From Curvularia clavata (taxonomy: Eukaryota): a stretch of 64,000 bases of DNA. The position numbers and the translations under genes were made by a program. Numbering within the stretch: position 1 is the first letter of the stretch; each line of letters starts with the position of its first letter. The notes under the pieces were generated by a model, which saw only the letters and a list, made by a program, of their open reading frames with translations, did no database searches and had not been told where the DNA came from. Location of the stretch: the NCBI GenBank assembly GCA_023920165.1, contig CP089281.1:1736001-1800000 (forward strand), given 5' to 3'. Positions 1 through 64,000 of this stretch are shown here, piece after piece.

Positions 1-614
1 CATGCGTGTGCGCAAACAGGATCTACGTACAATCAGGCATCTACGACGACTTCTGCACAAAATTCACTGAGAAGGTCAAAGCTTTCAAGGTTGGCAGCGG
101 ATACGAAGAGGGCATCACACATGGCCCTCTTATCCACGACCGTGCCGTATCCAAAGTGGACGCTCACGTTCAAGACGCCGTCAAAAACGGTGCCAAGCTC
201 CTCCACGGAGGACAGAAGCTGCCTGATCTCGGAGCAAACTTCTACCAGCCCACTGTCCTTCGTGACATGACCGAGAATATGCAGCTCGCCAAAGACGAGA
301 CTTTTGGCCCTGTAGCTGGTCTCTTCCCCTTCGATACTGAAGCCGACGTCGTCAAGCTTGCCAACGCAGCTGATGTAGGACTTGCAGGCTACTTCTTCAG
401 CCGAGACATCCAGCGCGTCTACAGAGTGGCTGAGGCATTGGAAGTTGGCATGGTTGGTGTTAACACTGGTCTCATCTCAGACGTTGCTGCGCCATTTGGT
501 GGTGTCAAGGAGTCTGGCTTCGGAAGAGAAGGAAGTCATCTGGGTGTTGACGAATATGTTGTTACCAAGACCATTACTATGGGCGGAAATGGTCAGCCAC
601 TCCAGGGCGAGTAA
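1..614 (+). CDS. UGA2: Succinate-semialdehyde dehydrogenase (ALDH family), 3' part; 5' end lies outside the window
   Basis: ALDH motifs CVCANRIYVQ (catalytic Cys region), ETFGPVA, GLAGYFFS and APFGGVKESGFGREGS; stop TAA ends at 614. Confidence 0.9.
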   Translation, partial: CVCANRIYVQSGIYDDFCTKFTEKVKAFKVGSGYEEGITHGPLIHDRAVSKVDAHVQDAVKNGAKLLHGGQKLPDLGANFYQPTVLRDMTENMQLAKDETFGPVAGLFPFDTEADVVKLANAADVGLAGYFFSRDIQRVYRVAEALEVGMVGVNTGLISDVAAPFGGVKESGFGREGSHLGVDEYVVTKTITMGGNGQPLQGE

Positions 615-1125
615 GGGGATTAAAATGAACAAGTCGTGTCTAAGCCACGAGTGAGATGAGGAATTGAATACGGTATGCATAATGAATTCTAATATCCAAC
701 CATAACCCCATACTGTGAATGACCAAGTAAATACTGGCGACTTGGAGACACTAGCCAAATCCTATCTGCCAGCGCCGCAACAGGCATCATCAAAACTTTT
801 GAAAGCCTAGTTACATTTTTTCCGAGACTAAGACTGCCCGCGCACCTTCATATCGTGCCCGATGTCCGAAGAGGCATGACACTAATACCTCTGGGCTACA
901 AGCACGTCATGACCATTACCCTGTCACACAACCATCCGAGGTGGGCTCTGACACTTGAAAAGTCACACATCGAAACCAAAGCCTCAGGTCATCATTGAAA
1001 GTTGTTCATTTTCATGCCAGTTTACCCAGCACTATCGTTGGATACATACGTGAGGTGCTGAATGTAATGCCCCGCGCCATAACCCAGGAATGCTAGAAAA
1101 GACCCATGTCACCCAAAAACACCCT

Positions 1126-2017
1126 CTAGTACCTCTTGCCCTCACGGAGAATGTCGCTGTACTCCTCAAGTGGTGAGGGGCGGAGAGCGTTCTCTTTCCA
1201 CAGGTTGGGAGTAAGGAAGCCGTAGGTGTGGGCGACGGCAACGAAGGTGGCCTTCAGAGTGTTCTCAAGGGTCTTGGTGGAACCGGAAGAGGCAGTGTAG
1301 ACGTCCTGGACACCAGCCAACTGCAAGAGACGCTTGACAGCGGGAGAAGCGACAAGGCCAGTACCGCGGGGAGCGGGGATGAGACGGACAGTGACGGAAC
1401 CGCACTTTCCGCTCTCCTTGGTGGGCAGCGAGTGGGGCTCACCAAGGTTGGTACCCCAGTAACCTCTTCGGATGGGGACGACGGAGAGCTTGGCGATGAT
1501 GATGGCAGCGCGGATGGCGGTCGCGACTTCCTTGGAGGTCTTGATACCGAGACCAACGTGGCCCTCGGAGTCACCAATGACGACGATGGCCTTGAAGCGG
1601 GTACGCTGACCGGCACGGGTCTGCTTCTGGACGGGCTTGATCTTCATGACCTCGTCCTTGAGCTTGGGGAGGAAGAAGTCGACGACCTGGTACTCCTTGA
1701 TGGGGAGAGAGTGGAGGTAGCTACATCCTGTCAGTCGCATTCTCTCGCAGTTCTGTCGTTCTGAAAAACGTACATCTCCTCCATGCTCTTAATCTTGCCA
1801 GCCTTTACGAGACGGCCGAGCTTGGTGACGGGCTGCCATTCCTTCTCCTGTACCAATTGTCAATTTCCTGCAAGATCTCCCTTGGGCAGCTGTATGTGCG
1901 TACTTCAGACTTTCCACCACGGCGGCCACGGCCACGTCCACGACCACGTCCACGGTCACCACCGCGGTCTCCACGAGAACCGAATCCGCCGCGAGCGGGG
2001 GCAGAAGCGTCAGCCAT
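1126..2017 (-). CDS. RPS2: 40S ribosomal protein S2 (uS5), 3 exons (2017-1904, 1847-1774, 1720-1126)
   Basis: RG-rich N-terminus, then [15 protein letters not shown] and [19 protein letters not shown]; two GT-AG introns restore the frame. Confidence 0.97.
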
Positions 2018-2684
2018 TTTGTATGTCGGGTGGGGTATACGGCTGCTGAACTGGCGATTAGCGACTGTTGATGGCAATGAGAGGGCTGGAGAGCGTACGA
2101 TTTGGTATTTCCTGGAGTTAGTGCTGTTGTCGCGAAGTCGCTCAAGTCGCGAAATTGGAATTCGGGTGTTCGTTTAGCTTGTGGGTAAAAAAGCGCTAAC
2201 CAATGATGGACTAGCGCGGGCGGTGCGATGCTCCGCCGACAAAGGCAAGCTGATCATGGACTCAAGCAAAGCGTTTACTTTGGTGAACTCTGCTAACTAT
2301 CTCTAGAGTTTTTAATATGATATGGATTTTGACAATACATACTTTTGAAAGGGTAACAAATTGGGAAAACACGGGTCACCAAGCAAGACCCATAGAAATA
2401 TTCCGACGGCTTTCTCATCTGTGAATACAAAAATTGAACAGAATAATGCACTTGAATTTGTATGCCTTCAGGAAGCACTGTATGCGAATATTATTTTTTA
2501 CTGTAGTTGCTGCATTTTCCGAGTTGGTCGTCACAGTGCCGCTGACTAAGGCAACTGGACACGCATGACTCGTTCACATGTCAATGGTGTCACTTGCATC
2601 ACGCGAACAATCCCAGAAACAAACCCTCAGCATCTCCCCTACGACTTTGTCGCAATCAATATTGTATCTTAATGGTGAATCATA

Positions 2685-4142
2685 ATGTCCATCTTGAACT
2701 CAGTACTAGGCTCCCTCTCTCCTCCTCGAGGGTTTAGAAAGTCGTTTGAAGACCCGCACGCACGCGAACATGAGCTCCCAGCATACAACTCCCCACCGTC
2801 TCCACGTATTCCACCTCCCGTAACATCTTCAGTACTATGGGCTGCGCCAAAAGCGAATATATCACTGCAACCTCGAGTCCCCGATGACTTGCTAGCCCTG
2901 CAGCGGCGAGCCCGACACCTCGAACAACAACTACAGGAGCTGCTCGATGCACAGGCGGATGGTTTGATGGCTGGCTTAGGTGCAGAGAGCACTATAACGG
3001 ATGACGTGGTGTCAAATGGTAGCACAACGCCAACTGTGAGCAGTGTCAGATCCAGTGACAGAAGCGCAGAGAACGGAGAGACACAGCCTAAGCCCCGACG
3101 AAAGAAGGTCGGACTGCAAGCGGCGAGACATGGCATATCTAGGCGCATGAAGCAACTTGCCAGTATCAAGGCTGATGAGTTAGATCTGCTAGATGAAGAT
3201 CTGAGGAAAGTGCAGAGTACAGTGGAGAAGACAGAGGCATGGAGCCAGAAGCGTACACGACTCGAGAAGAAGATCCGCGAAATAGAGAGTCAAGACGCTG
3301 GTGCGAAGACACGTAGTTTACAAACAGAAGCGTCGAAGCTCGAACAAGAAATACGGCAGAAAGAAGAGGAGCTATGGGCTCTGAAGCGACGGCATCGACG
3401 GGTGCTGGACGAGTTGGCTGATACCGAGAATTCAGTGGAAGCCAAGATCGCGTCCTACAAGACATCACTGTCATTGTTGGATCGCGAGGTGTCCAACTTT
3501 CTTGCAAAACCCATGGATCCCGACCATGTGCCAGTATCGTCCTCCCCATACCCCACTCTTCCCGCAAAGCGGCGAACGCTCGAAATGGCGCGCGAGTACT
3601 GGCAGGATGAATACACCAGATTGGCCGAGAAATGTGAAGCGGTCGATACTGATCGTGGAGCGCTCGACGAGGGAGCGCAGCTATGGTCAGACGTGATGAA
3701 GAAGGTTGCAGACTACGAAACAAGCCTGCAAGACTACATGCAACAAATAGGTCGAAAGAATCCTCCTGAGCCATCCAAACTTCTTGAGCAAATGGAAAAC
3801 ACAATAGCGTACTTAGAAAAGAAGCTAGAATTTGCTTCCTCACGGAGCTGGAATTTGTTGGTTTGCGCTATCGGAGCGGAGCTGGAGGCTTTCATGCAAG
3901 GCAAGGACATGCTAGAGGAGGCTCTGGGATCGAAACGGAAGGGCAAGGAGAAGGCTACAGAACCTCTGTTGGATCAAGACGGATTCCAAGCTGGACAGAT
4001 GGAAGAGATGACGGGATCCGCCATTAGGATCAGTCCATCTGCAAAGCAACCAACTCCGCCCAAGCAACAATATTTCGATTCGGAAGATGACGACCCTGAT
4101 CCCGAACTTTTGATTTCGCATCAGGACACAGATACCGACTAA
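2685..4142 (+). CDS. 485-aa coiled-coil protein, probably Atg28-like
   Basis: Long intronless ORF with an extended coiled coil and a WNLLVCAIGAELEAF segment that I recall from filamentous-fungal Atg28 annotations. The ORF is solid; the name is tentative. Confidence 0.6.
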   Translation: MSILNSVLGSLSPPRGFRKSFEDPHAREHELPAYNSPPSPRIPPPVTSSVLWAAPKANISLQPRVPDDLLALQRRARHLEQQLQELLDAQADGLMAGLGAESTITDDVVSNGSTTPTVSSVRSSDRSAENGETQPKPRRKKVGLQAARHGISRRMKQLASIKADELDLLDEDLRKVQSTVEKTEAWSQKRTRLEKKIREIESQDAGAKTRSLQTEASKLEQEIRQKEEELWALKRRHRRVLDELADTENSVEAKIASYKTSLSLLDREVSNFLAKPMDPDHVPVSSSPYPTLPAKRRTLEMAREYWQDEYTRLAEKCEAVDTDRGALDEGAQLWSDVMKKVADYETSLQDYMQQIGRKNPPEPSKLLEQMENTIAYLEKKLEFASSRSWNLLVCAIGAELEAFMQGKDMLEEALGSKRKGKEKATEPLLDQDGFQAGQMEEMTGSAIRISPSAKQPTPPKQQYFDSEDDDPDPELLISHQDTDTD

Positions 4143-4514
4143 GTGCGTTTTGTTGAGGCAAGCCTAAACGTCTTGCATACTAATCGTAATACATTTATTC
4201 ATCTGTACGACTGCTCCGTGTGATTTGTATCGCTTTAAACCATGAGGTAACATACTTTTGTGTGTAGTTGTAAGGTTTAGGCGACGTTGTTCAAGTGCAC
4301 CGCTTCTGAATTTGATACTACGCCGGGCGGCTGTCCCGATCTGCGACGCACACTGGTTGATGACGCTTGCGTTAGTATATCGATAAGTGCTTGTGGAGTA
4401 ACCGGCGATAGGCCTTATTGCCGGTATTACTACAAAGCTCCAGCCCACTACAACCATCACCACCATGTCGCCTCGGCATAACTTGCGACACTTTTCGCAG
4501 CTCAATCCGCCAAC

Positions 4515-6800
4515 ATGAGCTCATCGCATGCACCGACGAGTCCGCCCAGCGACCCTGACAACGCCCGAACCATTGTATACGATCCCACCGACCCATTCTG
4601 GCGAGATACCGAGGATGATGATGACGACATGGACTATGTGCCCGCAGAGGAGGGTAACGACGACGGCGAAGACGAAGAAGGCGACACTAGTTTTCACGGT
4701 ATTTTCACCCTTAGAAAATCTGATCTCGCTCCAATTACTGATGTTGCGTAAAGATGCTGCCGAACAACTAAGTAATCTTAGCGGAGTTGAAATTGCATTT
4801 GAATACACCGACGATAACAACGAGGACGACAATGATGAGGACGAGGATGAGGAAGAAGAAGACGATGAAAACGAAAACGAAGAAGAGCGTTACGCAGACC
4901 TTCCCCAGCGGCCAGTAATAATCACCCGGGACCAGATTATGCAGTTACTTGGGCATGCAGGGTTAGGACGAATATTTGCCACCGACTTTACCCAGCGTGC
5001 CCTCCTGCGTCGACGTATACTCGACGATGATGACGATGACGATGATGAAGAAGACAGTGACCCTGGTACTGGCTATGACCCTATTGGTCCCGGAGCTTCT
5101 GGTAGAAGGCGTCGTCCCCGTGGTAGGGATTTGCTGGAGAAAGTGCCTAGCGAACAGGGCCAGGAGCTGATGCAAACGGGAACCTTTGGATCGAACCCAC
5201 GAAGAGAAGATACCATCAAAAGGAGAAAGAGGCTGGCCTATGATATCATGAAACGAGAATTGGGCGTTGGCAGCAATGGACGCCAGAAGAACGCCACAAA
5301 GCTGCTCAAGCAAAACATGATACCTGAGTCGGTCGCCGATACCATAATTCACTACAATGCGCGGTGCTACTCAGGGCAATTTTCAGATGATGGTAACTTC
5401 TTCTTTTCTTGTGCGCAAGACTTCAAAGTACGCATGTACGATACGTCGAACCCTTATGATTGGAAATACTACAAGGTAGGTAGCAATACCCAGATGTCAG
5501 CGCTACAAGACTGAACGATTGTAGACTGTAAGATATCATGGCGGGCAATGGACCATTACGGATGCTTCGCTCAGTCCCGACAATCGCTTCTTGGCCTACA
5601 GCTCAATCAGAAGTATCGTGAGTCTTGCTCCTACGGATCCGGATGACGACTCGGAACCGCATCTTCTTGACTTCAACGACACGGGTACACGGAATACACG
5701 AGGTTTCCATTCGCATTTTGGCGTAAGTTAAACGAAACTTGGATGAGTACAACTGGCTGATAAAATCTAGATCTGGTCGATCCGTTTCTCGGGCGATGGT
5801 CGTGAGATTGTGGCCGGAACTGGGGACAGCTCAGTATATGTCTACGATATTGAGCGCAGACAGTCAGTCCTTCGCATTCCAGGTCACATGGATGATGTCA
5901 ATGCAGTCTGCTTTGGTGACTCTCAGTCGCCGCATATCCTCTACTCTGGATCCGACGACACGACACTCAAGGTGTGGGACCGGAGAAGTATGGGCGATGG
6001 CCGAGAAGCTGGTGTTTTCCTTGGTCACACAGAAGGTTTAACATATGTCGACAGCAAGGGAGATGGCCGGTATGTGCTTAGCAATGGAAAGGACCAAACG
6101 GCGAAGTTGTGGGATCTGAGAAAGATGATGTCCAAGGAGAAGGCTGATCGCATTGACCCGTATGCATACACCACACGCTTCGAGTACCGGTCCAATGGCT
6201 ACGACTATGATGACTTCCGCCCACATCCTCATGACTGTTCGCTTGTGACCTTCCGTGGGCACAAGGTCCTGAAGACGCTCATCCGATGTCACTTTTCGCC
6301 TCCTGGTAGCACAGACTCGCGATATGTGTACTCGGGTAGCTACGACGGTTCGGTGTATATTTGGAACATGGATGCTACTCTTGCAGGCAAGGTCAACGTG
6401 CTGAAGGCGACTAAGAATTCGCGACCGCGAGATCCAGAAGTACTTGCTGGAACATACGATTACTGGGGTCGGAATGAGGGCAAATGGATGACGTGTGTGC
6501 GCGATGCGAGCTGGCATCCGAATGCGCCCGTCATTGCAGGTAAGTCTGCGCAACGACATAGATACTTGGTTTCTTTCCTGCTAATGATTGGCAGCAACAT
6601 CATGGAACGGCTGGGGCACCTCGCAAGGAACGTGTACAGTTCACACTTGGAATGATGGCGTTGAAGAAGACGAAGCAGAACCCAAAGTTGGCCGTCGCGT
6701 CAATGCAACACTACAGCATGACGAGCGGTTGTACAAAAGTCATGAGGGTCGGTCGAGAAGACATCCGATTTGGTATGACGATATGATGGACGATGACTGA
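4515..6800 (+). CDS. WD40 protein, DCAF11/WDR23 (LEC14B)-like CUL4-DDB1 substrate receptor; introns ~4699-4753, 5476-5524, 5723-5770, 6540-6594
   Basis: Acidic N-terminus; motifs YSGQFSDDG, GHxDDVNAVCF, SGSDDTTLKVWDRR, SNGKDQTAKLWDLR, TLIRCHFSP and CVRDASWHP; canonical introns join the ORF fragments. Confidence 0.88.
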
Positions 6801-7297
6801 ATATAGCGTGGCCGGCCTGCACTGCTCACATGCTTTTCATGTCGGCGCGTTGTGTGATGTGTCTATAGTTGAGATAAGATGTATGGTGATGCTTTTGGGA
6901 GTAGATATTAGGGGCAGGTTTGGCGTAGATTGGTCCTCTCATCTTTACAATACCATAGTTTGTTCACGGCAACCTCAACGAAGAACGGCTACCTCGTGGA
7001 ACAGTATGCACACTTCTCCTAACCACTTGCTTCACCATTCACATGCATATCTGGGACACAGTCATGGAAAACGTAGATGTGGATATAATCAAACTCCCGC
7101 TGACCCAATGGTATTGTACAGCCCCGTGAGATGGATATGTCATGTCTGATACCTAAGCGTCCAAATCCGTAATGCGGCTTTTTCTGCCTCCACTCGCCAA
7201 GCACAATAACAAAATAAATTACGGTAAACGAGTCCGTCACGCGGCCGGAGATGCAAATGGAAGGTGAATGGATGTTCTCTTGCGCGAGGAGAGACGG

Positions 7298-7694
7298 CTA
7301 TGAACCGCCGACGAGAATGTTGTTGACGGGAATGTGGACAAGCTTGACAACGTAGCCAATGACTCCTGGAGGAATTGTCAGATGATTGCAAAGGCGAACG
7401 GATGCGTGAATGCATCAAGAGGCGGGTGCTACTGACCCATGATCAGGAAGCCAATGCCGACGGCTTGCGATATCCTGATGAACTCCTTCTTGTCGGGCTC
7501 TGCGGGATCATCAGTGTCACGAGACAATGGAAGAGGGAATCGGAGGGGTGGTCGTACTGGTGCAGCGGTTCATGAAGAGAGTTCCCTCCTTGAGGAACTC
7601 GGCGGGCATACTGCGCGGTGGTGTTAGCCGTCATCGCCCCCAATTGCGTGCGCAGGGGCATTGCGTACTCAGCAAACTCCTTGACGTTCTCCAT
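7298..7694 (-). CDS. SSS1: Sec61 translocon gamma subunit, 69 aa, 4 exons (7694-7669, 7610-7558, 7499-7437, 7365-7298)
   Basis: Manual splicing gives MENVKEFADMPAEFLKEGTLFMNRCTKPDKKEFIRISQAVGIGFLIMGVIGYVVKLVHIPVNNILVGGS, with the RCTKPD and GY.VKL.HIP signature. Confidence 0.95.
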
Positions 7695-8710
7695 GGCGAC
7701 TGATGTGGATGTGTGTAGCGGTGAGATGGATTCAAGAGGGCCGTTTGGTGGGATTCCGAGTGTCGTGGATGGGAGAGGGCGCGACTTCAGGGTAGCAGCT
7801 GCCAAATTGCCAGACGGTGGACGGCAATCTGGCCTTGCGGAGAAAGCGAACAGGGGTCGGCGGCCGCCAAGCACGCTAGTATCAACGCTAGCGGCTGGAG
7901 CTCTCGCATCGCAATCCACGTCCTCGTCCCTCACGCCTATCCTCGCTCGCGCCGACACTGCTCGAATCCGTCGATCTTCGTCCCGGTTTCGTGCTGCTAA
8001 ACCAGACATCTTCGAATCAAACCGACTGTTCTCCTTTGACGCTCCAGACCAGCGACTGCAGTCCGGTGCTTCATTTCGCCGCACGCCGCACGCATAGCGC
8101 TCAAGGCCCAAAGGGGAACGCGCTGGGCCTGCTAACGAGCTGACAGTCGTCCTCACTTCGATCCATCTCTTCTTCTCATTTCTGGCAGCGCAAGATTGTG
8201 CGCTATCTCAATTCTCTCAAGGGCTTTGTACACAGCAACTGCGCTGCAACCACACTGTACTGGAGGCGGGCAAAGCAGGCGCAGGAGGACAGGCTGAGGC
8301 ATTGCACTACTTCACACTTCACTTCACTCCACTACACACTCATCTCTCACCATATCCTGTACCTTTTACATCTCCGCATCTGCCAGGGGCGATCGGATTA
8401 TCCCATATTACCCTGAGCGGTCTTTCTAGACCCTGTCACACTACGCCGACTGCGGCAATGTACGTATGGCCTTACTCTACGCTGTTTGTCTTCTTCTACC
8501 GCCATTGCCATCGCTCTGCGACGGACTGCAGGCCCTTGCTTTCTTTACGCCATCCCCTTATGTCACCATACTGATCTGTATGCCAATCACAGAATTGCAT
8601 GTACTTTGGCTATTGATACTAGCACATCAAGTACCTAAGAGCGAATCAAAAAAAATACCGGAAAAATACCTTATCGCTTACTGCAGTTGACTTGACTACT
8701 CACAGCAAAC

Positions 8711-10030
8711 ATGGCTGAAGACGACAACTTCGACATCGACATCTACGGAGATGACTCGTACCAAGAATCTGCCGCGCAGCAAGACACTACCGTAACCGAC
8801 TCCAATGCAGCCAACTCGAATAACGCACCTGAGAATGCGACAGCTGAGGCGGGTGATAAGACTGCCAGCCACGAAGCGCCGGCTGAAGCGACCAACGGAA
8901 ACGGCCACCATGACCAGAACACGCAACAGATAGCATCTACAGGCGGTGCGTCTGGCCTTGATGTTCACAAGCAGGCACCCCAGCAGCAGGGCACAAAGCG
9001 CAAGCAGGGTGAAGACGATGACCGCCCAACCGATCCCGGAGCGACCGCTGCTCTGATGATCAACGACATCAACTGGTGGATTAGCGAAGAGGATATCCGC
9101 GGATGGGCTAATCAAAGTGGCTGCGAAGATGAACTTATCGAAGTTACCTTCAACGAGCACAAGGTGAACGGCAAGAGTAAAGGGTCAGTTTCCTGTATGC
9201 TTCTGAGCGACTTTGTGCTGATGTTCTTTGCAGTCAGGTTTTTACGCTGTTGAATTCACCGCAAGCAGCCACTGCTCTCAAGCACCAGATCGAGACCCTC
9301 TTCAAGGACCAAGCTCACACGAAGAAGCCGACCGCCATTTTCAGCCCTCCACACGTCAATCCGTTCAAGACACTACCAAAAGATGTACCAGCGCGAGACA
9401 AGGGCAGAAACGACCGTGCTACATCAGGCAACTTCAACAACCAAAGTGGTTTCAACAACAGGGGTGGGTACAACAATAACCGAGGAAACTTCAACAGAGG
9501 CGGCATGGGCTACCAAAATAACCGCAATTTCTCGCCTGCTGGTGGCAACATGGGAGGCTACGGCGCACAAGCACCGATGAACAACTTTGGCAATCCTATG
9601 GGCATGAACAACTTTGGAAACAACTTCAATCGCGGTGGCATGATGGGTGGTAACATGCGCGGTGGTATGGGCAACCGTGGCCGTGGAGGCAACATGGGCA
9701 TGAACCCGATGGGCGGAGCCCCTATGGGTGGAATGAACATGCCAATGGGCGGGAACATGATGGGCATGGGAGGCAATATGATGGGTATGGGTGGTGGCAA
9801 CATGGGCATGATGGGAGGAATGGGTAAGCGGGGGAACTTTCATACTCTTACTAGTGACTGGCCCCGTACTAGTCCTTTGGTTCTCTTGAATAATTGCTGA
9901 CTCTAATTCTTTAGGAGGTGGCTTCGGCGGCAACCCAGGATTCAACCCAGGATTCTTCCAGGGCAACCAGGGCGGTAACGACGGTAGCTGGCAGAACCCT
10001 CACGGCGCTAAGCGGCCACGCCCAGAGTAA
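8711..10030 (+). CDS. RRM protein, CPSF6/CPSF7 (CFIm large subunit)-like, with G/M/N-rich low-complexity tail; introns ~9184-9233, 9824-9914
   Basis: N-terminal DIDIYGD; RRM with INWW and FNEHKVNGKSKG; C-terminal NLS-like NPHGAKRPRPE. Confidence 0.75.
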
Positions 10031-10781
10031 CTCACAACATAAGAATTTGTGTTTCGCGCATCGGCCTTTCATATGGCATCCACATATGAGACCTTCTGCT
10101 CCACCGACGGGCTCATATGGAATGCACGTCGACTGCACGCAGAACCAAGACGAACGAAGCCAAACGTTATCAGGATGTACAGTTGTTCCCGCTGGAATAA
10201 TATACCGGTATTTCCGATCCATTTCCTGGTTTCCGGACGGTATATATGAAAGACGGTCTACCCTCTCTATCACTCTCGGAATTTTTGTCAGCGTTGCGCC
10301 TAGAACGGCGACATAACTCATATTCGGTCCATAATCTCTTTGGCGTTTTCTCGGGTCGGCAGGAGATCTTTCAAAAATTGATTCTTTTCTTCACTCATGT
10401 CTTGGTAGCTTTTCCTTTCTCTCTCCTTCTGTCTGGGTTTCAATCTTGCATAAGAGTATATTTAGCACGGTGTCATGGTGTTGTTGCCACCTGTAGCGAC
10501 ATACGCTAGCATTGTACAGGGTAATGTTGCAATCCGGAGCAACATTGTCGGAATCTCCTTGAGGTGGGCCACATGACATGTCTGCAGCATCCAATTTTGC
10601 GTATTATGGAGCCTTTGTATCACTACTGTAGAGGAAATGGGGAAAAACGATAAATCTTTGTGCATGCTCTTATTCACGCTAACAGGTTTCATTCTTAAGA
10701 AAGATGAGAGGAACACATTTTGTTTGATTTCTTCGGCGCAAGTGCTCGTCTTTGGTGGAAAAAGTACCTGTTCGTCGTTGA

Positions 10782-11162
10782 GGCTAATTTGGAGATTAGG
10801 CCCGCTTGGACCTGCATTCGAGGATCGATCCGGGGTGGGCAATATAGCTCAGGCGAACATCATATCACTTCGCCTACCGCGAGCCAATCGCTGCATTTGC
10901 CGCCTCGGCCTTTCTTTCTAGAACGTTTCCCGGCTTGTTGCAGCTTGTGTGTGGAATCCGGGAAAGAAGGCGGGTATGCAATTTGGGGGATATGAAAGGC
11001 AGTGCTTGTTGCGTCGCGCTAGGTGGATGTCGTGGAGAAGCCACTTCATCTATTTGACCTGCTGGGGCGGGATCTGCAGCACGCAAGCGTAGTTTTGAGG
11101 TATATGGGCACCGAAGGAGACTATGCACGTGTTAAGATTATGAAAGGACGGGAGCATATATA
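10782..11162 (+). promoter_or_regulatory. Putative cellulase promoter: XlnR-type GGCTAA (10782), CreA-type SYGGRG (10830, 11032, 11062), TATA-like TATATA (~11157)
   Basis: Consensus matches upstream of the GH5 ATG. These short motifs can arise by chance. Confidence 0.4.
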
Positions 11163-11235
11163 TTTGGACGTATCGTCCGGGTTATATGTATTGTGTCACT
11201 AAGTAGAGGTCTTAAGCCCTTAGGAAACCAGAAAC

Positions 11236-13204
11236 ATGAGGATCACACATCCCAGTGCAGCACTGCTGCTCAACAGCGCTGTTGCTATTGCCCAATGTAG
11301 GTATCCTTTTCTGAGAGGAACAAAGTTGCTGGAAATAAAGACTCGGTTGGCCGTTTATACTAACAAAAAGTCGTAGCAACAAACGGTAGTGTAGGTGTTA
11401 CATGTCCATCAAACACGAAATTCACAGCCCTCTCCGCCGGAACTTTCTTCGCCAAACTTAACCCAGGCTGGAACGTCGGCAACACACTTGATGCCGTGCA
11501 AAACGAGGGAGACTGGAACAATCCCCCCGTTGTGGGCAGCACCTTTGACGACGCCAAAAGAGCAGGTTTCAAAAGCATTCGCATACCAGTGACATGGGCG
11601 TACCATTTCACCTCGCAAGCACCAGACTGGACTGTCGACCCCGCATGGCTCCAGCGCGTCTCCGATGTTGTCGACATGGTGACCTCGCGCGGCCTGTACG
11701 CCATTGTCAACGTGCACCACGATTCGTGGGTAAGTAGTCAATGTCCCAAGGGTTTCGAGACACTTCCTAACTTGATTCTAGACTTGGGCCGATCTCACGT
11801 CGTCCAGTACCAATGTGACTGCTCTCGAGGAGCGACTCAGCAAGCTGTGGTTCCAGATTGGCACAAAGCTGGCGTGCAAGAGTGAGATGGTTGCTTTTGA
11901 AACGATCAACGAGATCCCTGGTACTACGCCTGAGCATGGTGCTGAGGTCAATCGCCTCAATGATATCTTTCTACAGGCGATTAATGACGCCGGGGGCTAC
12001 AATCCCAAGAGAGTTGTTACGCTTGTTGGTGCGGGCGAGGATGGAGCCAAGACGAGTCAGTGGTTTAAGAAGCCGGATCCTAAGTTCAAGAATCCGTGGG
12101 GGATTCAGTATCATTATTACTCTCCTTGTAAGTTGGCGGCCCTCCTCTTCTACATGCATGTGTCTCCCAATATTCCACTTTTCTTCCTCTTAGTATGAAA
12201 ACCGTTCGTAAACTAACTCGTGCAAAATAGACGACTACGTCTTCCAAGCCTGGGGCAAAACAACCTGGGGCTCCGCCGCCGACAAAGCCGCACTGGAAGC
12301 CGACCTCGCCGCCGTACGCGGCAACTTCACTGACATTCCCCTCGTCATCGGTGAATGGGCCGTGTCCCCCGTAGCCACAGAGACCGCTGCACGCTGGCGC
12401 TACTTTGACTTCTTCGTCCGCACCGCTGCCAAATACAACACATCGACCATCCTCTGGGACAATGGCGCCGATTTCCTAAACCGTGCAACCCACACCTGGC
12501 GCGACGAAGTGGCCCTTGACATCTACCGCAACGCCTTCAAAGGCATCCCCAACGCTTTACCGGAAAGCACAACTGACGGCTCCGTCACGACACAGCAAAG
12601 CTCCGCCTACATCTACCACGCCAAGAATGAAACCGTAAAAGACGTTACCCTCAGCTTCAGTTTCAACGGTAACACGCTAGCCAAAATTAGCAAGGGAAGC
12701 AAGCAGCTCGCCCAGGGAAAAGACTACAGCGTCTCAGGCCAGGACATCACTTTCAAAGCAAGCTACCTAGCCACCATCATCACCCCTTCAGCACCAACAG
12801 GTAGTCTGACTAACCTCACACTAACTTTCAACCGCGGCGCCGCACTCCAAGTAAACGTACTCCAGTACTCCACACCTGTGCTCTCCAGCACTTCTGGCTC
12901 GCTCCCCGCCTCAGGTCAGGACCTGCTGATTCCCGTCACATGGGCTGGGATCAACCGGCCTGCGGCTGTTAAGGCGCAGAAGTCTGATGGAGGGTACCTA
13001 GTCGACGACTGGACGCAGTATCTGGGTCCGCTGCAGCAAGGACGCATGACTTATGGTAACCAGTGGGATTGGGACGCGGGACATGTGGTTATCAAGGCGG
13101 CGGCGTTGGATGCGGTGAGGGCAGCCGGAAAGGATACGACGTTTACGATCGAGTTTTATCCTAGGCAACCCGGGAATAATGTCACATATACGGTGAAGGT
13201 GTAG
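11236..13204 (+). CDS. Secreted GH5 endoglucanase with C-terminal Ig-like CBM_X2 / CBM46-like domains; introns ~11297-11376, 11730-11781, 12128-12230
   Basis: Signal-like N-terminus; motifs GWNVGNTLDA, GFKSIRIPVTW, IVNVHHDSW, FETINE (acid/base), IGEW (nucleophile) and WDNG; NGNTL...GKDYSVSG X2-like motif. Confidence 0.9.
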
Positions 13205-13590
13205 GAGGTATGTGAAGGATTGAGGGGAGAAATGGGAGATGATTGGTGGGAGATTGTTGGTATTATAAGATTTGAATGCATGAATAAACTGCTCTTCTTT
13301 GCATGTACGACTTGGTGTTTGGATACCGGGGTATTACTCTTTTGTGTTTGGAGCCGAATAGAAAGTTCGAGAGCGTGTACACATCTCTTATGGAAACAAT
13401 CATGGGCAGGGTGATGGCGTCGAGTGCTCGGCAGATGGGATTCAGTGTGGGGATGCAAGATCAAAGGTCAAAACATATCTGTTGCTGCGCTCGAAAAAAA
13501 GAGTAGGCAAAGTACCTATTGAACAAGGTCATGCTGTGCTCGAGTCAATCAGTAGGGTTGCCTTGGTATAGTTGACCGACTCAGTATGTC

Positions 13591-14870
13591 TCATGTCTCT
13601 GTGATCCACTCTTTTAAAGCTACCCTCAACTGCTCTTCAACGCCATGCTCTACCCAAAAATGACCCGCACCTGCGACCTCGACGCTGCGAAACTGTGATG
13701 CGGGATTTACTTTGAGTTGCTCGGACCAGTCACGGAGCTTCTTTGCAGAAGTAAAAATGTCCTGGTCCCCATAAATGGCGAGGCATATGTGTTTGCCAAC
13801 TATTTCCTGGTGATCATCCTTGGACCGGCTCCAAAATTTATGGATCAACGCTGGAGCAGCCAGAGAAGATAAAGGTGGAGTTAGTGGCGAGATGATAAGA
13901 TATCGAGTATCAGGCATGGTGAAATCTGGGCTTTCCACCTTTGTTGGTGTAGTGGCCTCGCTCTCCGCCTTTGTTGGTGTAACGGGTTCATTGTGATCAC
14001 GCCGCTTGTGACTCAAGCTTCTCAGTCTTGTCCGTATCTCTAGGCGCGTACTTCCTTCTAGACTTCTTCGAATCTCTCTGCTACTCCTCCTCTTGCTTGG
14101 GTTAGTCTCTTCTCCACCCATTGTAATCGAGGGCTGTGAGTTATGCTTCGCTCTGTTCTTCCTAGCCCGGGTTTCATCTCGAGCCAGGGTGACCCATTCC
14201 ATATTACTCTGGTCGGCTAGTTTACGAGCGCGTAACACGACTTCATCGGCTGCAGAGCCAGCCAATGGAGCGGAAAATGGTTGCAGGATGGTTGGCACTG
14301 GTGGTAAATTTCTGAGTATCAGGGATCCGTAAGAGTAGCCTCCTAACACGACTAGAGGGCAAACATCGTTCTGCATATGCACTGGCGCAATGGAACTTGG
14401 CGACATCAGAGGCTGTTCCGGAGCAAAGACGAGGTGTTGCGGAAGAGAAGGCTGGAGATACGACATGTAGTGCATGAAGAACGCGGCGAAAGAGGTATAG
14501 TCGTCTAACTCAGGTCGTCCAGACCAACTGGTCCGCCCTTTGGATCCATGAGCACCCCTAGCACGAATCAATCACGGGTTACATGGCTGGGCTGCTTTTG
14601 CGACGCATACCTGAAGTTAAATGTGCCCACTATGAAACCGGCACTCAAGAACTCGTCTATCACAATACCGACGACGCGATCATCGTAGCTTCCACCCATG
14701 GGCGCGTACGGATGTGCCATTACAATGCCTCTTTTTGTCCATTTTGCAATATCCTCCGGGTTGTCCGGCGTAAGTAGACTATTTGGGTGGTATATGCGGC
14801 AATCGAGCGTCGTGTCATCGTGTATCGAGGGTATCGTAAAGCTGTAGTGGGCTTCTGGTGTGCGGCGCAT
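13591..14870 (-). CDS. Alpha/beta hydrolase superfamily protein, one intron (~14558-14610)
   Basis: AHPYAPMGGSYDD, FNFR|GA, nucleophile elbow GYSYG, YGDQDIF and GAGHFW. Confidence 0.85.
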
Positions 14871-15965
14871 TTTCTGGGTCAAATGGAGACCCCGCAAGGG
14901 TCCTCATTGCATTCCCGACGTGTCGGAATGCTGATGAGCAGCTGCGGAGGTCCAGCGGGGGTACGTTGCTGGCCAAGTGTTGGGCTTGGTTGCGGGAGCG
15001 CTAGGGACCATTGTGCAGGGCCGTGCGTGACCGGAATTCAGTGGTACGGAAACTAGAAATGGACAACCAACCTGCCCGTATCCTGAAATGAGGCAACGGG
15101 CTCGCATAATCGACTGAAACTTCATTGGAAGCATCTTAATGCATGTAGTGATTAATTCCTGGGCTTGAGTTGACAAGATTGGTGGATTTTTCCTAGCCTT
15201 CGAGACCTGATCAACACTACCAATCTTGACTTTATGTCTGACTAGACCCGGTACCCGCGCATATCTAAGAACTCAATCATGAATCTTATCTGTAGTTTGA
15301 AACGCCTTGTTCTAGCCTCAGGTGTCAGAGAATGCTATCAAGGCGCAGATCGCCTTCTTGGATCCTTGGCTCATTCTTGAGCGCTTGAACCCATGAACGA
15401 TCATTGTACAGAAGTCTGTTGCTCGAGTCGAAACTTCTCGGAATGAAACATCAAGGTTTCCACCAATGAAGGAGCTTCTATTTTATTGTTTATGTGCTGT
15501 ATATGACTCTGACTCAGATTGTTAAAAAAAGTTAATCCTAATCATCCCAGGAAGCACAGTGACACTGCGGTTTCTCCAGGGACCTTTGAACCTTTACGCC
15601 GCAAGCGACATATGATCAGCGTTCTATTAGCTACCAGTTCGAAGAATTATGTATGCGTCAGCGAATACTGAGATCAGACTTTTCCACGAGCAGGGTTCTA
15701 AGATGCGAAAACATCTCTCCCACAATTAGTGAAGTCGGGAGATGGCGGTCTAGTCTTGAGGCAGCTGGAGTTGTCACGGTTATCCATGATTTGCTATGGC
15801 GATAGCTTGTCTTTGTAGGAGGGCTATTTTTGATTTTCTCATAGTGACTGAATACACGAATGTTACAGGTAGCAGGATTTCCATCCAGGTCCCCTTCAAG
15901 AACAATTCAGTACCCCACGCCAGCTATGCCCCCACAGCCATACTCCTTGTTCTTAACTCCCATCT

Positions 15966-16385
15966 TCATGCCTCAAGCCTATCCAGCACAATCAGCCTAT
16001 GATCCTCAAGCCCCACCATCTTGTGCGGTTCCACGTTCTCCCTGTACTCTTTACACTCCACCATCTTCTTAAATCCCTCCAAGGTCTCGTACTTCATGAT
16101 GGCAACAAAATCCCAGTTTTCGTCTTCTGGTGCGGCAAGCTTGGCCAACACAGTGCTGCTGAAGATGACACTAGTGTTTGGAGGAAGCAAAGGAGCAATA
16201 GCCGCGCGGTATCGTCCTAGAGCTTCTTGGCCTGTACATGCATCGCCAGCAACGTGTGAGTGCTCAGAGAGATAGGAAGCTTCTTTGCGATATTTCCATA
16301 GGTTCAACATGTAGACTGGTTTCGTGGGGTCGTAGGTAGGAGGGAGATTAGAGAGACTGTCGAGAGAGACGGTATCGGTGGACAT
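15966..16385 (-). CDS. DUF1330-like small protein, 139 aa
   Basis: PVYMLNLWKYR, EALGRY and WDFVAIMKY...F..M...EY pattern typical of this dimeric alpha-beta barrel group. Confidence 0.65.
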   Translation of the reverse strand: MSTDTVSLDSLSNLPPTYDPTKPVYMLNLWKYRKEASYLSEHSHVAGDACTGQEALGRYRAAIAPLLPPNTSVIFSSTVLAKLAAPEDENWDFVAIMKYETLEGFKKMVECKEYRENVEPHKMVGLEDHRLIVLDRLEA

Positions 16386-17288
16386 TTTTTAGTGAAAGCT
16401 GTTTGCCTGATAAATAATGTTTTGCTTGCTCTTAATTTTCAGGAAGTGGAAACCTGATTATTCGGACACTAATTTCAAGATACGTGAATCCCTTGTTAGC
16501 CTTTATACACTTTCGATAGTCCTAAAGATTGTAGATAGTATGACGAGCGTGCGGAGTTCCACTTCGGAAAGGGCTGCTGACATGGCCGCTAGGCAAAATG
16601 TAGGCAATTGTTGGCATGACAAAGTCTTGTGCGTCCTTATCTCAAGGCCAAAAGGGCGCAGATTTGAGGTTTGTTGAAGCATAAGGTGTCTACACGGCGA
16701 GCTGATTGGAGTTGAAGACATTGGTGACCTGTGAAATAGGTGTGTAGATGGCGCCCCGCATCAGTGGGGCAGTTATAGGGTTATTACTGGGCAAACACGA
16801 GAAAAAATGGATATTGTAGAGCATTACGTATGGACCACTAACAACATTCACAATGTCTAATCTGAAATCTGAAAGGCCACAATTGCCAAGAGCCTCATAG
16901 GGGGTTCCGCTCCGCGTGGGTGTTTCAACCTGGTGCGGTGCATAAGGTTTGCGTCAGCAGCCCAGCCACAGAAGAACAGCCACAGCCACGCGTCGCCAAC
17001 GCATTTGGAGGTCCCTTTAACAGCACAGCTCCCCCTTTCAATGCCGCACCGCATACGCCCCTTGGAGACGCAATCCACCGGTATTTTTAGAAGCTATGTT
17101 ATATATTATGTTTATCTGAAAATTTCCGGTTCGACCCTGGCGAGCCTATCGCCATGCACGCCGCCTATTACAACAAATCCGCACCTTGAGCACCCAATCA
17201 GGAAAGATCGCCTGGGTCCATGCCTTGACTAAAGTTTTCCGTCTGTCATATCTAAGCATAGCGCGCGCAAACAGGACAGCTCGCCACC

Positions 17289-19055
17289 ATGCAACGACCA
17301 AAGACGACATCATCCCCATCATCACGAAGCTACCACGGCTTCCGCTATCGCCCGCTGAGTCATGTGGATGGCGAGGACTTTCGCATTCTCTGTCTCTACC
17401 CCGGCGAGCTTCACGACTCAATTCGATGTGACCTACTCCACTCAAGTCTGGATGCCGACATCGAGTACGAAGCCCTTTCCTACAGCTGGGCAACTGAAGA
17501 TGGGGATGACAGCCTGTCTCAGAGCATCTTATGCGCATATGTAGGCGATGAGCAAGTTTCGGAAATGCTAGTAACTTCAAACTGTGCTTCCGCGCTGCGC
17601 AGACTGAGACTGCAATCACAAGAGAGATTTCTTTGGGTCGATGCCATTTCTATTGACCATGGGAATCTGCAGGAAAGAAACCATCAGGTGGGGCTCATGG
17701 CTGACATATATGCTGGAGCCTCGCAAGTTCTTGTTTATCTCGGAGAAGAAGACCTCGGGTTTGCGTCCAGGGGCTTATGGCTGGATAGCGAGAGACGTCA
17801 GTCAGCCTTGACAAAGCTTTTTGCAAAGAGATGGGTATCGAGGACGTGGGTGATCCAAGAGGTGGCATTGGCGCGGAAGCTCTTGATGGTCACAGGAGAT
17901 GCATCGTGTGCTATGGACGCGAACCTGATGAGCCGGATCCGTGGGCGAGCTAAGATTTCACGACTGCAAGTTCCTGGTCCGCTAGCCTGGGACCCTCTAG
18001 CCAGCGCCCCGACAAGAGACCTCCTTACACTACTGCTCCTATCACGCCATTGCGACTCTACGGATCCAAGAGACAAAGTGTACAGCTTATTGGGGCTGGT
18101 CAGTGAACGTTTGCAAAACCTCATCACCATCGACTACTCGCAAAGCGTGGAAGAAGTTCTGACACGTACAGCTGCAGCCATCATCATCTGCCGAGAAGAA
18201 TTTGAACTTCTGGCATATGCATCGTTGTCTCTTGGAGCCAGGCATAGAGAAAAGGGGTTACCGACTTGGGTACCAGACTGGATAGAACCCCACAACGACA
18301 TGACGCTGCGCCCTCAGTTTCAAGAGTCAAAGGTAGGCCCATGGAGGTCTCTTGAAAAGTTATCTGGGAGTTCATCCAGCACTGCAGAGCTTGCTAAGAA
18401 AGATTGGGCGACGATAGTCCACTTACCGCCCAGGTGGCCTGTGGACCGCTCTTCGACACCATCCGTTGCCGTCCAGGCACATTGTCTTGCAACCATTGAC
18501 AACACCACGAAAGAAGGATACGGCCAATCATCACGATGGCAAGATGCTCGAGCCTTTGGTCGCGATTTGATGGAATTGACAAGCAGTTGGGCCAGCCAAT
18601 CCCATGCAGATCCCAGTTCATGGCCTGCTCAGTACAGCTGGCTATTCGATCCATCATATATTCGCACCGTCTCTCCCACAGGTGAAGGCAATAACCCACC
18701 TGTGATGGAATCTTTAGAGCATACATATCGTGCCGCCATACAGAACTTCTGTGCGGAACTCGATACGCAAGGAAAGGACAAGTATATTTTCCGCGCTGGC
18801 ATGCTCCCAGCAGTGACGAGTCATAACTTTGCTGAAGGAGACAGTGTATGGGCTATTGATGGCTGTAGGGTTCCACTAATCCTCAGGGGGACGGACAATG
18901 CGGGGCACTACAGAATCGTAGGCAACTGCCATTTGTTCGCGTTATCACATCTGGACTGCTGGTCTACGTCAGGAACGGGACTTGAGAAACGATGGAATTT
19001 CGATCCCTTCCGGCACATGGATGCGTTAGGCACGCAAAGAATCAAGATCGTATGA
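17289..19055 (+). CDS. Stand-alone HET-domain (HET-6-like) heterokaryon incompatibility protein, 588 aa, intronless
   Basis: YEALSYSW, LWVDAISID, ERNHQVGLMADIY, WVSRTWVIQE, TDPRDKVYSLLG and LPTWVPDW. Confidence 0.92.
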   Translation: MQRPKTTSSPSSRSYHGFRYRPLSHVDGEDFRILCLYPGELHDSIRCDLLHSSLDADIEYEALSYSWATEDGDDSLSQSILCAYVGDEQVSEMLVTSNCASALRRLRLQSQERFLWVDAISIDHGNLQERNHQVGLMADIYAGASQVLVYLGEEDLGFASRGLWLDSERRQSALTKLFAKRWVSRTWVIQEVALARKLLMVTGDASCAMDANLMSRIRGRAKISRLQVPGPLAWDPLASAPTRDLLTLLLLSRHCDSTDPRDKVYSLLGLVSERLQNLITIDYSQSVEEVLTRTAAAIIICREEFELLAYASLSLGARHREKGLPTWVPDWIEPHNDMTLRPQFQESKVGPWRSLEKLSGSSSSTAELAKKDWATIVHLPPRWPVDRSSTPSVAVQAHCLATIDNTTKEGYGQSSRWQDARAFGRDLMELTSSWASQSHADPSSWPAQYSWLFDPSYIRTVSPTGEGNNPPVMESLEHTYRAAIQNFCAELDTQGKDKYIFRAGMLPAVTSHNFAEGDSVWAIDGCRVPLILRGTDNAGHYRIVGNCHLFALSHLDCWSTSGTGLEKRWNFDPFRHMDALGTQRIKIV

Positions 19056-19907
19056 TTGTAGAGAACAGCTATGATGTCTTCAGATTTTCGCTTCTGCCCT
19101 ATGCACTTAATAATATCTTGCCCACGCAGCTGTATTGATGACTTTTCTGGACAGCTACCTCCGGTATTCCTTATATGGCTAAGCAACAAGCTTGCTGTTC
19201 CTCGACAACCAGTCCCATGACTCACTCGGTATTTCCATCCCATCGATATCGCTAAAAATCCGCAGAGCACCCAACCTGCTCCCAAATCACCGTTACCTTA
19301 ACCGCAAATCAACCTCCACAGCTGCATCCGACTTACAAAGTAAACTTCTCACACCATACACGCCCGCATATGAGAACCAAGCTCAATGCAAGTCCTCTCT
19401 TAACTCCAAGCAAAAACAACTCTTGAACCCCGGTCTCCCCTCCGCAACTCTCCTTAACTCAACGCAGTAAACTGCATGATAAATCCCTCGTCTCTCTTTG
19501 AAATACAACCGAATGCAAGCATACCTAGACTTAACTTGACTTGACTCTATACGATACAACACAACACATTGTGGCTAGGTATGGTATAATGAAGTGCTTT
19601 TCCAACCTAGGGAAGCTAGAGGGTATGAGGACAAGCTAGTGCATTATAGGTATACCAGCACAAACCAATAATAAAGCGCGAGCTTGAAATGGTCGGTTGA
19701 AATAGGTATATGTGTAGAACATACGTCAAGCGGACGGATGGAGTTCAACAATGACACGCTTCGTATCCATGCTTGCAAATGCTTTCAATTCCAATGCAGG
19801 ATTTCTTTATCTAAATTCTCCCTCAAGACAATAGTATCAAGGTTTCCAAGCACCGCTTTAAGTCATAACTCATGACACCAACTCAGTAACCTCATAGGCA
19901 CCCCTTT

Positions 19908-21737
19908 TTACTTCTTCCCCCACCTCTTCAAAAATCCCTCCACAGTCCTCATCTCCCACAGATGCGCCTCCCTGATATACGCCGGCTCAGCCTCTACATC
20001 CTTGATGCCATAACTATCCCAATGATGCCCCGCGCCCGCAATCAGATAACTCGGATACTCATCGCTACTGATCCGCACCTTATCCACCAGATTCGAATGA
20101 TAACACAAATCCAGCCAAACATCCGTGTTGCCATCAATCAGCGCCAGATTCGGGGCTTGGATATCCCATCCCCCGTAGCTGTTGTAATACTGCATTGCAG
20201 GGGTCGGAGGGATGCTGTTGTAGGCACCGGGTGGAAAAGCCCAGGTACACCATTGTTGCGTGTAGGGCACTTGGAGCACGCGGGAGATGAGTGAGGGACC
20301 CCATAGGGGAGCAGTCTGGTAACCGCCAGACTCGGCACAGGTGGAATAAAGATAGGAGCGGGCGGCGCTGTTAGTTGGGTCGGCGTAAAAAGTTGCGTTT
20401 TGGGTGCTGAAGCAGCCTGCGTCGGTGCTGTTGATGCGGCCGGTGGTGCATTGGGGAAGGAGAACGCGTTTGACGTATGCTGCGTAGTTGCCTAGGCCGG
20501 TCCAGGGTTCGCCGGAAGAGTAAGCGGCGAGGGCTGTATCGACGGCGGTGGTGTTGGCGGGTGGAGCCGGATTCGTGATGTTTGAGCAAAAGTCCCAGAA
20601 GTCGGAGGAGCCGTAGCGGTCCGACCAATTGAGCTCTTGCCAGGTATTGGTCGGATAGTTCATGGGGCCTCCGATGGGAAACGCAATCGTCATGGCGAAG
20701 TCGCCCAGACTAGAGAGTGAGCCTAGTCCGAAGATGTCTTTGAGTTGCTGGATCCCGGTTTGATTGTTGGTTCCGATTAAGGCGTCGATCTTGTCGACAA
20801 TGGAGACTAGGCGCGAGATGCAGTCCGAAGGGCCGAATTTCATGATAGGGTTGTACCAGTAAGGGTACTCGAGGAGAGCCTGGACGGTAGCACTGCTTCC
20901 GATTCCGCCGGCAAAAATGTCGTTGTAGGCTTTCATGGTAAAGGCAGTTTGAGCACCGGCCAGAGAGCCGCCGTACATGATCCATGGTGTATCAGGACTG
21001 TTCAGGGTGGCATTGATGCCCGGGAAAGTCGCATGTTGCCTGAAGTAAGCATTATCGGCGATAGCTATAGCAGATCAGACTGTGTCATAGCAAAAAAAGA
21101 CATTATACTTTGGGCTTACTCTGTTCGGTAGTTAAGAACCTTAACTCATCTGTGGTGCTAGTGTTGAATGGATAACTTTGTCCGTAATACCGGTTCTCGA
21201 GAATGACACCGAGGCCGTTGAACTTTTGCATCAGAATCTGTATGACTAGTGTCGAGTCATTTAGCCGCTGAAGGATAGAGTTGGAGTAGCACTATGGGAA
21301 ATTGACTCACTTCCCGTCTGTAGGTTTGAGAAGCGCGACTCTCCGCTCGTCTCGCCGCCGATGTAGAGAAAAACCGGTCCACCGGGCTTGTAATACGACG
21401 AGTCGAAGACTGTGGGGTAAAGATACGAGTCAGCGCATGACATGACATCGTGTCATCTGGGGGTACTTGCAGTATCTCTGCTTGAACGTCGCATTTGTGT
21501 GCGGAATGTACCGGTTGCTGTCGGGAAAATGATCAATCTGCAATCAACTCCAGTCAGCTTTGGAAACCCAACTCTTTAATATTCATCATTCGTCCCAATA
21601 TCCTGACAACATACCGGCTGATCAATAACATGCGCCTCATACCCCTTCTCACTATCCTGCCTCTTGACGCTCATCTCCGCATTCCCACTCCCCAGCGCTG
21701 CCAACCCAGCCACCAACGAAATCAATCGCATCTTCAT
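19908..21737 (-). CDS. Secreted S28-family serine peptidase, multi-exon
   Basis: Signal peptide MKMRLISLVAGLAALG; DQP|IDHF, YKPGGPVFLYIGGE, LENRYYG and catalytic GGSLAG; GAGHHWD near the C-terminus. Confidence 0.88.
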
Positions 21738-22758
21738 CCTTGCAACCTGGTAGGTATGCGCTTGAGTTTCCCTTCCTGCTCTTCTCCCCTCTCAAACCCA
21801 AGTCGCCAAGAAAAAAAAGTTCAACTAACAATTAGACAAGTAGGGATTACTTATTAACCTTGTGTAGCGTGTCTCACACCACCTCTTTCTTATCTTATCC
21901 TTGTATTTCCTTTCTGTTTCTCCAAAATTCCTTAGGTCCAAGATGCATGTGCCTACAAGGTAGGCAGGCATATCTACCAGCGCAGGGCTAGTTTATAAAC
22001 ACCCTCTTCGGATCTTCGGCACCACATCTGCCCTTGCCTCGCTTTCTCGTAAATCCCGCAGCCGTCCTCCTCCTCCTCCTAGAAAAGGCATTCTGCGAGC
22101 CAGATAATCATGTACGTATGTGGAGATGTGGCGGCCGGGGCGGGCCTGGTATATGCGGGGCGCCTTCCCACCAAGACCAGAACAGGCAGGTGGGAGAGAA
22201 AAGCTTATGCTTGCTTGGCGGAGCTTGGTTTGGCGCCTTATTTTTGTTGCTTGCCTGCGGAACGAGCGTGCTTATCTCGCGGGAATTTTATCGGTGCTTA
22301 CATGTTGGGTTTTGGGGAGCGGGGGTTTGGTGGTGACGATGATGGGTTGGTACGCAAGTATCTGAACAGTTGTGTCGATGAGGAGGCTAGCTGGTTCCAT
22401 GCGTAGGTGAAGGAGCGTTTTGATTTAGATTATTCTAGGTGCCTTTTGTTGGCAGGTAGCTCCATATGCGGCTGGTAAAGGAAAACGTCATAATGTTATT
22501 TCTGATCCGGATTAGTTAAAGATGGCTGGGAGATAAGACACGGGAATGACGCTAGGAATATCGAAAATGGCGAATTTGCTCTCATTACTTAACCATTGAA
22601 CCGGATAATTCTCATCCGTATTCTTGACTGTTTTTGCACATCTACAGCTTTTCCTATACGAGTTGTAATTTCTTCAGTAGCACTTGACGCCTCTACCTAT
22701 TCTCATCCTCAGCTTTTCCACAACTAAACCTATCCTCCCTACATCAATCGCAGAGTCC

Positions 22759-24263
22759 CTACTCCACCCCGTCCCTCGACGGCCTGATCCCCAACCCAGC
22801 TTTCTCATACGTCCCATCCGTCGCCACCATCTGCTTCACACTCTCCTCGCCCTCAACCCACGCGCCACTCCCCTCCCTCCCCTTAACCCTATTCACAAAC
22901 TCCTCCAGCATATACCTATACGTAGGCCACCAGTCCTCTCCCTCTCCCTTCTTATTTAGCTGCTTCCACGTATACGCCTTCAGCTTATCCACGTGCTTTG
23001 TCTGCTTGACAACCTCCTCTGAGCCACGCTTCTTAAACAAGGTAACTGTCTCTACATCAATCCTATGCCACGCATGCGGCCCCATGAAATTCCACATGAT
23101 GATTGTTTTCTGCTGCGTTTTACTCAAGCCACTCTCCTCATCTACCCCAAGCTCCTGGCTCCGCAGCCGCACACGCACACTCGACACCGAGTCACGGAAA
23201 CTAGGCCAGTTACTCGTAAGCCACGCAAAAGGGTATCCGCCCTTGGCACCTAGATCAGAATACACGCGTCCTGTGCCGCCATTGGGGAACGAGTAGGTAG
23301 CTCCCATGGCCTGGTCGCAGCGCTGGTCGTATGGCGGTGGAATCAGTCGCGGAGTAGCAGATACAACCTCTACGGGTTCGGCGCCAAAGACAGTGCGCAA
23401 GGCTGAGAGCGAGTAGTGGCCGAGATCCATGGCACAGCCTCCGGCAATAGTATAGTCGAAGCGAATATCGGATCCCGAGAAAAGGCCACTGGGGATTGCG
23501 GCGCGGGCCTCGGCATATTCGACTAGCTGCTTATCGAATTGAGAGAGAAAGAGGTGCCAGGCCGGGTGGAAGCGGTAGTGGCTTGCCTCTAGCAGGACGG
23601 GAGCGCTGGGGCCTTGGAGAATGGGATGGTAGAATAGGGAGCGTGCTTCCTGCGCATTAGATACGGAGGGCTTTTCCAGCAGTACGTGTTTTCCTGCTTT
23701 GAGGGCTGCGAGTGTGGGACCATAGTGTAGGCCGTTGGGAAGAGGATTGTATATACAGTCGATTGAGGGGTCCGCAATTAGGGCTATTAGGCTTGTTGGT
23801 GAGTGTGAAGGTGTGTGATATGATGATACTTTGACTTTGCTTTGGCAGTGCGCATAATCTGTACATGTGTACGTATACTCGTGCTGTACAATAAAGTCTT
23901 ACTACTCACCCTCATAACTATCGTGCACAATGGGAATATCCCATCGCTTCGCATACGCCTCTGCCTTCTTCTTGTCTCTCGCTGCTACCGCAACGACAAG
24001 GACATCGGCATGTGATCGTGCCGGAATAACCAATGCAGAGGGACTATTCGTGATAGCAGTCTTAGCTCAAGCTCCATTACTATGTATCCAACTGCATGAA
24101 GCCAAGAAGCCCAACTTGCAGATAGCAGAACCATAACCTACGCGATCTTTGCAGCCCCCAAAATGCCAAAGCGAAGTGCATCAGCCTTCTTCGCAACCGG
24201 CTTACGTCCAGCAGCCCATTCGCCAAAGTCGGTGACAGAATTGATCCAGTCAACTAATGTCAT
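22759..24263 (-). CDS. Gfo/Idh/MocA-family NAD(P)-dependent oxidoreductase, multi-exon
   Basis: LRFGILGAAKIA, YNPLPNGLHY, GKHVLLEKP, EASHYRFHP and GGCAMDLG. Confidence 0.88.
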
Positions 24264-27098
24264 GATGATCGGTGTAAGGTTTATAAATGGTTAGAGTGTA
24301 CGATAGTAGTTCAACGGAAAAACTACAGAGAGGGAGAGAGAGATGGGCATGGGTGCGCTACAATTGTAGCCGGCTGAATGCCGTGAAGCGGGGAAGTTGG
24401 ATCAACCACACATCGGTCCCGGTAAGACCAAGCGGTCCAATCCAAAGAATGCGAACTCCTCAACGGTCAGCCGCTTATGTATGCATCATACATGATACCG
24501 GTAAGCAGCCGCAACGTTATCATGTCTGCTACTCATGATGTAACAATGGCCGTGCCGTCTTGGCATCGGAGACGACACTCTTTCGTCTTTGTCCGTCTTA
24601 CTCTCGCGTAAGTAAGGGCAAAGGACTAAGCAGCCAGGGCTTACACTCGACTCGGATCTATAGGAAGCGAAGGATAAAAAAAGAGGCAAGGGAATGCAGA
24701 CGGAAATTAGTCTACCTAGACTACGGAGTCTCGGACCTGGAGATGAATTTATCGGCAGCGGACATGCACTGCATTGATGCAAAGTATACGCTGTAGTTAG
24801 TTAGCTCGCTTACAAGCTTGATGGTGTATTGAAGACGTGGCACGCCGCGTTGCAGGCCAGAAATAAGTCGTCTGCATATGATGAAGCGCGGGATGTACCC
24901 TGCAACACAGCCCCCCAAGACCAATGCAGATACATAGGAGTACAGGACGCCTCCACCGGTGGAACATGGTGTGTGGCAGCCATAATTAGCTTTTTCCAAG
25001 TTTTGGTTCGCTGCAGATAGGATGATACGACGCGTCGCGCAAGCCTCGCCTTGTTGGGAATCCACGCGAACCAAACATAAATCAATACCCGAGGCATGAA
25101 CCTGAGGCACGCCGCTCTCTCCGCTTTGGGTATGCCTATGGGTGGAGTTATCGCTTAGCCCAGCACGTAATGTCCGAATTAAACGGAGAGAGGGTGGGGA
25201 TGGGATGAGGCTGAGCGAACAGGAGAGCGCGAATCATGGGGCCAGCTGTGGCGAGCCTGTTTCAGGGTTCAAAATGAACGGGCGGTGGCGGGCAAAAGGG
25301 AGGAGACAGAAGACGGAGAAGGGAGGCCGCGTTACCGCATTGGACGACTCGCATGAACATGCCGTTCAGGAGATGCGGTTTGATCGACAGGGTCCCCACA
25401 GACTGCATTGAGCGTGGGAGGTGTGGGAGAGATATTGATCCACGAATACCTGAGTGTGCGAAACAGATGGCGCAACTGATGTGTAGAGATGATCGTGCTC
25501 CTTTCATGTTACAGTTTGAATCGTGCGGCCAGGTTCATCCCGCACTCAGGCAATGGGACGCGAAAAATTTGCACTTGGCCAGTTACATTTGTCCGTGGTT
25601 CATGTCATGGCAATGCCGACACTGAATGGCGGTGAATTTGCGGGATGGTACTGGGCAGAGTGACAATGTCCGCATCGGCGAAGCTTGTGAGATTGACGAA
25701 AAACCCTAGCCAGGTGTCGCCGAGATGGACGACGGACGGGACAGAAGCAGTACCGTGCTTAGGCCTTTTTCTCATTTGACACCCAGGTACCGTGCAAGTA
25801 GCTTGGCGTACGAACCTGGGGGATCACACCAACACGTCACATGGACGAAAATCATTACGGTGTAGCAATGCTCCGTGGGTGGTGAAATATTCTTCGACAT
25901 GGACGCAGCGGTGACAGTGTGGCAGAGAGCAAAATCTCAACAAAGAGCGCATCATATCTCGGCGACCCGTAACAGGCAATTGCGACTTTTCAAAACCACA
26001 AAACATTTTTGTTTTTTAGTGTACGTCTGTGTGCGCGTATGTCTTTCGTCTTCTTTTTTTCAATTTTTTTTCTTGAAGTAACGTGACAAGTCCCGGTAAC
26101 CCGGTTCCGGTCGATTAGACGAGGATGAAATCGTAACGGCGTCGATTTGAGACGATGGCAGGCTGGGGTGTACACACCGCTGGTGATAGACGTGGCAGTG
26201 AGTCAGAGAGACGTCGGCGCGGCTATGACCAAATGGCCGAGTAACGGGTTGAATGGAAGGAAGATTGGGCAGTTGTCTGAGCGCCGACTATGCGCTGCGA
26301 GTGTCTAGCGTATAGGACAACGAAGGCATCATCAGTCAGGGCTAAGGCAGGTCAAGCAGGGGACCCACGATCTGCATGCAAGAAGGTGAGATGTGGAATA
26401 CGGGCGTGAGTCAGAGCGATCTGCCAGGGATATTTGAGAGAAGCAAAAAATAAAAACATGTATGTACGTACTTTGTGCGTGCAGCGCGCCAAAGGAGTGC
26501 ATATGCATGGGATATATGCGGGAACACTTGCGTGCGAGGCGGCTGCACCCAAAGGCGAGTGCAGGCTTCGCACATGGCAGACACATGGGAAGGGCAGGAC
26601 GGGAGGATGCGTCCGACAATTGCGTAGCCAAAGCGCCTCGTCTTGGAGCGCTGCCTACTTCGAGGATGGATTGACGTCTGACGGCGCGCATATGTCCTGC
26701 TACGTTTGGACCCATGGGGGCCCTACAACGTCGTCTGTGGTGCAGCGAGGGGCATTAGCCAATCGCTTAGGTGCTGGCATCCGAGTGCCGCTTGCTTGCT
26801 CCAGCAATGCAAATAATGTGGGCCGAGATTGGGAGGGCGCATAGACGAGCACGAACGACGCCCTTTGTCAGAGAGAAAACCTGATTGATGTGCTAATCAA
26901 GGATTCTCGCAATGGACCGACTGGAGTCTCGTGTCGGGCAAAAGGCGATGAGGCGGGCAGGCGAGGCGGTGGCGTTCTGTGTTCCCCTCTCCCTCTCTCT
27001 GTGTGTGTGTGGCTAGGCCTGGTTGGCAGCGTGCGGCGTGGCTTTCCGAGGAGCATCAAACGCCGTCAGGGTGCTGTTCTCCGCCAATGCTAAAATAA

Positions 27099-27133
27099 CG
27101 TGCGTGGGTGCGTGCGTGGGTGCGTGCGTGCGT
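27099..27133. repeat. Short compound (GCGT/GGGT)n microsatellite
   Basis: cgtgcgtgggtgcgtgcgtgggtgcgtgcgtgcgt seen directly. Confidence 0.7.
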
Positions 27134-28610
27134 ACATAGTATGTGCGTGGGAGAGTGAGTGTCAGGATGAGAGGAATAGTGCGAGAACCGAAAGCGGGCT
27201 AGCGCCGCTGGTGCTGCAACCGCGGGACGCGCACGGCTAATTGGCCCCCATGGCGAGCGAGGGGACCGACAGTATAGGGAGGACCAGACAAGGACAGAGG
27301 GCGGCTACCGCAACACACTTCGGCACTTGATTCCACTTGGTCGTCTCGACGTGCAGACACATGGCTGGCAAGCTGGTGGAGTAAGTAGACATGTCTGCAT
27401 AGACAAGCGGTGAGGTGGTGCAACGCTCATAGCCCCATGGCCGCATCGTCGCTGAGTTAGCGGGGGGCTCGTACAGTGACGGAGCGTATGGCTGAGGACC
27501 TCATTGGTCTTGGTCTTTGTCGCTATACGCTGCCTCGTCGGAGACACGGCCGACGTGTTTGCGGGTTTCTGCAACGGGCTGGGGCGGGACAAGTGCCATG
27601 TATGAGTTTGAACCCATAACGGTCACGCGGAAGCTTTGGGTAGGGAGGGTGCGGGACAGGAACATGCAAAGGAGTGGGAGAGCAGCGTTGGACTAACCCG
27701 AGGAGCGCCGCGTATTGGCTGGCTATGCGACGTGTAACCACGACGTCACAAACGGCCCACGTGTAGTCATGCTGATGCGTTGCCGGAGTCCATGTGTGTA
27801 TGCCTAACGTCGGCTGGCCATGGCCGGCCCATCCATTGTTATGATTCAAGTGGTTGCACAGCATCTAAGGCAATAGTAGACCAAGATATAGTGAGTAATG
27901 TGATCTTAGATCAGGTTATTAATGCTATTGAAAATCAAGTAATTGGGTATTGGTTCCAGGCTACCGTGGTGCCGTCTATAGACAATAAAACTCCAAGATG
28001 AGAGCGAGTGATGCATTAAGCACACAGCCAAGTATACCCAAGCGCCAACTAATGCATGGAAAAAATATCAAGTCGCTCAGTATTACAACGATTGTGGTGC
28101 GTGTGCCAAATAAGTCTAGAAAAACATGCGTCTATCAGAGAAGGTTCATTTCCGTCCACCCGAGCCAGCGTAGTGTGTTGGATGCGAGAGCGTAAACAAA
28201 GTTGGAGGCGGAAAAAGCCCCAAGACTGCCCCGCGCCTAATAAGGTGCAAGGTGGTCCTGGCCAAAACGCCACGCGTGGGCTTTGAGCGAAAAGACCAGT
28301 TGTAGACGTTTGGTATCCGAGGTGGTTGATGATGATGAGAATGCGTGAGAATTGCGTTTAACCGGATATCGCGTCAAGTGTCAGGTGAGTGACAGGGGTG
28401 TGTTTCCAAATCCAATGCACCGAGAGCGTCGAGAGAGATAGTCGAACGGTACCAGGTGGTGCACACATGGCTTGTAAGACAGCCATGGGTGCAGGTCGGA
28501 TCGGAGCAGGTAGTCGTGTTACAGCATGTGTCTGGTCGAGGAGGCAGAGGTGGCTGCTCAGTCCAAGAGCGGACGAAACATGCGTCAGAGAAGCATGGCG
28601 GGCATGGCGT

Positions 28611-28715
28611 TCAGTTGCCCTTGGTAGGGACAGCGGGCAGAGGGCGGGTTGGTGGTGGGCCCGGGCATGGTGGAAGGTTCTGGGGAGCCATGATGTCGTT
28701 GCAGAGAGCGGCCAT
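28611..28715 (-). CDS. Putative 34-aa proline-rich microprotein MAALCNDIMAPQNLPPCPGPPPTRPLPAVPTKGN
   Basis: Good start context (GCA ATG G), C/A-rich 5' leader, TATA-like element ~160 nt upstream, UTR-like downstream tract. Too short for the ORF track. Confidence 0.6.
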   Translation of the reverse strand: MAALCNDIMAPQNLPPCPGPPPTRPLPAVPTKGN

Positions 28716-28873
28716 TGCAATGGTGGGTGGGTGTGGTGGTTGCTAGTGCGAGTGGTTGTTTGGTAGTTGGAGGGAGTAGCCGAAGCGGATAGCCTTTGGA
28801 GTGGTAGAGGAGTGGAAGCGAGTTTGGGTCGTCGAGTGTGGTAGGCTTGGAGGGCTAGCAGAGAGACAGAGAG

Positions 28874-28881
28874 ATATATAA
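28874..28881 (-). promoter_or_regulatory. TATA box for the microprotein gene
   Basis: TTATATAT on the minus strand, followed by a CT-rich tract (CTCTCTGTCTCTC) typical of fungal transcription starts. Confidence 0.5.
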
Positions 28882-29395
28882 CTCTTGTGGTTGGCGCTGG
28901 ATGATGAAACGAGCGTCGTGACAGTGGGGGCACAAAGTATTTATGCTTGTGCTCAGATTGCGAGGCCTAAAATGTCGGTCAGCTCTGTGCTTTGGCGATG
29001 TGTGTAATGATGCTAGGCAGGCATGTGCACGGGCCAGGCCGTGAAGGAGGCGTTGGGCTGATGAGCAGGAAAGGGGTGGCTCCTGGCGTGTGCATGAGCT
29101 AACCCAGGCCGAAACATTGCCTAAGCCGGTCTCTTAATGAGCAGGGGTGCGAGCAAACACGAACCCATGCGTTACCGCTTTGTCGTTTCATCAGCCTTGT
29201 GACTGTGTGATTCTGCCAAGTGGCCAATCCCGTCGCACCTCTGTCGCCGGTGTGGGATCCCGCTCGTACAGCACATCAGGCCGCTGCCTTGCCTATTGTC
29301 TGACATCACCATCATCACCTTGTTCCCTGCTGCTCACACTGCCCGCCTGCTAGTGCGAACCGTCATGGCAATTGAAACGTAGCACCTCTCCTATT

Positions 29396-29490
29396 CTGCC
29401 CTGCCCGGCCCTGCCCTGCCCTGCCCTGCCCTGCCCTGCCCTGCCCTGCCCTGCCCTGCCCTGCCCTGCCCTGCCCTGCCCTGCCCTGCC
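29396..29490. repeat. Pentanucleotide microsatellite (CTGCC)19, one variant unit CGGCC
   Basis: Counted directly; the reverse strand reads (GGGCA)n. Confidence 0.97.
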
Positions 29491-32035
29491 TGGGGTCCGC
29501 TGCCGGCTGTGGTTGCTCGTCGTCCTGTCTACGAAACCTTACAACTGGCCAGCCAACGCCAGCCAGCCCTTCTCTGCTCGTAGCCGTGCGTGTCAGAAGC
29601 TCCCACTCTGACACAAGCTGCAGACCCGGCTTTTTGCCCGCTCAATTTGCGACGTCGCCTGTCGCCCCAACGCGCATCCTGCCTAGCGGCCCATGCCCAC
29701 CTTCTCCCGTGCTTCTCCCACGCTTCGATCCAATTTCCTCGCCCCTAGAATTTTCCGCTCCACTGCGGGACACCAGCTGGCGGTGAGATGAGGCATGACT
29801 TTTTTCCGTCGCGCGCCCCTCTGATTCAGCGCTGCGAGGTCGACACGCCGGGGTAATCATGTTTGTCACGCTCAAATATGCTCGTAGTGCGCCTAGTATA
29901 CCCCCGCCAGGCTGAAAATCCGCCAGGGCGTGGTCCACTGCCACGTTAGCCCACGTTAGGCCATGTCAGGCTTATTTTTGTCTTTGTGGCCCATCGGCTC
30001 TGCACGACTCGTAATGCTGCTGCTGCCATGCAGCCTGACAAAGCGCCTCGATATCGCTGTTCGGCTGGTCCGGATGCATACTACGCTGCAGCAGCTTGCA
30101 GCCACACTCGTCGGCCATTCGGCTGCCGCGGAGCCTCTCGTACTCTCTCTCGTCTTTTCTTTCTGGCGGAGACATGGCACATTCCACGTGGTCCGACAGG
30201 GTTGCTGCCTGTGTGACCTTAATGGCCCTGTTTGATTTACATTCGCTGCCACTTTCTCCTTCCCCTTCACTCTCCCACCCCTGCGCCCTCACTATCTACC
30301 ATTGCCGGTATGCCGTGTGGCTGACATACTCTGCAGATGGCCCAAATCAAAGGCTGTGACCATGTGAACCGTTCGCCCTGTCAGGCCAACTGCACCCTGG
30401 ACGTGTTTGACACCGATAGTAGTATTATTGTGCCCAAAAAAACCTCGCCGTAGTGCTGGCCACCAAGCGAGCAGATCTACAGGGGCAGAGGCGTGGCCCA
30501 AGCGCACGACCGGCCAAAGCAAAAAAGCAAACAGATAGCCATGACACCATCGCCACCCCTTCTCTGCTCGGCAGTTGACGACGACGCCGATTGCTGAACC
30601 AAAAAATTTCCTCCCGTTTCAGACCAGTGGAGAAAAAAAATCTACGACGCTGTTACAAGTCGCCTGCAGGAGCGTTGTCTCCGTAGCATGACCATGGTTC
30701 GAGCAAAAAAGACGTTTGTGACTGTCTCACCCACACCCCCTCTGGCTGGTCCCGACGACTCGGACAGCGCGGAGAGGCGAAGAGCCGCCGAGCGTCACCA
30801 AATCGCCCGCCAGGGGGCTGCCGTCAGCCTGTTCGCTGCAATCCTGTCCTACCACCTGTGGCGTATATGCCCCCATGGCTGCGTGCCTGGCACCCTTTGT
30901 CCCCTCTGATCGCACTCACGTAACCCAATAAGCCACCCAGTGTGATATACCCATAACATTCGTCATATTCCCGGCCGATCGCCATGCAAGATGCATCGAT
31001 ATAGCACTGCAAACCGGCTCTGAACTCTATCCACCGGCCACGCGTACCTGCCAGCTCCCCAGCTCGTCTGCACACGCCCAAATTGCATTGCGCCCTGCAT
31101 CAAGCTGATCATGTCCACTGATTGCTACCATCGCGCCCCGAGGACTCCTCACCCTGACATGGCAATCACATCATCAGCCCTCCTGTATGGTCAGCCTCCT
31201 CATTCTGCCCACACTGCTGCAGGTACGCGCTCCGCTTCTCCGCGCAGCCACGCTTTGTGGCTTGCGCTGCCTCGTCTCCTGAAACGGAACCTCGAGCGCC
31301 ACCAAGCCTGGATCCGGCGAGCCCGAAGCGCCATTATACCCGCTTCTGCGTATTGCTACCAACAAACTCCAGACTCTACAAGTCGCAAGCCAAAGCAGAC
31401 AGGGCTGGTTCCAGACCAGCAACGGGGTGGCCCATGCCAAGGTCCCGTACGGTTCCTATGGCTTCAATGTCGGTCGGCACAACTAGACCTCTGTGCGTGC
31501 CATCTAGAGCCTTTGGTAGTGACATCTAGTGCTCCCGGACTACCTCAATCAGCCATGTACTACGCACATAGTACACACACCGTATGCACCTCTCAACACC
31601 ACTGCCCTTCGCGTTCATGACTCCGCCGGCACCGCGTCGCACGTACATTGTTCCCAATCAAACTTCGTACATGGACACTACCGATCCACGACATACAGGG
31701 TGGGTTGCACACATGCACAGTCATGCGATGCGGGTGTAGCTCGCGCAATACCTGTGGCGCACATTGTCCAGTCTGGGAAAACGTTCGTTCATTGCCTTGC
31801 GCCGCCCCCAATGCGCATGGGCATCGCCATGATCTGTGCCTTTGTCCGCTGGAATGGTAACACAGTGCGCCCACGTGGAATGCCAACATGACATGAAGCC
31901 ACTGCCATTGCTATTCGCTGTGCCGGGTCACACTCTCTCTGTTTTGGGAAAACCGTCTCGTATCGCTCCCGTATCCACACCAGCATATCGGTGTCGGGCA
32001 CCCACCACGTCGCGTGCTGGTGGTCAGTCTACTAT

Positions 32036-32991
32036 CTAGGCGGCGTCCTCGTCGTCGTCCTGCGCGTCCGCTACAGCTTGCGTCGAGACCCAGTTTTCCA
32101 GCATGGCCTGGCTAGATGCTGCACCGCTAGCTGAAGCAGTATTTCTCACCCCGCGGCGCTTCACCACCAGACAGAGAATACGCCCGTAGATGCTGAAACC
32201 CTCATACGACGTCCTCAGGCCAAGCTTCTTCTGATCGTCACCCCGCGGCCCCTCATCATCCCTGTCCTGTCCTTTGTTCTTGTTGCTTCGTGTCCTGGTA
32301 CTTGGCTCAGGAACAAACAGATCTGACTTCTCGCTTTCGCTCTCGCTAACCTCGCTGCAAGCGTCAGCTTCATTGGGCACCAGTCCGGGGCTTGTTATGA
32401 GCTGAATACCTGTCTTCGTTGTTCGTAGTCTTAGCCTCGGGGATGTCGGAAAGGTTAACGCGATCGTCGTCCTCTTCCTCTCGAATTGCTATTGGCTCTG
32501 CTGCATCTTCATGGATTACAACCGGTTCATCGCTAGTGCCGGTCGTCAGCCAGCTGGTGAGTTTCCCCGAGTTACTCTGAATGCGGGCCTTGTCCTTGAA
32601 GATCTTCTGCTTGGTAAGGACAGAGTGCCTAGAAGAAAGTTCCGTCAAGAATATTGAAACCTCAAAGTCATCTGGGGCAGGTTAGTCGATCGATGCCAAC
32701 TGCTGCTACTCTTGCTGGGTTTCGGCCACGGCGGCCTTGCAGCCTACCTTGAACCACCACATCCTTCACTCCCTTCTTTTTCGCTTTGGCACCACCGCGT
32801 CCCTTGCCTCTTTCGTTCTCCTCTCGTAGCTTTGGCAACACCAGTGGCCGTATCGCTTCAATGACGCGTGGTAAGGCCGGATCACCGCGCTTCAAAAGCC
32901 ATGCTTCAGCATCGGCCGGCCGATCTAGGTAGATGCGGACTTCGAGAACCGAATGTTTCGTGATGCGGAGGTATCTTCGAAGCGGAGCCAT
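32036..32991 (-). CDS. Fungal hypothetical protein, 2 introns
   Basis: MAPLRRYLRITKHSVLEVRIYLD...KKLGLRTSYEGFSIYGRILCLVVKRR; GT-AG introns with branch sites join three ORF pieces. Confidence 0.8.
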
Positions 32992-33209
32992 TGTGCATGT
33001 GCAAATCACAATGTCAGGTTCCCACTTGTTGGTAGTGTATGTAGAATAGAACTCAAATGTAGCCAAAAAGTAGGACAATCGACGATGATGCGTGTTCACG
33101 TGCGAGCGTTCCGACGCTAGTTCCGATCGGCATGCGCAGAAGTTCGTTGCCAAAGGCCCGCTCCGAGCCTCGACGAGCACACGACGTACATCGCAACGCA
33201 GCCTAAGTA

Positions 33210-34644
33210 ATGGTGCTAGAACTCCACGTATGGGGTCCAGCGTTTGGCCTCGCCTCGATTGAGCCCGAATGCATAGCCACAATAGCCTACTGCCAGCGCG
33301 TCATACCCAAGGGACAATGGTCGCTGGTCGCAGCGCATAACCCAACAGTCGGAACGACAGGTACTGGCGTCTTTCATTCCCCAAGTGGAGTATATCGATT
33401 AATACGTATCAGAAACCCTACCGATTCTCTTTGACGATGGTGTTGCCACCGCATCCGGGTTTGAAGACATTGTTGCGTATCTTCGCAACTACCCCACAGT
33501 CACCAACGACATAGATGCTGGTCTCTCAAGCTCTCAACAGACTGACCGGACTGCGTAAGTTAGCCACACACTGAGATCAAGAATCCTTCTCACGCGACTC
33601 AGCTTCAGCACCTTTCTCCAATCTACAGCAACACCATTGGTTGACCTCTCCCTCTACGTTTCCGCCGAGAATTACAATAAAACTACCTCGTCTGCATACA
33701 CGGAAATCCTGCCATGGTACACAAATTATACGGTCCCACCGAAACGACGAGACCTGGCTAGGAAGAGGACTGCACATATGGGCCTGGCTAGTCTGGATGT
33801 CGACACAACTGATGAAGAAGGCTTTGCGCCAGGCCGAGGGACTCCATCCTCGGAATATGAAGCTGCCAAACAAGCAGCTGGAATACCTACCGAGAACCAG
33901 CCCAGGTCGTTGAACATAGGACGAGGTAGGGGTCTTGGTGGCCTCTTGGGTGGTCAGGTGTATGCTGGCCGTTTCAGACTCGATGCTCTTTCGGCCCAAC
34001 TCCTGGACCCGTTGTCGGATCTACTTGGAAAGCACAAGTACCTGTTTCGTGGAGACCATCCCTCCAGTTTGGACTGTCTGGCCTTCGGGTACTTGTCCCT
34101 TCTCGTCTACCCCCCGGTACCTCAAGCATGGCTCAGGGAAACCATTCGGTCCAAGTACCCACGCATTGGGGCGTACATACACAGACTACACAGAGTTCTC
34201 TTCCAAGAGGAGGATATCCGCCCGGTCGACGTCTGGGCTGTCTCGACCGGTAAATCAGACGCTGTAGCAGGCACCACGCTACCCTGGACGGCAGCACCGG
34301 CAAGTTTTGGAGCCAGTGCCCTGTCTTGCACAAAGGAATTGCTGGGAAATCTTCCCGGCATTGCTACTCTAGTGCAACGGCGTACCATTGTCACCTCCGA
34401 GCCAATGATAGTTTCCAAGCGTGCCCGATCAGAGCTACCATCTCCATTGTTTCTAAACACCTTGTTTGGTGTTGCTACAGTAGCTGCAGTAGGACTTGCG
34501 TCATTAGCCATACATCATCGGCGGTCGCCTCGGGAGGGCGAGTTGATTTTCTGGGCACTACGCCCAACCAGCGGCTTAGGAGAAGCTGGGAACATTCTTA
34601 GTGTCTTCGCTAACAACTTGCACGACGGAGTGGGAGCCTTTTGA
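33210..34644 (+). CDS. SAM37: Mitochondrial SAM complex metaxin-like subunit (Sam37/Tom37), 2 introns
   Basis: MVLELHVWGPAFGLASIEPECIA metaxin N-terminus; GST-C-like PSSLDCLAFGYL; C-terminal hydrophobic segment. Confidence 0.85.
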
Positions 34645-35418
34645 GCGCTCCGAGATGACGCCGTCCATAGGACGACTTGACGAACAATCTGATACCCTAT
34701 TCCAAGTCCTATTCATGTTGGCTGTGGCTGTGTGAAACTATACATGTACCGAATGACAAATGATTCTACTCGGCCTGCTACAAAAAATTGTGTATCTCTG
34801 TGATTGGTGTGCAGCCCCTGGCTAAACCGATTGAGTTGCACTCGGTATTGGCTACTTGTTGATAGCGTGGTGACGGCGCCGCCCATGCGTGCCGACCAGA
34901 GGCACACAACGTCATAGCAGCCGTCAAGGAAATCTATGGCCACTGGCGCCCATGACATCCGGGTCCAGCCCGGACTATAGCACTTAGAAGCAGGGCAGAC
35001 GTTACATGGCAGTACATGACGAGTCTTGCATATGTGTATACGACTCTGAACAATGGCAATGATAATAACAAAAGGATATGATTAAGCAGCAGCAGCAGCA
35101 GCTCGGCTATGCAGGTAAACATCTGCTGCTAGTCAGGGGGTATGGGATCCCATGTTGTACATAATGTGGAGGATGTGCAATGATGCGAGGGTAGGGCAGG
35201 GTAGCGGACGCGCCCGAGAAACCATGGATGTGGGATCGCCGCTGCAAGTCGGGGCGCAGGGAGCAATACGTCATACATACTTGTCCAACAAAACCGCGGC
35301 CTCTGCGCGACCCCATCTGGCTCTCTCCACAGCAACATCCACAATCGCAAACTCCCCCTGCCTTTTACCAAACACCTAATCCTTCAGCTGAATCCACAAA
35401 CGATCCCCAGACGACAAG

Positions 35419-36866
35419 ATGCACCGAACATACAGCATGCGCCAATCCCGCGCGCCCACGGCGTCGCAGATTCAGAGCCCTCCCCCTCCGGCGTCCTCGA
35501 CTAAGAGTGGGCGCTTCTTTGGCAAGTCCAACATTGGTAAGTTGTCTGGGAAACGCATCTCCACAACCGCCTCTTTGTCTTTTTCACAATCTGCTGCCAT
35601 ACACGCGCTACGAGAACTGCGCTCAGCAGCGTCGTCAAGTTATCCAGGCGAGTCATGGCTGTACCTGGGAACAGCAAGTTGCCATGAAACCTATGGCTCG
35701 CCGGATCACATTCTCTATGCTTCTTCTACAAAATAGAGCGACATGATAGCTAATTGCCGCGATCGCGTTCAGGCCACACCTTCCGCCACAAGTCCGCTGG
35801 CGCCTTCGGTCCCGATCTTGCAAAGAAGCTCTCACAACTCGTCAAGATGGAAAAGAACGTCATGCGCAGCATGGAATTGGTTTCCAGGGAGCGTATGGAG
35901 GTCGCAGTAAGTCTGCTTAGCGCCGTGTGTGCGACTCGACATAATGCTTACTTTGTTAGCAACAACTCTCCATCTGGGGCGAGGCCTGTGACGATGACGT
36001 CTCTGATGTTACCGACAAGCTTGGTGTCCTCATCTATGAGATTGGCGAGCTCGAGGACCAGTTTGTAGACCGCTATGACCAGTACCGCGTCACGATCAAG
36101 AGCATTCGCAACATTGAGGCCTCCGTCCAGCCTAGCCGTGACCGTAAGTTGCGCATACTATCTTAGTTGCGAGCGAAGCTGACAATCACATAGGCAAACA
36201 GAAGATCACAGACCAGATTGCTCAATTGAAGTACAAGGAGCCCAACTCCCCCAAGATTGTTGTCCTGGAGCAAGAGCTTGTCCGCGCCGAGGCCGAGTCC
36301 CTGGTCGCCGAAGCCCAGCTTTCCAACATCACCCGTGAGAAGCTCAAGGCTGCTTTTACTTATCAATTCGATGCCATGCGCGAACATTGCGAGAAGCTTG
36401 CTATCATTGCTGGCTACGGCAAGCATCTTCTTGAGTTGGTCGATGACACCCCGGTGACTCCTGGCGAGACTCGCCAGGCTTACGATGGCTACGAGGCTAG
36501 CAAGGCGTACGTCACACATCTCTTTCAATCCAATAGCTCTTGCTAACGTCTTACAGTATCATCCAAGACTGCGAGGATGCTCTTACCAACTGGGTTTCCC
36601 AGAACGCCTCTGTCTCTGCCAAGCTCTCCCAGCGATCGCGCACCCTTTCTCAACGCCGCCGCAACCAGAGCCGTAGCCACGGTGAGGGTGTCGACCTCTC
36701 TGGCCAAGACCAGGCCCTGGACCGGGAGTCTGGTCTGTGGATCCCTGCCTCTGAGCACCAGAATAACGGCTACGAGGACCGTGACGAGCTTGAGGATGAA
36801 AACACATCCACCATTGCCAGCGAGCACCAGCGTGGCCGAGAGGAGGAGAGGATGGTGGCTGCTTAG
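35419..36866 (+). CDS. Eisosome BAR protein of the Pil1/Lsp1 family (PilB-like), 4 introns (first is long, 35537-35772)
   Basis: MHRTYSMR, KLSQLVKMEKN, LEQELVRAEAESLVAEAQLSNITR and ELVDDTPVTPGETR. Confidence 0.93.
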
Positions 36867-38619
36867 GTGTCTTACTGACGGCATGAGCAGTGCTTCCACT
36901 CTCTATCAACTAATAGTCCGTCTCTACGAGGACTGGCGATGTATACCCCTGATGGGACTGGAGGAAGACACTGTGAATGCGGTCCTACCTTTTTTCCAAT
37001 CTCGCATTGCCTTGGCCATGTGAGAGAAATCTTTCCTGACTAATTTGCTCTTACTGCAAATTCGAGAGTTCTTTTTTGTGGATGGCAGATAGAACGATTT
37101 GACTTTTGACGATTTTTCACGATGGAGGATTTTTACCAAAGTAGCGTTCTCCCAGTACCATAATGAATATGAACCTTTTCTACATGCGACTTTGTTTATG
37201 AAATTGGTTTTTGAAGTATTTAGCCATTTCATTCTTTTTTGACCGTATAAAGTCTACAAGGCGAGTCATGCTTCTATCTCTCGCATTCCAAGTCAAGCCA
37301 CCCCTTTTTTTCCCCCATTCACAACACTGCACATCACGCAGAGTACATAACTACACGATATACCGAGCCAAAATACCGAGCCTTTTTTTGTCCGCCACAT
37401 CGCCCATTTAACCACCGGAGCGGAAGCGCGCACATTGGGTAACCCGCTTGCATCGGCCAATTCGCCGACCCTCCTACGAACTCCCCCCACCCCCGATATA
37501 CCAATTTTTTTTTCCTCTCGCAACACACGCTGCGCGGGCGAAGGGAATAGTACCGAAAGAAAATACGTTGGTGGCGTGGATTATTTACAAGAATGGATAA
37601 TTCCTAAAAAGGAAATGGTATAGTTATTAGTTTACGTTATAGAGTGCAAGACAAACTTGATTGGTCGGCAAGAGGGTCAAATTCTTTTTCTTTTTGAGGA
37701 CTAGCGTACGTGGGATGGTAATGAGGCTTGAGATGTAAACTCTGGAATATTCACTGTTAGATTTGGGAAGGGGCTGTTTGGGAGGTGCGGTGAAGGGTTC
37801 GGATTATGTGGGCGGGCTCGGAAGCTGGTTGTGTGCGTGAGTGGAGGGGAGTAGGAGAATGGAAGATGGAGTTTGGACAGAAGAAGTAGATGCATAGGGG
37901 GTAATAGTTGCAAGTGGTGTTGATATTGACTTGGAGGCTCTAGTATGGTTTGATAATTGTCTCGATGTAAGTTTTTATGGATGAATGCTTTAGTGTTTAT
38001 CTGCGGAGGTTGGTAGAACGCAGCAAAAAGGTTACAGCTCACAGACTAGAGTAATCTAGTACATGTTTATCGAGAGTACGACGTCACTGGAAAACATGTT
38101 GAATTTCATAGAACCTTAGATTTTTAACTGCCTCATCCTGTGTTTGACACGAAGCTAAGATAGAAGTGGACAGTTACTGTTCCTATCCTACAACGAGGAC
38201 AAAACTAATCTCGATCTAAGCGTGCCGGGACGCACGATGCAACGAGACAGGTTTTGCTTCGAAGCCTTGCTGTCTCTTATTTGCAAGATTTCCAACATAC
38301 AGTAGGCATGTTAATACTCTAGACCTGGTTCTCTTCTGAGATATTAGCCTCTAGCGCAAATTTTCGTAATATTACCTTTACTATCAATCGTTTCGCTAAC
38401 GCTATTAAAAGATCTTTTGTTAATGGTTACCTCTTATCTATTTATGAAGTAAAAAGTCTCTATACATGTTGGAGGGTCTGCTAGAAAGCAGAGTTTAAAA
38501 AGAATACATCCATAACATCGAAGAAATATCTTAGCCCAACAAGTATGCAGTCCGGCAGCTTGGCCGATGATAATAATAACCACCAAAAGCGTCCCAGCGC
38601 ATCGAAACTATCTAGCGTC

Positions 38620-38660
38620 TGTTAGCATGCAGACTGCCTGTAGTAGCGTGCTCAGATATC
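38620..38660 (+). repeat. Left arm of imperfect inverted repeat (pairs with 43825-43864)
   Basis: TGTTAGCATGCAGACTGCCTGTAGTAGCGTGCTCAGATATC versus the reverse complement of the right arm TGTTAGTATGCAGTAGTTTGCAGTAGCGTGCTGAGATATC; about 32 of 41 positions match by hand alignment. Confidence 0.65.
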
Positions 38661-39147
38661 TGTGTACCATGTTGTAACAAACCCGACTCTATGCCTGCTA
38701 GGGATAACTGTGGCGTGCACCCTGTGCGCTTGGGCACTTCTCTCTTTCTCGCTAGTTATTACGCAGGGTGGCTCAGCGTTCTGCCACTCTGCTTGTAGCG
38801 CCAACGGGCCTATCGTCTTGGTGATGCCGCCTTTAACGCTACGGGATAGCCTTGCGGCTGGTATGCTGCGTGCCTGTTCAGCCACGCCTTCCCCACCTTT
38901 AGCCTGATGCGACACCGTTACTACACCGAGAATGCAACAACACGCGTTGCCTCTAGGTCCCCCCACACTGTTACAGCTTCCATTCTGCTATAGATCTGCC
39001 TACGTGGTATTCTACTAGCTCTTCACCCCCCTTCTATAAGTCGACCTGGAAAAGGAGCAGGAAAGTTAGTTGCTGCGCTCCCATCAGGCTGCACGTGAAG
39101 CTTTGTCTCGTTCCCACCGCGCGGCCAACACACACCCGCATGAGTCG

Positions 39148-42100
39148 ATGCGTCTTCTAAGGTACGAAGAAGATGGCCGCCTTACCATCACCCGCTTCAA
39201 CGGTAATGCGACACCCCGATATGCGATACTTTCACACACTTGGGGGACAGATGCAGAGGAGGTGACTTTTGCGGACCTTACAAAAGGCGATGGCGAGCAC
39301 AAGCCTGGCGACGAGGCGATGCCTAGTTACAAAAACATTCTTGGCTACAAGAAGATTCGCTTCTGTGGAGAGCAAGCACAGCAAGATGGACTGCAGTACT
39401 TCTGGGTTGACACATGCTGCATTGACAGGTCAGACAAGGCTGAGCTCTCTTTGGCTATCCAGTCTATGTTCCGCTGGTACCAAGACGCAACGAAGTGCTA
39501 CGTATACTTATCGGATGTATCGACAAAGACGGGAAACGCTGGTGGGTTTTCTACTAATTCCACTTGGGAGTCTGCCTTTAGATTGAGTCGATGGTTTATA
39601 CGTGGCTGGACACTCCAAGAGCTTCTTGCACCAAGCGTTGTCGAGTTCTTCTCTCAAGATTGGAAGAAACTTGGTGACAAGATGTCGCTTAAGTTGTTAA
39701 TCCACAAAATCACAGGCATCTCTTACAAGGCGCTTGAGGGAACTCCTCTTTCCCAGTTTAGTATCAACGAACGGTTGCGGTGGAGAGAAGGTCGAGTGAC
39801 CAAATATGAAGAAGACGGAGCCTACTCGCTACAAGGCATCTTAGATGTCGAACTAGCGCCATTGTATGGTGAAGGTGCAGTTGGTGCCTTCCGGCGCCTG
39901 ATGGACGAAATAAATATTTCAGAAAAATGTATCCAAGACATACGCAGTACAGATCCACGTGATGACAAGAAGCGTATCGAGGAGAGCAAAGGGGGACTAC
40001 TAGCCAACTCCTATCAATGGGTCCTCGAAAACGCTACTTTCCAGCGATGGCAGCAGGAACAGCATAGCCGACTGCTGTGGATCAAAGGCGATGCGGGAAA
40101 GGGAAAAACGATGCTGCTCTGTGGCATCGTCAATGAGCTGAAGAAATCGACGAATAATCCTCCCCTGTTCTTCTTTTGCCAAGGTACCGACTCTCGCATA
40201 AATAACGCCGCCGCTGTGTTGCGTGGCTTGATCTATCTGCTTGTCAGACAGCAGCCGTGGTTGAAGTCACACCTACGGAAGAGATATGATCAAGCGGGTG
40301 GCTCTCTCTTCCAGGACGCTAATGCCTGCGTAGCCCTGTCTGAAGTCTTCACAAGCATGATGCAAGACGAGGGTCTGAAGACAACCTATCTTGTTGTTGA
40401 TGCTCTCGACGAATGTGTGATCGACCTGCCCAAGCTTCTAGATCTGATCGTCAGTACTGCCGCGTCGTCATCTCGGGTAAAGTGGCTTGTGTCGAGTCGA
40501 AACGAAAATCACATCGAGCAAAGGCTCAAGTCGATCGGTGACGAAGCAAAGCTGAGCCTGGAGCTGAAGCAAAACGCGGATGAGGTAGCTCGAGCTGTAG
40601 ATGCATATATCGACTACAAGCTGTCTTGTCTTGAGTCACTTGGAGAAGCGGACCTGCGAAAGCAGGTGCGGGATGAGCTCCACCGGAAGGCGAACGGCAC
40701 CTTTCTCTGGGTGGCTCTGGTGGTGCAAGAACTTGAGAAGCCTGAGAGCTGGGACCCACTGGCTGTTGTTGAGGAAGCGCCAGTAGGCCTATATGAGCTC
40801 TACGATCGCATGATGGAGCAGATTCGGCGACTGTCAACAAGGAACACGGAAATTTGTCAGTCTCTACTCTGTACTACAGCTGTCGCATACCGTCCACTCC
40901 ACCTTGCAGAGATGGGCAGCCTGTGCGGGCCGAGAGGTCGAGCTACAATGGCAGCGGAGAGTGTGAGAAAGATTGTGGCCATGTGCGGATCGTTTCTCAC
41001 CGTTCGCGACGAGCAGGTCTACCTCGTTCATCAATCAGCTAAGGAATACTTAAGCAGCAAAATGGCAGCCGCGGCCCTTCCATCTCAGAGCGAGATACAC
41101 CATAGCCTCTCCTGTCGGTCGCTCGAGCTCATGTCCATCACGCTGGAACGCGACATGTATAACTTGGTTGAGCTAGGCTTCCCAATTGACGAGGTCAAGA
41201 TACCCACACCTGATCCACTTGCGACTGCGCGTTACTCGTGCGTCTACTGGGTCGACCATCTCCACGACTCGGTTCTTGGCAAAAGCGCAAGCGACAACAA
41301 GTGCTTACAAGACGACAATGTGGTACATGCTTTCCTAAAGCAGCGATACCTCTACTGGTTAGAGGCTCTTAGTCTTTGTCGATGCATATCAGCTGGAGTG
41401 GTGTCAATGACTAAACTCGCAACATTAGTCCAGGTAATTGCAAATAGACAACAAAGGGCCCTATGGCACTAGGTGCTAATGTGAATACAGGAAATTTCAG
41501 GTGCGCATGTGTTGAGGGAAGTAATCCATGATGCACGAAGGTTCATCATGTATCACAGAGTAGGCATTGAGAACAGTCCTCTGCAGGCATATGTGTCTGC
41601 GCTATTATTCAGTCCTTCGGCGAGTTTAGTGAGAAGACATTTCCAACATGAAGAGCCAAAATGGATAAGTATCAAGCCAGCCATGGAAGACGGTTGGAGC
41701 GCGTGCCTGCAGACGTTCGAAGGCCATAGCAAAGCAGTTAGCTCAGTGACCTTCTCACACGACTCGACCCGGCTGGCGTCCGCATCAGAGGATAGTACCA
41801 TCAAGATATGGGATGTGAGCAGCGGCGCGTGCCTACAGACGCTTAAAGGCCATATCAAAGTGGTTAGCTCAGTAGTCTTCTCTCACAACTCGACCCGGCT
41901 AGTGTCTGCTTCATACGATAGTACCGTTAAGGTCTGGGATGTGAGGAATGGGGCATGCCTGCAGACGCTTAAGGGTTATGACAATCCAGTCAACTCAGTG
42001 GCTTCTTCGCACGACTCAACCCGCATAGCGTCAGGGTCGTGGCACAATATTAAAATCTGGGACGCGAGTAGCGGCTTGTGCCTACAGACACTTAAGGGCC

Positions 42101-43431
42101 ATAACTCCACGGTCAACTCAGTAGCCTTCTCGTACGACTCAACCCGGCTAGCATCTGCTTCAATCGATAACATTAAGATCTGGGATACAAGTAGCGGGGC
42201 GTGCCTACAGACCTTTGGGAGATATAGTGACTCTGTTTCAATAGCCTTCTCGCCCGACTCAACGCAGCTGGCGTCGGCGTCTCGGGACAAGATTGTCGAG
42301 ATCTGGGATGTGAGTAGTGGCGCGTGCCTGCAGACGTTTACAGGCCATAGCGGCTATGTCACCTCTGTAGCCTTCTCACACAGCTCGACAAAGCTGACTT
42401 CAGCGTCTTGGGACGGGACTGTCAAGATCTGGGATGTGAATAGTGGCGCGTGCCTGCAGACGTTTACAGGCCATACCTCTGCGGTCTACTCCACAGCTTT
42501 CTCGCACGATTCAACACAGCTAGCGACTGGGTCGCACGACAATACGGTCAAGATCTGGGATACGAGCAGCGGTGCATTTCTGCAGACGCTTAAGAGCCAT
42601 AGCTCTGGGGTCCGTTGGGTCGCCTTCTCGCACGACGCGACCCGGCTGGCGTCCGCCGCATTAGAGGACAGTACCATCAAAATATGGGATGTGAGCAGCG
42701 GTGCGTGCCTACAGACGCTCCAGGGCCATAGCCCTGGGATAAACTCAGTAGTCTTCTTGCACGACTCGACGTTGCTGGCGTCAGCGTCTTCGAACGGGAC
42801 CGTCAAGATCTGGAATGCGAGCAGCGGGGCGTGCTTGCAAACCCTTGAGACACATAATAACTTTGTCACCTCAATGGCCTTTTCGCGCGACTCAACCCGG
42901 CTAGCCTCGGCATCTTGTGAGCATGCTATAGACGAATACTATGTTACCGTGGAAATTTGGGACGTGAGCAGCGGCGCATGTCTGCAAAAATGCGAGGACC
43001 TTGACGGTCTGGTCTACTCTGTAGTTTTCTCGCACGACTCAACCCGGCTGGCGTCGGCGTCGGACAAGACCGTTAAGATCTGGGATACGAGCAGCGGCGC
43101 GTGTCTGCAGACCATCAAGCCCGGCTACGCAGCACTTAATCTATCATTTGATCCTAGTGGCGTATGCATATATACTGAATATGGTTCAATCGCTATCAAT
43201 GCATCAACCAGCTCTTATGCTGGGCACAATATAGATCATGCGCCTTCCCCAGCCTCGCCTGTAGCATTAAGCTCAGACAGGACTTGGATTACCCGTAAGG
43301 GTGCAAGAGTCCTTTGGGTACCCTCAGAGTATCGAGCCGTTCACGCAACTGTGTCCGGGAATATCATTGGCATTTGGACTGGGTCTGGAGCTGTGTGGAT
43401 GTGTAGATTTAACTCTGACAGAGATGAGTAA
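39148..43431 (+). CDS. Fungal NLR, HET-NACHT-WD40 (HNWD / HET-E-like); one intron 41434-41490
   Basis: HET motifs YAILSHTW, WVDTCCID and WFIRGWTLQEL; NACHT Walker A GDAGKGKT and Walker B VVDALDE; 11 tandem WD40 repeats. Splicing joins the two ORFs in frame. Confidence 0.95.
41701..43113 (+). repeat. Tandem array of ~123-147 nt WD40-coding repeats (11 full units plus a partial unit)
   Basis: Recurrent ACLQT...FSHDSTRLAS...KIWD.SSG units with visible DNA-level similarity. Confidence 0.92.
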
Positions 43432-43824
43432 ATCAGACCTGTTGACGACTCAGCTCAGTCCTGTATTCGCTTTATTGTTCATCTTTCATGACTCCATTTC
43501 GTATTATAGCGCATGCTCTGTAGCTTACTTTTACAATAGGATATGGCACCCTGAACAGTTAGTGTGCTTGCCACATAGAACCCCACTGAAACTAGAGAAA
43601 TCAACTGATTGATGTTAAACTACTACACACATAGGCAGGGCACCTACGGATAGAGTAGTCCCACTTAGAATGCCATCGTAGTATCCTGCGAGACTCATGT
43701 TAACGAAGAACGGTGTGCTGCGATATAGGTCGGGTAATTAGACGCAAAGATACTATCTTGTTGCGAGCTATACCAACAGCTGCCTGAGGCAGTGCTTCGC
43801 CACAGCGCACGGAACAAGCACTTG

Positions 43825-43864
43825 GATATCTCAGCACGCTACTGCAAACTACTGCATACTAACA
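43825..43864 (-). repeat. Right arm of imperfect inverted repeat (pairs with 38620-38660)
   Basis: GATATCTCAGCACGCTACTGCAAACTACTGCATACTAACA. Confidence 0.65.
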
Positions 43865-44619
43865 TCTACTTTGTACTAACAGCGCACGTCCTCAGGTTCG
43901 CGTTCTGACGATGTTGGCGTCTGCACGGAGAAACTGCCGAGATATATCCTTTTTACCCTGAACCGATCCTCCAAGACTGCAGTCTTTACCTTTGCTATCT
44001 TAGCTTTCTTTCTAAACCACCGAGCTTCTCGCAGATAGTAGGGTATTAGAGAAGTGTTAGGGGACGACGTTAACAGAACGAGCGACAATAAGGTCAACGA
44101 GACGTTTTTGGCGTCGGAGACTAACCTGCTAAGAGAACGAGGGCTTCAGAATAGATACACTTTGCACTTATTTGTATCCGAGAACACTAGATAAAATCAG
44201 AGGGTTCAACTGAGAAAGCATTCCGTTACGCCGTGCATCCTGACAAGGCCTGAATTGACATTGTCTATGCTACATATGCCATCACGTGATCCATCTATAC
44301 AACCGACACCGCGGATGCGGGGTACTACTTTAGGCAAGAGCCATTGATGAACCGAAGTGGGGGAGCTCGGTATACTGTTATGACCAAGCCGAAGTGGGGT
44401 TTGCCTAGCACATGGCTATTGTTAACTTCCCTTGTGTCATAATTTGTTCAAAAGATGCTGCCTGCACCCCCTAGTCTGCATTCCTAGATTGTCTTTTCCT
44501 TCAAACTCATATCTTATTCTTATCCTTGTTCCCATCCCATTTTAAAGTTGATATACTTACCCACTATCAAACAGTCTCCCATTGTCTCACGGAACCGACT
44601 GCCCCTCCAAACAGCCACA

Positions 44620-46022
44620 ATGTCTTCCAAACCACAGATTGGCTTCTGTGGCCTCGGAGCCATGGGCATGGGTATGGCCACGCACCTGGTCAAGCAAGGC
44701 TACCCTGTCACCGGCTTTGACGTCTACCCTCCCTCTCTGGAAAAGTTCCAGAAAGCGGGTGGAATTCCCTCGAGCTCGCTATCGGAATCTGCAAAAGACA
44801 AGCCATTCTACATCGTCATGGTGGCGTCGGCTATGCAAGCACAGCCGGCGCTCTTCGAGAAAGACGGTATTGTGAATGCGCTACCTCAAGGAGCGACTTT
44901 GCTGCTTTGCTCTACGGTGCCCAGCGCGTATGCACAGGCGGTTGAGAAGCAGCTGTCGGAAATTGGTCGCTCAGACATCTCTTTCATTGATGCACCTGTG
45001 TCTGGAGGCGCAATCAGAGCTGCAGATGGCACGTTGTCCATCATGGCAGGCGCGTCGAGTGCCGCGTTTGAGAAGGGCCAATTCCTGCTAGAAGAAATGA
45101 GTGCACCGTCGAAACTTTTCATTGTCGAAGGCGGCGTGGGCGCTGGCAGTAATATGAAGATGGTGCATCAGGTTCTAGCTGCGATTCAGATTCTGTCGTT
45201 GAACGAGGCGTATGGATTTGCGGCGCGATTGGGACTGAATGGCCAAGATTTGTACGACGAGGTCGTTGGCAAGAAGGATTCCACAGCGTGGAGTTGGATG
45301 TTTGAGAATCGGAGTCAAAGAACGCTCAAGGAGGATTACTTCCCAGGAGCAAGTGCTGTGACAATTATTCTCAAGGATACAGTAAGTCCTGTCCCTTCGT
45401 ATTTTCCCTTTTCCCAGTCTATATTCTTTGTGCAACCTTACTTTCTTGGTCTTGCACTCACTTTCATCTTCAGGGTATCATTACTTCCTCAGCGCGAAAT
45501 GCAGCATTTCCAACAACTCTCTGCTCCGCCGCGGAGCAAGTCTACTTCTCAGCTGTGGACCGGGGCTGGGGCGCCAATGACGATGCCGGCATCGTCCGTC
45601 TTTGGACCTCTGATCCCGTCACTTCTATCCACTCCAACCTGTCGCCTGAAGAGAAAGCTGAAAAGCTCAAGCACGTGGTAAACCTCCTCACAGGCATTCA
45701 TCTCGTGGCCGCCGCCGAGGCAATCTCCCTAGCCAAACACGTTGGTATTCCCCTGTCGCAGTTCTACACGCTAGTCTGTGATGCTGCTGGTGGCAGCACC
45801 ATGTTCAAGACGGCCGGTAAGAAGATGATTGACTTTTTGGAGGGCAAGGAAGACGGCTCAGCAAGTGTCTTGGGAGGTTATGTCGAGAGTCTGAAGCTTG
45901 CAGTTGAGGAGGCACAAAATATCAAGTGCCCTGTATATCTGGGATCGGGGGCCTTGAACAAGCTGCTGGAGACAAGGAAAGAGCTCAGTTTGAAAGCGCT
46001 GTTGTCATGCTACCTGAGTTAA
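44620..46022 (+). CDS. Beta-hydroxyacid dehydrogenase (3-hydroxyisobutyrate DH / 6PGD NAD-binding family), intron ~45382-45473
   Basis: IGFCGLGAMG, DAPVSGG, GTLSIMAG and GAGSNMKMVHQ (catalytic Lys). Confidence 0.9.
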
Positions 46023-46891
46023 GATACTAAGAGTATAGAATGATCTCCCAAGAGACTAGAAAATTCTGTAATTCAAAACCTTGTCTGTCAAGGCATTTGC
46101 AAAGTTGGCTTGAAAGCGTGACCTAGAGCAATATAGCTATCACAACTTGTAATTCTTGCTGACGTTATATGTCGTCCGATTGTTTTCATCCATCTATTCG
46201 AAACTTATTTGTTCCTGAAGCACCAGCCAAAAGGGCGATAGATTCTATAAATTCGGTATACCTGGACATGTATAATGTGTTCGAGACTGCCACGATCATG
46301 TCGAAGGGCATCAGACGAAATTGAGGTCAGAGGTCATTTCTTTAAATTGCTGCAAAGCTCGTGGCGACCTCCAAATGATTTACACAGCATTCAAACAACG
46401 TTGTTGCAATTGCATCCAACATGTTCCCCTTGCCGCTTCAAATAGACTATTCACTCCCTTGCTTCCTTCCTCTATTGCCATACAGGTCGTTCTTTTCATT
46501 GTCGCCTTCCCTGACAGACCGGCTGGTCCGTTCGATATCTCGAATTCGCATAGCGTATGCTAGGCACTCAAGCACACGAATGCCTCGAAACGACCATCTC
46601 ATCCACGAACCCTTTTGACTGGTATCATCCAGAAACTTTTGGAGGCAGGATGCGTGTTGCTGCAGACGCAAGTCTCTCTCAAGGGCATTTGAAAAGACTG
46701 CGCATTTGCTGCTTCCAAATATACCCAGTCACCTGCTCCTTCAACTCTTTAGCGTGCGAGTGGCTTGCAACAAACCCCAAGTCTTTCGTTAGATGGTTGC
46801 TATTGAATAAAGCGGTCGGTTTTTCGATATTCTCAAACATCGTTTGTAAGTCCGTGATTTCTCCCAAGTAGAATATCTCCCTGTTCTGGGA

Positions 46892-47615
46892 TCAGGTTCG
46901 CATCGCCATTTCCAAGTCCCTGGTCTCCTTGCTCAAATCTTGCACGTCGTCTTGTGCCATTGTTTGGGCACTAGCATCCAAATCTTGAATAACATTTTCT
47001 AAGCCTCTGACCAGCGCCTCAATCTCTGCACGCTGTGCTGTGACAGTCGACAGGAGCTCTTTGTTTGATTGCTGCGTCTCGGTAAGTTTAGCATTCATGT
47101 CGGTCGCTTGTTTTTCAAGGAACGGCATGAGATGGGCTAGGTGAATCTCGGCAGGTGAAAGGGTGTGAGGTCTGTGTACAATAGTCAGCATCAAGGGAAG
47201 AACCTGGCTCAACTATGTGCTATACTTACGGTACTGGCGTTTCAACAGGACCTCCGTTTGCACTCTCTTCAGCACGCTTCTTCCTCAACCTGGCATCCTC
47301 TATGCATTGGTCCAGGGAGTTGAGCAGCTTAACAACATTCCTTCTCTCCATAATATCCTCAAAGTTGGACTTCCATGTTCGATCGAGCTGATCTACAATC
47401 TGCCCCCTCAAGTTGTCCAAAACTTCTGGGCTGTATTGCGCAGCTGTAGGGAAGCACGAAGCGAAATTCTTGGCCGAGCATTTATCCAATGTTGCTTTTG
47501 AGGCTTGGTTGAACACATTGATTAGACCTTGCGCGCGTGGTCCCGGCGTTTCGGCAATGGGTCGGGCGGGTACAGGAGAAGGAGAGCGAGGATCGGAGTT
47601 TGTGGCAACAGGCAT
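46892..47615 (-). CDS. NNF1: Kinetochore MIND/Mis12 complex subunit Nnf1, one intron (~47172-47229)
   Basis: PGPRA...NFASCFPT...FEDIMERRNVVKLLNSLD, PHTLSP and a C-terminal coiled coil. Confidence 0.8.
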
Positions 47616-48149
47616 CGTGCGACAGGACTGTAGGGTATTTTATTCTCGAGTTTGTTAGGTGCAAGAGTCCTACCAGAAGTGGCTGTATGCAATAGTGAGA
47701 GCTGTGTTTACTCCAGAACGCGCTAAGTATTCACGTGATGGCGCGTACCGTTGCGATGACCCCACTCCTCCACACCCCCACTACGCGCTGGGATTATGAG
47801 GTTCATCAAGAAACGATCAAATTTGTAACTTGGTCTAGAATGCCATGTTCCGGAGTATGGCCGGTCTTGCTATACCAAGAGCCTCAGTCTATCGCAAAGA
47901 TAACACTTTGGACAAGATGCGGCGTAAAGGACGGGTGTGTCAAAGAAACAAGGGATCTTAAAGCCTCAGAAAGTCAAATAATAAAGTATTCCTTGAGGCT
48001 ATGATTCAACCAGACTATCCTCCTAGAAACACAGATGTCGAGCGCAGTCAGAGTCTGCTTTCAGTATCATCACTACTAAATATATAAACGAACAATATCC
48101 ACTTCTGCGAATCCTAGCCCCTTGTCCGAATGCACGTCACAACACTGGC

Positions 48150-51100
48150 TTATTCCTCCAAGTAAGAAAGCTTACGCATCTCACCCAGCCTTGTCCTAGC
48201 CTGAGCAAGAGCGTTTTCGAGCTGAAGGATTTCGACCTACAGTATCGTGTTAATAAAGTCTTCACAATGGGGAACGTTCGACGAAGACGTACCTGCTGCT
48301 CCATCTGCCTGACCTTGAACTCATGGTCACCCAACTTGCTGTAGTCTACAACCTCGCCCTCATCCCGGTTCTTCTGGGCGATGATTTCTTGCACTTGTCT
48401 AACAAGCGACCTGCACGCCGCAGTGACGGTTTTGGATGCGCTCTCCAGCTTGTCTTGCGTCTTGCTCATGAAGCTGGCCTTGACACGACTGGCAGCCACC
48501 AACTGGGCAGTAGAAGCAGCAACGTCGTTGGATGCAACAATGAGTTGCTCAGGTGAGTTGCGGCCGGAAATGACACCGTCGGCAGTTTCAATGAGCATGT
48601 TCGTGGAGTTGGCAACGGCCTTAGCGGCACTGATGAGACCCTCGGTCCAGCGGTTGTGCTTCTTGTAGAATTGTGTCTTGGACATGCTGCCACGACCTTC
48701 GCGCACAATTTCTTGCTGAGAGGCTGTTGCTGCCTTGATGAGCTGTGCAATCGCGTTTGTGACTGCGATGGCAGCCTCAAGAATCGAGTCGTGAATCTTG
48801 AGCTCATACGTGGAGTATGAATCCCTGGGTTTCTTCATCAACTTGGATAGACGCTCAGTAGCTGCGTCAATGGCGTTGGCAGCCTTGGTGAGTTCGCTGT
48901 CGACCAAGTCACCAAGATCACCGGTAGCATTGGTGATCTTGCTCTTGGGTGCGAAAGCGTCTGCAAGCTTGGACAGGCTCTGCAAGTTGCGTACTACTTC
49001 CGTGCTGTTGTTGATAACAACATTGATCTTCTGCTCAGCGTCCAGATCGTACAGGCGCACTGACTGGACATTGCGGAAGAACCTGATGGTTGAAGTTGCG
49101 GAAGCTCGCGCCGCGTTGATGAGCTGATCAGCCTTGTTGTCGTCTGAAGCAAAGCGGGTCAATCCCTTGGTGTTCACTAGGACATCGACGATAGAACCAC
49201 CGTAGTTGTTGACGGCGTTAATGACCTCGGCATGCTTGGCGTTTGGCCCATCAGCAATAAAGTTATTGAATGCTGTCGAAAACTCCATTGTGCACGTCGA
49301 TGCTTTCTCAATTTGAGAGAGCACATAAGCACCAGTGGCGTTCTGGTTACCGGCTTGCATGGGAGAATCCAACTCATACAGAGCATCATCAACCCGCTGT
49401 ACACCACTTTGTAGGACAGAATCGATGATGTCGTTGATCTTCTGGAGGCTGTCTTGGATGAGAGTGTCCAGGTGACCGTCCAAGACGTTGTCGTTCGTGC
49501 TAGAGTTGAGTTTCAGCTCGTTCAGCTCCAGCAGCGTCTGGTCCATGCCGGCACGGAAGATCTCAAGCTCTTCCTCCTTTTCACGCAATTGACGTTCCAG
49601 GTCAGAGTCGCCTTCACGGAACTTCATCTGGATTTCATCCAACGCGCGTGTCTTGTTTCGCAACGCCTCTTCCAGGTCTGCGATCTCGCGGTTATGCCTT
49701 GATAGCATGGCAGACAACTCTGAGCCCTTGCCACGCTCGGCATTATCCGCACGATCCAATGCGTTGCGAAGCTCGCGCTTGAGCTTCTCGACTTCCTCGC
49801 GATGACCTCCCGTATGGCGGTCCTTTTCCATGAGTGCGCGGTCGCGCTCACGAATCATGTCCGCCAGCTCCAGGTTCTTGGTCTTAAGCTCTCGCTGCAG
49901 CTTATCTCTTGCATCAATAGCTTCCTGGGCCGAGTTAGCCTTGAGTTGAACCGACTTGAATTTCTGTAGCAACTGAAGGTGCTCGTGTCGCAGTTGCGAA
50001 TAGAGCTTGGCCAGTGACTCGTATTTCGACCGCCAAGTGTTGAGCTGCTCCTGAAGCGCCCGTATTTGGTCGTCTCGTGAACCCATTTGTTGCTGGAAGT
50101 TTTGGTTCATCTGGGCCATCTCTCCCTCAAGAGCCTTCATCCGCTGGTCGTATTGTTGTAGCATGAGCTGGTCGCGTTCGTATTGGGCGCGCGCATTCAG
50201 GTTCTCTCGTTCAAGCTCAGCAAGGCGACCCTGTGTCTGTTGCTGATACTGCTCGCGCATGAGCTGCTCCTGCGCCAATCGAGCTTGCTCAGCCTGAAGT
50301 CTTTGCTGTTCCTCGAATTCGCGCTGCGCTTGCAGCTGCATCTGTTGCTGCTGCTGCTGAGCTTCCTCCCACTGCCGTTGCAACCTCTGCTGCTCTGCCT
50401 CGTATTCCTCTTGCTGCCTCCTCTGGTTGTCCTTCCAGAATTCATTGATAGGTTCAGGGTCGACTGAAGGGGCACGAGGTTCGGGTTCAGCGGGCTTCTC
50501 ATTTTTAGGTCTTGCGGGCAAGGCCGGCGCGTTCTCGTCTTGGGACAATAGGTTTGGTGGTTCTTGGGGAAGTTTTGGTACTGTAATGAGACTCGTCAAG
50601 TATCGCAGGTTGGAGCACTCGTAGTAAAACTTGACAAGGCGGTAGTGCTGCGCATCATATCGACCACGGAGGGGGGAGAGCGCTTCATCGTCACCGAGAG
50701 TGGTGTGCATTGCGCGGAGCATGCTGGTAATAAACTTATAAATACCATAACTCTCCTGAACCAGTGGCACTAGCGCAGCGATCCTGCACTCGTTGTTGGT
50801 ACCGCTTCGAAAGTGGGAGAAGATGAGTTTTTGGAAGGCGTCGATTTGGTCCTGAAGGGTCATCAGGTCGGAAATGGTCTCGTAACCTTCATTGGGGTCG
50901 TTGATTGACTTCAAGCTGATGTACTCTTCGTATTCGAAAGTTCCTATTCCAGATTAGCCGCTCGTTCGCGAAATCGCAGTTGACCCTCGCACCATTAAAC
51001 TCTGGATGCTGGCGGTGGAACGCAAGCTTGGCCAGGAGATAGTAAATGTACTCGGAAATGAGCGGGGCATATCCTCGCATGCCCTCACCAACGGTAGAAC

Positions 51101-51632
51101 CTCGTGACAAGCTCTCGATCCAACTAGTGTTCGATTGGGCTTCCTTGAGGACGATTGGGTGGCCTTCTTGAAGGACTTTGTGCACGGTAATGAGCGCCTT
51201 GAACGTCTGGACTTCGTCTGCGAGAATTGGTTGCCTGTTTGTGCTGTTAGCACTGCGGATGGACCCGGCAAGGTGATGGCGCGAAGCAAATAGGAGAGCC
51301 GACGTACACTTTCATGCCTTGCCAGAACGAGGCCGAACTCTTGTGGTCCCAGGTGTAGACAATGCATGCTCGGACGTGTTTTCCTGTGCAAGCACATAAG
51401 CATCAATAGTATGGTACGGCGGTCGAGGAACATACGTTTGGGTGAAACTTCGTCGATACTTGTCGCCTTGCGAATGTTGACGGCCAGGTCCGACTCCTGC
51501 CTAGACGTGTTCGTTAGCCCCCATGAACTACCAACCCAGAACGAGGTCTGTCCAGAATATCCTCAGTGGACATCTTGGCCATAGTACGTACTTGCCCATG
51601 TCGACATTGCGCGAACTTCCGTAGAGCGCCAT
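48150..51632 (-). CDS. SLA2: Endocytic adaptor Sla2/End4 (ANTH, coiled coil, I/LWEQ talin-like domain), multi-exon
   Basis: NIRKATSIDE..PKRKHVR, HKVLQEGHP, FYKKHNRWTEGLISAAKAV and ASTAQLVAASRVKA; the spliced end is RKLSYLEE*. Confidence 0.95.
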
Positions 51633-52218
51633 CTTGGTCGCAGTGAGCTCTTCTTCGAGCTATGTGGTGATGGTCGCAAACAGTCGAGCAAATAGAAGGA
51701 TTAGCCTTGGAACGATAGAAAGCGCGAAAAAAGTGTAATTAGAGCCAAAGAGGCGTTGGAGCCTGATTATCTAGTTTGGCTGTGCCGTCGGCCATGCAAG
51801 GAGCTCTCGTACCCAACTATGCCTCGACCCTAGGGGAGGTGGCTCGTGCTCCTTGGCGCTTCGTCATCGCCTTTACCCGTGAACTCTTCTCCGCACAGCC
51901 TGTGTGCATCCCTGGCCTACATAAACTGCTGCCTTCTACATGGGCTAACAACGCATACGCGGCTTCATGCGCAATCGGGGCCTGATCTCTGAGCTGGCAT
52001 TCTGTAATGGGGGGCGAGTGAGCTCCTCTTGCGAACAAACATGCATGGTCTGGACGGGTCCTTTCGCCATACCGATCACGCATGGCCAGCGCAATGATCA
52101 TCAGGAACTGCGATGTCATTCTACTTGATATGCTCAGATGTGACCCAGGGTATAAACGCCATGCAATGCTACTAAAACAGAACCAATGCCCTATGACAAC
52201 ATGGTGATATTTGACAAC

Positions 52219-53649
52219 TCAAACCGCCTCACTTTTGCCTCCCTTGGAAAGGTATGCAGCCATAGGATCTGCCGCCATGGTCCGTTTTCGACGATACTCC
52301 TCCATCTCCTCTTCATTCACCTCTCCAGTCATTTCGTCGAGTGCACGTTTTCGGCTGGCCGCATCGGCCTTTGCTTTCTGGGCCTTGTCTGGAGCATTGG
52401 GCACATGTTCTTCCTGGGCCTCATCTTGCTTCCATGCAATCTCCTTTGGAACTTCCTCCAGATCAGCGCCAGTTCGCATCCGATCCGCCAGTTCAAAAGC
52501 TTCTTTGCCTGCGTCGCCCGTGCAGTATGAGTTCTTGACTGTTGAGTGACAGCATGCAAAGCCCCATTGAAAGTTGGACCACCAGCTGCCCCAAACAGAT
52601 GTGTGGTTGTTGAGCAGCACGTCCTCTGGGTATTTTGATTTTGCCTTGACCTTTGGCGCGCCCTTGATGCCTCCCCGCTCATCGTACTCGACGTATCTTT
52701 CGTTTTCCGTGACAGCAACCTTGCGCAGTTTCTCGTCTGTGAATTTTTCTTGGGTTCCGTATTTCTCAGCCAGAGCTTTCTTTTTGGCTGCTGCAGCCTC
52801 TTCAGCTTCCTTGAGTTGTTTCTTCCTCATAACCTCGCCAGATGTTGGGTTAGCTTGCAGATGAAGCTTGTTCTTATCTCCGCGTTCTTGTGTCTCCCAC
52901 GCGTACCGCTGTGCCCTCTCAAACTCGGCAGCGTCTCCAGATGCCTTCATGAAGCCTTCTTCAGCCACCAATTTGGCTGCGTTGTCCGCTGTCGCGCCGC
53001 TGTCGACCATGGAACGCGTTTTAGGATCGTATTTTGCCGAGTCGAGATCTAAATTGAGTAGGTACTTTGCAGTGTCCTCTCGTAACCGCAGGTTGCGCGT
53101 AGATGTGGCCTGTTTCCTTCCCATGTCGGTTTCAGCGTCGTATTTGTCACCCTCATCCTCATTGTCTGACTGGTCGCCTTTCTCCGCTTCCTTTGCCTTT
53201 TTACGGATCTCCTCCATGGCATTGTACTCTTCAATGACCTCCACGAAGTTTGATGCGTCATAGCCATTCCAGCGGTCGCGTTTCGCATCGAATCCCAATT
53301 GTACATCCTGAATGACTTCGTCTGCCTCAATATTCTTGCCCGTGTACTTTGCGCCTGCCTTGCGCGGTCGACTGAGACAGTCCTTCTTCTTGTGGGTCAT
53401 CGCTCCGCAGTTCTCGCATGCACCTTTGCGGAACTTTGTTGCAGCAGGGCCTGCTTTCTTGCCGCGATCGTACCATTTTGAATCCTGCTCCTGCTTCTGA
53501 AGACGCTGGTGCTCTAGGTAATCGGTGTTGTCTTCACCATTCTCGTCGACGGCGTAAAAGGGCTTCTTGGAAATGAAGGAGGGAATGTACTCGTTGCGCT
53601 CTTTCGCGGCGGCGGAAACGTCCGGCTTCTTAGGCTGTGAGGGCGGCAT
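52219..53649 (-). CDS. SLU7: Pre-mRNA splicing factor Slu7
   Basis: [14 protein letters not shown], zinc knuckle [25 protein letters not shown] and [13 protein letters not shown]. Confidence 0.96.
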
Positions 53650-53924
53650 ATCTGGTGGTTTGGGCTACCTAGGTGTTGAGTGATTCGAGAGGCCGATGGT
53701 GGTTGAAGCTTTCGGTCGCCGGAGCGGCGAAAGTGGAGACCTAATGCAGCGACGATCTCGCGTATCACGGGATCACGCGACTCGTGTTGCAGTGGACCGC
53801 GTTGGCTTCTCTACGCCACCAGCTACTCATAGCGCGCGCCCCATGTTGATATCTAGTTTTGGGTGACCTCAAAGACGATGCAATTCTTTCCTCTCCAACA
53901 CATCAGCACGTTGGCTATGTCGCC

Positions 53925-56900
53925 ATGGAGACATTTCGCTTTCGCCTGAACTGCATCGACAACTATCAGGCTGCACCCACCGATCTCGACCCTCTGCTCC
54001 GGCGCAGCCCTGGTCCTTTGAGTAGATTGGGCGCGCCTGAAGTGCCCGTCATCAGGGCGTTTGGCGCAACTGAGACGGGTCAGAAAGTTTGCGCTCACAT
54101 TCATGGAGCGCTACCGTATTTGTACGTGGAGTACAATGGGTGTCTGGAAACCAATGTCGGTAGGTGTGGTTTGTTGATCGCATGGCTCTGATGTACTGAC
54201 ATTGCGTAGTAAATTCGTACATCCTAGAGCTGCGCACTTCAATTGACCATGCCCTTGCCACTGCTTACCGTCGAAACACTCACGATGCGAAATCAATATA
54301 CGTTGGCCACATCTCACTGGTCAAGGGAGTCCCTTTCTTCGGATACCATGTCGGGTACAAGGTCTTTCTCAAAATCTACTTACTCAACCCTATGCACATG
54401 ACCCGTTTTGCCGATCTCCTTCATCAAGGCGCCATTTTAAATCGGGTGTTCCAGCCATACGAGAGTCACCTACAGTATCTGCTGCAGTGGATGTGCGATT
54501 ACAACTTATACGGATGTGACTACATCGATTGCGCCAAAGTAAAATTTCGAGGACCGGTCCCCGATAGCGACGAGGTGGACACTACCATACACAAGTGGCA
54601 TGATGCCTCAATTCCAGATGAGTTCATGGCGGATGAAGATCAATACCCACGCCAAAGCCATTGCACCCTTGAGGTGGACATTTGCGTCCAAGACATTCTC
54701 AATCGGCAGCAACTGCAATACCGCCCTATGCACCACGACTTTCTGGAACGGTCGAGCCAAATGCTTCACAATCCCGATGATAAGTTTGTACCATCTATGG
54801 CTGGGCTATGGAGGGCCGAAACACGTCGACGAAAACTTCGCATGGGTCTTACTAGCCCCTCCAGTAGTCCATTTCCTACTGAAGTACTAGTGTCAATGTC
54901 AGCAGATACGCGCGACACTAGGAAAGGCGGATGGATACATGAAGATGAATACAGGGAGATCGTCGAGGGTTTGATTGAAGAAGAAAAACGGGGAAGGGAT
55001 GAAGTTCGCTTTGACACGTTCGTCAAACCTGCCGAAGGCCAGCACCATATCAAGACTGCTGTAGAGAGTATTGAAGATCTCTATCCTGAAGTGTTGTCTA
55101 CACAAAGACTGCCAGACCAAGACTTGGAAGACGAAGGTGAAACGTTTGAGGAAGATACGGCTCATGTCTTGGGTGGGGACGAACTCCTGTCAGACGATCT
55201 AGATCTGCCGCCGCAGTTTCAGTATGGTGATGCCATTTTTGGTGACGACGATGGCCGGAATCAAGCAGACTTCGATAATCAATCCGAAGACGAAGAGCAC
55301 TCAATGGACCCACTCACCGTGTCTCTTTTGCAGGGGGCTGATGAAGCGGCAGGAAACGATGCACTCATCGACGAGGGTATCGATTTGGTCGATCCAAGCG
55401 ACGAAGATGAACCACTAAATGTTAGCAGTCCTAGCTCTATGCGCAAGCGCCGCAATGAGCCTACTGAAGAAGACTACAACAAGCGCCAACGGGTCTTGCT
55501 AGGAATACAGGGCACTGGCCGTCGTGTATCCTTTCTTAATGCTCTCGGTGCAGGCAACAATCAAACGGTGGGCGAAGCTCAGAAAAGCTCCTGGGAAGAG
55601 GCTCCTCCGGCTGGTCAACTCTCCCAAGCAAGTATAAAAGCTCAAGGTCTTGGAGTGCCTACCACTCTCTCTTTTCCTGTAGTTAAAAACCCCAATGCTC
55701 CCGAGACCTTAAATCGTCTCAGCCAGTCAGGCTACTCCAACTCTCAAGAGGACCCAAAGACACCTAGGACTAAGCACCTCAATATCAGGACTTCACAGCG
55801 TTCCCCCGTTACCCCTTGGACTCATCAAAAGACATTACCAGCGATACCTGCTAGTATTACGCCAATAGCTCGTTCACAAGCCACGGTTCTGGTCAAAAAA
55901 CTGAGCGAGTCATGTCGACATCGTCGCCCTACGGTATATTACGGATATCTACCTCCAACAGCTGAGAATGTCGACAGTACTATGATGCACGCTGGACTGC
56001 CGCCTGTGATCTACCAGGATGCCTATTACAGCGATGAGAAAGACGTTCCAGATCGTCCTCGTGAATATGCAGGCAGGGAGTTTAAATTACAGAGCACCAC
56101 ATTGCCGTACCTTCCTCCGTTCGATCCAGCTGGTACATCTCTTGCCAATGTCGGGGAACATCCGCCAGTTGTGGTAGACAAGAGAGAACAAGCTACAGCG
56201 TACAAAGCAAGATCTAAGCGTTGCGGTCTGCGTCATTGGGAACTCTCGAGGCCTCCACCCTCTTTTGAAGAAGTAAGAGAATGGACACTTCATGAAGCAA
56301 GGCAGCCCAAGACAGGGAAGTCGGACACTAAAACGGAGCATCTGTCCAAGCCTATGCTAAGTAAATTCGAACCCGTAGGCCATCTCTCACAAATTGAGGG
56401 CCCAACACAAAAGAATACCCATGGTTTTAAGTATTCGCAGAAACAGAAGGATACCAGTGTCAAACACCAGTCACAATACATGAGCATCATGAGTTTGGAA
56501 GTTCACGTCGATTCCAGAGGATCGCTGGCGCCGGATCCTGCCGAAGATGAGATACAGTGCATCTTCTGGAGCGTACAAGGTGAGGATGACGCCGTCACCG
56601 ATCGACAACGCACAGGTATACTGTGCTTTTCTGAGGAGGACGGCATAGCTCTACGCATTGCCAAACAAGTTCCAGTGGAGGTCGAATACGAAGAAGACGA
56701 GCTGGATCTCATTAATCGTCTAGTTGACATTGTCCGTCAGTTTGATCCAGATATCCTCACGGGATACGAGGTGCACAACAGCTCTTGGGGCTACCTGATA
56801 GAGCGCGCCAGAATGAAGTATGAGTACAACCTTTGCGATGAGCTTAGCAGGATGAAATCTCAGTCGAGTGGGAGATTCGGCAAAGAGGCAGATCGCTGGG

Positions 56901-59122
56901 GCTTCACACACACGTCCACCATACGGGTTACTGGCCGACACATGATCAACATTTGGAGAGCTATGCGCGGCGAGCTAAACTTACTGCAGTACACCATGGA
57001 AAACGTGGTATTCCATTTATTGCACAAGCGTATTCCGCATTATCGACACTCGGATTTGACCACATGGTACAGGAACGAAAAGCCTCGAGATCTCACAAAA
57101 GTTCTCAAGTACTTTCTTACTCGCGTGCAACTAAATCTTGACCTTTTGGACGCCAACGACATAGTACCACGTACTAGCGAACAGGCGCGCTTGCTTGGGA
57201 TTGATTTCTTCGCAGTCATCTCACGAGGCTCGCAATTCAAAGTAGAGTCTACTATGTTTCGCATTGCGAAGCCCGAAAACTTCATCCTTGTCTCGCCAAG
57301 CAGGAAGCAGGTTGGTCAACAAAACGCCCTGGAGTGTCTGCCCCTCGTCATGGAACCTCAAAGCGCTTTTTACTCCAGCCCGGTACTAGTGCTAGACTTC
57401 CAATCACTCTACCCGAGTGTCATGATAGCTTACAACTATTGTTACTCGACCTGTCTTGGACGCATCGTCAGCTGGCGTGGCCGCAACAAAATGGGGTTCA
57501 TGGACTTCAAGCGGGAACCCCAACTATTGGAGCTGGTGAAAGACTACATAAATATTGCGCCAAACGGTATGATGTACGTCAAACCAGAGATGCGAAAATC
57601 GCTGCTTGCGAAGATGCTCGGTGAGATCTTGGAGACCCGAGTCATGGTCAAGAGTGGAATGAAGGAGGACAAAGATGATCATACGCTCCAGAAGCTGCTC
57701 AACAACAGACAATTGGCATTGAAGCTGCTGGCCAATGTTACTTATGGTTACACATCCGCTTCGTTTTCAGGGCGCATGCCATGCTCTGAAATCGCCGATA
57801 GTATCGTTCAATCTGGTCGAGAAACCCTTGAGAAGGCGATTGCAATCATCCATGCGACGGAAAAATGGGGCGCTGAAGTTGTCTATGGAGATACTGATTC
57901 ACTTTTCATACATCTCAAAGGGCGTACGAAGGATCAAGCATTCACAATTGGTGAAGAGATTGCTTCTGCTATCACTGCTGCAAACCCACGACCCATCAAG
58001 CTCAAGTTCGAGAAAGTGTACCATCCTTGCGTACTGCTTGCAAAGAAACGTTATGTGGGCTTTAAGTACGAACACAGAAACCAGAAAGAGCCAGAGTTTG
58101 ACGCAAAAGGTATCGAAACCGTTCGCCGAGATGGGACACCCGCGGAACAAAAGATTGAAGAAAAAGCGCTCAAGCTTCTTTTTCGAACTGCAGACCTCAG
58201 CCAAGTGAAGCGTTACTTCCAAGAACAATGTGCTAAAATCATGGAAGGCCGTATCAGCATCCAGGATTTTCTCTTTGCTAAAGAAGTCAAACTAGGCACA
58301 TACTCTAACAAAGGACATGCACCACCCGGTGCCCTTATTGCCACGAAACGCATGCTCGCCGATCCACGCGCAGAACCACAATATGGCGAACGTGTCCCTT
58401 ACGTTGTCATCACTGGCGCACCAGGAGCCCGACTCAGCGACCGTTGCGTCAGCCCAGAGATCCTACTACAAAACGACCACTTGGAGCTTGATGCTGAGTA
58501 TTATATCTCCAAAAACCTGATTCCTCCCCTCGAACGCATCTTCAATCTTGTTGGCGCCAATGTCCGACAGTGGTATGATGAGATGCCTAAGACTCAACGT
58601 ATACGCAACATCTCCATTCCTATCGCACCAAAACACGATAACAACGGCAATGTCCTCATAGGCGGTGGCAGCAACTCTCTCAAGAAAACTCTAGAAAGCT
58701 ATATGAAATCCTCGAACTGTCTCGTATGCCGTTCCAAACTCGGTCCTCCTGCATCTACGCACCTTTCTGACGATGCCTACGCTATGCTGCCACTTTGTGC
58801 AAAGTGTGTCAGGCGCCCAGCACACTCGCTTCTCGCACTCAAATATCGCATTTGGGACAGTGAAACGAGAGTAGCCGAGGTAGAGACTGTGTGTAGACGA
58901 TGCTCGAATCTAGCGTGGAATGAAGAGATCCGATGCGATAGTAGGGATTGTCCGGTTTTTTATACACGTACAAAGGAGAAGAGTCGGCTGGCAGCATTGA
59001 GGGATAATGTGGAGCCGGTTGTCGACATCATTCAGGCTTTAGAGGTGGGGGATGAGGAAGAAGCACCAGAACATGAGGGTGAGGCGGGCAGACGAGGTAA
59101 TGATGATGAGCTTACATGGTAA
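53925..59122 (+). CDS. REV3: DNA polymerase zeta catalytic subunit, intron ~54160-54209
   Basis: [13 protein letters not shown]-terminus; B-family motifs [19 protein letters not shown] and YGDTDS; C-terminal CysA/CysB clusters. Confidence 0.97.
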
Positions 59123-59655
59123 TGTTTTTTTGGAGCGGAAGTTTGTATACCCATTTATCGGAACATGATTGTTATGCTAGACCTATGAAATGTATTAATG
59201 ATATTTTGATTGCGATCGCTATCTCTGTCAGTAGAGAGATGGGGTGTGGAACCATCACAAGTTGAGAATGATTTGCATATTATCATGTACTAGAGATTGC
59301 ATTTCCGGGACTCTTCTATTCTGCTTTGGAGGAAAAGAGAAGAGCGAATTATTAAAACCGTCTATACAAGAAGTCTATTACAAAAGAATAGAGAAGCAGG
59401 ACTTTTTCCAATCCCAAGTTCCACCCACGTCTCATAACGCCCCATTTGGATATTGAGCCAGTGCATCGTTCCCTAAAAAGAAGTAATAAAAAGGATATGT
59501 CAGCCCTTCAATGAAGGCGTCCTTGGCGCCCAGATATTCATCAACTAATTGTTTTTTCCGTTTTCCCATACTTGCGCCACGTCCGCCCTCGCTGTCTTGC
59601 TTTTTCCTCTCTCATCAACCCCATGCTAATCAGTTCCCTGGTAACGGGCCATACG

Positions 59656-60141
59656 CTACCATGTCCTGCTCTTCTCCGGATCATTCAACCACAGTCTCAA
59701 ATTGTTGACTCTGGTAAACGCCTCTTCTCTCCGTTTGAGTGGCATAGTTTCGTATTCATGTTCGTTTGGAGTGTTCTTGCGACGTGGTTTCCATGTAAGG
59801 GCTTGTTCGTTGTTTTTTGTGTTGGCGCTGATAGCGAAAGGGGCGGTGGTTTCATCCACGCAGTATGTCAGCCCAACTAAGCCATTATGATTGTCTTTTG
59901 AAACCGTCGACGATAGCGGCGGAGAAGGTGGAGGCACGACTATCGTTACTGCCTGGGGTGCTTTCTGGTTGGAAAGGGGGAAGATGATGCTGGACCTGAT
60001 TACGGAGAAGAAGTTGCGAGATTGTAGTGATGGCGTGTCGGATCCGGTCGTGGTGATCGTGTTTGCTTCGCTGAGTAACGAGTTTGTGGAACTGTTGTGC
60101 GACGGGGTTGGCGAAGGCGGGGGGAGATATGACCAACGCAT
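59656..60141 (-). CDS. Hypothetical Ser/Thr/Pro-rich protein, 161 aa
   Basis: ATG-initiated ORF between REV3 and the SelK-like gene, with a TATA-like sequence near 60456; no recognisable domain. Confidence 0.45.
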   Translation of the reverse strand: MRWSYLPPPSPTPSHNSSTNSLLSEANTITTTGSDTPSLQSRNFFSVIRSSIIFPLSNQKAPQAVTIVVPPPSPPLSSTVSKDNHNGLVGLTYCVDETTAPFAISANTKNNEQALTWKPRRKNTPNEHEYETMPLKRREEAFTRVNNLRLWLNDPEKSRTW

Positions 60142-60867
60142 GGCTGCGGGTGGGTGGTGATGGAGATGAGGTTGTAGAAGCAGTGAAGCAGGGCGTTCAG
60201 TCTGACATAAGAAGGAACAGACTTCTTAGATAGTACTGATTGTTGGAGGACATTGGTTTCAGGTTGCTGTACAAACAAAAGTATTGGTGGTAGCAAATAC
60301 TTTATCACCACGTGTGCGCGAACCAAGGTATGAGCCTCGCGCCAAACAAGGTATGGACATGGAAGTTTAACGTCCCTGCAGGAACCTACCGTGGATTGAG
60401 TGGGCGGTCGAAGCCCAGGGCTTACTGTGATGACAAACTACCTGGCTGCCCAGTCTATATAATGGGTTGTGCGGTACACTGGTACGGTGATTGCTCCGCC
60501 TGTTGAGCAACCGTCACGGCCCTTGCGTTGTGGCTGGAGCCTTCGAATTATAGAAGAAGGAGAGGTGCATAATAAGCAACATTGCGAAACACATTTTCGT
60601 CCTTTTGCGGTCGATCATCCCGTTTTGCGACGATTTTTTGCGTTTCGACTTTCCACCTTAACCCAGCAGAGCCTCAAGGGAGGCTCAGGTCCAAGTCATC
60701 ATGACACTATAAAGAATAAAAACAAATACATTAGAGAAAGGCTGAGACATACTAACGTTTGTCTCGTGTCTCTAAGAGCTGAAAAGTTCGTTTTGTAGGA
60801 ACTGTGCGAGGGGAAGTTTCATTCCGACTATTTCGATACCAAGAGGTGCAACCACAACTCTCAGTCG

Positions 60868-61250
60868 CTAGATCATACAAGCACCACAGCCAGCTGTACC
60901 TCCCATCTTGATAGGTGGTCTTGAATCTCTCGCTTGCGCTACCCTCCCAACATCTCTTCCTCCACCGCTACCAGGCCCTGCGTTCCCGCGACCATGCATG
61001 CCGCCCTGGTAACTATCGCGCGCCGGGGCCATGGGCGAAGGCCGGTTGTACGAATTACTACCCGGCGCGCGATAGGGAGATCCACGTGCAGCCGCCCAGG
61101 TATCGAGCGAGAAGAGGGTAGTCAGGTAGAGTGCGAAGAAGGTGATGAGTGTGTCGGTTGTGCGCGACAAGAGAGATCTACAGAGTCGGGTGTTAGTGAG
61201 CATGTAGCGACAGGAGGATCAGATGGAAGGATGTACTTTTGGGATTCCAT
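60868..61250 (-). CDS. Selenoprotein K (SelK/SelG)-like small membrane protein, Cys-type, 107 aa; intron 61178-61236
   Basis: Spliced MESQKSLLSRTTDTLITFFALYLTTLFSLD (hydrophobic helix), a G/P/R-rich tail, and the end ...DVGRV...PPIKMGGTAGCGACMI*. Confidence 0.6.
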
Positions 61251-61604
61251 GTCAGCGTGGTTCCAGCAGAGTGGAAAATTCTAGCTGCAAAACTGTGTTC
61301 AGAGTAGAGGAGAGATGTTGGGAGAGAATAAAAACATCAAAGATGGTTGTTGCCTTGGAGCGGCAGGGCGCCCAAGGTCGTTTCTCGTGCAGGGATATGG
61401 GCGACGGGTGGATCGGCGCGGATCGCGCTAATGCAAGGACAAAATGTTGTACAGCTTCCTTCTGCTGTGTCCTTCTACCTCCAAGTACATTCGTCATAAA
61501 GCGCGCGGCGTAGAAAGAATTACTTGTTAATATCACAAACGCAGCTAGCATATTTTCTAGCGAAGACTGACGCGAATAACTAAAATTGATCGCGTACAGT
61601 TGCG

Positions 61605-62991
61605 ATGGCTGGTGGCTACGACACAAAGTCGCGCTCGAAAAATGGAGCATTTGATGAGAAAGAAAATGGAAAGGTACGGTTTTGGAAAGCGCATTAGTTG
61701 TGACTTGAAACTCATGCGATTGTAGAAGCGGAAAACGCTAGACGACGGCGCCAGCCCTTCCAAGAAGCGAAGGGGTGATGTCCAAGAGCATAACATCGAG
61801 GATGTTGACACATCGAGACCTACTGCCATATTTAATCCCACCAAAGGCCGCAACTGGACAGTCACTTTGGCTTTGCCTGGCAGCTGGACTCTCAATGCGA
61901 AAAAGCCCGACCACAAAACCATTCAGGTTGGGCGCATCGCACGTGCAGCAGCAATTTACTGCGTCGACGAAATCGTCGTATATGACGATGACCCAAGTAA
62001 CATCGACCCCAAGGTTATCGACCCAAAGTACATTCGCAAAGGACGCACAAAACAACAGGTACTCGACATGATCCCCGAGCAAGACGAAGCATGGCAAAAT
62101 CCTGATCAATTCCTGTACCATTTGTTGGCTTTTGCCGAATGCCCTCCACATTTGAGGTACGACCGTGACGATCCAAGGCTGAGCATTTTCAAAGAACATC
62201 AAAATCTCAAATGGGTGGGCAATCTGCCCAGTATGGACATGCCCCATCATTTAAGAAGTCACGAGTGGTGCCAGTACCGTGAGGGCGTCTTTTTGGGCTC
62301 CGCGCCGCCACCTGCGTCAGCCACACCGAGTGGCAGCAAGTCGAAGAAAGTAACACAAGACGCTCAGGATTATGCGTATGTCAAGTGCGGTCTGCCTTAT
62401 CCGATACGCGTTCCTGTACCCAAAGAGGCACCGGTTGAGCCAGGTATGCGCACCACCATAAGGTTTGCCAACGAAGATGCTCCACCTGGATGGCCGAACC
62501 TCTCACAGCAAGATTGTGACGGTCTAGAGGCCATGGCATGCGCAGCCAGTGTTCCGCGCGAGGAGGGCGGATACTACTGGGGTTACAATGTTCGGCGTGC
62601 TGCTTCACTCGGCGCTGTCTTCTCGGAATGCGAGTACCCTGGTGGATATGATATGTCCATTGGTACTTCCGAGCGTGGGCAATCGGTGTATTCCTTTCTT
62701 TCAGGCACCGGGGCAAATCTTCTTGACGTGCCCGACTCCACACTTTCCAAGGCGCCCGAATCCTTCAAGCATCTCCTCATCGTATTCGGCGGCCAAGCGG
62801 GCATAGAACCAGCGGTCGCCAGCGACCCCGAGCTGACCAGTAAAGGACTAGACAAGTCTACGGCGCATCAGTTGTTTGACGCTTGGGTGAACTTGGTACC
62901 ACGCCAAGGCAGTAGGACCATTAGGACAGAAGAAGCTGTAATCATTGGACTCGGTGCGCTCAAACCATGGATTGACACTATGTATACATGA
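61605..62991 (+). CDS. SPOUT-family RNA methyltransferase, SPOUT1/C9orf114 (DUF171)-like; intron 61674-61725
   Basis: GRIARAAAIYCVDEIVVY, ECPPHLR, YYWGYNVR, IGTSERG and QGSRTIRTEEA. Confidence 0.9.
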
Positions 62992-64000
62992 GTTTAGCGG
63001 TGGGGAGAGAGATTGATAGGACAAGATGCCCGGCTTTGGGCTCTGCAAGAACCGTGTAGCACTATACAGTCGCCGAGCGTGCAAATATTGGACAGCGACG
63101 CCTGTGTACAAAAAATATCGCAAAGAACTGGTTGGCACTAATAACCTCCCAAACGATAAATATCATAAACTGATTTCAAGACGGCTTCGCCACACAATGA
63201 TCCATCTCAACATCAGAGTACATAGTAGACCAATGTTCCGATGCCTTGTCGGCGCTGGCAAATGAGATCACTGTCTAGCTCTATGCCGTTGCAACCAGCT
63301 GTTCTAACTAATTTACATTCGTGAACGGACCAAAGCCTCCATGAACAAGTGATCGGCCGCTGTGCATCATGGGAGCGTCATGTTTCTACGGGCAAAATGT
63401 AAGAGTCGGCAGATACCGCCGCCTCTCCCCCACTTTTGACATGGAGATTATGGTCTGTTGCTGAACATGCTACGCATGTACTCCATGCATACGCTTCCTC
63501 CATCTGCTTATGCAAGTCAGACAGACCGCTGTTGTGATGCGACCTACCCTGCCCTTGCACACAAAGTAAACGAACTCGGTCACGGCACTTCATTCCGTCT
63601 CTTATCAGTTCGGACATGAAGGTCTCGAAGGTCTCAACGTCATGTAAGACGGCTGACAAATGGTGAAATACAAAGCGCGACTCAAGTTATCCAGATATGA
63701 GGCTGTGCACACCAGAGTGTCCTCTCAAGAATTCACTACTGGCGCTTAGATCAATGACTTATGTGGGTTTCGCCGTATGTGAGGACCCGCAACGCTAAAT
63801 GATGTTCCGTTAATATGAAGGTTACATAGGTCGTCTAGGCGGTCAGCAGAATGCCAAGAAAAGGCTGGGCATGAAAAGGAAACAGGGACGTGAAGGCCTA
63901 TGACCATCACGTGATCGAGGCTCAAAACCTCACATATCACACCTGATGGAGTTCGCAGTAGTTTCCAATTAGGACATCCATTACCTATTTTGCACTCCCT

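What the first reader, a model, noticed from the sequence alone, without database searches (positions are those of the whole stretch)
28611..28881. Hidden 34-aa proline-rich microprotein gene with an SH3-ligand-like motif
Seen: a minus-strand ORF MAALCNDIMAPQNLPPCPGPPPTRPLPAVPTKGN with good Kozak context, a TATA box plus CT-rich tract ~160 nt upstream, and a long UTR-like tail. It is the only credible coding unit in ~7.8 kb. Established: RPLPxxP matches the class I SH3-binding consensus (RxxPxxP, as in RPLPPLP). Inference: a peptide that is almost only a docking motif plus two Cys could act as an SH3 decoy or regulator of signalling or actin adaptors. Standard gene callers would miss it.
Basis: partly seen in the sequence, partly recalled or inferred. 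Interest (0 to 1): 0.75.

Follow-up and report, generated by a model that had tools for sequence, protein, structure and literature searches.

The report
Conserved fungal proline-rich microprotein gene
A 34-codon reading frame in an apparently empty stretch of a fungal chromosome is a real, transcribed and conserved gene for a tiny proline-rich peptide that looks like a bare docking motif for signalling proteins, and it belongs to an unnamed family that gene finders almost always miss.

Summary
The ORF (28611-28715, minus strand, 34 aa) exists as described. Alone it is unremarkable: it is 1 of 62 ATG-ORFs of at least 34 aa in the 7.7 kb gap. Other evidence shows it is a gene.

- **Transcription:** RNA contigs from four runs cover about 27892-29177 without a splice. 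A poly-T loose end marks a minus-strand poly(A) site at 27892.
- **Conservation:** a codon-degenerate scan for PPCPGPPPTRPLP found 84 metagenome loci. 73 of 83 complete ones encode 22-27 aa from the nearest ATG.
- **Frame boundaries:** a stop lies within 7 codons in 63/64 distinct loci, against 3/62 and 10/61 in the other frames. dN/dS on unforced codons is 0.23, against 1.14 and 1.24 out of frame.
- **Leader:** it is AUG-free for a median 273 nt.
- **Relatives:** named orthologues are "hypothetical proteins" in Alternaria, Bipolaris and Pyrenophora. There is no Pfam family, PDB match or paper.

The SH3-ligand reading fits the motif but is untested, and the key Arg is replaced in 4 of 8 unbiased relatives. 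My verdict is a new microprotein family with probable docking-peptide function. Interest 0.67.

The parts
28611..28715 (-). Micro-ORF: 34 codons plus TGA stop. Product MAALCNDIMAPQNLPPCPGPPPTRPLPAVPTKGN.
   Evidence: The family keeps frame, ATG and stop. dN/dS is 0.23 on unforced codons of 13 distinct type-A relatives.
28689..28691 (-). Second in-frame ATG (Met9), context ATCATGG. It would give a 26-aa product that corresponds to the 22-27 aa form of most family members.
   Evidence: The nearest-ATG peptide is 22-27 aa in 73 of 83 complete loci.
28635..28673 (-). Core motif PPCPGPPPTRPLP (residues 15-27). Together with the following AVP it forms RPLPAVP, which fits [RK]xxPxxP.
   Evidence: There are 84 exact codon-degenerate matches in metagenome contigs. 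PPCPGPPPT-x-PLP is kept in 8 of 8 unbiased hits.
28716..29023 (-). AUG-free leader. There is no minus-strand ATG between 29024 and the micro-ORF start. An in-frame TAG lies 9 codons upstream of the ATG.
   Evidence: Across the family the AUG-free run has a median of 273 nt in 51 distinct loci, against 67.5 in shuffles. The RNA contig of X18 reaches 28956.
27892..28610 (-). 3' untranslated tail of 719 nt. It has conserved sequence islands and non-3n indels. It includes UGUAAUACU (28079-28087) and the hairpin-like UGAUCUAAGAUCA (27901-27913) just before the RNA end.
   Evidence: RNA contigs are X1 27893-29177, X22 27892-28443 and X18 27924-28105 plus 28246-28956. Alignment A2 stays conserved up to the end point. 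No covariation was found.
27892..27892 (-). Probable poly(A) addition site of the minus-strand RNA.
   Evidence: The X9 loose end 'adapter + T run' lies before 27892. X1 and X22 contigs end at 27893 and 27892. Conservation ends here. This rests on contigs and one loose end, so it is a hint and not a mapped 3' end.
28893..29278 (-). Strongly conserved non-coding upstream block, either promoter or 5' leader. It is about 80% identical over about 390 nt to type-A loci. It contains the invariant CATAAATAC (28937-28945) and GTTTCATCA (28902-28910).
   Evidence: 1-nt indels inside conserved stretches rule out a conserved frame. There is no structure signal, z = -1.4.
28857..28880 (-).
   Evidence: A TATA-like string is kept in most of the 12 aligned sequences, but RNA contigs extend upstream of it.

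Best explanation
The locus is an independent, unspliced, polyadenylated minus-strand mRNA of roughly 1.0-1.3 kb. Its only conserved reading frame encodes a 34-aa peptide, or 26 aa from the second AUG. It belongs to an unnamed family of 22-35 aa fungal (Pezizomycotina) microproteins. The family consensus is [LFYI]-PPCPGPPPT-R-PLP-[PQ]-[VLIT]-P-x(0-2)-[KR]-stop.

Shown: transcription, conservation of frame and boundaries, purifying selection at codon level, and an AUG-free leader.

Inferred:
- The peptide is translated.
- Because it lacks a signal peptide, hydrophobic segment or fold, it acts as a free polyproline-II docking peptide for a proline-recognition domain.
- The most likely partner is an SH3 domain of class I type, because RPLPP[VL]P matches that consensus. 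The peptide would then compete with, or bridge, the natural ligand of that domain.
- Its PPP and PGP runs should make its synthesis depend on eIF5A.

My odds: real coding microprotein gene about 0.9; proline-recognition-domain ligand about 0.5; SH3 specifically about 0.35.
For: **RNA**
- X1 and X22 are spliced RNA. Their joints skip CT..AC introns of both flanking minus-strand genes.
- X1 has a single contig over 27893-29177. The run on record as RNA (X18) covers 28246-28956 and 27924-28105.
- No joint lies inside 27893-29177 in X1, X18 or X22. A poly-T loose end sits at 27892 in X9 (all).

**Conservation**
- 84 metagenome loci match the codon-degenerate core.
- 83 are complete, and 73 of those 83 give a 22-27 aa peptide from the nearest ATG.
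- A stop falls within 7 codons of the core in 63/64 distinct loci, against 3/62 and 10/61 in the other frames.
- An ATG lies within 9 codons upstream in 59/65, against 0/65 and 2/65.
- Features the search pattern did not force: a hydrophobic residue before the core in 83/83, and a C-terminal K or R in 79/83.
- In 13 distinct type-A ORFs, conservation begins at ACAATGGC and ends at the stop, while the 60-nt flanks are unalignable.
- dN/dS on 20 unforced codons is 0.23, against 1.14 and 1.24 in shifted frames.
- The AUG-free leader has a median of 273 nt and a minimum of 98 in 51 distinct loci. Shuffles give 67.5 nt, and the run after the stop is 24 nt.

**No downstream main ORF**
- The 3' tail has non-3n indels.
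- Downstream similarity in other subtypes hops between frames.

**Named orthologues**
- A 34-aa stand-alone 'hypothetical protein' in Alternaria (KAB2107544.1 and others).
- Bipolaris and Pyrenophora models carry the peptide at their C-terminus.

**Motif**
- RPLPPLP or RPLPPVP differs from Pbs2's Sho1-SH3 ligand KPLPPLP only by K to R (passages of PMC4904012).
Against: - There is no evidence of translation. No ribosome profiling or peptide data could be reached, so translation is inferred from selection alone.
- No binding test was possible. No SH3 protein of a carrier organism could be fetched.
- The class-I-defining Arg is Gly (2, both Bipolaris) or Cys (2, one Pyrenophora) in 4 of 8 relatives found without forcing the motif. 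These are the closest relatives of the window's copy.
- The window's own copy has Ala where the family has Pro (RPLPAVP).
- The invariant stretch is about 16 residues, much longer than an SH3 heptad needs. The partner could therefore be another or a composite domain.
- The core's invariance among the 84 loci is forced by the search pattern.
- Third codon positions of codons 1-16 vary less (0.17) than those of the core (0.30) or the flanks (about 0.5). The UTRs and upstream region also carry strongly conserved blocks. An RNA-level role is therefore not excluded.
- The 5' end is unknown. If RNAs start at or beyond 29177, four upstream AUGs precede the ORF.
Confidence: 0.6

Rival explanations
1. 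The microprotein is real and functional but does not work through an SH3 or other proline-recognition domain. It could be a small subunit or cofactor of a complex, or act through the invariant Cys-Pro by redox, metal or heme binding, or by lipidation that tethers it to a membrane.
For: The invariant segment PPCPGPPPT lies outside the RxxPxxP heptad, and the Cys is kept in 8/8 unbiased relatives while the Arg is not. No family, fold or solved relative constrains the function.
Against: There is no hydrophobic or structured part. The only recognisable features are proline motifs. There is a single conserved Cys and no CAAX or other lipidation signal at the end.
Confidence: 0.15
2. The ORF is a cis-acting regulatory peptide. 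Translating the polyproline stretch stalls ribosomes, sensing eIF5A or polyamine status, and this sets the stability or activity of an RNA whose real function lies in its conserved untranslated parts. The RNA would then be bifunctional or a sensor.
For: The peptide is so short (22-27 aa in 73/83 loci) that it would barely leave the ribosome tunnel. PPP and PGP runs are known stall sites (established knowledge, recalled). The 3' tail and upstream block carry unusually conserved non-coding islands. Synonymous variation is reduced in codons 1-16.
Against: There is no downstream main ORF to regulate. The spacing from core to stop varies from 4 to 7 codons and all three stop codons are used (TGA 31, TAA 26, TAG 26). 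A 52-aa subtype has a long N-terminal extension. There is no covariation support for RNA structure and no Rfam match.
Confidence: 0.12
3. It is the precursor of a secreted or post-translationally modified peptide, either pheromone-like or a ribosomally made natural product.
For: The size (23-35 aa), the apparently abundant dedicated transcript and the long 3' tail recall fungal lipopeptide pheromone precursor genes and MSDIN-type precursors (recalled, not tested).
Against: There is no signal peptide, C-terminal CAAX or dibasic processing site. The core is invariant and the leader variable, which is the reverse of known precursor families. 21 of 23 flanking frames in other loci have no Pfam domain, and the 2 with hits are the same neighbouring gene, a mitochondrial Ile-tRNA synthetase. 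No maturation enzyme is nearby in the window.
Confidence: 0.05
4. It is a purely non-coding RNA gene, and the ORF is conserved only as part of an RNA element.
For: The transcript looks like a lncRNA, with about 1 kb and no long ORF. Non-coding blocks are as well or better conserved than the ORF.
Against: Third positions vary 2-10 times more than first and second positions inside the ORF only. dN/dS is 0.23 in frame against more than 1 out of frame. ATG and stop are kept at fixed places across subtypes whose flanks are unalignable. The leader is AUG-free. All length differences within the ORF keep the frame, while the tail has 1-nt indels directly after the stop.
Confidence: 0.04
5. It is a chance ORF on a C-rich strand, or the last exon of a larger unrecognised protein.
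For: It is 1 of 62 such ORFs in the gap on a 39% C strand. Some database gene models extend it upstream.
Against: The family evidence above argues against chance. An in-frame stop lies 9 codons upstream. RNA contigs are colinear with the genome across the ORF and upstream. The N-terminal parts of the extended models correspond to different frames of the window's upstream sequence and are not conserved as protein.
Confidence: 0.02

Closest known systems
Unnamed 'hypothetical proteins' of Pleosporales: Alternaria KAB2107544.1, RYN30834.1, RYN31254.1, RYN52166.1 (34 aa); Bipolaris KAF5850945.1, EUC29561.1/XP_007716134.1; Pyrenophora PTRG_07217
   Same: They belong to the same family. The Alternaria entry is letter for letter the commonest type-A peptide found in the metagenome loci. 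The Bipolaris and Pyrenophora entries carry the peptide as their last 34-36 residues.
   Different: No name, domain or function is attached. The longer models add N-terminal residues that read through non-coding upstream sequence. No paper mentions these tags (main texts only).
Class I SH3 ligands, e.g. the Pbs2 proline-rich motif VNKPLPPLPVAG bound by the Sho1 SH3 domain (PDB 2VKN)
   Same: The heptad [RK]-P-L-P-P-[LV]-P is shared. Subtype B has RPLPPLP, one conservative change from Pbs2's KPLPPLP (passages of PMC4904012; subtype sequences). RPLPPLP as the Src-type optimum is recalled. One search gave only a listing of papers that hold the string.
   Different: Known ligands are short motifs inside large proteins. 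Here the motif is nearly the whole gene product, and it is flanked by a second invariant proline segment (PPCPGPPPT). Binding is untested, and the Arg is lost in 4 of 8 unbiased relatives.
Small-ORF peptides on lncRNA-like transcripts, e.g. Drosophila pri/tal 11-32 aa peptides (recalled, not checked here)
   Same: Both are tiny conserved peptides defined by one short motif. Both are encoded on about 1 kb polyadenylated RNAs without a long ORF and are missed by annotation.
   Different: This one is monocistronic and fungal, with an unrelated proline-rich motif.
Conserved regulatory peptide uORFs, e.g. the fungal arginine attenuator peptide (recalled)
   Same: Both are 20-30 codon frames whose amino-acid sequence is conserved across Pezizomycotina.
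   Different: Those sit upstream of a main ORF in the same mRNA. Here the RNA ends 719 nt after the stop, with no conserved downstream frame.
Fungal lipopeptide pheromone precursor genes, e.g. Neurospora mfa-1 (recalled)
   Same: Both have a very short ORF on a dedicated transcript with a long 3' untranslated tail.
   Different: There is no C-terminal CAAX box. The peptide ends in K or R in 79/83 loci.

Membership tests
Conserved smORF-encoded microprotein | The ORF lies on a mature transcript | tested here: met
   RNA contigs of X1, X18 (RNA on record), X22 and X9 cover the ORF. X1 and X22 show spliced flanking genes.
Conserved smORF-encoded microprotein | Purifying selection acts on the amino-acid sequence, and frame, start and stop are conserved | tested here: met
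   dN/dS is 0.23 against 1.14 and 1.24 out of frame. A stop falls within 7 codons in 63/64 loci. An ATG lies within 9 codons in 59/65. The conservation island coincides exactly with the ORF.
Conserved smORF-encoded microprotein | Direct evidence of translation (ribosome footprints or peptide) | not testable with these tools
   No ribosome profiling or proteomic data were reachable. The AUG-free leader is only indirect support.
Class I SH3 ligand ([RK]xxPxxP) | The sequence pattern: a basic residue three positions before PxxP | tested here: inconclusive
   It is met in the window (RPLPAVP) and, by construction, in the 84 pattern-selected loci. Among 8 relatives found without forcing it, Arg is kept in 4, is Gly in 2 and is Cys in 2.
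Class I SH3 ligand ([RK]xxPxxP) | Physical binding to an SH3 domain | not testable with these tools
   There is no SH3 gene in the window. The contigs of carrier organisms were not searchable. No complex prediction was run.
Regulatory upstream ORF / arrest peptide | A main ORF lies downstream on the same mRNA | tested here: not met
   The RNA ends at about 27892. The tail has non-3n indels. Downstream similarity in other subtypes changes frame between relatives.
Lipopeptide pheromone precursor | A C-terminal CAAX prenylation box | tested here: not met
   The C-terminal residue is K (69), R (10), H (2), A (1) or T (1) in 83 loci. The only conserved Cys is internal.
Known RNA family (Rfam) | A match to a curated covariance model | tested here: not met
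   There are 0 matches at E up to 1 in 24000-33000.
Any Pfam protein family | A match to a curated profile | tested here: not met
   0 families were found for 7 family peptides at E up to 10.

The most novel reading that the evidence does not exclude
Filamentous ascomycetes carry a family of free 'motif-only' microproteins. Each is an abundant peptide that is nothing but an optimised SH3 (Sho1/Pbs2-type) docking site plus a second proline clamp. They would act as endogenous competitive regulators of one SH3-mediated signalling or actin-assembly step. Their output would be gated by a strongly conserved stress-type promoter and by eIF5A-dependent translation of the polyproline core. This would be a built-in peptide-decoy layer of signalling control that annotation has hidden.
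Probability: 0.25. Interest if true: 0.85.

Novelty: new variant of a known kind. Interest (0 to 1): 0.67.

Why it matters
If the peptide is made, this is a widely conserved fungal gene family that standard annotation almost never reports. Only 1 of 20 distinct peptides is present as a called protein. Where it is reported, it is often fused to spurious sequence.

It occurs in major plant-associated genera (Alternaria, Bipolaris, Pyrenophora) and in at least one distant Pezizomycotina lineage.

A gene product that is essentially a single optimised docking motif would be a clean natural example of regulation by a free short linear motif. It would also offer an easy handle: a synthetic 24-mer could be used to find and perturb its partner.

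The locus also shows how much selection can sit in 'empty' intergenic DNA. It contains a 105-nt ORF, an AUG-free leader, a roughly 390-nt upstream block at about 80% identity, and a patterned 3' tail.

Tried and rejected
- **Whole genome:** none is held for the window.
- **Rfam:** nothing at E up to 1 over 24000-33000.
- **Word-index protein search:** the 34-aa query was below the tool's 40-aa minimum. The 43-aa stop-to-stop frame found no candidate among proteins of 23-76 aa. The 'longer' search gave 5 hits that merely contain the peptide.
- **Other libraries:** Pfam gave 0. The ESM Atlas holds the Alternaria peptide but has no look-alike and no model. PDB gave 0.
- **RNA structure:** alifold z was -1.4 for part of the upstream block and -3.6 for the distal tail. 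RNAalifold then gave a covariation term of +0.92, and only 3 of 29 pairs had a compensatory change. I rejected structure as unsupported. In one search, the first upstream sub-block kept only 1 sequence after gap filtering, so it tested nothing.
- **uORF idea:** downstream open frames of 130-240 codons in other subtypes looked promising, but their similarity hops between frames.
- **Same-organism SH3 partner:** metagenome contigs cannot be searched, so complex prediction and structure prediction were not run.
- **Contig depths:** the depth over the micro-ORF RNA is higher than over neighbours in X1, X22 and X18. Contig depth cannot rank genes, so I do not use it as evidence of abundance.
- **Lack of cover:** X9 and X22 have no cover in 28718-29071, and X18 has none in most of the gap. 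Absence of cover proves nothing and is not used.
- **Earlier-findings index:** there are no look-alikes by sequence and nothing by place.
- **Literature:** there were 0 papers for peptide strings or locus tags. Supplementary tables were not searched, so an expression or proteomics table listing these tags could exist.
Full report
**1. What is in the sequence**

The minus-strand ORF 28611..28715 is present and translates to MAALCNDIMAPQNLPPCPGPPPTRPLPAVPTKGN.
- Its start context is GCAATGG.
- A second in-frame ATG lies at 28691.
- An in-frame TAG lies 9 codons upstream.
- TATATATC plus a CT-rich tract sits at 28857-28880.

The window is a filamentous-ascomycete chromosome. It carries HET, NACHT-WD40, Pil1, Sla2, Slu7 and a family-B DNA polymerase gene. 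The ORF lies in a gap of about 7.7 kb between a GFO/IDH/MocA oxidoreductase gene (22762-23898 and upstream exons, minus strand) and genes at 32039-33300 (minus) and 33559-34641 (plus).

By itself the ORF means nothing. The gap holds 62 ATG-ORFs of at least 34 aa, against 40.6 +/- 5.3 in 200 block shuffles. The local minus strand is 39% C, which makes proline codons common.

**2. Transcription**

No whole genome is held. Public runs that hold the stretch were found (24 listed, 8 with at least half of the sampled words, 1 on record as RNA). Four of them were laid on 22700-33300.

X1 and X22 are spliced RNA. Their contigs skip CT..AC introns of both flanking minus-strand genes: 23783-23910, 24043-24142, 32354-32410 and 32671-32748.

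Over the finding:
- X1 has one colinear contig, 27893-29177.
- X18, a metatranscriptome on record as RNA, has 28246-28956 and 27924-28105.
- X22 has 27892-28443.
- X9, a relative with about 12% differences, has 28371-28639.
- No joint lies inside 27893-29177 in X1, X18 or X22.
- X9 carries a loose end 'adapter + run of T' directly before 27892. This is what a poly(A) tail of a minus-strand RNA looks like. X1 and X22 contigs stop at 27893 and 27892.

These are contigs, so starts, ends and levels are hints only.

Strain differences seen in the runs fit a coding frame:
- 28635 G>A is synonymous (Pro).
- 28718 C>T turns position -3 into A.
- In X9, 1-nt deletions occur at 28603 and 28609, directly after the stop.

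**3. Other members in the same RNA samples**

One search also lists contigs that match only the middle of the ORF and then run on unlike the window. Loose ends lie at 28692 and 28627 in X1, and at 28676 and 28639 in X1 and X22. I read these by hand, in the ORF's frame:
- The letters behind 28692 give Met-Ala-Ala-Thr-Ile-Tyr-Asp-Glu-Ser-Asn.
- The letters before 28627 give Ser-Lys-stop.
- The letters behind 28676 give Met-Ala-Pro-Arg-Pro-Trp-Thr-Val.
- The letters before 28639 give Pro-Pro-Ile-Pro-Ser-Ser-stop.

So at least two further small ORFs with the same core, their own ATG and their own nearby stop are expressed in those samples. I cannot tell whether they are paralogues in one genome or come from other fungi in the sample. 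The core occurs once in the window.

**4. The family**

A codon-degenerate pattern for PPCPGPPPTRPLP was scanned over the metagenome contigs and gave 84 loci. One is cut by a contig end. Of the other 83:
- The peptide from the nearest in-frame ATG is 22-27 aa in 73.
- It is 30-34 aa in 3, 52 aa in 6 and 91 aa in 1.

Subtypes recur:
- A 34-aa type beginning MAA.IYDESNMASQNL. The window's copy is a variant of this type.
- A 23-24 aa type beginning MPAASF.
- A 24-26 aa type beginning MPGSIKY.
- A 27-aa type beginning MAPRPWTV, which matches the third member seen in X1 and X22.
- A 52-aa type.

Features the pattern did not force are also conserved:
- The residue before the core is L, F, Y or I in 83/83.
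- The core is followed by P or Q, then V, L, I or T, then P in 83/83.
- The last residue is K or R in 79/83.
- All three stop codons are used.

Among 65 distinct loci:
- The frame closes within 7 codons of the core in 63 of 64, against 3/62 and 10/61 in the other two frames.
- An ATG lies within 9 codons upstream in 59/65, against 0/65 and 2/65.

**5. Codon-level test**

20 loci passed the filter: a 34-codon ORF with both ATGs and 60-nt flanks. They give 13 distinct type-A sequences. The window's copy is not in this set because it is two codons shorter before the core.

In these sequences, conservation switches on at ACAATGGC and off at the stop. The mean minor-allele fraction, by codon position, is:

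| Region | Pos. 1 | Pos. 2 | Pos. 3 |
|---|---|---|---|
| Flanks | 0.45-0.53 in all three phases | | |
| Codons 1-16 | 0.10 | 0.08 | 0.17 |
| Codons 30-34 | 0.05 | 0.03 | 0.40 |

Nei-Gojobori dN/dS, pooled over the 78 (non-independent) pairs on the 20 unforced codons, is 0.23. The same DNA read one or two bases out of frame gives 1.14 and 1.24.

Across 51 distinct loci with at least 400 nt upstream, the run without any ATG directly upstream of the start has a median of 273 nt (quartiles 230-317, minimum 98). Of the 66 distinct loci, 15 were dropped for short flanks or no ATG within 40 codons. The loci's own shuffles give a median of 67.5 nt, and the run directly after the stop is 24 nt. Individually, 16 of 51 loci exceed 95% of their own shuffles. 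In the window the nearest upstream ATG is at 29024.

**6. Unbiased relatives and names**

phmmer of the peptide against 1.84 billion representatives gave 7 hits at E up to 0.001. A word search for longer proteins added one more.
- All 8 keep PPCPGPPPT and PLP.
- The Arg between them is kept in 4, is Gly in 2 (both Bipolaris) and is Cys in 2 (one of them Pyrenophora).
- Six of the 8 are 103-177 aa models. Their N-terminal parts correspond to different frames of the window's upstream DNA, so they are read-through artefacts.

Names: hypothetical proteins of Bipolaris sorokiniana, Bipolaris zeicola and Pyrenophora tritici-repentis.

The commonest type-A peptide is deposited letter for letter as a 34-aa hypothetical protein of Alternaria sect. 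Alternaria. 19 other distinct family peptides are not in the 15-billion-protein collection.

The MPGSIKY subtype lies about 1 kb upstream of a mitochondrial Ile-tRNA synthetase gene. The N-terminal 217 aa of that gene are at most 69% identical to any listed protein. The best named fungi are:
- Trichodelitschia, 64%.
- Sarea, 63%.
- Xylona, 62%.
- The Pleosporales Didymella and Periconia, 61% and 60%.

The 68% hit is filed under a plant name.

That carrier is therefore a Pezizomycotina outside Pleosporales, and the family is not confined to one order.

**7. What it is not**
- Rfam: no match.
- Pfam: no match for 7 members.
- PDB: no chain.
- Atlas: no look-alike.
- Not a uORF. The tail has many non-3n indels, and downstream similarity in other subtypes changes frame between relatives.
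- Not a pheromone-type precursor, because there is no CAAX.
- No signal peptide or hydrophobic stretch is visible in the sequences (direct reading).

**8. Non-coding conservation around it**

Against type-A loci, the window also aligns at these places:
- 28893-29278, at about 80% over about 390 nt.
- 28353-28397, at 84-87%.
- 27870-28183, at about 70%.
- Small blocks at 29643-29716 and 27713-27764.

The upstream block contains 1-nt indels inside its best-conserved parts, so no frame is kept. It also contains invariant strings such as CATAAATAC (28937-28945).

Tail conservation ends at the mapped RNA end. Structure is not supported: the covariation term is +0.92, and 3 of 29 pairs are compensatory. 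The small blocks contain CACGTG, TGACGTC, GACGTC and CCAAT strings. Calling them E-box, CRE-like and CCAAT sites rests on recall.

**9. Mechanism**

I am confident (about 0.9) that this is a protein-coding microgene. The product has no room for a fold. Its only features are two proline segments, one invariant Cys, a preceding hydrophobic residue and a C-terminal basic residue.

The second segment, RPLPP[VL]P, fits the class I SH3 pattern. In one subtype it is one conservative change from the Pbs2 motif that binds the Sho1 SH3 domain (passages of PMC4904012). With the trailing x-K it can also be read as a class II PxxPxK site (pattern recalled).

The most likely mode of action is a free docking peptide for a proline-recognition domain. 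SH3 comes first, acting as competitor or small adaptor. My odds are about 0.5 for the class and 0.35 for SH3.

Against a strict class I reading:
- The Arg is replaced in the Bipolaris and Pyrenophora copies.
- The window has Ala for Pro.
- About 16 residues are invariant where SH3 needs about 7.

No binding test could be run. A cis-acting stalling peptide on a bifunctional RNA remains possible (about 0.12).

**10. Novelty and prior work**
- No paper in the searchable library prints any 8-11 residue piece of the peptide (0 papers each).
- No paper prints the locus tags (0 papers).
- A survey of conserved sORFs in 31 fungal genomes does not mention proline, SH3, Alternaria or Dothideomycetes in its main text (term search only). 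Its supplements were not read.
Its length matches the MAPRPWTV subtype, but I could not link the sequences.

I file the finding as a new, unnamed family within the known kind 'conserved small-ORF microproteins'.

Noticed in passing
window 28893-29278: A non-coding block upstream of the micro-ORF is better conserved (about 80% over about 390 nt against loci such as L008, L053 and L029) than the ORF itself. It has invariant strings (CATAAATAC, GTTTCATCA, GCGATGTTTCGGC) and 1-nt indels that exclude a conserved frame. Whether it is promoter or 5' leader is unresolved.
   Followed up: partly
window 27892-28610: The 3' tail carries conserved islands. They include UGUAAUACU (28079-28087, PUF-site-like by recall) and an invariant UGAUCUAAGAUCA palindrome (27901-27913) just before the RNA end. 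There is no covariation.
   Followed up: partly
window 27637-23910 and 27713-27764: An X1 RNA contig runs from 27637 down into the GFO/IDH/MocA gene. It has an extra 48-nt minus-strand intron (24597-24644). This suggests a leader of about 3.4 kb or an upstream non-coding RNA. A conserved cluster CACGTG / TGACGTC / CCAAT lies just upstream of its start.
   Followed up: partly
window 30858-31693: A plus-strand spliced RNA is seen in relatives (X9 joint 31219-31370, GT..AG with the cut 3 further right; X22 contigs). The 150-nt intron is in frame within ORF 31111-31620 (169 aa, no Pfam match).
   Followed up: partly
window 29396-29490: A perfect-looking (CTGCC)x19 microsatellite lies between the conserved upstream blocks. 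Contigs of the runs are cut there.
   Followed up: no
window 24300-32000: The gap has more ATG-ORFs of at least 34 aa than block shuffles give (62 against 40.6 +/- 5.3). GC skew changes sign near 29000 (positive over 25000-29000, negative over 29000-33000).
   Followed up: no
L014, L003 (and L031, L071): In the MPGSIKY subtype the micro-ORF lies about 1 kb upstream of a mitochondrial Ile-tRNA synthetase gene on the same strand.
   Followed up: partly
P0003, P0004, P0006, P0009: The Arg of the RPLP motif is Gly in both Bipolaris proteins and Cys in Pyrenophora and in one unnamed record. Each is a single-base change of a CGN codon.
   Followed up: partly
L082:78-374 (minus strand): This is the one locus where the frame does not close after the motif. 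It is a 99-aa ORF with the motif near the N-terminus and no Pfam match. Only 638 nt are held, so it could be a degenerate copy or a fused form.
   Followed up: no
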